Positions 1-36,299 of a stretch of DNA of 36,299 nucleotides are shown here, piece by piece. How positions within the stretch are numbered: the stretch's first letter is position 1; each line of letters starts with the position of its first letter. This DNA comes from Alphaproteobacteria bacterium (lineage in GTDB: Bacteria; Pseudomonadota; Alphaproteobacteria; Rs-D84), in NCBI GenBank assembly GCA_017546085.1, contig JAFYXQ010000010.1, positions 1 through 36,299 on the forward strand. The letters are read 5' to 3'. The position numbers and the translations under genes are program-made. The notes beneath the pieces are model-generated. The model was not told the origin of the DNA, ran no database searches, and saw only the letters and a list, made by a program, of their open reading frames with translations.

Positions 1-56
1 GCGTTTTAATATTGGTATGTGGTGTGTTGGTTTGTGTCATGCAACAATTTGTTGCA

Positions 57-158
57 CTGGTTCGACAATGAGTAAACGAGAACAAACAAAGTGCAGTTCG
101 AGTGCTAACGAATGCCCCACAGGCATTTTTATGCCGAGGGAATCAGCTGCCCCAACCA
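57..158 (+). repeat. tRNA 3'-end fragment (Gln-like) with a 74-nt structured insert in the T-loop
   Basis: CTGG-TTCGA-[66..139]-GAATC-AGCTGCCCCA-A-CCA. The insert shares CAATGA, CAAACnnAGTnCAG and GAATGCCCCRCAGGCAT-loop-ATGCCGAGG with the reverse complement of 26794-26866. No D arm or anticodon arm is recognisable. The Gln-like assignment rests only on the acceptor 3' strand. Confidence 0.75.
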
Positions 159-166
159 AGATTGAT

Positions 167-192
167 AAACCCGCCGATAAAGGCGGGTTTTT
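167..192 (+). terminator. intrinsic terminator after the tRNA-like fragment
   Basis: AAACCCGCC-GATAAA-GGCGGGTTT followed by T-rich sequence. Confidence 0.8.
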
Positions 193-217
193 GTTTTGTT
201 TTCTAGTATTTTCACTG

Positions 218-253
218 AGTTCGAAAGTGGTGAAAAATCACCACTTTCGAACT
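218..253. repeat. perfect 16-bp inverted repeat
   Basis: AGTTCGAAAGTGGTGA-AAAA-TCACCACTTTCGAACT, followed by a T-run on the + strand. Confidence 0.8.
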
Positions 254-267
254 TTTTTGTAATATAA

Positions 268-627
268 TTATTTACAACCAACAAAAGCCCAATTGTCGCC
301 ACCTTCGATAGGTTCTGCAATCATGGTGCGGATTGTAAAGTTTTCTTTGCATGTTCCTGGGTCGTCAAATGATACTTCTGTATAAACATGTTCTGTATCA
401 GCATATAATTCTTCCAAATTCAATTGACCACCAGCCCTAAATTTGCCATTTGGTTGCTGTTGTTTTACTTGTTGTGCCCATTCTTGTTCTGCAGGACATT
501 TATAAACCAGATGAAATTCGGTCGTTTCTATTCTTTCGCAACCTTCAAAAATGGAATCATATTTGCTGTAATCCTGGGCACATGCACTCAATGTGATGAT
601 TGGCAAAATAAAAAATAATTTTTTCAT
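268..627 (-). CDS. hypothetical lipoprotein
   Basis: 119 aa. MKK plus hydrophobic stretch and lipobox LSAC, RBS AAGGAG upstream. Confidence 0.85.
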   Translation of the reverse strand: MKKLFFILPIITLSACAQDYSKYDSIFEGCERIETTEFHLVYKCPAEQEWAQQVKQQQPNGKFRAGGQLNLEELYADTEHVYTEVSFDDPGTCKENFTIRTMIAEPIEGGDNWAFVGCK

Positions 628-732
628 GTTTTCTCCTTTTCTGTGTTCGTTATTATATTATAAATGTGTTCTTAAAATCCAGTATTTTTTGCCCGATTTC
701 CAATAACTCGGCTTGCAAATTGCATGACAAGC

Positions 733-781
733 CCAACCAATATTCAAACGCCCCGGAATGGGGCGTTTGAATATTGGTTGG
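733..781. terminator. long perfect hairpin (22-bp arms) downstream of the 795..2363 gene; terminator-like
   Basis: CCAACCAATATTCAAACGCCCC-GGAAT-GGGGCGTTTGAATATTGGTTGG. There is no clear U-tract, so the terminator role is uncertain. Confidence 0.6.
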
Positions 782-794
782 TTGTTGGTTGTTT

Positions 795-2363
795 TTATAT
801 GCATTTTCCTGTTTTCTTATCATATTTTTTGCCGGGGGTAAGGGCGCATTTTGCGGCGCGGTCTTCGTCTTCGGTGCGTTTGACACATTTATCCCCGTTC
901 CAGCGATATCCGGCGATGGTTGCGCATTGTGTTTTGTTTGCAGATTCAGCCCGTTCGGCTGCAGGTTTTATTAATTTTTTCTTATCCTTAGCGGTGGATG
1001 TAGAGCCCCCCTCAGAAGGGGTGGTGTTGTTTGTTTGGTTTTTATTATCTTTTTTCGTTTTCTTTTCTTTACTGTTTTCTTTTGATGACAGCTTACCGTC
1101 ATCACCATCTTCTTCAAATGTTTCGTCGTGTTCGTCCTGGGCCTTGTCAAGGGCCTTGTCTGCCTTGTGTCTGTCGACCGCGCGGTCAATTGCGCCCGAT
1201 GTAACCGCACCAACCGCCATACCAACACCCGAACCCATTAATGCGTTTGTGGCCGATGTTTGTGCGCGTGTTAAACGCTGGGCATTTTCCATAAAGGTTG
1301 TTATGTCAACACCAAACCAATTTGGTGTGCAATCAAATGTGGAACCGGCATATGCCTTTTTCGATGAATATAGGGTGTTATTTTCGCCCGCATAGAAATT
1401 AACAGTATATACGCAATCCAATGTGCGTTCGTCAAACATTGCGCCCAATCGACCGCATGATTCACGCATTTGATCGCGTAATTGGTATAAACGCTTTTCG
1501 TCGTTTGATACCTGCGATTCTGCATCAAGTCGCAGGGTGCCAAATACTTCCATCGTACGGGCGGGTAGGCCGCTATCCTGTTGCTTGCATTCGTTGGCAA
1601 TTTTTGAACATTTCTGAACCGCGGCATCGCCATTTTTCTTGCTAAGGCATTTTGTGAATGTTTGACCGCATTCTGCAACAATGCAACTGTTGTAATTATT
1701 GCCACAATCAACAATCGAATTATATAATGCAAATTTTGCGTTTAATTCCATGTCCGCCTTGATTTCAGTGGTAAATAGGCGATATTCTTCGCCGGTGCAG
1801 GTTATATCACGACGGCATGCATCCAATTTGTTACCAAATGTTGTGTCCGTATCACCGGAACATTTTGTAAAATCAGTTCCACATTTGCCCTGCATACAGC
1901 TGCGTAATTTCTGATCGCATTCATTTTTACCGGCGGCCATTGCAACCTTGGCCCGATTGGTGGTTGTGTTTTTTTGTTCCGCAGCATCCGCAGCGGCACG
2001 TTGTTCACGTATTTGTCGGGCAAGTTCCGTTTCAGGTTCGCCTGATATCGTGTTTTCAAACGTTTCATCCAAAACATCATCAAATTGTGATGTCTTGTTT
2101 TCTATTATTTCTGATTCTTGGTATTCGATGTCTTCGATTACGGTGGGTTCGATTTCTGTAACCGATTCGATTTGTTGCGATGTCGCATTTGATGCATTCT
2201 GATCGCGCTGAGCCGGAATTGATGATGCTGTTGACGCAACAGATTTTCGTTGTGTACGGGATACGACGTTCGCTGAATTCGATGTTGATGTAACCAATGA
2301 TAATGCAAATGCAACAAATGCAATTAATCTGATGTGCTTAACATATATATTAGTTGTTTTCAT
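795..2363 (-). CDS. exported cysteine-rich hypothetical protein
   Basis: Long ORF (ATG 2363, alternative GTG 2375). N-terminal signal-like segment, repeated C-x6-C-x4-C-x6-C units, Gly-rich hydrophobic segment, charged tail. Confidence 0.85.
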   Translation of the reverse strand: MKTTNIYVKHIRLIAFVAFALSLVTSTSNSANVVSRTQRKSVASTASSIPAQRDQNASNATSQQIESVTEIEPTVIEDIEYQESEIIENKTSQFDDVLDETFENTISGEPETELARQIREQRAAADAAEQKNTTTNRAKVAMAAGKNECDQKLRSCMQGKCGTDFTKCSGDTDTTFGNKLDACRRDITCTGEEYRLFTTEIKADMELNAKFALYNSIVDCGNNYNSCIVAECGQTFTKCLSKKNGDAAVQKCSKIANECKQQDSGLPARTMEVFGTLRLDAESQVSNDEKRLYQLRDQMRESCGRLGAMFDERTLDCVYTVNFYAGENNTLYSSKKAYAGSTFDCTPNWFGVDITTFMENAQRLTRAQTSATNALMGSGVGMAVGAVTSGAIDRAVDRHKADKALDKAQDEHDETFEEDGDDGKLSSKENSKEKKTKKDNKNQTNNTTPSEGGSTSTAKDKKKLIKPAAERAESANKTQCATIAGYRWNGDKCVKRTEDEDRAAKCALTPGKKYDKKTGKCI

Positions 2364-2377
2364 CTTTTTCTGCACCC

Positions 2378-3244
2378 TTAATCAATTGTTGCACATGCCG
2401 TGTCATAGAATTTACATAATTGTATTGCCATTGTTTTTTCAAATTCAAAATCGGCGCCGCACTGATTATTCATGTTATTTTTACATACGGTTTCAATGCA
2501 CGATTCGTAAAAACGTTTTTCCGCACAGCCTGATTTTATTTCTGCAATTTTATTTTCACGCGCAGCTGAATACCCCGCAACGATTTTGGCAAGTAATGTA
2601 TCCGCATTCTTAATCATAGAATCGCGTGTCGCCAACAATTCGCCACGTATTTCAGATATGTGTTCATCGCAACCGGACACACTTACACTGCAGGAAGAAA
2701 AGAATTTGTCAAAGTCAGTGTTCGATTCACATTTGCGAAAATCAGATGTGCAATGGTTGTCAGCAAAAATACATAACTGAATTTCTGATTCACATGCGCT
2801 GCGTGATTTTGTATCAAATGCGGTTTCCAATGCACGATTCATTTTTGCTGAAACACCCGCAGCCTTGCAGGATTGTTCAATTAACGTGTCGTATGTATCA
2901 GTTACATCGTCCGTGGTACAGCCGGTAACCTTTTTAATACATTGTGATGTCGCCCATGCGTAACGTTCGCCGGGGTCGGTTGGCGCGTTCTTCAAATCTT
3001 TGTCTGAAATGTTGTATTTTGCAGATGTGCCAACGGATACAGAACGCATCCCCTTGGGCGTTTTGGGTTCACCCGCAGATGATGTGCCACAATACTGACA
3101 ACGCGCAGCAGGATTCGCAGATAAATTTAATGCACATGCAGAATCCAAACAGCGTGTCAAATTTGCGCGTGAACATGTGGTTGCCGCGTTGGCGGTGCCA
3201 ATGGATGCGATGCTAAGTGCTAAAAATAATGTGTGTGGTTTCAT
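2378..3244 (-). CDS. exported cysteine-rich hypothetical protein
   Basis: 288 aa from MKPHTL (ATG 3244). Signal peptide ending ANA-A, many Cys, close-packed with the downstream gene. Confidence 0.85.
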   Translation of the reverse strand: MKPHTLFLALSIASIGTANAATTCSRANLTRCLDSACALNLSANPAARCQYCGTSSAGEPKTPKGMRSVSVGTSAKYNISDKDLKNAPTDPGERYAWATSQCIKKVTGCTTDDVTDTYDTLIEQSCKAAGVSAKMNRALETAFDTKSRSACESEIQLCIFADNHCTSDFRKCESNTDFDKFFSSCSVSVSGCDEHISEIRGELLATRDSMIKNADTLLAKIVAGYSAARENKIAEIKSGCAEKRFYESCIETVCKNNMNNQCGADFEFEKTMAIQLCKFYDTACATID

Positions 3245-3265
3245 ATTCTCTCTATAATTGAAAAA

Positions 3266-3294
3266 ATTATAACAAAAAATGTTGTTGGGTGCAA
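3266..3294 (-). promoter_or_regulatory. putative sigma70 promoter of the Cys-rich gene pair
   Basis: TTGCAC-N17-TATAAT on the minus strand. Confidence 0.55.
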
Positions 3295-3315
3295 AGAAAA
3301 AATATAAAACAGAAC

Positions 3316-3343
3316 TTGACAACGTTGATATTTTGTCTATAAT
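3316..3343 (+). promoter_or_regulatory. putative sigma70 promoter
   Basis: TTGACA-N16-TATAAT upstream of RBS AAGGAG. Confidence 0.7.
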
Positions 3344-3375
3344 AAATTATGTAAGTAATAATTAAGGAGCTTATT

Positions 3376-4053
3376 ATGTCAAAAAATAATGAATTTGATT
3401 TTGATTTTACGCCAGAGTTCGAAGAAGAAAAGGCTAATAATAACGATAATTTTGGGGCAGAAGAAGACAAGGTTGAATGGGTGAAGCCAAAAAAAGACTG
3501 GGTTAAAATTGTATCGCATTGTGGTGCGGGGACTATTTTTGTGGCATTGCTTATCCTGCTTGTAGCAAAATCATGTAATGATAGTAATCAGGAAGAAAAT
3601 TTGCGTGCCTGGCAAAATGCGTATAATTCGATGAAAGATAATAGGGATCGTTTGTTTAATGATTCTATAGATAGTGCCGAGAGAAATAATACTTTGATGG
3701 GAAAATTGGCTTATTATGAGACAGAATTGGGGATGGCGCAAGATTCTTTGGTTGCGTATAAGGATTCTTTAAAGCTGCTGAATCAAAAATTAGAAGATTG
3801 CAGCAAACCAAAGAAGGTGTATTCTAAAAAGAAGACCACACCCCTGAAAAAGAAGACGCCTTCGGCGATTGATACTCTTCGTTATCCGTCTCTAAGAAAC
3901 AAAACAAAAGCTGAAAATACGGTGATAATCAATGGTGATAACAATAATGTTGTTATTAACCAAAAGGATAACAGCGTAAAGAAAGAGAATGATACAATTC
4001 GTATCAATATTAAAAAGACAATTAATTTTAAATATTCTATAAAAACACGCTAA
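3376..4053 (+). CDS. hypothetical single-pass membrane protein with coiled-coil region
   Basis: 225 aa. Strong RBS, acidic N-terminus, one TM segment (IFVALLILLVA), basic C-terminus ending KTR. Confidence 0.85.
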   Translation: MSKNNEFDFDFTPEFEEEKANNNDNFGAEEDKVEWVKPKKDWVKIVSHCGAGTIFVALLILLVAKSCNDSNQEENLRAWQNAYNSMKDNRDRLFNDSIDSAERNNTLMGKLAYYETELGMAQDSLVAYKDSLKLLNQKLEDCSKPKKVYSKKKTTPLKKKTPSAIDTLRYPSLRNKTKAENTVIINGDNNNVVINQKDNSVKKENDTIRINIKKTINFKYSIKTR

Positions 4054-4077
4054 TTCTTGGTCGTTGTGTAGAAAAAT

Positions 4078-4109
4078 AAATGTCTGCAATCTTTGCAGGC
4101 ATTTTTTTT
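4078..4109 (+). terminator. intrinsic terminator
   Basis: AAATGTCTGCAA / TTGCAGGCATTT stem followed by a T-run. Confidence 0.75.
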
Positions 4110-4172
4110 GTTTTTTGGCTAGACACAGAAAGCATTCTTGTGATAATATTATTCTTATAAGAGAGAATATAG

Positions 4173-7100
4173 ATGAAATTTATCAGAATATTGTTGTTTA
4201 CTTTGTTTGTTGCGCCGTTCGCGGCAAATGCTGCGACATCTGAATTTGTAATGGCGGCACAATTGTTGGCGGCAGCGAAAAATGCTGATATTCAGCAGGT
4301 GCAGGCATTGGTTAACAATGGTGCAAATGTGAATTTTATTGACGCAACCGGTGTTTCGATTGTTTGTACGGCATTGATGAATAATGATATTCGTGCGGCG
4401 CAGATTTTACAGATGTATGGTGCCGATGCATCAAAATGCGATCGTCAGATTAAGCAATATAATAATAAAACCAAACCAAGGGATAGGGGTGGGCTGTTCA
4501 GTGGACTGTCGTCAGCCCAGACCATTAGTTTAGCGGCGGCGGGGGCCGCCGTTGTTGTAGGGGGGCTGCTGTTGTTGACAGATGTGTTTGACCCTGGGAA
4601 TGGAAATGATTCGTCTTCTGGTGGTGGGAATCGACCGGGTGGCGGTGGTGGTGGGGCGGATGCCGATGGTACGGCTGCATTTACCGTGCCGTATAGTCCA
4701 GCATATCTTGGGACAGATGGCAAGATAAATACTAGTAACGCAACGTATTTGGCAAATTTGCAATCGTATAATCCGGCCGCAGGTGGTCTGCGTGAACAGG
4801 ATTTTAATTATTTCAGACCGTCTGAACAATCGTTAAATAACTATTTGGTGGATGGAATAGCGGTTCCGCTGCAGAACTATCTGTTGATGATGCACGGTTA
4901 TTCTGCGTTTGCAAATGAATATTTAGGCCAGTCTATATTCCGAGATGCGTCCAAAAATCCAGTTGTGGTATCAAATGCAACAGGCGGCGGAGCCCCTGTG
5001 CGTGTAGGGTTGGTTACTGCAAATGGGATAAATCCAACCGGGGCCGCCGCGCGGGCAGGTGGTATTGAATATGCGTCAAGTGCTGCTGCAGATGCGCCAG
5101 TGTATTTGGTGGACAAGTATTTGAATTATACAAATCCAACAGTTGTGCCCGCGACAGATGATGTACCACAGTCTATTAAAATGGGGACAGAATTGGCGAA
5201 TTTTGATTTGTCAGGTATGGGGACTGCGATGAACCCGTTTGCAAGTTCGTATGATAGTGCCCTTGGGAAAATAATTTCTGGATGGGAAGCAGGTGGTCGT
5301 GTTACTGGTGATTTGATGGGATTTGTCCCTAATGGTCAATTGGGGGTTTTTGTTACTGGTAATGGAAAACAGTGGGTTGATATTGAAAATCCAGAAGAAG
5401 GTGCTGTTATCGGTACGATTGATAAGGTTGGTGATAAACCAAATGCGATTCAAATCGGGGATAAAATCGTAATTAATGGGGTTGATTATGTCATTGGTGC
5501 CGCGTTGACAGATACTACTATTACTAATCCGACAATTACGGTAAATGGTACGATATATAAATTGGCTGAAAATTCAGATATGTTAATAGCAAAATGTGAT
5601 GGTGATGAAACTGTATGTGCAGATGTATCTGATGTCGCAATTTATCAGGGAACAGATGGATTGTTCTATGTAAATTCAATGGGGGGAAATTCTATTAATG
5701 CTGTTTATACGGTGAATTCTGGTAATTTATATGCCGCTAAGGAATTACAAGATGCTGATTTTAAGAATTTTGAAGCTTTATATCTTGCACGTGGTGTAAC
5801 CAGTGATGTTATTGCAAATGCTGGTTTAATTGATGCTTCACGCGCGATAGATTATTTGTCAGTTAGTGGATTTAAAAACTTGATTGATTATGTCGGGGGG
5901 ACGCCTGTGCAGTTATATGTTGATAGAATTAATATGGCATATGATAGAAATTCGGATGATGTAAATTCGCAGGGGCAGTATGCAAACGGAATGTTTGGTG
6001 CATATAGTGCTGGGGCGCCGATTATTGTTATGCCTGCGGGGGAATTTGCGTTTGGAAACGGGGCTGGGAAATCAGCGACGGTATTGGATGCGACATTTGA
6101 AAATTATGCGCCTGCGTTGTATGATAATAATTTAAATCATATGTTTATGACAGTTGTTGCAGTTAACCATAAAAAAGGAACTGATGCTGCGACATCCATT
6201 GAAAATTATGGTAATGGCACGGGCGACAGTTTTGGAAAACTTGGGTTATCGACATGGGTTGATAATGGTGGAACAACCGATGTTGCCACTGATGATATAA
6301 CATATATGTCCCGTAAATGTGGCGCAACAGGGGTTGGCGTTGGATCAATTGATCCATGGTGTTTTGCTGCTGCAGGTCCAACTGCTGAAATGGCGACAGC
6401 GACTGCTGCGGGGGCTGTTGCATCGTTACAGGGGGCGTTTGATTATATGACAAATCCGCAGATTTATTTGTTGATGGCATTGACATCTGATGGTTATTTG
6501 TTGGGTACAGATAATTCTGGAAACACATTTACAGTGGATACATTAAAATCGTATTTGCAGGCAATGTATGCGTTACCGGGTGAATACAATGAATCAACAT
6601 TATCATCAGCGGATTATTTGAAAAGTTTTGCTGAGGTTTACGGATATGGTTTGATAAATCTTGAACGTGCAATGACACCTGGTAAATCGGTTTATTTCTT
6701 TGATGGAAATAAAATTGTTTCTGCGAATGGTAATGCGTATTGGCGTGCGGCAACAGGTACCAGTTTTAAGCCGTCTTCTGTGCTGAATATACGTGGTTCA
6801 ACGGTTCGTGCGCCGTTCTATGATGTGTTACAAAGTGTTGATGGAAGTTTGTCTTTGCCACGTGTTTGGGAAAATGAATTTGCAATGGGAAACGATGATA
6901 AACGTGGTTTGTATATGGGCGATGTCTTGGGTGATTTGAAAACACGTCGTGAAGATGCATTGACAACGAATGTTGGAAATATGTCTTTTTCAATGGCGAT
7001 GTCAGAACGTGCGTATGCAGATAATTTTAATGGACTTGATTATTTAAGTCTGGGATATAAATCGGGGAATTGGAATTTTGGTGCATCGTATCAGCACTAT

Positions 7101-7910
7101 TTGACAGATGGTATGTCTAGATTTGATGGTGTTGCAAATCCTGTTTTGGGATTGATGTCAAATGCTGTTGTGTCTGATGTAAAATATAATTTGGGAAATT
7201 TGTCATTTGGGGCACGTGCATTTTCTGGGGCGATTACAGACGAAGGCTTGCTTGAAAATGATCCGACGATTACTGCGGAATATATACCTGCAACGTTGGG
7301 GTTGATGCAGGGGGCGCAGTCTGATGTTATGTGGTCGAATGATAAATTTGCGTTTGGCGCAACCCTTGGTATGGCGCGTGAAACGGATACGTTGCTTGGT
7401 GCATATACGGATGGTTTACTAAATTTTGGGGCAGGTGATACAACATATGTTGATTTGGTCGCAAAATATAATCCGACAAATTTGCTGAATTTTATGGCGC
7501 GCGCAACATTTGCCCATACCACGTCTGATGCTGCGGGCAATTTTGTATTGGGTTTATCTGATATTAATTCTAATTCATTTGCGGTTGCGGCAAATGTTGG
7601 GAATTTTGAATTTGCGGTTGCGCAGCCTTTGGCAATAACGGCTGGAACAATGAAATACGCATATGCGAATTATGATGTTGTTGGAAATGGGGATATGTAT
7701 GAATTAGACGTTGTTGATACACATATTGCTGATTTATCATTGCGTCCTGATAAACGTGAATTGCGTTTTAGTGGTACGTATCGTCATAATTTTGGTGAAT
7801 TTACAGATGGGGCATTTGGGTTTATTTATCGTGTAAATCCAAACCATACTGATGATTTTGGAAATGAATCTATATTTATGTTGAAAATGACCCATCGTGT
7901 GGGGATATAG
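4173..7910 (+). CDS. large exported protein: ankyrin-like N-terminus, degenerate S8 subtilase-like domain, C-terminal beta-barrel-like region
   Basis: 1245 aa. Signal peptide, ankyrin-like LLAAAKNADIQQVQALVNNGANVN, S8-associated motifs CG...WCFAAAG and YGYGLINLERAMTPG, alternating beta-strand C-terminus. Catalytic motifs are altered. Confidence 0.8.
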   Translation: MKFIRILLFTLFVAPFAANAATSEFVMAAQLLAAAKNADIQQVQALVNNGANVNFIDATGVSIVCTALMNNDIRAAQILQMYGADASKCDRQIKQYNNKTKPRDRGGLFSGLSSAQTISLAAAGAAVVVGGLLLLTDVFDPGNGNDSSSGGGNRPGGGGGGADADGTAAFTVPYSPAYLGTDGKINTSNATYLANLQSYNPAAGGLREQDFNYFRPSEQSLNNYLVDGIAVPLQNYLLMMHGYSAFANEYLGQSIFRDASKNPVVVSNATGGGAPVRVGLVTANGINPTGAAARAGGIEYASSAAADAPVYLVDKYLNYTNPTVVPATDDVPQSIKMGTELANFDLSGMGTAMNPFASSYDSALGKIISGWEAGGRVTGDLMGFVPNGQLGVFVTGNGKQWVDIENPEEGAVIGTIDKVGDKPNAIQIGDKIVINGVDYVIGAALTDTTITNPTITVNGTIYKLAENSDMLIAKCDGDETVCADVSDVAIYQGTDGLFYVNSMGGNSINAVYTVNSGNLYAAKELQDADFKNFEALYLARGVTSDVIANAGLIDASRAIDYLSVSGFKNLIDYVGGTPVQLYVDRINMAYDRNSDDVNSQGQYANGMFGAYSAGAPIIVMPAGEFAFGNGAGKSATVLDATFENYAPALYDNNLNHMFMTVVAVNHKKGTDAATSIENYGNGTGDSFGKLGLSTWVDNGGTTDVATDDITYMSRKCGATGVGVGSIDPWCFAAAGPTAEMATATAAGAVASLQGAFDYMTNPQIYLLMALTSDGYLLGTDNSGNTFTVDTLKSYLQAMYALPGEYNESTLSSADYLKSFAEVYGYGLINLERAMTPGKSVYFFDGNKIVSANGNAYWRAATGTSFKPSSVLNIRGSTVRAPFYDVLQSVDGSLSLPRVWENEFAMGNDDKRGLYMGDVLGDLKTRREDALTTNVGNMSFSMAMSERAYADNFNGLDYLSLGYKSGNWNFGASYQHYLTDGMSRFDGVANPVLGLMSNAVVSDVKYNLGNLSFGARAFSGAITDEGLLENDPTITAEYIPATLGLMQGAQSDVMWSNDKFAFGATLGMARETDTLLGAYTDGLLNFGAGDTTYVDLVAKYNPTNLLNFMARATFAHTTSDAAGNFVLGLSDINSNSFAVAANVGNFEFAVAQPLAITAGTMKYAYANYDVVGNGDMYELDVVDTHIADLSLRPDKRELRFSGTYRHNFGEFTDGAFGFIYRVNPNHTDDFGNESIFMLKMTHRVGI

Positions 7911-8023
7911 TTTTTTTTGCAAAATATAGAACGAAGTATTGTTGTGCTTATAAAAAAGATATATGGGTTAAATATAGAATATGCTTTGTTAATTGTGTTT
8001 TTTATATTGTCAGATGTGGTTAG

Positions 8024-8053
8024 AAAAAAAAATCCCGCAAATGCGGGATTTTT
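8024..8053. terminator. bidirectional intrinsic terminator
   Basis: A-run-TCCCGCA-AA-TGCGGGA-T-run between convergent genes. Confidence 0.8.
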
Positions 8054-8060
8054 AATTTCT

Positions 8061-8519
8061 TTAAAATGGGATATCGTCCCCGATATCAGATACAGATATT
8101 TCTTCGCGTGGTGCAGAAGTTGTAGCAGATGGGGCACCATATTCACCAGATACGCCGTCCATTGTTTTTGCGCCACTTAGGATAACCATTTGACCTGCGA
8201 ATGGGTTCAGTACAACTTCTGTTGTGAATACGTCTGCGCCAGATTGATTCTGCCATTTGCGTGTGCGCAGAGATCCTTCGAGATATAGTTTTGTTCCCTT
8301 TTGCAGCATGCGTTCTGCGACATCAACCAAGTTTGGATTGAAAATAACAACACGATGCCATTCGGTTTGTTCTTTCTGTTCGCCTGTGGTGCGGTCGCGC
8401 CAACGGTCAGATGTTGCTAATGAAAAACTGACCACTTTTTGACCGCTGCCCATTGTGCGAACCTGAGGTTCCTGACCAATATTCCCAACGAGAATTACCT
8501 TATTTATGCTGCCTGCCAT
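8061..8519 (-). CDS. ssb: single-stranded DNA-binding protein
   Basis: [21 protein letters not shown]-terminal DDIPF. Confidence 0.98.
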
Positions 8520-8592
8520 AATTCACTTCCTTTGTTTTAATTTTTTCTATGCTTCTATTTGAGCAATTATGGTGTAAAAATGCAAGTTGTTT

Positions 8593-10437
8593 TTAAAAAG
8601 ATAATTTTGTTTTGGCTAAAACGTAAACTTCATCACGACCGTATGGGTTATCAACAAACGCTGCTGTCATGAACTTGTATGATATTCCATATTCGATTGA
8701 TGGACGTGAATTTAGGTTGATGTTATGTGTTTTGAATATATAATCGCCATTGTTTGTACGGCCAGTAGGGGAGTTCAGGTTCATGTTGCCACTAATAATT
8801 GTGTCTGGTGTGCCGAAAAATATACCAAAATCACCGTATTTTGCATTAAATGAAATGGATGTGGTATATATGTTGGAAAATCTGCTTATCATTGATTGTG
8901 GTGCAGGGGTTGGATTCATGACACCAAATGTTGCGTTGGCTGATAATGAAATGTTGCCAATTTGTTTTTTTTCATTTATTCCAATAAAACTTATCAGATT
9001 TTGATTGTCGTTTTGTAAAATCCCGTCTGCGTTCAAGATTTCGCTGGTCTTGAATCCGAATTCGATATTACCAATTTGCATTTGGCGATCTGAATTGTCG
9101 CGTAGTTTTTCAAAGCCAATACTGCGGTTTTTTATGGAAATGTTTTTGTTCAAAGATGTGTCAAATGCACGACCAAAATCATCAACAAATGCAAATTTAA
9201 TGTTTTGGGATTTTATGTTGTGGGCAATTGTGCCGCTGACACGTGCGGTTGTTAATGGGGTGGATGTGGTTTCAGATATTGGAACCAACTGGGCGCCCAC
9301 AGGACGTGTCGCACGTTCCAAATCTAGCATACCATGGCCATAAATTTCGTCAATGCCAGCGTCCCCAATATCGCGTGCGGTTGCAAATAGCAGGTTTGTA
9401 ATTTCTGTGGCGTGCATATATGGGAATGCTTCTCGTATTACAGCGATGGCTGCTGACACGATTGGGGCAGCAAAACTGGTGCCGTTTAATGTTGATGTGT
9501 TATTGGCGTTTTGTAAATCAGTACCTGGTGCCGTGATACAATAATTTTTTGTAATTCCACATGCGTTACTAAATTCTGCCAATTTATTGGTTTGATTGTC
9601 CCAGGCGACAACGTTTACAAAGTGTCCGTCTGTTTCAGGTACGTGCAATGGAATGGCGGATAGTGCGCTTGATTGGGTATAATAATCGTTGCCTGCCGCC
9701 CAAACAAAGATTGCGTCATTGTTTGTTGCTGCGTTTGACAGTGCGTTGATAAAGTTTTTGTCGGTGATTTGTTCAAGGTGTTTGCGTGATTTTACCTGTG
9801 TTGCATATGTGCCGTTTGCCGACCAGCTGAAGTTATAGATGTGTGCGGGTTGTGCATCTGCAATCGTTTGGCCAATTTCTTTAAATGAAATAAATTCGCC
9901 ATTTTTATTTGCAATTGCATATGTGTTAACGTCTGCGTTCGGGGCAATTTGACCAGATGATAAATATGCAACGTTTCGACCGTGCCATGTGTCTGTTGAT
10001 GAATCAAATACTGCAATTTTTGAACCCAGACCAGTGTATCCGCGTGCCAATGAATATGCAAGGCGTATTTCATCGTATTGTTGCTGATTTTTTATGTATG
10101 TTTCGGTTTGTGTTGCCGCGGATAATTTTACATAATCTACGTCGCCACCGACCATGTCGTATGTTTGCATGGTTGGGTGTGCGCTGTGCGTATCGTTGTC
10201 GCCGCCGTTTCCGTCGGATGCGCCCAATAATGCGATTGTAGCACCAATTGCAGCAATTGTGCCACCTGATATAGCAGCAGTTGTGGCAAGCGAAGTTTTG
10301 GATTTCTTATTTTGCGTGGAACATTCGTCTGGGTTATATCTGCGATATATCTCGCTGCTGCAATTTGATGCAGCAACAGATGTGCAAAAAAACGCACCAG
10401 ATAAAATTGCAGATAAAATCTTCCCTGTGTACTTCAT
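8593..10437 (-). CDS. S8 family serine peptidase (subtilase), autotransporter-like
   Basis: 614 aa. Catalytic motifs VFDSS (Asp), HGRNVA (His), AAGN (oxyanion Asn), GTSFAAP (Ser), also YGHGMLDL. Signal peptide and C-terminal Phe. Confidence 0.92.
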   Translation of the reverse strand: MKYTGKILSAILSGAFFCTSVAASNCSSEIYRRYNPDECSTQNKKSKTSLATTAAISGGTIAAIGATIALLGASDGNGGDNDTHSAHPTMQTYDMVGGDVDYVKLSAATQTETYIKNQQQYDEIRLAYSLARGYTGLGSKIAVFDSSTDTWHGRNVAYLSSGQIAPNADVNTYAIANKNGEFISFKEIGQTIADAQPAHIYNFSWSANGTYATQVKSRKHLEQITDKNFINALSNAATNNDAIFVWAAGNDYYTQSSALSAIPLHVPETDGHFVNVVAWDNQTNKLAEFSNACGITKNYCITAPGTDLQNANNTSTLNGTSFAAPIVSAAIAVIREAFPYMHATEITNLLFATARDIGDAGIDEIYGHGMLDLERATRPVGAQLVPISETTSTPLTTARVSGTIAHNIKSQNIKFAFVDDFGRAFDTSLNKNISIKNRSIGFEKLRDNSDRQMQIGNIEFGFKTSEILNADGILQNDNQNLISFIGINEKKQIGNISLSANATFGVMNPTPAPQSMISRFSNIYTTSISFNAKYGDFGIFFGTPDTIISGNMNLNSPTGRTNNGDYIFKTHNINLNSRPSIEYGISYKFMTAAFVDNPYGRDEVYVLAKTKLSF

Positions 10438-10473
10438 TAGTCAAATCCAACCGTGGCACCATGCCACAATACT

Positions 10474-10501
10474 AATATAGTACAAAGCAGTCGTTTGTCA
10501 A
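10474..10501 (-). promoter_or_regulatory. putative sigma70 promoter of the S8 peptidase
   Basis: TTGACA-N16-TATATT on the minus strand. Confidence 0.6.
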
Positions 10502-10557
10502 TCTGTAATTGTGTTTGCGTAGGAATATTTTTTATTAACCTTTTTTCATAATTTTAC

Positions 10558-10586
10558 TTGATTTTTTTATCTTCTTTCGCTATGAT
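10558..10586 (+). promoter_or_regulatory. putative rpsB promoter
   Basis: TTGATT-N17-TATGAT. Confidence 0.6.
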
Positions 10587-10591
10587 TGGCG

Positions 10592-10680
10592 CACGCACTA
10601 TGGTGCGAAGAACACAGTCGTTGTGTAAAATTTCTGTCCAGATTAAAACTGGGTTGTCGCACACGACGAGGATAATAACA
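10592..10680 (+). promoter_or_regulatory. structured rpsB 5' leader (S2-leader/t44-like)
   Basis: CGCAC/GTGCG hairpin, then CACA-GTCGT...ACGAC-GAGG-ATAATAAC enclosing a CCAG/CTGG hairpin. Position and layout resemble rpsB autoregulatory leaders. Confidence 0.5.
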
Positions 10681-10699
10681 GAAAAAAAGGACTAAAATC

Positions 10700-11551
10700 A
10701 TGGCATTGCCAACATTTACAATGAAACAGTTGATGGAAGCTGGTGTTCACTTTGGTCACCATACACGTCGCTGGAATCCATTAATGACACCATATGTTTA
10801 TGGGGTTAAGGATAAAATCCATATCATTAATTTGAATAAAACTGCACCTTTGTTGCATCGTTCTTTGGTTGCATTGGAAGCGATTGCTGCAGCTGGTGGT
10901 AAGGTTTTGTTCGTTGCAACAAAACATCAGGCAAAAGATATTGTTAAAGATGCAGCAGAACGTTGTGGTCAATTTTATGTTAATAACCGCTGGTTGGGTG
11001 GTATGTTGACAAACTGGACAACGGTTTCTCAGTCTATTCGCCGTCTGAAGAAGATGGAAAATGATATCGCAAATGCAGAAAAATTGGGTCTGACCAAAAA
11101 AGAAGTTGGTGTTATGACCAAGGAAGTTGAAAAACTGCGTGGTATTTTCGGCGGTATTTTGGATATGCACGGCACACCACAGGCGATGGTCGTTATTGAC
11201 GTTCCACGTGAAATGAATGCTGTTCGTGAGGCTAAGAATTTGGACATCCCAACAATCGCGATTTGTGATACAAATGCAAATCCTGAAATGGTTGATTACC
11301 CAGTTCCAGGTAATGATGACGCAGCACGTGCAACACAGTTGTACTGTGATTTGTTCGTTGACGCAATCTTGTCTGGTATTGAAAAACGTTTGGGTGGCGC
11401 AGCTGGTAAAAAAGCTGAATCTGATATCAAGGTAGAAGTTGCGGATGAATTTGAAGCTGAAATCAAAGAAAAAGAAGCTAAAATCAAATCCAAAACATCC
11501 GAAGCGCGCGCTGAACGCCGTGGTAAGTTAGCTGAAAAGGCAGACAAATAA
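10700..11551 (+). CDS. rpsB: 30S ribosomal protein S2
   Basis: LMEAGVHFGH, RWLGGMLTN, PGNDDA motifs. Confidence 0.99.
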   Translation: MALPTFTMKQLMEAGVHFGHHTRRWNPLMTPYVYGVKDKIHIINLNKTAPLLHRSLVALEAIAAAGGKVLFVATKHQAKDIVKDAAERCGQFYVNNRWLGGMLTNWTTVSQSIRRLKKMENDIANAEKLGLTKKEVGVMTKEVEKLRGIFGGILDMHGTPQAMVVIDVPREMNAVREAKNLDIPTIAICDTNANPEMVDYPVPGNDDAARATQLYCDLFVDAILSGIEKRLGGAAGKKAESDIKVEVADEFEAEIKEKEAKIKSKTSEARAERRGKLAEKADK

Positions 11552-11580
11552 TTAAATATCATAAACATTGGTGATTATAT

Positions 11581-11817
11581 ATGGCATATATAATAAGACC
11601 AAATGGCAAAAGATATCGATCGATTTTAACAGGGGTGACCCGGAATAAAATTGATATTTATCGTGCAGTTGATGTTGAAACGCAGCGAAACATGGTTTTT
11701 TGTGTGCGGTATAAAAACGCCAATGTTTATGGACCAATTTGTACAACGCGTGATGCGGCGGTGCGACGTGCATTTATTGTTGCGATTGCCCATCATTGTG
11801 GGGTAAAACAAAGATAA
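11581..11817 (+). CDS. small basic hypothetical protein
   Basis: 78-aa ATG ORF exactly filling the rpsB-tsf gap, GGTG RBS-like element, ends KQR. Confidence 0.7.
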   Translation: MAYIIRPNGKRYRSILTGVTRNKIDIYRAVDVETQRNMVFCVRYKNANVYGPICTTRDAAVRRAFIVAIAHHCGVKQR

Positions 11818-11841
11818 CCATTTAAAAATACGGGGGAAATT

Positions 11842-12711
11842 ATGGCAGAAATTACAGCAAAATTAATTCAAGAACTGCGTGAAAAAACATCTGCAGGTAT
11901 GATGGATTGTAAGAAAGCCTTGATTGAAAACAATGGCGATATCGAAGCTGCGGCTGATTGGTTGCGTCAGAAGGGTATTGTTAAGGCTGCGTCGAAGGCG
12001 GGTCGTGTTGCTGCGTCTGGTTTGGTAACGGTTGTAAAATGCGACAATATGGGCTGTGTTGTTGAATTGAATGCAGAAACAGACTTCGTTGCAAAAAATG
12101 AAAAGTTCCAAAAATTAGTTGCAGATGTTGCAAACAAGGCAATGGAATTGAAGGGTGATTTTGATGCAACAATGAATGCAGTAAAAGATGATATCGCAGC
12201 GACAATTTCAACAATTGGTGAAAATATGAACCTGCGTCGTATTGCCAAGGTCGAAGGCGACAAAATCTTTACATATATTCACAATGCCTTGGTTCCAGGT
12301 ATGGGACAGATTGGTGTTGCAGTTGCAATTAATGGCGATGATGCAAAAATTGACGAAATCGGTTCCAAAATTGCAATGCATATTGCTGCAAATAAACCGG
12401 AATTTATGACAATTGCTGATGTTGACCCAGTTGCAGTTGAACGTGAAAAGAAAGTTTTCATCGAATCTGGTGCAACAGCTGGTAAGCCTGAAAACATTGT
12501 TGAAAAGATGGTCGAAGGTCGTATTAAAAAATACTATGGTGAATCTGTATTAGAAGAACAGCCATTTGTTATGGATCCTTCTAAAACCGTAAAACAGGTT
12601 ATCGAAGAAGCTAATGGTAAGTTGGCCGGTTTCGCATACTATGTTTTGGGCGAAGGTATTGAAAAGCGCGAAGATAATTTGGCAGATGAAGTTGCCAAGA
12701 TGTTAGCATAA
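11842..12711 (+). CDS. tsf: translation elongation factor Ts
   Basis: LREKTSAGMMDCKKAL, ELNAETDFVAKN, IAMHIAA. Confidence 0.99.
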   Translation: MAEITAKLIQELREKTSAGMMDCKKALIENNGDIEAAADWLRQKGIVKAASKAGRVAASGLVTVVKCDNMGCVVELNAETDFVAKNEKFQKLVADVANKAMELKGDFDATMNAVKDDIAATISTIGENMNLRRIAKVEGDKIFTYIHNALVPGMGQIGVAVAINGDDAKIDEIGSKIAMHIAANKPEFMTIADVDPVAVEREKKVFIESGATAGKPENIVEKMVEGRIKKYYGESVLEEQPFVMDPSKTVKQVIEEANGKLAGFAYYVLGEGIEKREDNLADEVAKMLA

Positions 12712-12731
12712 ATTAAATCTAATAATTTATC

Positions 12732-12792
12732 TGTGGGCGGTCCCGACACCTTATGTACGTCTTGTACACTGTGGTATCGGGACCGTTCCACA
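12732..12792. other. GC-rich imperfect long hairpin downstream of tsf
   Basis: TGTGGGCGGTCCCGACACC ... GGTATCGGGACCGTTCCACA with inner TGTAC/GTACA stem. Confidence 0.6.
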
Positions 12793-12849
12793 TCTAAATC
12801 ATTATCTTTAATTTCTGATAATCGGTTAATAATTTATATAATGTAAAAT

Positions 12850-12875
12850 AAATCCCGTAAATGCGGGATTTTTTT
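12850..12875 (+). terminator. intrinsic terminator of the rpsB-tsf unit
   Basis: AAATCCCGTA-AA-TGCGGGATTT followed by a T-run. Confidence 0.8.
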
Positions 12876-12932
12876 CGTTGATTTTTTATTTTTTGTTTGT
12901 TAATTATGGGTGTCCATCACAAGGAGTTTTTT

Positions 12933-13328
12933 ATGGATATGTTCAAGGTTACAAGTGTTAAATATGAAGACGGCGATATATATCAAACAGTATTTTTGAA
13001 TGGTAAAAAAGGCTATAATTGTCAAAAAAATATTTTTAGAACAAATGTGAAGTTTGAAAAAGGACATGCGTTCAAGGTTTATAAAACACGGTATGGATTA
13101 GATTATGCGTATTCATATAAGCTGGGCGGGAAACGTTATGTGGATTTGATGCAGGTGCCGACAAATATGTCAGGTGTGGAAAGTTTTTATGAAAAATTAT
13201 GTATGGTGGATTCCATTTTGTTGAATAATGATATTTGTTCGGTATTGCATCGTCGTGGAATTAAACCAACATTTAACAAGATGAATAATTTGCGTTTATT
13301 CTTGTTTGAATTGCCCAAGGTACGTTAA
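12933..13328 (+). CDS. hypothetical protein
   Basis: 131 aa from MDMFKV after RBS AAGGAG, own terminator, ends KVR. Confidence 0.8.
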   Translation: MDMFKVTSVKYEDGDIYQTVFLNGKKGYNCQKNIFRTNVKFEKGHAFKVYKTRYGLDYAYSYKLGGKRYVDLMQVPTNMSGVESFYEKLCMVDSILLNNDICSVLHRRGIKPTFNKMNNLRLFLFELPKVR

Positions 13329-13333
13329 TTGTT

Positions 13334-13363
13334 AAGAATCCCCACGTGTTTGGGGATTTTTTT
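13334..13363 (+). terminator. intrinsic terminator
   Basis: AATCCCCA-CGTGTT-TGGGGATT followed by a T-run. Confidence 0.8.
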
Positions 13364-13435
13364 GTATAAATTTGTTTCGGGGGCTTGCGTGTTATGTTTT
13401 TGCGTGTTATGATTCCCCTTGGAAAAGGATTAGTT

Positions 13436-14650
13436 ATGCAAAATGAATTGTTACAGGAATTAGCCGCACGTGGCTTTATTAATCAGACGTCGAATATTGA
13501 TGGTTTGAATGATGCATTAAATTCGGGGAAGATTACTGCGTATTTGGGATCTGATCCAACGGCGGATTCGTTGCATGTTGGGCATTTGGTGCCGGTCATG
13601 ATGATGCGTTGGCTGCAAAAATACGGTCATAAACCAATTACATTGGTTGGTGGTGCAACAGGGCGCATTGGTGATCCGTCCGGTCGTGATTCGGGGCGTC
13701 CAATGATGACAGAAGAAATATTGGCAAAGAATGTCGCAGGATTAAAGAAGTCTTTTTCGAAATTCTTTAAGTTTGGTGATGGTGCATCTGATGCCATTAT
13801 GGTGGATAATTATGATTGGATGAAGAATTATAGTCATTTGGATTTTCTGCGTGATTTTGGAACTGATTTTACAGTGCCGCGTATGTTGTCAATGGATTCT
13901 GTGAAACGTCGTTTGGATAATGGGATGACGTTCCTTGAATTTAATTATATGACATTTCAGGCGGTGGATTTTCTGACCTTGTATCGTGAACATAATTGCA
14001 TTTTACAGACCTGTGGTGCAGATCAATGGGGAAATGCAATTATGGGAATCGAACTGATTCGAAAAAAATTGGGTAAGGAAGCATTTGTTTTATCTACGTC
14101 CTTGATTACAGATGCAAATGGGAATAAAATTGGAAAGTCTGCGGGGAATGCGGTTTGGGTGAATGAAGATAAGACGTCCCCGTATGAATACTATCAATAT
14201 TTTCGTAATATATCAGATGATTTAGTCGAAAAGTTTTTGAAAATATTTACAGAAATTCCATTAGATAAAATCGAGGAGCTTGCTGCATTGCAGGGGGCGG
14301 AGTTAAATCAGGCAAAGAAGATTTTGGCATTTGCGGCCACTGAAATTGCGCATGGAACGGACGCTGCGCGTAACGCGGAAGATGCATCTAATGCATTGTT
14401 TGGTGGTGGTGCCAATATGGAAAATGTTCCTTCTGCTGAAATCGAAATGGTTGCAGATATGCCAATATTAGATTTCTTGGTCGCAACAGGATTGTTCCAA
14501 TCAAAGTCAGAGGCACGCCGTATGGTGGAGCAGGGCGGAATTCAAATTGATGGAAGTAAAATTTCTGATATCAAGCATGTTGTTGGTGTGGCTGATGAAT
14601 TTATGGTTCAAAAAGGTAAAAAGACATTCTTGAAAGTAATTAAGAAATAA
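13436..14650 (+). CDS. tyrS: tyrosine--tRNA ligase
   Basis: DPTADSLHVGH (HIGH), GADQWGN, KIGKS (KMSKS), C-terminal S4-like domain. Start set at ATG 13436 after AAAGGA. Confidence 0.98.
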   Translation: MQNELLQELAARGFINQTSNIDGLNDALNSGKITAYLGSDPTADSLHVGHLVPVMMMRWLQKYGHKPITLVGGATGRIGDPSGRDSGRPMMTEEILAKNVAGLKKSFSKFFKFGDGASDAIMVDNYDWMKNYSHLDFLRDFGTDFTVPRMLSMDSVKRRLDNGMTFLEFNYMTFQAVDFLTLYREHNCILQTCGADQWGNAIMGIELIRKKLGKEAFVLSTSLITDANGNKIGKSAGNAVWVNEDKTSPYEYYQYFRNISDDLVEKFLKIFTEIPLDKIEELAALQGAELNQAKKILAFAATEIAHGTDAARNAEDASNALFGGGANMENVPSAEIEMVADMPILDFLVATGLFQSKSEARRMVEQGGIQIDGSKISDIKHVVGVADEFMVQKGKKTFLKVIKK

Positions 14651-15723
14651 TGAAGAATTTTATAGCCTTTCTTTCTTTGATTGCGTTGGTTGTAGGCCCT
14701 TGCTACGGGGGCAGCGAATTGTCCAAGATTAATGCCCAAATAAAACAGGCTGAACAGCAAAATAAAAAAATAGAACAGCAGGTAAAGACGTCAGAGCGTG
14801 ATGTTGAAAAGACCAAGAAGCAGTTAGTCAAGGCCGCCGATAAGGTTAGTGATTTAGAAGAAAAACGCAGCGAAATGGCGAAGAAAATCGCCGAACTCGA
14901 TGCGGAACGTGATAAAATTACGCGTGAAATGGAAAAAAATCATGGTCGTATCACAGATGCGGCATCTGGGATTTTGTTTGTTGCGTCGCACCCCAGTTTT
15001 GATGCAGAAAATATGCGTGATTATGTTTTGATGTCTGCAACACTGTCTGGAATGGCAGAAAATCTTGAATCAGAAATTCAAAATGCCCAGGAACAGGTTC
15101 AAGAAATTGAAAAAATCCGTGAAAAACGCGCTGTTGAAAAAGAGAAGTTAGATAGAACCGCAAAAAAGTACGCCAAGGAAAAAAATCAACTGGATAAATT
15201 GTTGCGTACACGTAGCGCCCAAAATGAAAAATTAAAAAATCAGCAAACCGTATTACAGAAAAAATTACGCGATTTGTCCGCACGCGCAAAAAATATTTCA
15301 GAATTATCCGCGGGTGTTGGCAGTTCGGAAATGTCGTCTGATGCACGTTTTTCTAGGCGAAAATTAAATTTGCCGGTGCGGGGACGTGTGGTTGTTCGTT
15401 TTGGCGAAAAAACCGCATTGGGGTTAAAGTCTGATGGATGGCGTGTTCGTACGCGTGGTGATGCGTTGGTGTTGGCGCCTGCAGATGGTGTTGTGAAATT
15501 TGCGGATAGTTTCCGTGGTTTTGGACGTGTTGTTATTTTGTCGCATAAAAATGGATATAATACGGTTATGACAAATCTTGGGAATGTAGATGTTGCCTTG
15601 GAACAAGAAGTGCTTGCAGGGGAACCAATTGGGCGAATGAATCCTGATAAGCCAGAAATGTATCTAGAGGTGCGACGTGGAAATAGTGCTGTTGATCCAG
15701 CGAAATTGTTTAATGAACAATAA
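14650..15723 (+). CDS. envC: murein hydrolase activator EnvC family protein (coiled coil plus M23-like domain)
   Basis: Signal peptide, long coiled coil, degenerate M23/LytM domain (LPVRGRVVVRFG, APADGVV, YLEVRRG..AVDP). Confidence 0.85.
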   Translation: MKNFIAFLSLIALVVGPCYGGSELSKINAQIKQAEQQNKKIEQQVKTSERDVEKTKKQLVKAADKVSDLEEKRSEMAKKIAELDAERDKITREMEKNHGRITDAASGILFVASHPSFDAENMRDYVLMSATLSGMAENLESEIQNAQEQVQEIEKIREKRAVEKEKLDRTAKKYAKEKNQLDKLLRTRSAQNEKLKNQQTVLQKKLRDLSARAKNISELSAGVGSSEMSSDARFSRRKLNLPVRGRVVVRFGEKTALGLKSDGWRVRTRGDALVLAPADGVVKFADSFRGFGRVVILSHKNGYNTVMTNLGNVDVALEQEVLAGEPIGRMNPDKPEMYLEVRRGNSAVDPAKLFNEQ

Positions 15724-15746
15724 AAAGCCCAAATGGGGGCTTTTTT
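15722..15746. terminator. bidirectional intrinsic terminator
   Basis: AAAAAGCCC-N7-GGGCTTTTT between convergent stops. Confidence 0.8.
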
Positions 15747-16662
15747 ATTTTGAAAATTGCAGTTCTATGTTTGTGAGTGCGGTAATTTGTTCCCGTATAA
15801 ATGCGACTTTGTTTATATTGTTTTGTATGGTTTTTTTATTTGTTGAATTTGTACGTAAATCATCAGATGCTTTGATAAATCGTTTTAGGGCAATCAACAT
15901 TATTCTGAATTTCATAATTTCACGTAATGATTGGTTCGTTATTGCGGGGATACGATAACGTTCATGATTGTGCATTTTATAATATGCTTCGTAAACTTGT
16001 TTAAATATTCCTAATTCGATTTGCAATGGTGCAAATATGTCGCGGTATATATAGTTATAGTTTGCTTCTGCGAAGTCAATAAAAGATATGGTGCTGGTTG
16101 TGTAATCGTACAAAACATTTCCTGGGTTTAAGTCGCAGTGCGACCATGCGCGTCTAGTTTCGTATTTGTATGTACCAACCATATCGCGAATACGTGCCAT
16201 TGTTTGGATTTCGGCTTTTTTAAACCATTTGGACATTTTGTTTTCTATAAATAAATTAAGACGATTAAATTTGATTTCGTCTGAAATTTTATGGGTTTTG
16301 TAATCTTCAACCGGTTTTAATTCATTCATATCAACTAAAAATGCAGCGATACCATCAACAATTTCATATCTTTGACGTTGGGTTAATTTATTGAAAAGAT
16401 CTGCAGTTAATGGTTCGCCATATGCCCTGTCTTCGAGTAATTGAAATTTATCGTCTTCGATAAAATGCATTTGTGGAATGTTATAACGTGGGTTGCCAAC
16501 ATTATATATTTCATCAAGTGCATTTTTTGTTTTGTGTTGTTTTGCCAACCATGCAATACGTGCTTCAGCCCCCAAGTTTTCTTTTGGGCGCTTTATAACA
16601 TATTTATCAAAAATAGTTGCTTCGGTTTCGCGGCCGTGTGCACGAATTATTGGTTGTGTCAT
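15745..16662 (-). CDS. aminoglycoside phosphotransferase/choline kinase-like phosphotransferase
   Basis: 305 aa from MTQPII. YVIKRP (ATP-binding Lys), HCDLNPGNVL (HxDxxxxN), IDFAEA. The ATG overlaps the upstream TAA (TAATG). Confidence 0.85.
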   Translation of the reverse strand: MTQPIIRAHGRETEATIFDKYVIKRPKENLGAEARIAWLAKQHKTKNALDEIYNVGNPRYNIPQMHFIEDDKFQLLEDRAYGEPLTADLFNKLTQRQRYEIVDGIAAFLVDMNELKPVEDYKTHKISDEIKFNRLNLFIENKMSKWFKKAEIQTMARIRDMVGTYKYETRRAWSHCDLNPGNVLYDYTTSTISFIDFAEANYNYIYRDIFAPLQIELGIFKQVYEAYYKMHNHERYRIPAITNQSLREIMKFRIMLIALKRFIKASDDLRTNSTNKKTIQNNINKVAFIREQITALTNIELQFSK

Positions 16663-17390
16663 TATAGTACCTTGGATTTTTTTATTTGTGATATGATTTC
16701 GCGTTGTGTGCGCACCAAGCAAGATTCCATATATTCGTAATATTTTTTGATTTGCCCGTTTGCGCGATTGGCAATTGCCTTTCTGTAATCTTGTTTATCG
16801 CCGCGTTTATTGAAAACAATTGGGCGATATCCACCCTGGATTAATACCCAGTTCATAATTAATCTGGCGGTACGTTTGTTGAAATCGTCAAATGGTTGTA
16901 ACGCGATTAATTCGTAATGAATATCAAATGCATTGTGTAATACATTTTTAGGGTTCGAATTAATTTTATACAGGATTTCATTTAAAAGGAATCCTATTTC
17001 ATGTGGTGAAGGGGCATGTAATCTGCAACCGTCATTCAATGTGATTTCTAAAATTTTATTTGATGTTCGAAACATTGTTCCGATTATATTGGTATTTCTG
17101 CATAGCATTTGATGTATTCGTAAAATAGCAGCTGTGTCAATTGGTTCGTTTGGATTATTTACTATATAATCATATGTTGGGCCAATGTTGCTCATGTTAT
17201 TAAAATCTAAATAAGGAAGCTGTTCCTTGGATGAAAGGTGAAACAAAATCCGTGGTTCTGAAAATGATATTTCATGACGTAACCAATTTATATTGTTAAG
17301 GCGTTTAACGCTATCTGCGCTGTAAAGCATAGCCGTTATGGTTTTACGGTTTGATTCTATAATTGGTTTAAGATTTTGCGTTTTTGTCAT
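16662..17390 (-). CDS. Fic/Doc family protein with non-canonical motif
   Basis: 242 aa. ILRIHQML and HYELIALQPFDDFNKRTARLIMN, compared with canonical HPFxDGNGRxxR. Confidence 0.9.
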   Translation of the reverse strand: MTKTQNLKPIIESNRKTITAMLYSADSVKRLNNINWLRHEISFSEPRILFHLSSKEQLPYLDFNNMSNIGPTYDYIVNNPNEPIDTAAILRIHQMLCRNTNIIGTMFRTSNKILEITLNDGCRLHAPSPHEIGFLLNEILYKINSNPKNVLHNAFDIHYELIALQPFDDFNKRTARLIMNWVLIQGGYRPIVFNKRGDKQDYRKAIANRANGQIKKYYEYMESCLVRTQREIISQIKKSKVL

Positions 17391-17414
17391 TTTTTATCCT
17401 ATTATACACTACAT

Positions 17415-17442
17415 AATATAGCCCATAAAATATATTTGTCAA
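17415..17442 (-). promoter_or_regulatory. putative sigma70 promoter of the Fic-kinase operon
   Basis: TTGACA-N16-TATATT on the minus strand. Confidence 0.65.
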
Positions 17443-17521
17443 TATTTATTTAATAAAAATCGTATTGAATATTGTGTGAATTTGTTTTATGCTGAATGCC
17501 ATAACGAAAGGATTTTGTACA

Positions 17522-18919
17522 ATGTTGAAGAAAATTTTGATTTTAATGCTTTTATTTACCCCAATGGTTGCAGATGCGGCTGCCAAGAAGAAAAAGGAAG
17601 AGCCTGTGGTTCATTTAACAGATGAACAGATTTATCAAGAACTAAAAAAGCTTGCCATGGTTTTTGAGGTCGCGCGTGAGAATTTTGTAGAAGAAGCAGA
17701 TGAAAAGAAAATGCTGGAAGCTGCTATGAATGGGATGTTGGGGGCATTGGATCCACATTCTTCGTATTTGTCTGCTGATGATTTCAAGGAGTTTAGTGAT
17801 AAATCACATGGTGAATTTGGTGGTTTGGGAATTCAGATCACTAGTGATCGTGGTGCAGTTCGTGTGATTTCACCAATCGATGATACACCTGCTGACAAGG
17901 CTGGGATTAAGGCCGGTGATTATATTACTCATATTGATGGTGAGCAGGTGTTTGATTTGACATTGAATCAGGCTGTAAAGAAAATGAAAGGGCGTCCAGG
18001 GACCAAGGTTAAATTGACAATTCTTTCTGAAGATGGGGAATCAAAAACATTAACGCTGAAACGTGATATTATTAAGGTAAAATCTGTCAAATTCGAAGAA
18101 AAAATGATGGCCAGTGCCGATCCTGAAGATAAAGATGCGCCAAAAATAGGATATGTTCGAATTTCTGATTTTGGTGCAACGACCGCACGTGATTTAAAGG
18201 AGGCTCTTGAATCACTTGAAAAGAAAAAGGTTGTTGGATATGTTGTTGATGTTCGCAATAATCCAGGGGGCTATTTGACGGCTGCGATTGATGTTTCTGA
18301 TGCGTTTTTGGATAGTGGTGAAATTGTTTCAACGCGTGGCAAGGAAAAAACAGATATTGAACGTGTGTATGCAAAACCTGGGGATATGGCGAATGGAAAA
18401 CCGGTTGTTGTTTTGATAAATCATGGTTCTGCATCGGCATCAGAAATTGTTGCAGGTGCATTACAGGATAATGGGCGTGGTTTGGTTATGGGATCGCAGT
18501 CATTTGGTAAGGGTAGTGTTCAACAGCAAAAGCCGTTGGGTGATGGTACCGCGATTCATATAACAATTGCACGTTATTATACGCCATCGGGTCGTTCGAT
18601 ACAAAATGAAGGTATTACACCGGATGTAGAAGTTCTGCAGAGTAAGATAGAGGTTTTGGAAAAACGTGAAAGCACATATTCAGAGGCATCTTTCAAGAAT
18701 TCTTTGAAGAACGAGCAAGCAAAGAAAAAGGCAGAAAAAAAGTCTGATGATGAAGAAAAAGAAGAATTGACAGACGAAGAAAAAGATGCGCGTGATTATC
18801 AATTGCAGCGCGCAATGGATATGGTTATCGCAATGGGAAAAATGCAGGAACGTGCAAATATAACCACAACAGATGTTACGGCGGTTGAAGAAAAGAAGCC
18901 TGATACAGACAAGAAATAA
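17522..18919 (+). CDS. ctpA: S41 family carboxyl-terminal processing protease
   Basis: LDPHSSYL, PDZ motif GGLGI, DVRNNPGG, SASASEIVAGALQD, SFGKGSVQ. Start set at ATG 17522 after AAAGGA. Confidence 0.95.
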   Translation: MLKKILILMLLFTPMVADAAAKKKKEEPVVHLTDEQIYQELKKLAMVFEVARENFVEEADEKKMLEAAMNGMLGALDPHSSYLSADDFKEFSDKSHGEFGGLGIQITSDRGAVRVISPIDDTPADKAGIKAGDYITHIDGEQVFDLTLNQAVKKMKGRPGTKVKLTILSEDGESKTLTLKRDIIKVKSVKFEEKMMASADPEDKDAPKIGYVRISDFGATTARDLKEALESLEKKKVVGYVVDVRNNPGGYLTAAIDVSDAFLDSGEIVSTRGKEKTDIERVYAKPGDMANGKPVVVLINHGSASASEIVAGALQDNGRGLVMGSQSFGKGSVQQQKPLGDGTAIHITIARYYTPSGRSIQNEGITPDVEVLQSKIEVLEKRESTYSEASFKNSLKNEQAKKKAEKKSDDEEKEELTDEEKDARDYQLQRAMDMVIAMGKMQERANITTTDVTAVEEKKPDTDKK

Positions 18920-18927
18920 TGTAATTG

Positions 18928-18956
18928 AACAGGGGGCGATTTGTCCCCTGTTTTTT
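18928..18956 (+). terminator. intrinsic terminator
   Basis: AACAGGGGGC-GATTT-GTCCCCTGTT followed by a T-run. Confidence 0.8.
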
Positions 18957-18983
18957 AGGTTTTAAATTTTTTATTTTTTTCTG

Positions 18984-19012
18984 TTTACAATGTGAAAAAA
19001 TTAATATAAAAT
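18984..19012 (+). promoter_or_regulatory. putative tRNA-Ser promoter
   Basis: TTTACA-N17-TAAAAT with AT-rich upstream region and GC-rich discriminator. Confidence 0.55.
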
Positions 19013-19063
19013 GAACGCGCATGTCGAACGCCACAGGTTGAAAGACCGGCGGGATATAGTTTA

Positions 19064-19153
19064 GGATGGTTGGCAGAGCGGTCGAATGCGGCGGTCTTGA
19101 AAACCGTTGTGGGGGCAACTCCACCGGGGGTTCGAATCCCTCACCATCCGCCA
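19064..19153 (+). tRNA. tRNA-Ser(TGA)
   Basis: GGATGGT/ACCATCC acceptor stem, GCGGT-CT-TGA-AA-ACCGT anticodon arm, long variable arm, GGTTCGAATCC, G73, encoded CCA. Confidence 0.97.
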
Positions 19154-19162
19154 GGAATAATT

Positions 19163-19187
19163 AAACGCCTATAACGGGCGTTTTTTT
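19163..19187 (+). terminator. intrinsic terminator after tRNA-Ser
   Basis: AAACGCCT-N5-GGGCGTTT followed by a T-run. Confidence 0.8.
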
Positions 19188-19242
19188 GTTGTGCCAGTGT
19201 GGCGCAAATGTGGGGGTAATACGTTACCATACAAAAATCAAT

Positions 19243-19264
19243 AAAAACACCCCTGAATGGGGTG
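19243..19264 (-). terminator. intrinsic terminator of the ClpP-like gene
   Basis: Minus strand CACCCC-ATTCA-GGGGTG-TTTTT. Confidence 0.7.
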
Positions 19265-19273
19265 GGTATGTGA

Positions 19274-19930
19274 TTATCGTTTGCGTCCGGTTAATATACC
19301 GTTTTCGCCGATAATCCAATCACATATTTTCCATCTTAGGCATAGGTTTGAATTGATAAAGCCGGTTTCACAATTCAGAAATTTTTTTAATTTTTCTTCT
19401 GGAACAGATGTGTATGTTTTATATTTAGATATAAATTGGTCCGAAAAATCTTTTATCTGTTGGGTTTTAATGGGTAATTCGTCTTCCTTGGTAATTTGAA
19501 TAAGACGTGAACCATAGTGAATCATGTGTTGTGAGTCATGTCCCATTATGCGATAGCCGGGTGTACCCTGAATTGCAAGCGCACTGCCGCAACTTAATGC
19601 GTTTGATAAAACGGTTGTGCGAATAATTGCACCACGCATTTTTGCGATGTTTAACAGGGTTGATAGGCTGTTTAATACGGATATTTCGCCGCCATGTGAA
19701 TTAATAAATATGTCTAATACAGGTCGTTCTGGGTCGTCGATATCGTATGGTGATACGATTTTTGTTGATGCCTGATAGATTGGTTTTTGTTGCATGGATA
19801 AAATAAGGTTGCTTAATTCACCGATTAATTCATTCATTTCCTTGCTGTCAAAACGACCGAGAATATATACCTGATTGTTAATAATATAACTGCTAGAGTG
19901 GCTACAATTAATAGTTGCAGATCCTGCCAT
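19274..19930 (-). CDS. divergent ClpP-family (S14) protease subunit
   Basis: 218 aa from MAGSAT after AGGAG. FINSHGG (cf. YINSPGG), ALSCGS (catalytic Ser), MIHYG (catalytic His). Confidence 0.85.
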   Translation of the reverse strand: MAGSATINCSHSSSYIINNQVYILGRFDSKEMNELIGELSNLILSMQQKPIYQASTKIVSPYDIDDPERPVLDIFINSHGGEISVLNSLSTLLNIAKMRGAIIRTTVLSNALSCGSALAIQGTPGYRIMGHDSQHMIHYGSRLIQITKEDELPIKTQQIKDFSDQFISKYKTYTSVPEEKLKKFLNCETGFINSNLCLRWKICDWIIGENGILTGRKR

Positions 19931-19959
19931 ATTTTTGCTCCTAATTTTTATTTGTTTAT

Positions 19960-19988
19960 TATGTAGCACATAAAATCTTATTTGTCAA
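19960..19988 (-). promoter_or_regulatory. putative promoter of the ClpP-like gene
   Basis: TTGACA-N17-TACATA on the minus strand. Confidence 0.5.
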
Positions 19989-20074
19989 CAAAAAGATATG
20001 ATTATAATTCTTGCCTTTGTTGGGTATTGGGGGTATTATTTATCTGATAATTTTTAAGGTAAAGGAAGTGTTAT

Positions 20075-23000
20075 ATGTCAAAGTTAATTGTTGATGGAAA
20101 CTGGGCTGCGGCTGATGTTGCATACAGATGTGTTGATTTTGCCGCAATTTATCCAATAACCCCAAGCAGTACAATGGGGGAATTGACTGATGAATGGTCT
20201 TTTCAGCACAAGAAAAATATTTGGGGCGCAATTCCACAAATTATTGAAATGCAGTCAGAGGCAGGTGCCGCAGGTGCAATGCATGGTGCGTTGCAGATGG
20301 GCAGTTTGGCTACCACGTTTATCGCTTCCCAAGGCCTGCTGTTGATGATACCGAATATGTATAAAATTGCTGGTGAACAAACACCGTTTGTTATGCATGT
20401 GGCTGCGCGTGCGCTGGCAACACACGCGTTATCAATTTTTGGCGATCATAGTGATGTTATGTCCGTACGTTCAACGGGATTTGCGATGCTGTCGTCCCAT
20501 AATGTGCAACAAGCACATGATATGGCAGCTATTGCACATGCCGCAACGTTGCGTAGTCGTGTCCCGTTTCTGCATTTCTTTGATGGATTTCGTACCAGCC
20601 ATGAAGAATCACGTCTGATGCGTATCGAAGATGATGTTTTGCGCGAATTAATTCCTGAAAAACTTGTATTGGAAAACAGGGCGCGTGGTATGACACCAGA
20701 TATGCCAACAATTCGTGGAACCGCACAGAATCCTGATGTTTATTTCCAAGGACGTGAAGCGGCAAATCCGTTATATGAAAATACACCACAAATTGTTCAG
20801 GAAGTTATGGATAATTTTGCAGAACTGACAGGTCGAAAGTATGGTTTAGTTGACTATGTAGGTGATGAAAATGCAGAAAATGTTATTGTCGCAATGGGTA
20901 GTGCTGTTGATACAATTGAAGAAACGTTGCCACATTTGCCAAGTGGTTTGGGTTTGGTGAAGATTCATTTGTATCGTCCTTTTCCGATTGAAGCGTTCCG
21001 GAACATATTGCCGGCAACTGTTAAACGTATTGCCGTTTTAGATAGAACCAAGGAGCCGGGTAGTATCGGCGAACCATTATACCAAGATGTTAAATCTGTG
21101 GTTGGAAATGATGTTGCGGTGTTTGGTGGTCGATATGGTTTGGGGTCCAAAGAATTTAAACCTAGGGATGTCAAGGCGATTTATGAAAACTTGATGCAGG
21201 GGACGATTCATCATAACTTTACGGTTGGTATTGATGATGATTTGATGGGGTTGTCGTTGAAAACAGATCCTGCGTTTGCCGTCGAAGATCCCAATTTTAA
21301 AACGGCTATTTTGTATGGAATTGGTAGTGATGGTACCGTTGGTGCGGTTAAAAATATTGTAAAAATTGTTGGGGAAAATTCTGAACTATATCCCCAATCG
21401 TATGCCGTATATGATTCCAAGAAATCAGGTGGGTTGACAGCATCGCATATTCGTTTTTCTGATGCGCCAATCAAAAGTCAATATTTGGTAGAGGTTGCAG
21501 ATTTTATCAGTGTTTCTAATTTTATGATTGCGCAACGTTTTGATGTGTTCAAGGGATTGCGTGCTGGTGGTACTGTGATGATTAATACATCGCTGGCACC
21601 TGATGTCGCATTTGCAAATTTGCCACGTGATACCCAAGAACATCTTATCAGAATTCGTGCAAATGTTTATTTCTTGGATGCAAATCGGGCTGCTGCTGAA
21701 TTGGGGTTGGGGAATCGAATTAATACATTTATAATGTTAAATTTCTTTAATTTAACTAATGTTATTAATCCGATGGATGCAGCAAAAAGCGCCAAGGTTG
21801 CGATTGAGAAAACTTATAAGAAGAAGGGGATGGATGTTGTTCAGGCTAACTGGGCGGCGGTGGACAAGGCGGCGCAATATTTGCAGAAATATCAAGTCCC
21901 ATCATCAATTTCTAATTTTGCACCAGATTTTATACCTGCAATGACGTTGGATGCCCCTGCGGAGATTGCAGGGACATTGGGTGAAATTGCAGCGCAGCGC
22001 GGTGATGCGATTCCTGTATCACGTTTCAAAGTTGATGGTCAGTTTGGGGCAGGGCAATATCCCGTTGGTACGTCAAAATATGAAAAACGTGCAATTTCTG
22101 ATAAGGTGGCGACGGTTGATTTGGAAAAATGTATTCAATGCGGAAAATGTTCAATGTTGTGTCCGCATGCCGTTATTCGTATCAAGGCCTTGACAGAAGA
22201 ACAGGCAGAACAGGCGCGCGCCAAAGGTGTTAAGGTTGTCCCAATGAAAACGCCTGAATTGGGGCCAAATATGTATTTTACACTGAATATTTCGCCCGCT
22301 GATTGTACGGGGTGTAATGTTTGTGTGAAAAATTGTCCGGTTGGCGCGTTATCTATGGTGCCTGCGCGTGATGTTATGGCTGATAATCAGGCTGCGTTTA
22401 ATGCGGCTGAAAAATTGCCGGATATTGATCGTGAAAAGTTAAATTTGAATATTCCAAAGCATGTGGAATTGTTGCCACATTATTTTGAGTTCCCGGGGGC
22501 GTGTGCGGGCTGTGGTGAAACACCGTATGTAAAGCTGTTGGCACACCTGTTCGGGGATAGAATGGTTGTTGCAAATGCAACAGGTTGTTCATCAATTTAT
22601 GGCGCAAATTTGCCAACAACGCCATGGACCAAGGATAAGTTAGGACGTGGTCCTGCATGGTCTAATTCATTATTCGAAGATAACGCAGAATACGGTTTGG
22701 GGATGCGTTTGGCATTAAATCAAAAGCGTGATAATTTAAAGGCCTTGTTGTTTGAATTGGGTATTGATAATGTAGAGGATATATTTGATGAAAACAAACC
22801 TGAAAAACAACGTTTGATTGAGCAGGATTTGCGTGCCCAGTTGGCAAAAATTGATGGACCACGTGCAAGATTAGCTGAAAGTTTGGTTGGTGAAATTGTC
22901 AATAAGTCAGTCTGGATTATCGGTGGTGATGGTTGGGCATATGACATTGGATATGGGGGTGTTGACCATATATTACATAGTGGAGAAAATGTTAATATCT

Positions 23001-23584
23001 TGGTTCTTGATACCGAAGGTTATTCAAATACCGGTGGTCAGCAATCTAAATCCACACCATTTGGTGCAAGTATGAAATTTGCGATTGGTGGCAAGAACAA
23101 TGCAAAGAAAGATTTAGGTATGATTGCGATGATGTCAGGGGCATATGTTGCTCAAATTGCAATGGGTGCAAATCAGGCACAGGCAATCCGCGCATTTCGC
23201 GAGGCGGAATCATTTAACGGGCCGTCAATTATATTAGCGTATGCACCATGTATCGCGCATGGTTTTGCATTGCAAAATGGCGCAGAACATCAGATGCAGA
23301 TGGTAAAAACAGGTTCCTGGCCGTTGTTCCGTTTTGATCCGCGATTGATTGCAGATGGTCATAATCCGTTGACAATGGATTCAAGTGTTGATAGTCCGAT
23401 GCCGTTGGAAGATTTCTTGAAGACGGAAAGTCGTTTCGCCGCGGCACGTGCAGTGAATCCGCAATTTAATAAATTGGTCGATTTGGCCAAGGCAAACAAT
23501 GCGTATAAAAGTGAACTGAAAAAGCATATTGCACAGTTTGCGATGTTGAATAAACCAATCGTCAAAGAAAATGGGGAGGGGTAA
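20075..23584 (+). CDS. nifJ: pyruvate:ferredoxin (flavodoxin) oxidoreductase, single-chain
   Basis: YPITPSS, EMQSEAGAAG, two CxxCxxCxxxCP motifs, GACAGCGE, GGDGWAYDIG (TPP binding). Confidence 0.98.
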   Translation: MSKLIVDGNWAAADVAYRCVDFAAIYPITPSSTMGELTDEWSFQHKKNIWGAIPQIIEMQSEAGAAGAMHGALQMGSLATTFIASQGLLLMIPNMYKIAGEQTPFVMHVAARALATHALSIFGDHSDVMSVRSTGFAMLSSHNVQQAHDMAAIAHAATLRSRVPFLHFFDGFRTSHEESRLMRIEDDVLRELIPEKLVLENRARGMTPDMPTIRGTAQNPDVYFQGREAANPLYENTPQIVQEVMDNFAELTGRKYGLVDYVGDENAENVIVAMGSAVDTIEETLPHLPSGLGLVKIHLYRPFPIEAFRNILPATVKRIAVLDRTKEPGSIGEPLYQDVKSVVGNDVAVFGGRYGLGSKEFKPRDVKAIYENLMQGTIHHNFTVGIDDDLMGLSLKTDPAFAVEDPNFKTAILYGIGSDGTVGAVKNIVKIVGENSELYPQSYAVYDSKKSGGLTASHIRFSDAPIKSQYLVEVADFISVSNFMIAQRFDVFKGLRAGGTVMINTSLAPDVAFANLPRDTQEHLIRIRANVYFLDANRAAAELGLGNRINTFIMLNFFNLTNVINPMDAAKSAKVAIEKTYKKKGMDVVQANWAAVDKAAQYLQKYQVPSSISNFAPDFIPAMTLDAPAEIAGTLGEIAAQRGDAIPVSRFKVDGQFGAGQYPVGTSKYEKRAISDKVATVDLEKCIQCGKCSMLCPHAVIRIKALTEEQAEQARAKGVKVVPMKTPELGPNMYFTLNISPADCTGCNVCVKNCPVGALSMVPARDVMADNQAAFNAAEKLPDIDREKLNLNIPKHVELLPHYFEFPGACAGCGETPYVKLLAHLFGDRMVVANATGCSSIYGANLPTTPWTKDKLGRGPAWSNSLFEDNAEYGLGMRLALNQKRDNLKALLFELGIDNVEDIFDENKPEKQRLIEQDLRAQLAKIDGPRARLAESLVGEIVNKSVWIIGGDGWAYDIGYGGVDHILHSGENVNILVLDTEGYSNTGGQQSKSTPFGASMKFAIGGKNNAKKDLGMIAMMSGAYVAQIAMGANQAQAIRAFREAESFNGPSIILAYAPCIAHGFALQNGAEHQMQMVKTGSWPLFRFDPRLIADGHNPLTMDSSVDSPMPLEDFLKTESRFAAARAVNPQFNKLVDLAKANNAYKSELKKHIAQFAMLNKPIVKENGEG

Positions 23585-23585
23585 T

Positions 23586-24014
23586 ATGAAAAAATTAATG
23601 TTTTTTGCCGTAATATTATTGGCGTCTTGTACATTTCAGACCAAGCATCGTGGTTATGTTTTTCCGTCTGATTTGGTGGGGCAGGTTGAAAATATAAAAA
23701 CAACTGCGCAATTGATGGAAAAAATAGGGGCACCCCAAGTGAAAACTATTTACGGGGACGAGGTTTGGATTTATCACGGTACAGAGGAAAATTATCGTGG
23801 CCCGTTGGCACCAACATTTACCGACGAAACCGTTCTGTTGGTGTGGGTCAAGGGGAATCGCGTTATAAAAACACAGATTTTGCATGATGCCGATTTGCCG
23901 GATGTGAAGGTGGCTGAAGGGGAAACCAAGATTCCAGCGGCAATTGAATTAAATGCAATCGAAGAATTGTTTAATAATATTGGGCGATTTAGTCCGGCGG
24001 GCCTTGGGCAATAA
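23586..24014 (+). CDS. bamE: outer membrane protein assembly factor BamE (SmpA/OmlA) family lipoprotein
   Basis: Lipobox LASC, HRGY, IGAP, WIY, and C-terminal IEELFNNIGRF as in alphaproteobacterial BamE. Start set at ATG 23586. Confidence 0.8.
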   Translation: MKKLMFFAVILLASCTFQTKHRGYVFPSDLVGQVENIKTTAQLMEKIGAPQVKTIYGDEVWIYHGTEENYRGPLAPTFTDETVLLVWVKGNRVIKTQILHDADLPDVKVAEGETKIPAAIELNAIEELFNNIGRFSPAGLGQ

Positions 24015-24020
24015 AAAGAA

Positions 24021-24045
24021 GACCGTCCAATTTGGACGGTTTTTT
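24021..24045 (+). terminator. intrinsic terminator
   Basis: ACCGTCCA-ATT-TGGACGGT followed by a T-run. Confidence 0.8.
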
Positions 24046-24165
24046 ATGGTTTTTGATAAAAAATATGTTAAAATTACCCATGTAACAGGCATATATATGT
24101 CTTGTTCAATGTGGATTTAACCTAACTTGTCCCACATCTAAGCGGACTAAATAAGGGGTTTTATT

Positions 24166-24639
24166 ATGAAAAAGAATGTCTTGGTATATCGTGTCGTTGC
24201 GCAATCGCGTGATGACGAAACAATCAATTTATTATTTAAAAATATTGATTTAATCATTCAAAACGAAGAAGTGGTTTTTAATAGCCCCGGTTTTTATTCC
24301 ATTAAAATATCTGGTGTATCTGTCGAAGGCTTATATGTCGGACGCTTTCAAATTCGTTTGGGTGATATGATAAAATTATGGAAACAGAGTCATTTTTGGA
24401 AAGATGGGGGGCGATACTATTTCCATGCAGGTGGTTCGCCGTTAAGTGGCGTGTGCTTTAAATCCTATTGGGATTCAAATACAAAAAAAATAGTGTTGAG
24501 TGAACGTACAAATGGAATGTCCGATATGTTTAAGTCGGTTGTGGCTGTGTCTGATGAACGGTTTACAAAACCTGATGCAGATGCGTATAAACGGGTTTGT
24601 GCGTTGATAAGTCATATCTTAAAACAGAAAACAAAATAA
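24166..24639 (+). CDS. hypothetical protein
   Basis: 157 aa, RBS AAGGGG, own terminator, ends KQKTK. Confidence 0.8.
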   Translation: MKKNVLVYRVVAQSRDDETINLLFKNIDLIIQNEEVVFNSPGFYSIKISGVSVEGLYVGRFQIRLGDMIKLWKQSHFWKDGGRYYFHAGGSPLSGVCFKSYWDSNTKKIVLSERTNGMSDMFKSVVAVSDERFTKPDADAYKRVCALISHILKQKTK

Positions 24640-24676
24640 ATGACAGATGTGTTTTGGACTAAGTTTGGTGCCACAT

Positions 24677-24704
24677 AAAAAAAATCCCCGAACGGGGATT
24701 TTTT
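24677..24704. terminator. intrinsic terminator
   Basis: A-run-TCCCC-GAAC-GGGGA-T-run. Confidence 0.8.
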
Positions 24705-24743
24705 ACTTTTAAAAATATTAAAATTAATGTACAATAGTTTATT

Positions 24744-25283
24744 ATGAGGAAGGGCATATTATTTTCTTTGTTATTTGGTGCAATGTTTTTTAATAGCGTT
24801 GCTGTTGCGGCTGATTCGTGTGGCGCGGGGTATGTGTTGGTCGAAACACGTAAAAAAATTGATGGAATTCCGACTGCAGAATGTCAAAAATTATGGTGTC
24901 GTGATTTAGAAAATGGAAAACTGATGGGCAGTGGTGATAAACCAAATGCTGGATATCAGTCAACAAGTTATTCTTCTGAATTATGTGATGCTGATGGGAA
25001 TTGTGTTGAATGTTGGGGTGCACGCAAATGGTGTGCGGGTGATGTGGCAGGCGTCTGGAACCCAGAATATGGTGCATATACGCGTGGTGCCGATAATTCA
25101 ACATTTCAATCATATCAGAAATCTTCATGCTTTACATGGCGATTGGAGAAGGCGGACTGTCCCGCAGGAGAAACGGCAATATTAAAAGAAGGAAAATGGG
25201 TTTGTGCAGTTCCTGGCAATACGGCAGAGGCTTCGCGTGCATCCGCTGTTCGTCGAACTGGTACGATGCGACGTATAAAATAG
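24744..25283 (+). CDS. exported cysteine/tryptophan-rich hypothetical protein
   Basis: 179 aa, signal peptide ending AVA-A, multiple Cys and Trp. Confidence 0.85.
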   Translation: MRKGILFSLLFGAMFFNSVAVAADSCGAGYVLVETRKKIDGIPTAECQKLWCRDLENGKLMGSGDKPNAGYQSTSYSSELCDADGNCVECWGARKWCAGDVAGVWNPEYGAYTRGADNSTFQSYQKSSCFTWRLEKADCPAGETAILKEGKWVCAVPGNTAEASRASAVRRTGTMRRIK

Positions 25284-25293
25284 TGCGTTTTTT

Positions 25294-25325
25294 ATCCTGC
25301 AATAAAAAATTGTGGGATTTTTTTT
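25294..25325 (+). terminator. intrinsic terminator
   Basis: ATCCTGCAAT-AAAAA-ATTGTGGGAT followed by a T-run. Confidence 0.6.
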
Positions 25326-25405
25326 GCCAATAATTTGTTTTTTTGCTTTTTTTGTGATATAATCGCCTGTAATGAGAGAATGGCAACCGTAAAAAGGTAG
25401 TATTT

Positions 25406-25966
25406 ATGCCAAGTAAAAAAATGGATTTTAAAGCTGGACAATATGTCGTATATCCAACGCAGGGTGTTGGAAAGTTGTTGCGTATAGAAGAACAAACAAT
25501 CGCAGGACAAAAAGTTAAATTGTTGGTTATAGATTTTGAGCGTAACCATATGACGTTGCGTGTTCCAATTGAACGTGCAGAAATTTCTGGATTGCGGCCA
25601 TTGACGTCCGCAAAAAAAATGGACGAAGCAATTGCCAGTGCCAAAGGTAAAGCTGGTGCAAAGCGCATGATTTGGGCGCGTCGTGCTGCGCAGTATGAAG
25701 AAAATATTAATTCAGGTGATCCGATGAAGTTGGCAGAGGTGGTGCGCGATTTGCAGCGTCGTAGTGCTGCTGATACAATGACGTTTTCTGCGCGTCAGTT
25801 ATATTTGCGCGCATTGGAACGTATGGCCCAGGAATTTGCAGTCTTGCATAAAATAGATTTAGATACAGCATCTGATAAAATTGAAGATATTTTGGGTGTA
25901 CCAAAAGAAATAGATTTAAATGCAATTGAATCTGATGAAGAAGAAATTGTCGAAGAAGAATCTTAG
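25406..25966 (+). CDS. carD: CarD family transcriptional regulator
   Basis: FKAGQYVVYPTQGVG, MTLRVP, W(ARR), INSGD..LAEVVRDL. Confidence 0.95.
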   Translation: MPSKKMDFKAGQYVVYPTQGVGKLLRIEEQTIAGQKVKLLVIDFERNHMTLRVPIERAEISGLRPLTSAKKMDEAIASAKGKAGAKRMIWARRAAQYEENINSGDPMKLAEVVRDLQRRSAADTMTFSARQLYLRALERMAQEFAVLHKIDLDTASDKIEDILGVPKEIDLNAIESDEEEIVEEES

Positions 25967-25974
25967 TAATAAAG

Positions 25975-26000
25975 AAAATCCCCCATTTGGGGGATTGTTT
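25975..26000. terminator. bidirectional intrinsic terminator
   Basis: AATCCCCC-ATTT-GGGGGATT between convergent carD and acpS. Confidence 0.75.
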
Positions 26001-26376
26001 AATTCGTTTCAACAACAACCATTGCAGCGCAATAATCGTCTTGATCGGTTATAGACAGGTGTACGCGTGCGTTATCGCCTGCGATGTCTTTTAATGCTGT
26101 ACGGGCACCACCTGCAATCAATAATTCTGGGCGTCCGACATCGTTATGTATAACAGATACATCAGAAAAAGAAATGTCATCGCCGAATCCTGTGCCAATG
26201 GCCTTTAGAAAGGCTTCGCGCGCGGCCCAGAAATTTGCCAAATGACGTTCTGAATTTGCGTTATCGTTATCCGCATATTCCAATTCTTTCTTTGTGAAAA
26301 TGCGCTGTTTTTTAAATGCAGACCAGTCAAGGAAACGGCCGCATTCAACCAAGTCAATTCCAATCCCGATAATCAC
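25999..26376 (-). CDS. acpS: holo-[acyl-carrier-protein] synthase
   Basis: IIGIGIDLV, FWAAREAFLKAIGTG, GRP, HLSIT. GTG start at 26376 after AGGGAG. Confidence 0.95.
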   Translation of the reverse strand: MIIGIGIDLVECGRFLDWSAFKKQRIFTKKELEYADNDNANSERHLANFWAAREAFLKAIGTGFGDDISFSDVSVIHNDVGRPELLIAGGARTALKDIAGDNARVHLSITDQDDYCAAMVVVETN

Positions 26377-26460
26377 TGGTTTTTTCTCCCTATTTGATGT
26401 TGGTGATATCGGCATACTAGTCATATTTTTGCGATTCGTGCAAGCATAAAATATGGGAAA

Positions 26461-26494
26461 AAAATAATCGCCCAATTTCGGGCGATTTTATTTT
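26461..26494 (-). terminator. intrinsic terminator of the small Cys/His ORF
   Basis: AATCGCCC-N5-GGGCGATT flanked by A/T runs, directly after the stop at 26493. Confidence 0.75.
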
Positions 26495-26600
26495 ACTTAT
26501 CAGACATTTTTTTATCACAGTTTGCTTTTTTGTCGCAGCCATAATCGTGTGCTTTTTCACAGTTTTTACATTTGCCATGTTTGTTTTCAGATTTTGACAT
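26493..26600 (-). CDS. 35-aa Cys/His/Lys-rich small protein (metallothionein-like), absent from the ORF track
   Basis: RBS AAAGGA, ATG 26600, MSKSENKHGKCKNCEKAHDYGCDKKANCDKKMSDK*, terminator immediately downstream. Confidence 0.7.
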   Translation of the reverse strand: MSKSENKHGKCKNCEKAHDYGCDKKANCDKKMSDK

Positions 26601-26773
26601 TTTTGTTTCCTTTGTTTAATTGTTAATAAAATGTTGTCCGGACATATAAATGATACTATGGGTCAGAACAGCTTAACAATACGTGTGTTTTCCCAATTTT
26701 ATGTGTACGAAATACGAACTGACGTACCCACTGATAAAAATAAAAACGGGAATAAATCCCGTTTTAATTTTTA

Positions 26774-26875
26774 TGGTCGGGGTGACAAGATTCCCTCGGC
26801 ATGGTTTATGCCTGCGGGGCATTCCTGACGATTTTGCTGTACTACGTTTGCAAAATCTAGTCATTGTCGAACTTG
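26774..26875 (-). repeat. tRNA-Pro 3'-end copy with a 73-nt structured insert in the T-loop
   Basis: Sense strand CAAG-TTCGA-[insert]-GAATCTTGTCACCCCGACCA, compared with intact tRNA CAAGTTCGAATCTTGTCACCCCGACCA. Confidence 0.85.
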
Positions 26876-26919
26876 GTACACATTTTATGTGTACGAAATA
26901 CGAACTGACGTACCCACTG

Positions 26920-26959
26920 ATAAAAACAAAAACGGGAATAAATCCCGTTTTAATTTTTA
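26920..26959 (-). terminator. intrinsic terminator after tRNA-Pro (duplicated at 26734-26773)
   Basis: Minus strand AAAACGGGA-TTTAT-TCCCGTTTT with extended A/T arms. Confidence 0.75.
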
Positions 26960-27036
26960 TGGTCGGGGTGACAAGATTCGAACTTGCGACCCCTTGCACC
27001 CCATGCAAGTACTCTACCAGGCTGAGCTACACCCCG
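26960..27036 (-). tRNA. tRNA-Pro(GGG)
   Basis: CGGGGTG/CACCCCG acceptor stem, CTTGC-AT-GGG-GT-GCAAG anticodon arm, TTCGAAT T-loop, A73, CCA. Confidence 0.97.
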
Positions 27037-27093
27037 ACAATTAGGACAATGATATAATTAACAGATAAAAATTACAAATATTTTTTATGATTT

Positions 27094-27543
27094 TTATTTG
27101 TTTTGCAGTATTTCTGTATGACAGTTTTGTTTTATCGCGTCTGCAATATGGAATTCGCGTGCGTATTGCCGCGCTGATGGTACTGCACAGGGATCGCAAT
27201 CGCGCCGTAATTGTCCAATTCGACATGTGTATGCGACGTCCTGACATATGCCATATATGTGTGTTTTTATTGGTTCGTTCAGATAATCCATCGCGATTTT
27301 CCAATACTTATTTGGTACCATTTTTGGGTCGTATGCCCACATGCGCTCAACTGTGTTTATTGTGCGTTGAATGCATGGGGTTTGACGGATATGATCCGTT
27401 GTTATGTTGTTTGTGGTGTTTTTGTTTGTGTTATGTATCATGACCCATGCGATTATCCCAATACATATAATTGCCGATAAAAATAGCAAGATATAATGGG
27501 CAATGGTAAAAGAATTTGTATTTGTTTTAAATTTCTTTGGCAT
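27094..27543 (-). CDS. hypothetical membrane-anchored Cys-containing protein
   Basis: 149 aa, N-terminal TM segment, six Cys in the soluble part. Confidence 0.75.
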   Translation of the reverse strand: MPKKFKTNTNSFTIAHYILLFLSAIICIGIIAWVMIHNTNKNTTNNITTDHIRQTPCIQRTINTVERMWAYDPKMVPNKYWKIAMDYLNEPIKTHIYGICQDVAYTCRIGQLRRDCDPCAVPSARQYAREFHIADAIKQNCHTEILQNK

Positions 27544-27674
27544 TTATTAGGACCTTTTTTTGATTTTATCATTTTGTGGGATGTGGTTGCTATTGGTGTT
27601 TATTCCCAGAAAATATTGCAAAGTGGATTCTTTTTAGTTATAATAGCGCAGTATTTAAGCCGAAGGGGGTTGCC

Positions 27675-28559
27675 ATGTTCGTAACAGAAAAATTAAAGAC
27701 TTTTTCCTGGATAAATGTCGGCAATCCGGACCACGAAGATTTTGAAAAACTGCAGATTGAATATAAAATTGACGAAGATACAATTTCTGATATTTTAGAT
27801 CCAGATGAACAACCAAGATTGGAAGTAGAAGATGATTATAAGGTTATAATCGTTCGTTTCCCAATTATAAATCGTGAATCTGATACACTGTGGCATACGG
27901 AACCGTTGTCCATCATTATGTCTGCGAATCGGGTTATTACTGTGTGTCGTAAACGCTGTGATTTGTTGGATAGAATTAAAAAAATTGAAAAAACATCACG
28001 TGAAGAATTTATTTTAAATATTATTTATTATATTGCGGAATCATATCTGCGTATGTTAAAGGAATTAAATAAACGTGTGTTGGCTTCAAAACGTGTATTA
28101 CAGGAACGTATTCGCAAAAAAGAATTAATGGATTTATTAGAAGTTGAAAACAGTTATACCTTGTATATGGCTGGGATTAAGGGGAATGTCGCTGTGCTGG
28201 ATAAACTTGAAAAAATGCGTGGTTTTGTAAAATCTGATGACGCCCAGGAATTGGCCGAAGATGCGCGTATTGAATTGTCCCAGGCGACAGAGGTTGTTAC
28301 ATCGTATAGCAAAATGCTGAAATCAATTAAGGAAACATTTGAAAGCATTATTAATATGGATTCGAATACAAATATTAATAGATTGACAATGTGGAATATT
28401 ATTTTGGTTGTACCGACAGTGATTGTTGGATATTACGGAATGAATATAGATTTGCCTTTTGCGGAACATCCACAGACTGCGACAATGATATTTGTATTTA
28501 TAATGGTGTTGCTGTTGGGTTTTGCGCTGTTTGGGTTGATACGCCGCAGAATTATTTGA
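27675..28559 (+). CDS. corA: CorA family magnesium transporter
   Basis: ILDPDEQPRLE, two C-terminal TM segments with YGMN signature. Start set at ATG 27675 after AAGGGGG. Confidence 0.93.
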   Translation: MFVTEKLKTFSWINVGNPDHEDFEKLQIEYKIDEDTISDILDPDEQPRLEVEDDYKVIIVRFPIINRESDTLWHTEPLSIIMSANRVITVCRKRCDLLDRIKKIEKTSREEFILNIIYYIAESYLRMLKELNKRVLASKRVLQERIRKKELMDLLEVENSYTLYMAGIKGNVAVLDKLEKMRGFVKSDDAQELAEDARIELSQATEVVTSYSKMLKSIKETFESIINMDSNTNINRLTMWNIILVVPTVIVGYYGMNIDLPFAEHPQTATMIFVFIMVLLLGFALFGLIRRRII

Positions 28560-28586
28560 AAAAAACGCCAATTGGCGTTTTTTTTT
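28559..28586. terminator. bidirectional intrinsic terminator
   Basis: A-run-CGCC-AATT-GGCG-T-run between convergent corA and pth. Confidence 0.75.
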
Positions 28587-28590
28587 GGGT

Positions 28591-29112
28591 TTAAAATATT
28601 TTTATTTTTTCAATTGCTTTCTTTATTTGTGATGTTTGTTCTGATGTAAATCGACCTAATACCCAATCCGATGGTGATACATGTAATTCAAAATCACGTG
28701 GATGTGAAATGCCAATTCTGATACGGCGGTATTCACGACCAATGTTCGCATCAATAGATTTTATTCCATTGTGGCCCGCACTGCCACCGCCAATTTTTTC
28801 ACGGCAATCACCAACCGAAATATCCATGTCATCATGGATTACAATTACGTTTTCCAATGGTATTTTATAAAATGTCATTAATGCTAATACCGCAATACCA
28901 CTGTTATTCATGAATGTTTGTGGTTTTGCAAATATAATGCGATGGCCATCAATGTCCATGCGTGTCGTTAGTGCGTTTTTTTCAGATTTCCATGTTGCGT
29001 CATCGCCCACAATACTGTCCAGTGCCATAAAGCCAACGTTATGACGTGTGTTTCGGTATTCGTCCCCTGGGTTGCCCAGACCAACGATTAAAAACGGTTT
29101 ATTTTCTTGCAT
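28591..29112 (-). CDS. pth: peptidyl-tRNA hydrolase
   Basis: LIVGLGNPG..Y..TRHNVGF, KPQTFMNNSG, HDDMD, GHNGIKSI. Confidence 0.98.
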   Translation of the reverse strand: MQENKPFLIVGLGNPGDEYRNTRHNVGFMALDSIVGDDATWKSEKNALTTRMDIDGHRIIFAKPQTFMNNSGIAVLALMTFYKIPLENVIVIHDDMDISVGDCREKIGGGSAGHNGIKSIDANIGREYRRIRIGISHPRDFELHVSPSDWVLGRFTSEQTSQIKKAIEKIKIF

Positions 29113-29157
29113 ATACGATACCCTTTTTTTATTATAATACCACAGAAAGGAGAAAAC

Positions 29158-29715
29158 ATGAAAATAAAATCGCTTGGGATGTTGACGGTTGCCACATTGT
29201 TGGTATCGGGTATGAATGCAAACGCAAATGCGTTATTTGATATTTATGCTGGTGGTACATATGGATATGGCGGTTATTCCTTGTTTATGGATGATGATGA
29301 AAAATCTAATTCGTCTTTACAATCATATGGCGCCGTTTTGGGTATGGATATCCCATTCGTTAGGCTTGAATTAGAATACAACTATGTTGATGCAGATGAA
29401 ATGACCTTGAATTTGGGATTAGTAAATGCGTATTTCAAGTTGCCGGTGCCTGTTGTAAAACCGTATATAGGTGCAGGTATTGGTATGACATTTGACAGTA
29501 GATATAAACCTGAAAATATGGCGCGTATTGATATAGAAGACGATACAATCGCATATCAGGGAATGTTGGGTGTAACCTTGGATTTGCCGGTTGTACCATT
29601 TAATATTGATATAGAAGGGCGTGTATTGGTTGTACCGGAATTATATAAAATCGGAAATGAAAATATTGATTTATTTCAATACGAAGGGCGCGCAAAGTTG
29701 CGATTCGTTTTTTAA
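29158..29715 (+). CDS. outer membrane beta-barrel protein (small, OmpA/opacity-like)
   Basis: RBS AAAGGAG, signal peptide ending ANA-N, RLELEY, PYIGAGIG, AYQGMLG, C-terminal LRFVF. Confidence 0.85.
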   Translation: MKIKSLGMLTVATLLVSGMNANANALFDIYAGGTYGYGGYSLFMDDDEKSNSSLQSYGAVLGMDIPFVRLELEYNYVDADEMTLNLGLVNAYFKLPVPVVKPYIGAGIGMTFDSRYKPENMARIDIEDDTIAYQGMLGVTLDLPVVPFNIDIEGRVLVVPELYKIGNENIDLFQYEGRAKLRFVF

Positions 29716-29721
29716 CAATGG

Positions 29722-29747
29722 AATCGGGGGCGATACGCCCCCTGATT
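29722..29747 (+). terminator. GC-rich hairpin, probable terminator or mRNA-stabilising stem
   Basis: AATCGGGGGCG-ATA-CGCCCCCTGATT with a weak U-tract. Confidence 0.5.
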
Positions 29748-29771
29748 TAACAAGAGTAGGATAAAAATCAC

Positions 29772-32546
29772 ATGCTGACATTGATTGATGGTAATTCGTT
29801 ATTATTTCGTGCCTATTATGGGGTGCATAGTCGTTTGACGAGAAAGGATGGAACACCGACAGGGGCAGTGTATGGTTTTATCAATATGATTTTGCCAATA
29901 TTGGCTGCAGCAAAACCTGGCGATTCGTTTGTGTGTGTGTTTGATGCGTCGCGTATCACATTTCGTCAGGATATTTATCCGGAATATAAAATGAACCGTT
30001 CAGAAACACCTGCTGATTTAATTAGTCAGGGGTATTTAGTACGTGAAGGTTTGTCCGCGATGGGGATTCCAGTGTTGTGTGTTCCGGGTGTCGAGGCTGA
30101 TGATGTAATCGCAACGATTGCAGGGGAAAATTGTAATTCTGTGGATGCAACACGTATTATAACCAGTGATAAAGATTTGATGCAGTTGGTGTCTGATTGT
30201 GTGTTTTTATATGATGGTATGAAACAGCGTGAAATTCGGATTCCACAGGTCGTCGAAAAATTTGGTGTAAAACCAAATCAGGTTATAGATGTTCAGGCAT
30301 TGATGGGCGATACGTCTGATAATGTGCCGGGGGTCCCTGGGATTGGACCTAAAAAGGCGGCAGAATTAATCAATCAATTTGGGTCATTGGATAATTTGTA
30401 CAATAATCTTGGCGATGTAAAAAATGAAAGAATTCGGGGATTGTTGCGCGATAATCGCGAAAAAGCATATGTTTCGAAGAAGCTTGTTACCTTGAAATCA
30501 GATGTTGATTTATCGGGGTTGAAAATTAATTCTTTTGTGTTTAATACGGCTGCGGCAATTGAATTTGTGCGTGAAAAACTTGAAAGTCAGTCTATTATTA
30601 CAAAAATAGAACGTTTATTCCCGAAAAATGTCCCAGCAACAGGTGATATGGTATTTGAGTTTCCAAATAATGCGTGTGAAATGCCGGTGGCAATATGTAG
30701 CGATACGCCATCTGAAAATAAGCAAAGGGTTATTAGTTATAAGGTTGTTACAACGGTTGAAGAACTGGATGATTTTTTATCAAATGTTCGGAATGTTATC
30801 GCAATTGATACAGAAACCACAGGTTTAAATTTAATTGTTGATAAAGTTGTCGGTATATCCTTGTCTGTGAATGATAATGCGGGGGTGTATGTGCCAATCA
30901 GACATCGTTCGGGTGTGGCTGATTTGTTTGTGGGGGATAATATTGCGCCGAATCAATTGGATATAGGTACGGTTTATAAAAAATTATGGCCAATATTGGT
31001 TAATCCAAATATTTTGAAAATAGGACATAATTTAAAATACGATTTTCATATTTTGGAAAATGAAGGGTGGGATACAGATAAGATTTGGCCCTATGATGAT
31101 ACGATGTTGTTGTCGTATATATTGTATGGCACAACGCATGGGCATGGCCTTGATGAATTAGCATTGAAATATTTGGGACATAAAAACATAGCCTTTTCAT
31201 CGTTGTTTCCGCCAAAAACGCGTGATGTTGATATGCGGTTTGATGAATTGGCAATCGATGTTGTCGCCCCTTATGCTGTTGAAGATACGGCGATTTGTTT
31301 TGCGTTGTATGATTATATGCATCCTAAATTGATGGCAAATGAGACGTTATATAAATTATATAAAGAATGTGATTTGCCGTTGATGCCGATACTGATGCAT
31401 ATGGAAAGAACGGGGGTGTTGGTTGATAAGGGGCGTTTAAAACAATTATCGACGGTTTTTCATGAAAAAATGCAGACTGTGGGGCGGGAAATTTGGGGGC
31501 TTGCCACGCATGAATTTAATATCGCAAGTCCAAAGCAGTTGGCGACAGTTTTGTTTGATGAACTGAATTTGCCGGCTAATAAAAAGCGTTCCACAGATGC
31601 GGATAGTTTGAATGATTTGATTGATGTCCATCCAATTATTGAAAAGATATTGAATTGGCGTTCTTTATCAAAGTTGGCGGGCACATACGCAGATGCGTTG
31701 CCGCACCAAATTGCATCAGATGGTCGTATTCATACCACTTATTTGCAGACTAGTACAAATACTGGGCGTTTATCAAGTCGTGAGCCTAATTTGCAAAATA
31801 TCCCGATAAAAACGGATTTAGGCGAAGAAATTAGAAAATGTTTTGTCGCACGTGATGGTTATAAATTGATATCTGTGGATTATTCTCAGATTCAATTGCG
31901 TCTGTTGGCAGATATTGCAAATGTCAAAGTGTTCAAGGATACGTTTATCAAAAATGAAGACATTCATGAACAGACAGCACGAAAGATATTTGATATTCCA
32001 TTGACTGAATCTGTGCCGCGTGATGCACGACGTGCCGCTAAAACAGTAAACTTTTCAATTATATATGGAATATCTTCATTTGGCTTGGCATCCCAATTGG
32101 GGGTAAACAGGGCGGATGCGCAGTCGATTATAAATTCATATATGGCAGGGTTGCCGGAAATTCGTGAATACATTGAAAATACAAAGAAATTTGTAATGGA
32201 AAATTCATATGTTTTGACGCCGTGGGGACGTCGCATAGAATTTCCTGATGTTCGTAATCCGCGTGGCCGTGCATATGCAATGCGTGCCGCAGTAAATGCG
32301 CCCATTCAAGGGTTCGAGGCGGATCTGATGCGTCGCGCAATGGTTGAAATTGACGCAAATATCGTTCGACCAAATTCCGATAAAATTTGTATGATTATGC
32401 AGGTTCATGATGAAATAATTTTTGAATGTAAATCTGAATTTGCAGAAATTTTCGCAGAAAAAATAAAGCTTGCGATGGAAAATATAACAAAACTATCAGT
32501 TCCGTTGGTTGCAGAATATGTAATTGATACGCGTTGGGGAAAGTAG
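29772..32546 (+). CDS. polA: DNA polymerase I
   Basis: 5'-3' exonuclease (LIDGNS, EADDVIAT, GDTSDNVPGV), 3'-5' exonuclease (AIDTETTG, HNLKYD), polymerase (DYSQIQLR, RRAAKTVNF, QVHDE). Confidence 0.99.
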   Translation: MLTLIDGNSLLFRAYYGVHSRLTRKDGTPTGAVYGFINMILPILAAAKPGDSFVCVFDASRITFRQDIYPEYKMNRSETPADLISQGYLVREGLSAMGIPVLCVPGVEADDVIATIAGENCNSVDATRIITSDKDLMQLVSDCVFLYDGMKQREIRIPQVVEKFGVKPNQVIDVQALMGDTSDNVPGVPGIGPKKAAELINQFGSLDNLYNNLGDVKNERIRGLLRDNREKAYVSKKLVTLKSDVDLSGLKINSFVFNTAAAIEFVREKLESQSIITKIERLFPKNVPATGDMVFEFPNNACEMPVAICSDTPSENKQRVISYKVVTTVEELDDFLSNVRNVIAIDTETTGLNLIVDKVVGISLSVNDNAGVYVPIRHRSGVADLFVGDNIAPNQLDIGTVYKKLWPILVNPNILKIGHNLKYDFHILENEGWDTDKIWPYDDTMLLSYILYGTTHGHGLDELALKYLGHKNIAFSSLFPPKTRDVDMRFDELAIDVVAPYAVEDTAICFALYDYMHPKLMANETLYKLYKECDLPLMPILMHMERTGVLVDKGRLKQLSTVFHEKMQTVGREIWGLATHEFNIASPKQLATVLFDELNLPANKKRSTDADSLNDLIDVHPIIEKILNWRSLSKLAGTYADALPHQIASDGRIHTTYLQTSTNTGRLSSREPNLQNIPIKTDLGEEIRKCFVARDGYKLISVDYSQIQLRLLADIANVKVFKDTFIKNEDIHEQTARKIFDIPLTESVPRDARRAAKTVNFSIIYGISSFGLASQLGVNRADAQSIINSYMAGLPEIREYIENTKKFVMENSYVLTPWGRRIEFPDVRNPRGRAYAMRAAVNAPIQGFEADLMRRAMVEIDANIVRPNSDKICMIMQVHDEIIFECKSEFAEIFAEKIKLAMENITKLSVPLVAEYVIDTRWGK

Positions 32547-32560
32547 TAATTGATAAATCT

Positions 32561-32645
32561 TGGTGCGACTAGGGGGAATCGAACCCCCACAGGTTACCCT
32601 ACAGCATCCTTAGTGCTGCGCGTCTACCAATTCCGCCATAGTCGC
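32561..32645 (-). tRNA. tRNA-Leu(AAG)
   Basis: Sense: GCGACTA TG GCGGAATTGGTAGACGC G CAGCA-CT-AAG-GA-TGCTG, long variable arm, GGGGG-TTCGATT-CCCCC, TAGTCGC A CCA. Confidence 0.95.
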
Positions 32646-32734
32646 ATGTCGAATTTTTCTTATTCTTGCAATTTGGGATTTGTTTTTCAACCTTTTTTAT
32701 GATATTATTGATATAAAATTAAAGGAAGTTTTTT

Positions 32735-34291
32735 ATGAAGAAAATAACAAAAGTATTAGCGAATTTTTCATTGTTTTTTGTAACGCCTTTTGTTGCGGAT
32801 GCGGCGGGTACGTATTATACAGGTAATTATCAGTCGCCTCAGGCAAGGTATTCACAGCAATCGTATGCCCAACGTACACGTACGACTAATTATTCTGGTA
32901 ATTATTCTAGTCAGGGGGTAAGTGCGTATAATCAGAATCAGTATGCTAATTCTGGGTATGATACAACGAATCGGGTTGGGCAACAGAATAATAATATACA
33001 GCCTGTAAAACAGCAATCTGTAAAGCCACAATCTGGGCGGCAGGGATTTTATTTGGACGCAGGGATTTCACGTCAGATGGCGATGTGGCAGTTTGAAATG
33101 AAAAATGCTGGTTCAATTTTGCATTATGATAATATTGACTGGAGTGTGTTGGATGTTAATGCGGGTTATGTATTTAATGCAGGAAATACCCCGATGCAAA
33201 TTACAGCGGGATTTGAATATGGGGTACAGGCGACGGAATCGACCATGGTGGATGATGATATTACAAATGGTGGTTTTTTGGTCGTCGATTGGAATGAATG
33301 TCTTGAATATGATGACGGGGGTAATTGTATTAAGTCACAGTTGCTCGGTAATCAGGTAGGGCACGCGATGTCAATTGGTACCGCCAAGGATGGTTCGATG
33401 TTTGGTGTAAATGGTGCGTTTGGTTTAACTGACTTTTTTAAATGGGGGAGGGCAAAGATTACGCCGTCGATTGGGTGGCGTTATTTCAAATATAGTCTTG
33501 AAACGCATGCGAACCATGGATTGTCTATTGATACATATGATGGGGTTGGCGGGTGTGTTTCGATAGATGGCGAATTGGAGTGTGATCCATTGCTGATTTT
33601 TTATAATGTTAATGATAAGAATGAAGTAGTTGATGAAAGTATTGCTGTTCGTGTTGATACAAATGGCAACGGTTTGATTGATTTTAATGATGATATTCAG
33701 ATTCCAAATGGATATAAATACGTTGCTGTGGGGAATTCAGTTTACTTTACTCAGGATGCTATTAGTCATAAGTATGATGTTGAATGGTCGGGGCCATATT
33801 TTGCGTTGGATATGTTGTATGATATTAATCAAAATAACAAGGTAAATGCACGTATAGAATTGGGTTTGCCATCATATACTGCAACCGGTGATCAACCATA
33901 TCGTTTTGATTGGGCGCATCCAAAATCGGTTGAGGATAAGGCAGGAATAGGTGATGCAGTTCATCTTGGTTTGGGGGCGACTTGGTCCACTGCAATTACA
34001 GATTCTGTTGCGTTTTCAATTGGTCTAACGTATGATTATTATACCGTTTCTGGTGCAGATGCTAAAACGTATTTTAATGAAGATTATTATATGGGGATTT
34101 ATAATGAATTGTTGGCATTGTATCAGGCCGATGGTTTGGATGAACAATATATGATTGAAAATGATGCGATTGCACAAAATATTCTTCTGCTGAAGCAGGA
34201 TTGTCCTGGTTGGGTTTGTTCTGAGGATGGGGAAATAGAATCCTTCTATAAATCATTGGGGATACGTGTTGGTATAAATGCAAAGTTTTAA
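32735..34291 (+). CDS. hypothetical outer membrane beta-barrel protein with Q/N/Y-rich N-terminus
   Basis: 518 aa. Signal peptide, low-complexity linker, amphipathic strands, C-terminal GIRVGINAKF. Confidence 0.85.
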   Translation: MKKITKVLANFSLFFVTPFVADAAGTYYTGNYQSPQARYSQQSYAQRTRTTNYSGNYSSQGVSAYNQNQYANSGYDTTNRVGQQNNNIQPVKQQSVKPQSGRQGFYLDAGISRQMAMWQFEMKNAGSILHYDNIDWSVLDVNAGYVFNAGNTPMQITAGFEYGVQATESTMVDDDITNGGFLVVDWNECLEYDDGGNCIKSQLLGNQVGHAMSIGTAKDGSMFGVNGAFGLTDFFKWGRAKITPSIGWRYFKYSLETHANHGLSIDTYDGVGGCVSIDGELECDPLLIFYNVNDKNEVVDESIAVRVDTNGNGLIDFNDDIQIPNGYKYVAVGNSVYFTQDAISHKYDVEWSGPYFALDMLYDINQNNKVNARIELGLPSYTATGDQPYRFDWAHPKSVEDKAGIGDAVHLGLGATWSTAITDSVAFSIGLTYDYYTVSGADAKTYFNEDYYMGIYNELLALYQADGLDEQYMIENDAIAQNILLLKQDCPGWVCSEDGEIESFYKSLGIRVGINAKF

Positions 34292-34294
34292 TAA

Positions 34295-34909
34295 ATGTTA
34301 AGAAAAATACAGGTGTTTTTTACTGTTTTGCTGATGTCGGTGTGCGCGCCGACATTTGCTGCAAATTTGTCGGGTGTCGCGTTGGTCAGCATTACAAGTG
34401 ATACTGCTGCAAACGCGAAGAGTATTGCTTTTGATGAGGCGAGACGTCAAATTATTTCAGATTCATTGCGGCAATATGCAGACGTTGCGACCTTGATCGA
34501 TGCACTTAAGAATGCAAAAAATACGGATTTGGCTGTTTTGGTTTCACAATCAAGTATTTCTGGTGAAAAAACATCTGATACAATGTATGCTGCAACGATT
34601 TCGATGACCTTGGATTCCAATGCGGTACAGAATTGGTTGGATGTAAATGGGGTAAAAAATTGGTTGCCTGATGATAGTGTTGTGGATGTTTTTGTTGTGA
34701 TGGTCGATATGAAAAATCCATTGATAGATTGGATTCAGTTGAATCAGATTGCGCGTAATATGGATTTGGATTTAGGAACAAAGTATTTTGTTGGAAATAC
34801 GGTGCATTTGAATTTGCCTAAATCAAAACGCGGTGCGTTTACCATTGCGTTGCGTGATGCGGGATGGCGTTATGCAGATAATGATGGGATTTTAAAAATC
34901 TGGAAATAG
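34295..34909 (+). CDS. exported hypothetical protein
   Basis: 204 aa, signal peptide ending TFA-A, 3 nt after the previous stop. Confidence 0.85.
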   Translation: MLRKIQVFFTVLLMSVCAPTFAANLSGVALVSITSDTAANAKSIAFDEARRQIISDSLRQYADVATLIDALKNAKNTDLAVLVSQSSISGEKTSDTMYAATISMTLDSNAVQNWLDVNGVKNWLPDDSVVDVFVVMVDMKNPLIDWIQLNQIARNMDLDLGTKYFVGNTVHLNLPKSKRGAFTIALRDAGWRYADNDGILKIWK

Positions 34910-34961
34910 TTTTTTTTATCCTTGAATTAATTTTTTGTAAGGGGAAAAAAGGGGGTTGGTT

Positions 34962-35816
34962 TTGAAACGGTTATTTTGTTTTTTATTATTTTCATTGATG
35001 GCTGTTGCTGCACATGCAGGGGAAGATAAATCAGGAACATTGAAGTTGGATGTTCGTCGTATTGGGCTTGAATGGTCCAAAACAGATGTTCAGCATTCTG
35101 CAGAGTATCAAGATTCACCGGTTTCTGCGTTAAAGGCGGATAGTCAGGATTTTATCAAAGGGGTCTTTGATACTGCATTGTTATATGATAAGAATCGTTT
35201 TGAATGGGAAAATTCCTTGTTTATGGAATATGGTGAAACCAAGTTGAAGCCGTATAATAAATCTGCAACGGTCAGTGAAAATGCTGATGATATTATATTA
35301 TCGAGTAATTTGTCTTATGCGTGTTGGGAAACGTCAGGGTTTAAGTTTGGTCCAACGATTCGTGCCGCGTATGATACGGAATTTGTTGCAAATGGGGGGG
35401 CGCCAAGACAGAATCTTGTTCGTGGAAATGCAGGTATTTCATTGTTTGATAATGCAGTTATAAAAACCTTGTATTTGACGGGTGTATATGAATATGATTT
35501 TACATATTCAAATGAAAAAATCAGCAAAGTGGCGGCAGAAATTGGTTGGCGTTTGGAATACGCAATTCGCGAAGGGGTAAAATTATCAACAAATGGTTAT
35601 TATCGTGAATATCTGGGCTATTCGGGGTATGTTGCAACTGATTTGGAACGTGATTTTAGCGCGGTTGTTCGTTTTGATACAAATTTATGGGGTGATTTAA
35701 CAATGGGGCCATATGTTCAGTATCGCTTGGCACGTGCGCGTGGTGTGGATGTTTATGGCAGTAATTTTATTATGGGTATTTCGTTTAATTATATTTCATC
35801 ATTTGGATTGATGTAA
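34962..35816 (+). CDS. putative outer membrane beta-barrel protein
   Basis: TTG start (34962, alternative 34956) after GGGGG. Signal peptide ending AHA-G, aromatic-rich amphipathic strands. Confidence 0.8.
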   Translation: MKRLFCFLLFSLMAVAAHAGEDKSGTLKLDVRRIGLEWSKTDVQHSAEYQDSPVSALKADSQDFIKGVFDTALLYDKNRFEWENSLFMEYGETKLKPYNKSATVSENADDIILSSNLSYACWETSGFKFGPTIRAAYDTEFVANGGAPRQNLVRGNAGISLFDNAVIKTLYLTGVYEYDFTYSNEKISKVAAEIGWRLEYAIREGVKLSTNGYYREYLGYSGYVATDLERDFSAVVRFDTNLWGDLTMGPYVQYRLARARGVDVYGSNFIMGISFNYISSFGLM

Positions 35817-35829
35817 GGTTTGGTTTGTT

Positions 35830-36299: not shown

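Follow-up and report, generated by a model that had tools for sequence, protein, structure and literature searches.

Transfer RNA genes are classic landing sites for mobile DNA, which reaches them by way of integrases. Gene-less elements built on hairpins, such as REP/REPIN-RAYT, the IS200/IS605 minis and the Rickettsia palindromic elements, are present in multiple copies and are tolerated in sequence that resembles RNA genes. Mitochondria are said to carry short non-coding elements composed of two stem-loops, many per genome, which show compensatory change and lie in intergenic and structural-RNA sequence. In the fungal mitochondrial genes atp6 and cob, an endonuclease ORF follows the gene and is itself followed by a partial duplicate of the gene's C-terminal part, as described in PMC6279837. 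A second relevant case is SegB, a GIY-YIG enzyme of the tRNA cluster of phages T4/T6, which according to PMC13096335 drives recombination-dependent tandem amplification of a tRNA-plus-segB unit. The mobile double-hairpin elements of mitochondria (Paquin et al. 2000, as cited in PMC3787672) provide a third comparison.

The locus described here lies at the very start of the window, by which we mean the whole stretch of 36,299 nucleotides that was analysed. Positions 40-158 duplicate part of the tRNA-Gln(CUG) 3' end without forming a working gene, and are followed by the native terminator of that gene. Direct reading of the sequence shows the T-loop of this tail copy split between G57 and A58 by an element that we call S. 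The order of the parts is lead hairpin, 5' strand of the T-stem with TTCGA, S, and positions 58 to CCA. The features of this locus, and of a similar one on the opposite strand, are as follows.

1 to 33, plus strand: right arm of a terminator and start of a spacer; in relatives this right arm lies behind the upstream tRNA-Gln(CUG); truncated at the contig end.
40 to 56, plus strand: lead hairpin, palindrome TGCAAC-AATTT-GTTGCA (TGCAACAATTTGTTGCA), preceding the half T-arm.
57 to 65, plus strand: half T-arm CTGG TTCGA (CTGGTTCGA), comprising the 5' strand of the T-stem and the 5' half of the T-loop, up to tRNA position 57.
66 to 140, plus strand: S element, 75 nt, two hairpins; match to covariance model R1, with alignment and consensus fold.
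141 to 158, plus strand: tail of tRNA-Gln(CUG), AATCAGCTGCCCCAACCA, 18 nt, from T-loop position 58 to CCA, with one C of the T-stem missing.
167 to 197, plus strand: intrinsic terminator, a stem-loop at 167-190 and then a T run; native trailer of tRNA-Gln(CUG).
217 to 254, plus strand: second hairpin, GAGTTCGAAAGT...ACTTTCGAACT; native downstream flank of both tRNA-Gln genes.
728 to 812, plus strand: partial second copy of the left part of the unit, with a remnant of CCCAACCA, a perfect 22-bp hairpin at 733-781 and a spacer.
26774 to 26894, minus strand: the same arrangement behind tRNA-Pro(GGG), with lead hairpin, CAAGTTCGA, S (26793-26866) and tail AATCTTGTCACCCCGACCA.
26960 to 27036, minus strand: tRNA-Pro(GGG), the gene preceding the Pro-locus S copy of the window.

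The original prediction had placed a palindrome at 40-56, a T-arm piece, an insert, a tail and a terminator in this region, and all of these are borne out by direct reading. The insert, at first delimited as 66-139, is real, but the covariance model extends it to 66-140, the junction A belonging to either side. Bases 1-16 had been taken for the right arm of a terminator. The window itself backs this assignment, because the left arm (736-751) of the hairpin at 733-781, which starts CCAACCA, is 94% complementary to bases 1-16, and because bases 1-33 and 763-795 form a direct repeat (79%). Orthologues agree, with bases 1-33 collinear with four loci of relatives (L073, L029, L060 and L065). At the other end of the unit, the trailer AGATAGACAAACCCGCC...GGCGGGTTTTT is found directly behind an intact tRNA-Gln(CUG) in five loci (L052, L054, L067, L074 and L075). 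The hairpin motif of 217-254 occurs in this genome only here and behind tRNA-Gln(UUG), and is also present in relatives whose site is empty. Between the intact tRNA and its old tail, the new terminator, the spacer, the hairpin, the half T-arm and S would together make up about 165 nt of non-coding DNA. At the Pro locus, a direct repeat of ~97 nt (tail, terminator and spacer) stands on both sides. A palindromic 'P-nucleotide' origin of the Pro-locus lead hairpin was considered and dropped, the hairpin being a conserved part of the unit at other loci.

ARAGORN and Rfam (RF00005) call no tRNA in window 1-200, where only positions ~50-57 and 58-76 are present, split by S, and an Rfam scan of the window at gathering thresholds returned three tRNAs and nothing else. 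NCBIfam yielded no family for the 119-aa ORF at 268-627. Four public runs were compared with window 1-1500. Metatranscriptome contigs from three runs, whose low depth makes them uninformative on transcription, cover parts of 268-645 and two short pieces, at 155-191 and 1051-1083, and leave S uncovered.

The tail had been described as Gln-like, with a U1:A72 pair, and an intact cognate tRNA had been expected just upstream. In relatives the cognate is indeed tRNA-Gln(CUG), with the 5' end TGGGGCA... and the 3' end ...TGCCCCAACCA. Of 120 further genomes in the genus, 108 contain the 3' end that had been predicted for it, GGTTCGAATCCAGCTGCCCCAACCA; the tRNA 3' end AATCCAGCTGCCCCAACCA, the counterpart of the tail at 141-158, is likewise present in 108 of the 120 relatives, and ARAGORN calls tRNA-Gln(ctg) on the predicted 3' end in 27 of 30 loci of relatives. 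The 5' strand of the T-stem was less well anticipated, the actual tRNA having TTGG and not CTGG; the counterpart of the half T-arm in the cognate of relatives reads TTGGTTCGA. The intact upstream tRNA is thus real in relatives but not visible here, where contig C46 starts at base 1 and the assembly (genome 94.6% complete) contains no match to tRNA-Gln(CUG).

One locus of a relative, L073, is collinear with the window through tRNA, terminator, spacer, palindrome, CTGGTTCGA, S and tail, and the right arm of its terminator corresponds to window 1-16. Going by this locus, the CCA of the upstream tRNA would lie about 21 nt before base 1. A contig from a DNA run joins window 762 to window 1, so that some strains may have different sequence ahead of base 1; the repeat at 728-812 explains both this joint and the break of the contig at base 1. 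In the relative G052 (L029/L085), an integrase island cuts short the nearest upstream copy of the tRNA at its anticodon loop, with the intact gene found at a distance of 6.4 kb. Among 30 tRNA-Gln(CUG) loci, 11 contain S at this site, at least eight contain a different element, Z, and about ten are empty.

The copies at 66-140 (plus strand) and 26793-26866 (minus strand) are two of five S matches in this 0.82-Mb genome and belong to one family, in line with the earlier suggestion that the Gln and Pro loci carry the same element. The S model was built from the four full copies of the genome, and the window insert scores E about 2e-14 to 2e-15, well outside what chance would give. Genus-wide, there are about 390 matches, in 56 of 60 other genomes; outside the genus, one of 40 genomes has a marginal match (E 0.0026). 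Searches of Rfam 15 with 12 loci holding S, Z or a third element, X, gave no family for S at E≤1, only tRNAs and chance-level matches. Window 17-165 has no match in 50,697 phage and 72,556 plasmid records, and a degenerate pattern of the S core has no exact match in IMG/VR.

S folds into two hairpins. HP1 is a variable stem, which contains tandem G.A oppositions in the subfamily represented here (ACGAGAAC/GTTCGAGT), as had been proposed for the first hairpin. In other subfamilies the two positions are occupied by A-U/U-A. HP2 has the stem GGCAT/ATGCC and is closed by CCC/GGG. In an alignment fitted to the structure of the model, compensatory changes on both sides are seen in 13 of 16 pairs. 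Hairpin cells are paired in 96.9% of cases, compared with 78.5% in shuffles and at most 41.9% when the structure is slid, and the sense strand has 16 G-U cells as against eight A-C cells. From these sequence patterns, the hairpins appear to be under selection. A kink-turn was considered for S and rejected: the CCC/GGG helix with a GA on its 3' side is suggestive, but the 5' strand CGCAG lacks the bulge and GA.

The ends of S, CAATGAG... and ...CCGAGGG, are not inverted repeats, and any duplication amounts to at most one ambiguous A; S therefore differs from a MITE, which would have TIRs and a TSD of 2-10 bp. Its junctions always read ...GA|S|A....

The arrangement in the window is one instance of a pattern seen throughout the genus, in which many tRNA genes carry downstream a partial copy of their own 3' end, with S or X in the T-loop. 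The tails with S involve at least 12 different tRNAs. The left flank of S ends in TTCGA in 34 of 40 copies, and a same-strand tRNA lies within 700 nt upstream in 28 of the 40, mostly at 65-96 nt. For 21 of these 28 copies, the last 11 nt of that tRNA recur in the right flank. Most S copies in relatives are preceded by a lead hairpin of 5-7 bp (GCAAC/GTTGC, GCCAC/GTGGC, ACAAC/GTTGT or GTACAC/GTGTAC), which in many copies is replaced by an inverted T-arm (GGAYGAGAACC or GGATTTGAACCC) able to pair with both halves of the T-loop. An initial description of S as a plain insertion into a half T-arm alone was widened, since so many leads are inverted T-arms.

S is one of at least two types of insert at this site: the X body, of 66-95 nt, occupies the same G57/A58 position in tail copies. 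In all six cases in the genome under study, 7-9 nt ending at the cognate G57 stand just before it, including the unusual GGGTCCG for tRNA-Met, and the body stops exactly where the copy of A58 to CCA starts. Within X behind tRNA-Leu(CAA), S is found at three sites in four genomes, GCGA|AAAG, AAGA|AACC (twice) and GGGA|AATT, and X bodies without S adjoin. One S copy lies antisense within the tail of tRNA-Pro(UGG). One X unit behind tRNA-Leu carries the tail of another tRNA, and one S unit behind tRNA-Arg has a Gln-like tail, indicating that a unit may bring its tail along, and that the tail need not be a duplicate of the target. S copies behind the same tRNA in different genomes share on average 83% identity (53 pairs), as against 64% for copies behind different tRNAs within a genome (12 pairs), and the nearest neighbour of a copy comes from the same tRNA context in 20 of 40 cases and from the same genome in two of 40.

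Small GIY-YIG nuclease genes are located behind tRNA genes in the same genus. In the genome under study, an ORF of 95 aa lies 98 nt behind tRNA-Gln(UUG) on contig C44, and ORFs of 82-95 aa are found in 49 of 120 relatives. A same-strand tRNA ends 98-139 nt before the GIY-YIG ATG in 17 of 30 loci and 179-272 nt before it in three more. The ORF is followed by the 3' half of S (...GAGGG), AAT and a tRNA tail in six loci, by a degenerate tail in three and by a whole S unit in two; at locus L083 a 54-nt repeat starting at A58 of tRNA-His stands on either side of the cassette. The protein is a bare catalytic domain without a DNA-binding domain, with no NCBIfam family and no confirmed relative in IMG/VR. 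PMC1564403 records a suggestion that small bacterial GIY-YIG relatives of this sort act in RNA metabolism. No nuclease gene is found in or near the S copy of the window, and tblastn detected no GIY-YIG ORF within ~1.5 kb of 60 S / tRNA-Gln(CUG) loci, a result upheld at a looser threshold. Among G001-G060, 28 genomes carry S although the search for this GIY-YIG found none in them, and S hence does not need it to persist.

Taken as a whole, these observations are explained best, in our moderately confident view, by selfish DNA of homing type. We infer that S is locus-bound selfish DNA of this kind, and not a gene. The host gene would be kept whole while the old tail is displaced downstream by the inserted ~165 nt. 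Presence of the unit would vary by species at one site, with each copy inherited together with its tRNA locus, and S would also be capable of solo insertion at GA|A sites. The most speculative part concerns the origin of the event, which may be a cut made by a nuclease at 57/58 of the T-loop DNA and then fixed by repair. The candidate nucleases are the products of the 82-95-aa GIY-YIG genes found in half of the relatives directly behind tRNA genes, and ORF-less copies, as here, might be gene-less derivatives or hitch-hikers of GIY-YIG cassettes. As expected of homing, the tRNA-Gln(CUG) site is polymorphic and S copies are related by site and not by genome. An endonuclease ORF inside the insert is absent here but is seen at other loci of relatives, where GIY-YIG stands between the tRNA and a half S with tail. 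Counting against homing, a T-loop nuclease would still see its target, since the intact tRNA keeps its T-loop. The compensatory upkeep of the hairpins, also within one locus lineage, is no harder to reconcile with a function at the site than with a dead scar.

Such a function is the core of an alternative that we consider rather unlikely, in which the S units (and X and Z) are small structured RNAs produced by read-through from the tRNA, with a 3' end that mimics the acceptor end, acting in place, for example as a decoy or as a processing/stability element for the tRNA or its enzymes. The strong covariation in both hairpins, with double changes in those 13 of 16 pairs, the preference for G-U over A-C on the sense strand and the replacement of A-U/U-A by tandem G.A in one subfamily would all be expected of an RNA. 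So would the sense orientation that S always has relative to the tail in T-loop copies, the inheritance of copies with their locus, and the build of Z, which opens with the tail in reverse complement and closes with the tail itself, allowing a 12-13-bp acceptor/T-like stem with an ACCA overhang. However, the unit is bracketed by two terminators and no promoter-like site was found between them, the occupancy of one tRNA site differs among species, with about a third empty, and the 3' strand of the T-stem is degenerate in many tails, in which a T-arm cannot form. The S copies at three places inside X and the one in antisense behave as insertions, and Rfam has no matching family. An unlikely alternative is that the tail copy is an attR-type site of a miniature element moved by a tyrosine integrase of the T-loop class, with S as an arm beside the core. 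An intact tRNA with a direct copy of its 3' end from the T-loop onwards is reportedly the classic signature of this class, a view credited to Williams in 2002, and a direct repeat of the tRNA 3' end bounds the insert at the Pro(GGG) locus and, for Gln(CUG), in L073. Tandem arrays of units resemble repeated integration, and a real integrase island resides in the tRNA-Gln(CUG) of G052, though by way of the anticodon loop. Yet the integrase-family genes of the genome under study number only two (341 and 306 aa), all of them, like its one 212-aa resolvase, remote from these loci, and no integrase was found near the S or X loci examined. Moreover, the inserted ~165 nt are gene-less, one S family occurs in tails from at least 12 tRNAs that do not share an overlap sequence, and S also sits at non-tRNA sites inside X.

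The absence of terminal inverted repeats, the duplication of at most 1 nt, the subterminal hairpins kept by compensatory change and the fixed orientation relative to GA|A at all sites are compatible with a non-autonomous ssDNA transposon resembling IS200/IS605 or REP elements and depending on an HUH (Y1) enzyme that reads its hairpins and inserts it 3' of CGA without inverted repeats or TSD. We judge this quite improbable: the Y1 transposase (PF01797) has no match in the genome under study or in five S-rich relatives, the TnpB zinc-ribbon (PF07282) has none in the genome under study, copies cluster by locus rather than by genome, and nearly all targets are tRNA tails or X. Target-primed synthesis, in which a nick at 57/58 primes the copying of an RNA or ssDNA template ending in the tRNA tail, would give a fixed 3' junction and a duplication of variable length, as in non-LTR retroelements. 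The right junction is indeed fixed at A58, next to 3' ends that are conserved in S, in X and in the GIY-YIG cassettes, and the repeats range from 19 to ~100 nt with variable left parts. Reverse transcriptase genes occur in three of the five S-rich relatives, one of them directly behind a GIY-YIG gene, but the genome under study and the other two have none, the genes are seen away from tRNAs and S, and an RNA intermediate would have to be assumed. We regard this route as very improbable.

Returning to homing, a more specific version can be put forward tentatively: S and the X body may belong to a hitherto undescribed kind of selfish DNA in bacteria, homing to the tRNA T-loop at G57|A58 and driven by a minimal GIY-YIG nickase of 82-95 aa. 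The homing target would be the T-loop as the most conserved short sequence common to all tRNA genes. Cuts at 57/58 and at the 3' end of the tRNA would produce a staggered break of ~19 nt. Inserts would survive because each insertion is coupled to a duplication of at least the last 19 bases, leaving the gene whole and the insert in a spare tail.

In the literature searched, we found no published description of bacterial tail-copy T-loop inserts or of tRNA-linked mini GIY-YIG cassettes. A tiny, gene-less, structured insert here uses one exact T-loop bond in spare tails at a dozen or more tRNAs, in host genomes of only 0.8-1.1 Mb that are nearly free of other mobile DNA. Should the small GIY-YIG prove to drive the process, it would represent a minimal nuclease specific to tRNA genes. 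The repeats also have practical consequences. They break assemblies at tRNA loci, so that in this genome, with 41 tRNAs, many lie at contig ends and tRNA-Gln(CUG) is lost, and they may be misread as fragments of tRNAs, as att sites or as small RNAs.

Several known systems share part of this pattern. As in the attL/attR sites of tyrosine-integrase islands that Williams (2002) reportedly described, the 3'-end repeat starts from the T-loop and the gene stays intact; unlike them, there is no integrase and no cargo, the insert lies inside the core, and many tRNAs are used by one family. S differs from REP, IS200 and Rickettsia elements in its specific tRNA position and its binding to the locus, and no Y1 transposase was found. 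With the mitochondrial double-hairpin elements and GC clusters it shares short length, two stem-loops, compensatory upkeep and multiple copies, whereas its target is near-exclusively the T-loop (tRNA tail copies and X), and it is locus-clustered and found in one genus. SegB is similar in that a GIY-YIG gene adjoins tRNA genes and its breaks lead to tRNA-containing tandem repeats, but it is a full-size phage enzyme acting on unstable whole units, in contrast to the bare 82-95-aa domain, the bacterial chromosome and the tail repeats of 19-100 nt seen here. For fungal atp6 and cob, the likeness extends to an intact host gene, a selfish insert, a partly duplicated 3' end of that gene, GIY-YIG among the inserts and variation between relatives; in the present case the host is a 76-nt tRNA gene, the break point is a single fixed one in the T-loop, and most copies are a two-hairpin module without an ORF. 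If the small GIY-YIG protein is what drives these units, it would be a bacterial counterpart of both the mitochondrial 'endonuclease plus displaced gene end' and the double-hairpin elements.

The unit at 40-192 consists of a palindromic lead, half of a tRNA T-arm, an insert (S) and a copy of a tRNA 3′ end, followed by a stem-loop. The coordinates originally given for its parts are right within one base when the sequence is read directly:

40-56, plus strand: lead palindrome TGCAACAATTTGTTGCA
57-65, plus strand: half T-arm CTGGTTCGA, the 5′ strand of the T-stem with the T-loop up to G57
66-140, plus strand: insert S
141-158, plus strand: tRNA tail AATCAGCTGCCCCAACCA, running to the CCA end
167-190, plus strand: stem-loop, then a run of T

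Joined without the insert, the flanks form a T-arm, the acceptor 3′ strand and ACCA, with one surplus A at the junction and a T-stem short of one C. ARAGORN and Rfam report no tRNA at 40-192; the three tRNAs of the window, found by both, lie elsewhere. Behind tRNA-Pro(GGG) we observe the same arrangement (lead hairpin, CAAGTTCGA, insert and tail).

19064-19153: tRNA-Ser(UGA)
26793-26866, minus strand: insert of the second S unit, behind tRNA-Pro(GGG)
26960-27036, minus strand: tRNA-Pro(GGG)
32561-32645, minus strand: tRNA-Leu(AAG)

S belongs to a family. The genome (G000; 0.82 Mb, 62 contigs, 94.6% complete), of which the window is contig C46, holds two further full copies and one divided between two contig ends. 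The four full copies share a mean column identity of 80% and fold into two hairpins, with compensatory changes in 6 of 16 pairs. A covariance model built from them gives five matches in this genome and 1-20 per genome in 56 of 60 others of the genus (150 matches listed and 241 unlisted), and one marginal match (E 0.0026) among 40 genomes from other genera of the order. Rfam 15 contains no family matching S or its neighbours at E<=1. Across 46 matches (44 distinct) from 33 loci, standard pairs fill 96.9% of pair cells, versus 78.5% in shuffles and at most 41.9% with partners slid; fitting the alignment to the model biases it towards structure, and the slide control used the identical alignment. 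In the same set, 13 of 16 pairs show two-sided changes, and the non-Watson-Crick cells comprise 16 G-U, 8 A-C and 13 others. The tandem G.A oppositions noted at first are present and specific to the subfamily of the window copy.

The window begins at the first base of its contig, so the intact tRNA expected just upstream is supported by orthology, yet not shown in this strain. Of the 41 tRNAs in the assembly only one is for glutamine, Gln(UUG) on contig C44, and it has a different 3′ end; the predicted 3′ end, the 5′ part and the anticodon arm of tRNA-Gln(CUG) are absent throughout. Among 120 other genomes of the genus, 108 contain GGTTCGAATCCAGCTGCCCCAACCA (<=2 mismatches), usually as a single copy, and in 27 of 30 fetched loci ARAGORN places a tRNA-Gln(CUG) on it, the other three being copies truncated at the anticodon loop. 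One of these loci, L073, is collinear with the window (tRNA, terminator, spacer, palindrome, CTGGTTCGA, S, tail), and the right arm of its terminator equals window 1-16, as had been proposed for these bases; L029 is a second orthologue. In five insert-free relatives (L052, L054, L067, L074, L075) the tRNA is followed directly by the terminator of 167-190 and the hairpin of 217-254, indicating that the window tail bears the native trailer. This hairpin (GAGTTCGAAAGT...ACTTTCGAACT, with the T-loop-like palindrome TTCGAA in both arms) recurs at C44:7267-7350; within the genome it is confined to the downstream sides of the two tRNA-Gln genes, and it is conserved there in relatives.

A perfect 22-bp inverted repeat at 733-781 (CCAACCAATATTCAAACGCCCC/GGGGCGTTTGAATATTGGTTGG), whose hairpin begins CCAACCA, follows a remnant of a Gln-type 3′ end. 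It repeats the left part of the unit incompletely and lies ~760 nt downstream of the first copy. Bases 763-795 repeat 1-33, which accounts for the contig break at base 1. One public DNA-run contig joins 762 to 1; another has TTGGTTCGAATC directly before 144, the empty-site form. Encoded in the regions 795-3322 (minus) and 4173-7910 (plus) are two cysteine-rich secreted proteins (526 and 314 aa) that match no Pfam family, and a 1245-aa protein that combines a signal peptide, a weak N-terminal ankyrin match and a long glycine/threonine-rich body. In one relative (L085, G052:C62:4800-12300) a 6.4-kb island encoding a 359-aa tyrosine integrase lies beside an intact tRNA-Gln(CUG), bounded by a tRNA copy that starts in the anticodon loop, and the window-orthologous S unit stands just past it.

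Tail copies are common in this genome: 120-170 nt downstream of many tRNAs, the final 19 nt of the tRNA (A58 to CCA) recur unchanged. In six cases the copy comes after a second conserved element, X:

C24:2345-2500: behind tRNA-Lys CUU
C41:13375-13525: behind tRNA-Met CAU
C32:7745-7860: behind tRNA-Arg CCU
C56:8655-8810: behind tRNA-Glu CUC
C60:1060-1220: behind tRNA-Arg ACG
C58:13320-13620: behind tRNA-Leu CAA

Each X copy opens with an inverted-T-arm lead, continues with the half T-arm of its cognate tRNA and a conserved body, and closes with the exact 19-nt tail. The body (66-95 nt; ..CAGTTGGTGAAAACAAG..GTTTGAACC..GCGAAAGGGGCCCA-hairpin-TGGGAAT..AC), which has no Rfam match, is directly preceded in all six copies by 7-9 nt ending at G57 of the cognate tRNA (the odd GGGTCCG behind tRNA-Met) and ends exactly where the tail starts. 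The X body and S are thus flanked alike by a G57 side and an A58 tail, as two inserts at one T-loop bond (57|58) of a partial tRNA copy.

The position of S at this bond is fixed. Among the best 40 matches (six weak or partial ones in L037 and L042 excluded), the left flank ends TTCGA in 34; a same-strand tRNA lies <=700 nt upstream in 28, and in 21 of these the right flank carries the last 11 nt of that tRNA. The junction is constant (GA|S|A), and the half T-arm is preceded by a small hairpin, as in the window, or an inverted T-arm (GGAYGAGAACC, GGATTTGAACCC). S inserts independently: behind tRNA-Leu(CAA) it lies inside X at three different sites in four genomes, with S-less X copies alongside, and one copy is antisense within a tRNA-Pro(UGG) tail. 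A third element, Z (~190 nt; C12:1-460, behind tRNA-Glu UUC; core ..AATACGAGAATAGACAATTAG...ATTGTGTATCGAGG), has the tail at its end and the tail's reverse complement at its start; the two termini could form a 12-13-bp acceptor/T-like stem that leaves an NCCA overhang. Z is found in relatives (L048, L053, L061, L062, L064, L068, L070), S/Z chimeras occur, and several relatives carry units in tandem arrays. An X unit behind tRNA-Leu in L020 (G051) has the 'wrong' tail ...ATCCGTACACGCCACCA, and an S unit behind tRNA-Arg(ACG) in L032 (G048) a Gln(CUG)-like tail AATCCTTGCTGCCCCAATCA, suggesting that tails can travel with units or recombine.

At the tRNA-Gln(CUG) site, S occupies 11 of 30 loci, the Z core motif 8 (an undercount, since the regular expression overlooks some) and neither about 10. 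Mean identity between S copies is 83% when they share the tRNA but come from different genomes (53 pairs), and 64% when they sit at different tRNAs of one genome (12 pairs). With tRNA contexts assigned by hand from locus flanks, the nearest neighbour shares the context for 20 of 40 copies and the genome for 2 of 40. This is the pattern of site-bound homing elements, unlike that of a transposon spreading within genomes. Many tRNA genes of the genome lie within ~100-300 nt of contig ends, and some are on two contigs with differing downstream sequence, with or without X; tRNA-Leu CAA occurs twice (C10:87-171 and C58:13264-13348), tRNA-Val GAC at the end of C37 and the start of C42, and an overlapping S copy at the ends of C5 and C60. 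This suggests that S/X-type repeats, or strain variants there, break the assembly at tRNA sites. At C13:9549-9902 (minus strand) ARAGORN finds a permuted two-piece tmRNA (tag AANDNVRLAMAA), in keeping with a very small alphaproteobacterial genome.

A 95-aa ORF at C44:6797-7256, 98 nt behind tRNA-Gln(UUG), consists of a GIY-YIG catalytic domain only (Pfam GIY-YIG, E 3e-16). Its leader and the tRNA CCA end form a hairpin (CCACAC...GTGTGG) that covaries with CCACCC...GGGTGG in another genome (G020). Of 120 other genomes, 49 encode relatives of the protein, with the genes placed behind tRNAs for Gln, Thr, Gly, His and Lys. In the 30 loci fetched for this protein, the same-strand tRNA ends before the ATG as follows:

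98-139 nt: 17 of 30 loci
179-272 nt: 3 of 30 loci
799-1317 nt: 3 of 30 loci
no such tRNA in the stretch: 7 of 30 loci, 4 of which span <240 nt upstream

Past the stop codon, six loci continue with the S 3′ half (...GAGGG), then AAT and a tRNA tail, a right-hand junction common to S units and GIY-YIG cassettes; three have a degenerate tail and two a whole S unit. In L083 a 54-nt segment beginning at A58 of tRNA-His is present on both sides of the cassette. Two results count against a close connection: the gene is missing within ~1.5 kb of all 60 loci fetched for S or Gln(CUG), and S is present in 28 genomes where the gene was not found. In L081 (G007:C2:83500-86700, ~334-1678, minus strand) a different type of GIY-YIG gene, coding for 103 aa, runs a few bases into the beginning of a co-oriented gene for a 346-aa reverse transcriptase, with no tRNA or S nearby.

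We infer an origin of the arrangement at the level of DNA: a segment would be inserted between a tRNA and a duplicate of its last at least 19 bases, so that the tRNA gene stays whole; the spare T-loop would then take up S, or form together with it. Most speculatively, the mini GIY-YIG nuclease might set these events off by cutting at 57|58, and repair from a filled allele might spread the insertions. SegB, a GIY-YIG enzyme beside phage tRNA genes, gives rise to recombination-dependent tandem repeats (PMC13096335). The bare domain would have to act on DNA; for small bacterial GIY-YIG relatives, a role in RNA metabolism has been raised (PMC1564403).

The strongest rival is a functional RNA with a tRNA-like end, favoured by the covariation and G-U excess in S and by the terminal stem of Z; the S unit is, however, bracketed by terminators without a promoter, the occupancy of tRNA sites varies and the T-stems are degenerate. 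Target-primed copying would suit the fixed 3′ junction and variable repeat length, but this genome lacks an enzyme for it, having no reverse transcriptase. A genome search also found no Y1 transposase or TnpB zinc ribbon; it found two integrase-family genes (341 and 306 aa) and one small resolvase. Of five S-rich relatives searched, three have a reverse transcriptase elsewhere in the genome and none a Y1 transposase. An integrase att remnant and an IS200/IS605-type element both fail, each on a tested defining feature.

We found no description of S in the literature searched, and there is a real chance that S-type elements constitute a distinct class. Among known systems, the S unit resembles hairpin mobile elements, such as the double-hairpin elements of Allomyces mitochondria, reported as mobile in work cited in PMC3787672. 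The S/GIY-YIG arrangement is comparable to endonuclease cassettes with a displaced gene end, as described for fungal mitochondrial genes behind which endonuclease ORFs and a displaced C-terminal duplicate stand (PMC6279837).

Follow-up and report, generated by a model that had tools for sequence, protein, structure and literature searches.

The analyzed stretch of DNA (the window, 36,299 nt) corresponds to one entire contig of an alphaproteobacterial genome (0.82 Mb in 62 contigs, 94.6% complete). On its minus strand, an intact tRNA-Pro(ggg) gene is followed by a terminator and by a displaced second copy of the tRNA 3' end, whose T-loop is split by a small structured module, termed here el-1. 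The features of this locus are as follows:

26960–27036, minus strand: intact tRNA-Pro, anticodon GGG (ARAGORN; Rfam tRNA, 59.6 bits).
26929–26951, minus strand: T1, a bidirectional intrinsic terminator-like hairpin 3' of tRNA-Pro (terminator prediction).
26895–26919, minus strand: L, a decayed reverse-complement copy of the tRNA 3' portion, comprising T-arm and acceptor 3' strand (sequence reading and local alignment).
26876–26894, minus strand: perfect 8-bp palindrome with a 3-nt loop, GTACACAT-AAA-ATGTGTAC (sequence reading).
26867–26875, minus strand: S, the T-stem 5' strand plus the first five T-loop bases, CAAG TTCGA (CAAGTTCGA; sequence reading).
26792–26866, minus strand: el-1 module, 75 nt (covariance model R1, 90.9 bits, E = 1.3e-18; covariation; homology borders).
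26774–26791, minus strand: R, the displaced tRNA-Pro 3' end from A59 to CCA (sequence reading and repeat search).
26743–26765, minus strand: T2, the second copy of the terminator (terminator prediction).
26696–26793, unstranded: 98-nt direct repeat, copy A (99% identical to 26882–26979).
26882–26979, unstranded: 98-nt direct repeat, copy B, the partner of 26696–26793, extending into the intact tRNA.

The two copies of the direct repeat, at a spacing of 186, span the tRNA tail R, the terminator and ~45 nt further, including L and the first arm of the palindrome at 26876–26894; the second arm of this palindrome is new. The tRNA-Pro(ggg) unit is, in other words, an 88-nt novelty between long repeats of local sequence. 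Within el-1 (26792–26866), the order is CAATGAC, the P1 hairpin (26830–26857) with its 2-bp inner helix, the joiner GTCAGGAATGCCCCGCAG, the P2 hairpin (26798–26812) and GAGGGA, and the repeated GA lets the module borders slide by up to 2 nt. A preliminary description of this DNA had reported the split T-loop in a second tRNA-Pro 3' end, with its coordinates, a 73-nt insert length (between CAAGTTCGA and GAATCTTGTCACCCCGACCA, the latter ending at 26774) and GA repeated on both sides, and all of these were reproduced. The inverted copy L at 26895–26919 reaches a score of 26, out of a maximum of 56, in its best local alignment with the restored tail in reverse complement; L is easier to recognize at other loci than in the window.

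A second unit lies at the start of the window and hence at a contig end, because the window is the whole contig:

40–56, plus strand: palindrome before copy 1, TGCAACAA-T-TTGTTGCA (sequence reading).
57–65, plus strand: S of copy 1, CTGG TTCGA (sequence reading).
66–141, plus strand: el-1 copy 1, 76 nt, with P1 of the tandem-G.A type (covariance model R1, 77 bits, E = 2.5e-15).
142–158, plus strand: diverged tRNA-Gln-like 3' end to CCA, followed by a terminator-like hairpin at ~170–192 (sequence reading).

The insert within 57–158 had already been described as homologous to the tRNA-Pro one, which is confirmed by alignment (76% mean column identity with a third copy) and by its covariance model score. 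In its last ~10 nt, the copy 1 tail resembles the 3' end of tRNA-Gln(ttg), and the tail is 1 nt shorter than a true one. Both units are indeed preceded by perfect 8-bp palindromes and followed by CCA and a terminator (a terminator-like hairpin after copy 1), as first described. The accompanying proposal that each unit pairs its own two T-stem strands stands in part, since in copy 1 this pairing is limited to 3 contiguous pairs.

A search for further copies yielded five in the host genome by motif, and the covariance model R1, built from 25 el-1 copies, finds exactly the same five. Copies 1 and 2 are those of the window, one copy follows tRNA-Arg(acg) on contig C60, one copy on contig C58 is nested inside a different module, and one, in reverse orientation beside tRNA-Pro(tgg), spans the overlapping ends of contigs C60 and C5; contig ends hold 2 of the 5 copies. 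Within one genome, the copies are only 60–75% alike. A strict sequence pattern matched 16 of 61 genomes (15 of 36 from the same genus and none of 24 from five other families), while a backwards control pattern matched none of the same 61, so that el-1 is more than a chance match. Within the genus, the covariance model has matches in 74 of 81 genomes (58 of 61 high-quality ones), with 1–21 matches per genome and 471 in total, the remaining seven genomes being devoid of el-1. An order-wide draw detected el-1 in 93 of 97 genomes of the genus and in 6 of 14 from other genera of the family; outside the family, there was one weak match among 4 genomes of a second family and none among 25 genomes of four further families. 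A one-genome-per-species scan recovered at least 119 el-1 loci, with Candidatus Enterousia and MAGs of uncultured Alphaproteobacteria from gut or rumen among the matches listed, and a metagenome scan added 45 loci. The same architecture is present in independent assemblies, including a closed 0.96-Mb chromosome, which rejects an assembly artefact; on this chromosome, all four matches begin 70–75 nt past a tRNA, two of them being truncated or decayed.

Comparison with described sequences returned no relative of el-1. At the gathering threshold, only tRNAs of the window pass in Rfam 15; with E up to 10, both window copies produce only terminator-like sub-threshold matches, and Rfam gave no match for Unit A (a sister module described below) or for other el-1 copies. 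BLAST against plasmid and phage collections found no el-1, and among IMG/VR viral contigs the full pattern had no match, the three half-pattern matches being chance occurrences in coding sequence. At the level of search results, no description of such an element was found in the literature. Thus, el-1 is a discrete family, almost confined to one bacterial family. The expectations that it belongs to no named family, that it has a conserved structure linked to tRNA 3' ends and that it behaves as a discrete non-coding insertion were all borne out.

The consensus of el-1 consists of CAATGAG-TA, P1, a conserved joiner (GTCAGGAATGCCCCRCAG), P2 and CGAGGGA. P1 comprises 8 bp plus an inner 2 bp and a 12-nt loop; P2 differs from P1 in sequence and form and was read as a hairpin of variable length in all copies inspected, left unaligned by MAFFT and lying outside the covariance model. 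Pair counts over 119 copies aligned to the model, of which 96 are distinct, give 93.7% paired cells vs. 75.8 ± 0.6% in shuffles, and 213 cells carry double changes vs. 47 in shuffles, with 0 of 500 shuffles reaching either observed value. An alignment fitted to the model leans to structure, and both the slid controls (30–55% paired) and a MAFFT-based RNAalifold result agree with these counts. The compensatory stem change first noticed between the two window copies turned out to be real and general, as all 8 P1 pairs and the 2 loop-internal pairs change doubly among the 96 distinct copies. G.U/U.G pairs outnumber A.C/C.A pairs by 11 vs. 2, and tandem G.A/A.G replaces two adjacent P1 pairs in 22–24 of the 96 distinct copies. 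Since purine-purine mismatches would be pyrimidine-pyrimidine on the opposite strand, the fold belongs to the element strand. These data show that only the element strand folds, as RNA or as single-stranded DNA; the fold z-score of the whole unit is -4.4 on the element strand vs. -2.6 on the opposite one. A coding role for el-1 was rejected because reading frames differ among copies as P1 length varies. Cores of the hammerhead-like or other small-ribozyme type were not found by eye on either strand, and a relation to tmRNA was dismissed, as the two-piece alpha-type tmRNA encoded by the host genome lies away from the el-1 copies and is unrelated.

The genomic context was assessed for 124 unique el-1 copies from 146 loci. 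As many as 103 of them are located within 1500 nt downstream of a tRNA gene (median 88 nt from the tRNA end), 89 on the tRNA strand and 14 reversed, all 14 at tRNA-Pro(tgg); a further 12 are at locus edges, and in the remaining 9 the preceding feature is a displaced tail, not an intact tRNA. Likewise, 40 complete copies on metagenome contigs include 28 on the tRNA strand, 3 on the opposite strand, 7 at contig edges and 2 after a tail fragment. Altogether, 18 tRNA types are used, foremost Gln-ttg, Pro-tgg, Ser-tga, Pro-ggg, Pro-cgg and Arg-acg.

The usual site lies between G57 and A59 of the T-loop in a displaced, non-functional tRNA 3' end. The left border reads C-G-A in ~119 of the 124 copies. 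By context, it is GTTC+GA (T-loop) in 89 copies and GGTC+GA in 3; another 20 have GGGC+GA, which corresponds to the Pro(tgg) acceptor strand in reverse complement, and 12 have other contexts. The reversed copies at tRNA-Pro(tgg) occupy the site GGGGCGA^AAGG of the bottom strand (^ marks the insertion point). Filled and empty sites match base for base in the T-loop (TTCGA^ATC), in Unit A (GTAGCGA^AAGGGGCCC, the nested copy on C58 compared with uninterrupted copies after tRNA-Lys and tRNA-Met) and in the loop of the inverted copy L (GGACAAGA^ACC). The repeated GA leaves the exact position of the cut ambiguous within CG^A^A, and any target duplication is at most 2 bp. For 208 pairs of copies from different tRNA types with module identity of at least 85%, identity of the left flank is 0.49 vs. 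0.44 in the background, and that of the right flank is 0.40 vs. 0.40 and 0.42 vs. 0.41; with flanks at background identity on both sides, homology stops at the module borders. A tRNA intron was rejected, as in silico removal of el-1 restores a complete tRNA in 0 of 120 copies. Decayed and truncated copies also exist.

The T-loop slot can also be occupied by other modules, unrelated to el-1, and all of these modules are embedded in a common cassette of 165–190 bp, composed of a terminator, a decayed inverted tRNA tail, a hairpin, S (T-stem 5' strand plus TTCGA), a module, a tail to CCA and a terminator. Such cassettes sit directly downstream of tRNA genes, often as tandem arrays with a period of ~165–190 nt. 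In the host genome, the acceptor strand recurs as an exact 10-nt match within 600 nt downstream of 9 of the 41 tRNA genes; one of these loci is a decayed whole tRNA-Ala, and the other eight all carry a structured T-loop insert, namely el-1, a long or short Unit A (which ends ...GCGAAAGGGGCCC-hairpin-GGGAAT..AC) or others. The fact that all displaced tails seen in the host carry a module speaks against simple insertion, and it suggests that module and tail duplication may be coupled. Among 30 species compared at the tRNA-Pro(ggg) locus, 5 have el-1, 7 have Unit A and 1 has a further module, while L alone is present in 2 and nothing in 15; L is recognizably orthologous among these loci. In one genome (L170) whose tRNA-Pro(ggg) is identical, both the el-1 subtype and the small hairpin differ from those of the window, which indicates turnover at one locus. 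The several module types that share the T-loop slot, the decayed inverted tail copy, tandem arrays and the 98-nt direct repeat are points that go beyond the preliminary description.

One of its suggestions, a CCA-ended tRNA mimic, did not hold. The complement of L to the acceptor 3' strand averages 5.80 vs. 5.58 of 7 in shuffled controls (71 of 92 T-loop-type loci), no better than shuffles, so the acceptor stem is not maintained; the module is reversed at tRNA-Pro(tgg), hence no CCA lies 3' of it there; and no sigma-70-like promoter is predicted in the window unit between T1 and T2, the nearest promoter-like site being upstream of the tRNA. At several different tRNAs, TC in the loop of L has recurrently changed to GA, which gives L and S a tandem-G.A helix that matches the G.A-type P1 and one helix of Unit A in form.

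This helix between L and S is one of several reasons to consider a functional RNA, a reading in which el-1 and Unit A are small-RNA domains and the cassette is an RNA gene whose tRNA-like 3' end (T-arm, acceptor strand and CCA) is processed by the tRNA 3'-end enzymes, with the module emerging from the T-loop at the 58/59 position. The emergence of the helix in the inverted copy by recurrent change, the strong covariation with invariant unpaired motifs, the one-strand G.U and tandem G.A pairs, the persistence of the module at orthologous tRNA loci across species and in 74 of 81 streamlined ~0.9-Mb genomes, and the closure of every unit with CCA and an intrinsic terminator all speak for such a gene, and T-loop motifs are known to tolerate insertions at this position. 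These points are countered by the conservation of the reversed tRNA-Pro(tgg) modules, which score about 80–86 bits, like forward ones, by nesting in other modules and the truncated and decayed copies, by the unmaintained acceptor-stem complement and the terminators with no promoter-like site between them, and by the 7 of 81 genomes that do without el-1. Conservation at individual loci counts against it too: in 315 orthologous pairs, identity is 0.82 for the module (inflated by the search pattern), little above the 0.73 of L plus hairpin, and 0.55 for the terminator, which gives no clear proof of per-locus purifying selection on the module. We consider this reading a serious rival, though on balance unlikely. 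Compared with an integral RNA gene, an insertion module is the better fit to the sharp borders, the exact agreement of filled and empty sites, nesting, the reversed locus, truncation and turnover. The one-strand fold, whose unpaired motifs are invariant, is in keeping with recognition of a folded single strand.

A comparison of nearest relatives speaks against frequent movement. For 73 of 103 copies, the closest relative at a locus of another genome adjoins a tRNA of the same type, whereas shuffling of the labels would predict 9 (and never gave more than 19 in 200 trials). Thus, judging from these sequence relationships, most el-1 copies appear to be old residents, vertically inherited, with a minority transferred or replaced. 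A strain-level empty site was sought in metagenome contigs through the exact 36-nt flank, which was not found there. The 5' and 3' halves of el-1 occur together in 128 of 133 cases, and cargo between the halves was never seen; an autonomous version, sought as modules split by cargo, was likewise not found.

Mobilization in trans, proposed in the preliminary description, gained no support from a search for a partner: genes for integrases, HUH/Y1 transposases, reverse transcriptases, TnpB or IS110 were not found to co-occur with el-1. The host genome encodes two Xer-like tyrosine recombinases (plus one sub-threshold match) and one stand-alone small serine recombinase amid housekeeping genes, and it contains no Y1 transposase (PF01797) or reverse transcriptase (RVT_1). 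Among the 81 genomes of the genus, Y1_Tnp (PF01797) is found in one, whose IS200 ends score at most 5.3 bits with the el-1 model; this lone IS200 is unrelated to el-1. The TnpB zinc-ribbon domain (PF07282) is over cut-off in 0 of 81 genomes, and the IS110 DEDD transposase (PF01548) is found in 0 of 81. Phage_integrase is present in all 81 genomes (1–8 each) and Resolvase in 71, and el-1 copy number is uncorrelated with either (Spearman rho 0.05 for integrases, 0.10 for resolvases); the ten genomes without a resolvase match carry 0–12 copies. Small serine recombinases, found in the same 71 of 81 genomes, were rejected as candidates, being neither adjacent to nor correlated with el-1 copies. There is no recurrent neighbor protein at different tRNAs, the top clusters being generic (ABC ATPase, autotransporter domain, glycosyltransferase). 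Xer/dif mimicry was also rejected, as the dif-like site of the host (located with an E. coli dif motif) is unlike a T-arm.

Tandem accretion at tRNA genes is typical of integrase-driven elements. Integrase-bearing islands use the same tRNAs as el-1, with an att identity of 16–19 nt, and the arrays lie just distal to these islands. At the attR of a 4.4-kb tRNA-Met island, the sequence runs from the tRNA-Met anticodon loop to the T-loop, with a Unit-A-like module in the T-loop and then the tail, ~350 nt from a gene for a 476-aa P4-like integrase. Together with direct repeats that begin at the tRNA tail, this would be in line with cassettes being relics or miniature derivatives of integrase elements (CIME-like), where the tail is an att core, the module and inverted copy are a former attP arm, and movement or amplification is due to island integrases acting in trans. 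The other three attR junctions do not conform to it: all lack L and the hairpin, two are without a module, and the third (tRNA-Gln) has a 5-nt stub of the module start. No integrase lies beside el-1 arrays, and viral contigs yielded no relatives of the island integrase. Furthermore, the host has five el-1 copies with its two Xer-like recombinases only; genomes with at most two recombinases average 5.0 copies vs. 6.3 in the rest; covariation and strand-specific non-Watson-Crick pairs are unexpected of duplex arm sites; and the repeats often take in the locus's own terminator, with inter-locus homology restricted to the module. An origin from integrase elements is, in our assessment, quite unlikely.

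The arrangement of tail copies in the order direct, inverted, direct, with junctions at hairpins and a new palindrome arm exactly at the repeat border, brings up yet another reading, in which the unit has no function and merely results from the dynamics of palindromes. The tail copies would arise when synthesis folds back or switches template at the hairpins of the terminator and the T-arm, and intramolecular correction, not selection, would keep the stems complementary. An insertion with long target duplication is a described class of rearrangement, known for kilobase restriction-modification gene units (PMC2853133). The window unit is similar in its 88-nt insert, 98-nt local direct repeats and the lack of a mobile gene, and it differs in that the insert is tiny and non-coding, many tRNAs are used and the module is always the same. 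A by-product of this kind leaves unexplained the 75-nt sequence with its invariant unpaired motifs, its ~470 copies and 18 tRNA types; it does not account for the sharp module borders, and self-correction would erase the conserved tandem G.A mismatches. We therefore regard it as highly improbable.

A side-by-side comparison with known systems helps to place el-1 more closely. PATEs of the IS200/IS605 type and REP/RAYT elements are small and non-coding, with hairpins near both ends and no terminal inverted repeats; they insert 3' of a short motif without target duplication, fold on one strand and prefer the lagging-strand template. Similarly, el-1 is small and non-coding, has hairpins near both of its asymmetric ends, folds on one strand, inserts right 3' of a fixed short motif without target duplication and, judging from tRNA orientation, may prefer the lagging-strand template of co-directional genes. 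Unlike these elements, it is found with no Y1/HUH transposase in the host and with one in 1 of 81 genomes of the genus; its two hairpins are dissimilar, host copies are only 60–75% alike, and its targets are the loops of hairpins that derive from tRNAs. The closest working analogy is the peel-and-paste mode of insertion known from IS200/IS605-type elements, from which el-1 departs in transposase and hairpin similarity. Integrase att sites and CIMEs share with el-1 units the duplicated tRNA 3' end that restores the gene and, as a direct repeat, flanks the unit, the arrays at tRNA genes and the absence of genes within; they are set apart by the ~180-bp size of el-1 units, the structured module that interrupts the T-loop of the displaced copy, the presence of an inverted tail and the lack of a link to integrase number, neither a cognate integrase in cis nor a dependence in trans having been found.

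Bacterial tRNA introns are of group I, and archaeal bulge-helix-bulge introns can occur in the T-loop; el-1 is reminiscent of them in its precise break at T-loop positions 57–59 and, by nesting, of twintrons, and is unlike them in that a whole tRNA is never interrupted (0 of 120), a group I core would not fit into 75 nt, Rfam gives no intron match, and the module is also found reversed. In tmRNA, Y-RNA-like RNAs and viral TLS, a T-arm-like hairpin with a CCA 3' end adjoins a structured domain, as in the cassette, whose acceptor stem is, in contrast, not maintained. The el-1 ends, CAATGAG and GAGGGA, are not inverted repeats, unlike those of a MITE, and the repeat is at most GA. The omega-RNAs of TnpB/IscB and the bridge or seek RNAs of IS110/IS1111 depart from el-1 in that their cognate proteins (PF07282 over cut-off, PF01548) are found in 0 of 81 genomes. 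Lastly, integron attC sites go with an IntI integrase and GTTRRRY core sites; an integron-type motif is not visible at el-1 borders, and the host has two Xer-like recombinases only.

Overall, el-1 is a previously undescribed variant among the small structured repeats and insertion elements, and it is restricted to a single lineage of gut Alphaproteobacteria. The explanation that we prefer, to which we give about an even chance of being correct, is a miniature non-autonomous insertion element, now mostly vertically inherited, that targets loops of folded single strands. Such an element would enter the CG^A^A step of loops that form where sequence of tRNA origin folds, with the reaction presumably acting on a folded single strand, either tRNA sense-strand DNA (the lagging-strand template) or RNA. 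The enzyme would be supplied in trans and may be extinct, unassembled or of an unrecognized family. Once established, cassettes could multiply to tandem arrays by unequal recombination between repeated tails and terminators. A bolder interpretation, which we view as rather unlikely, is that el-1 and its sisters form a new class of loop-targeting insertion elements without a dedicated transposase of a known family, using either an unrecognized host or helper protein that reads the tandem-G.A helix by the CGAA loop, or nucleic-acid-catalyzed self-insertion and excision on folded single-stranded DNA or RNA; equally, they could constitute a novel family of functional RNA domains that are embedded in T-loops and peculiar to gut Alphaproteobacteria with reduced genomes.

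If el-1 is mobile, its sequence- and structure-specific insertion at the apex of the T-arm hairpin, in genomes without any of the transposase families tested, would point to an unrecognized mobilization route, catalyzed by a protein or by a nucleic acid. As an RNA, el-1 would represent a widespread structured RNA family, accompanied by several sister modules, in a poorly known gut lineage. At a practical level, el-1 repeats break assemblies at tRNA loci and provide a clean marker for the genus. In the biology of these streamlined genomes, the ends of tRNA genes emerge as places that gather arrays of decoy tails.

Repeats of el-1, the structured non-coding module of ~75 nt that splits the T-loop of displaced tRNA tails (second, non-functional copies of tRNA 3′ ends), break up short-read assemblies at tRNA loci. 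Contig breaks fall within or beside its cassettes (window 1-60 and, in genome G000, the ends of contigs C60 and C5); the window itself starts inside the terminator immediately upstream of el-1 copy 1, and the 43-nt overlap of C60 and C5 is located inside el-1 copy 5, the reversed copy by tRNA-Pro(tgg).

Two further features lie close to the cassettes of the window.

Window 26493-26600, minus strand: 35-aa Lys/Cys-rich ORF with four Cys, adjoining the cassette
Window 170-256: pair of strong successive hairpins past el-1 copy 1

The ORF is preceded by a Shine-Dalgarno-like AAGGAAA and has its own bidirectional terminator (26466-26487); it could be a genuine small protein. The hairpins gave a sub-threshold match to the Rfam TD-2 RNA (36.8 bits, with a gathering threshold of 48.7; E 3e-4) and are probably merely tandem terminators.

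The same T-loop slot in displaced tRNA tails is also occupied by Unit A, a structured module unrelated to el-1.

L002:~240-360 (G000 C60) and L003 (C58): Unit A
C24, C41, C56 and C32: Unit A after tRNA-Lys(ctt), tRNA-Met, tRNA-Glu(ctc) and tRNA-Arg(cct), respectively

Unit A comes in two sizes, long (~110 nt) and short (~55 nt), with tandem G.A pairs within a helix and a terminal part of the form ...GCGAAAGGGGCCC-hairpin-GGGAAT..AC; it has no match in Rfam, and its 3′ domain and that of el-1 are alike.

In another genome of the genus, G066, islands are found at tRNA genes.

L165:590-5100 (G066 C16): 4.4-kb island in tRNA-Met
L166 (G066 C16:130-134 kb): tRNA-Gln island

On the former are genes for a P4-like integrase (476 aa, with an HTH at its N-terminus) and an AAA-type ATPase (450 aa), along with an ORF of 160 aa. 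The attR of this island runs from the tRNA (anticodon loop to T-loop) through a Unit-A-like module to the tail. The tRNA-Gln island combines a gene for a serine recombinase of 199 aa with genes for a DNA methyltransferase and a putative restriction enzyme; its junction, TTCGACAATG...AATCC, looks like what the near-complete deletion of an el-1 would leave.

Of the 81 reduced genomes of the genus, 71 encode resolvase-type small serine recombinases (~200-230 aa), with at most seven copies each, and a single IS200-type element was found in the genus.

G000 C13:592-1197: lone small serine recombinase amid housekeeping genes
L162:1400-1450 and 1900-1960 (G028 C6): IS200-type element

Both end hairpins of the latter are nearly identical (CCCCGGGGCTTGCCCCGAGGG) and have the 8-mer CCGAGGGA in common with the 3′ end of el-1, probably by coincidence.

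Finally, a nuclease-family ORF is found near a tRNA gene.

G000 C44:6797-7260: small GIY-YIG nuclease-family ORF, ~95 aa (Pfam match, 59 bits)

It starts ~100 nt past tRNA-Gln(ttg), and related short stubs occur in other species past the CCA of tRNA-Pro (L181, L193, L196), which suggests a further type of cassette landing exactly at tRNA 3′ ends.
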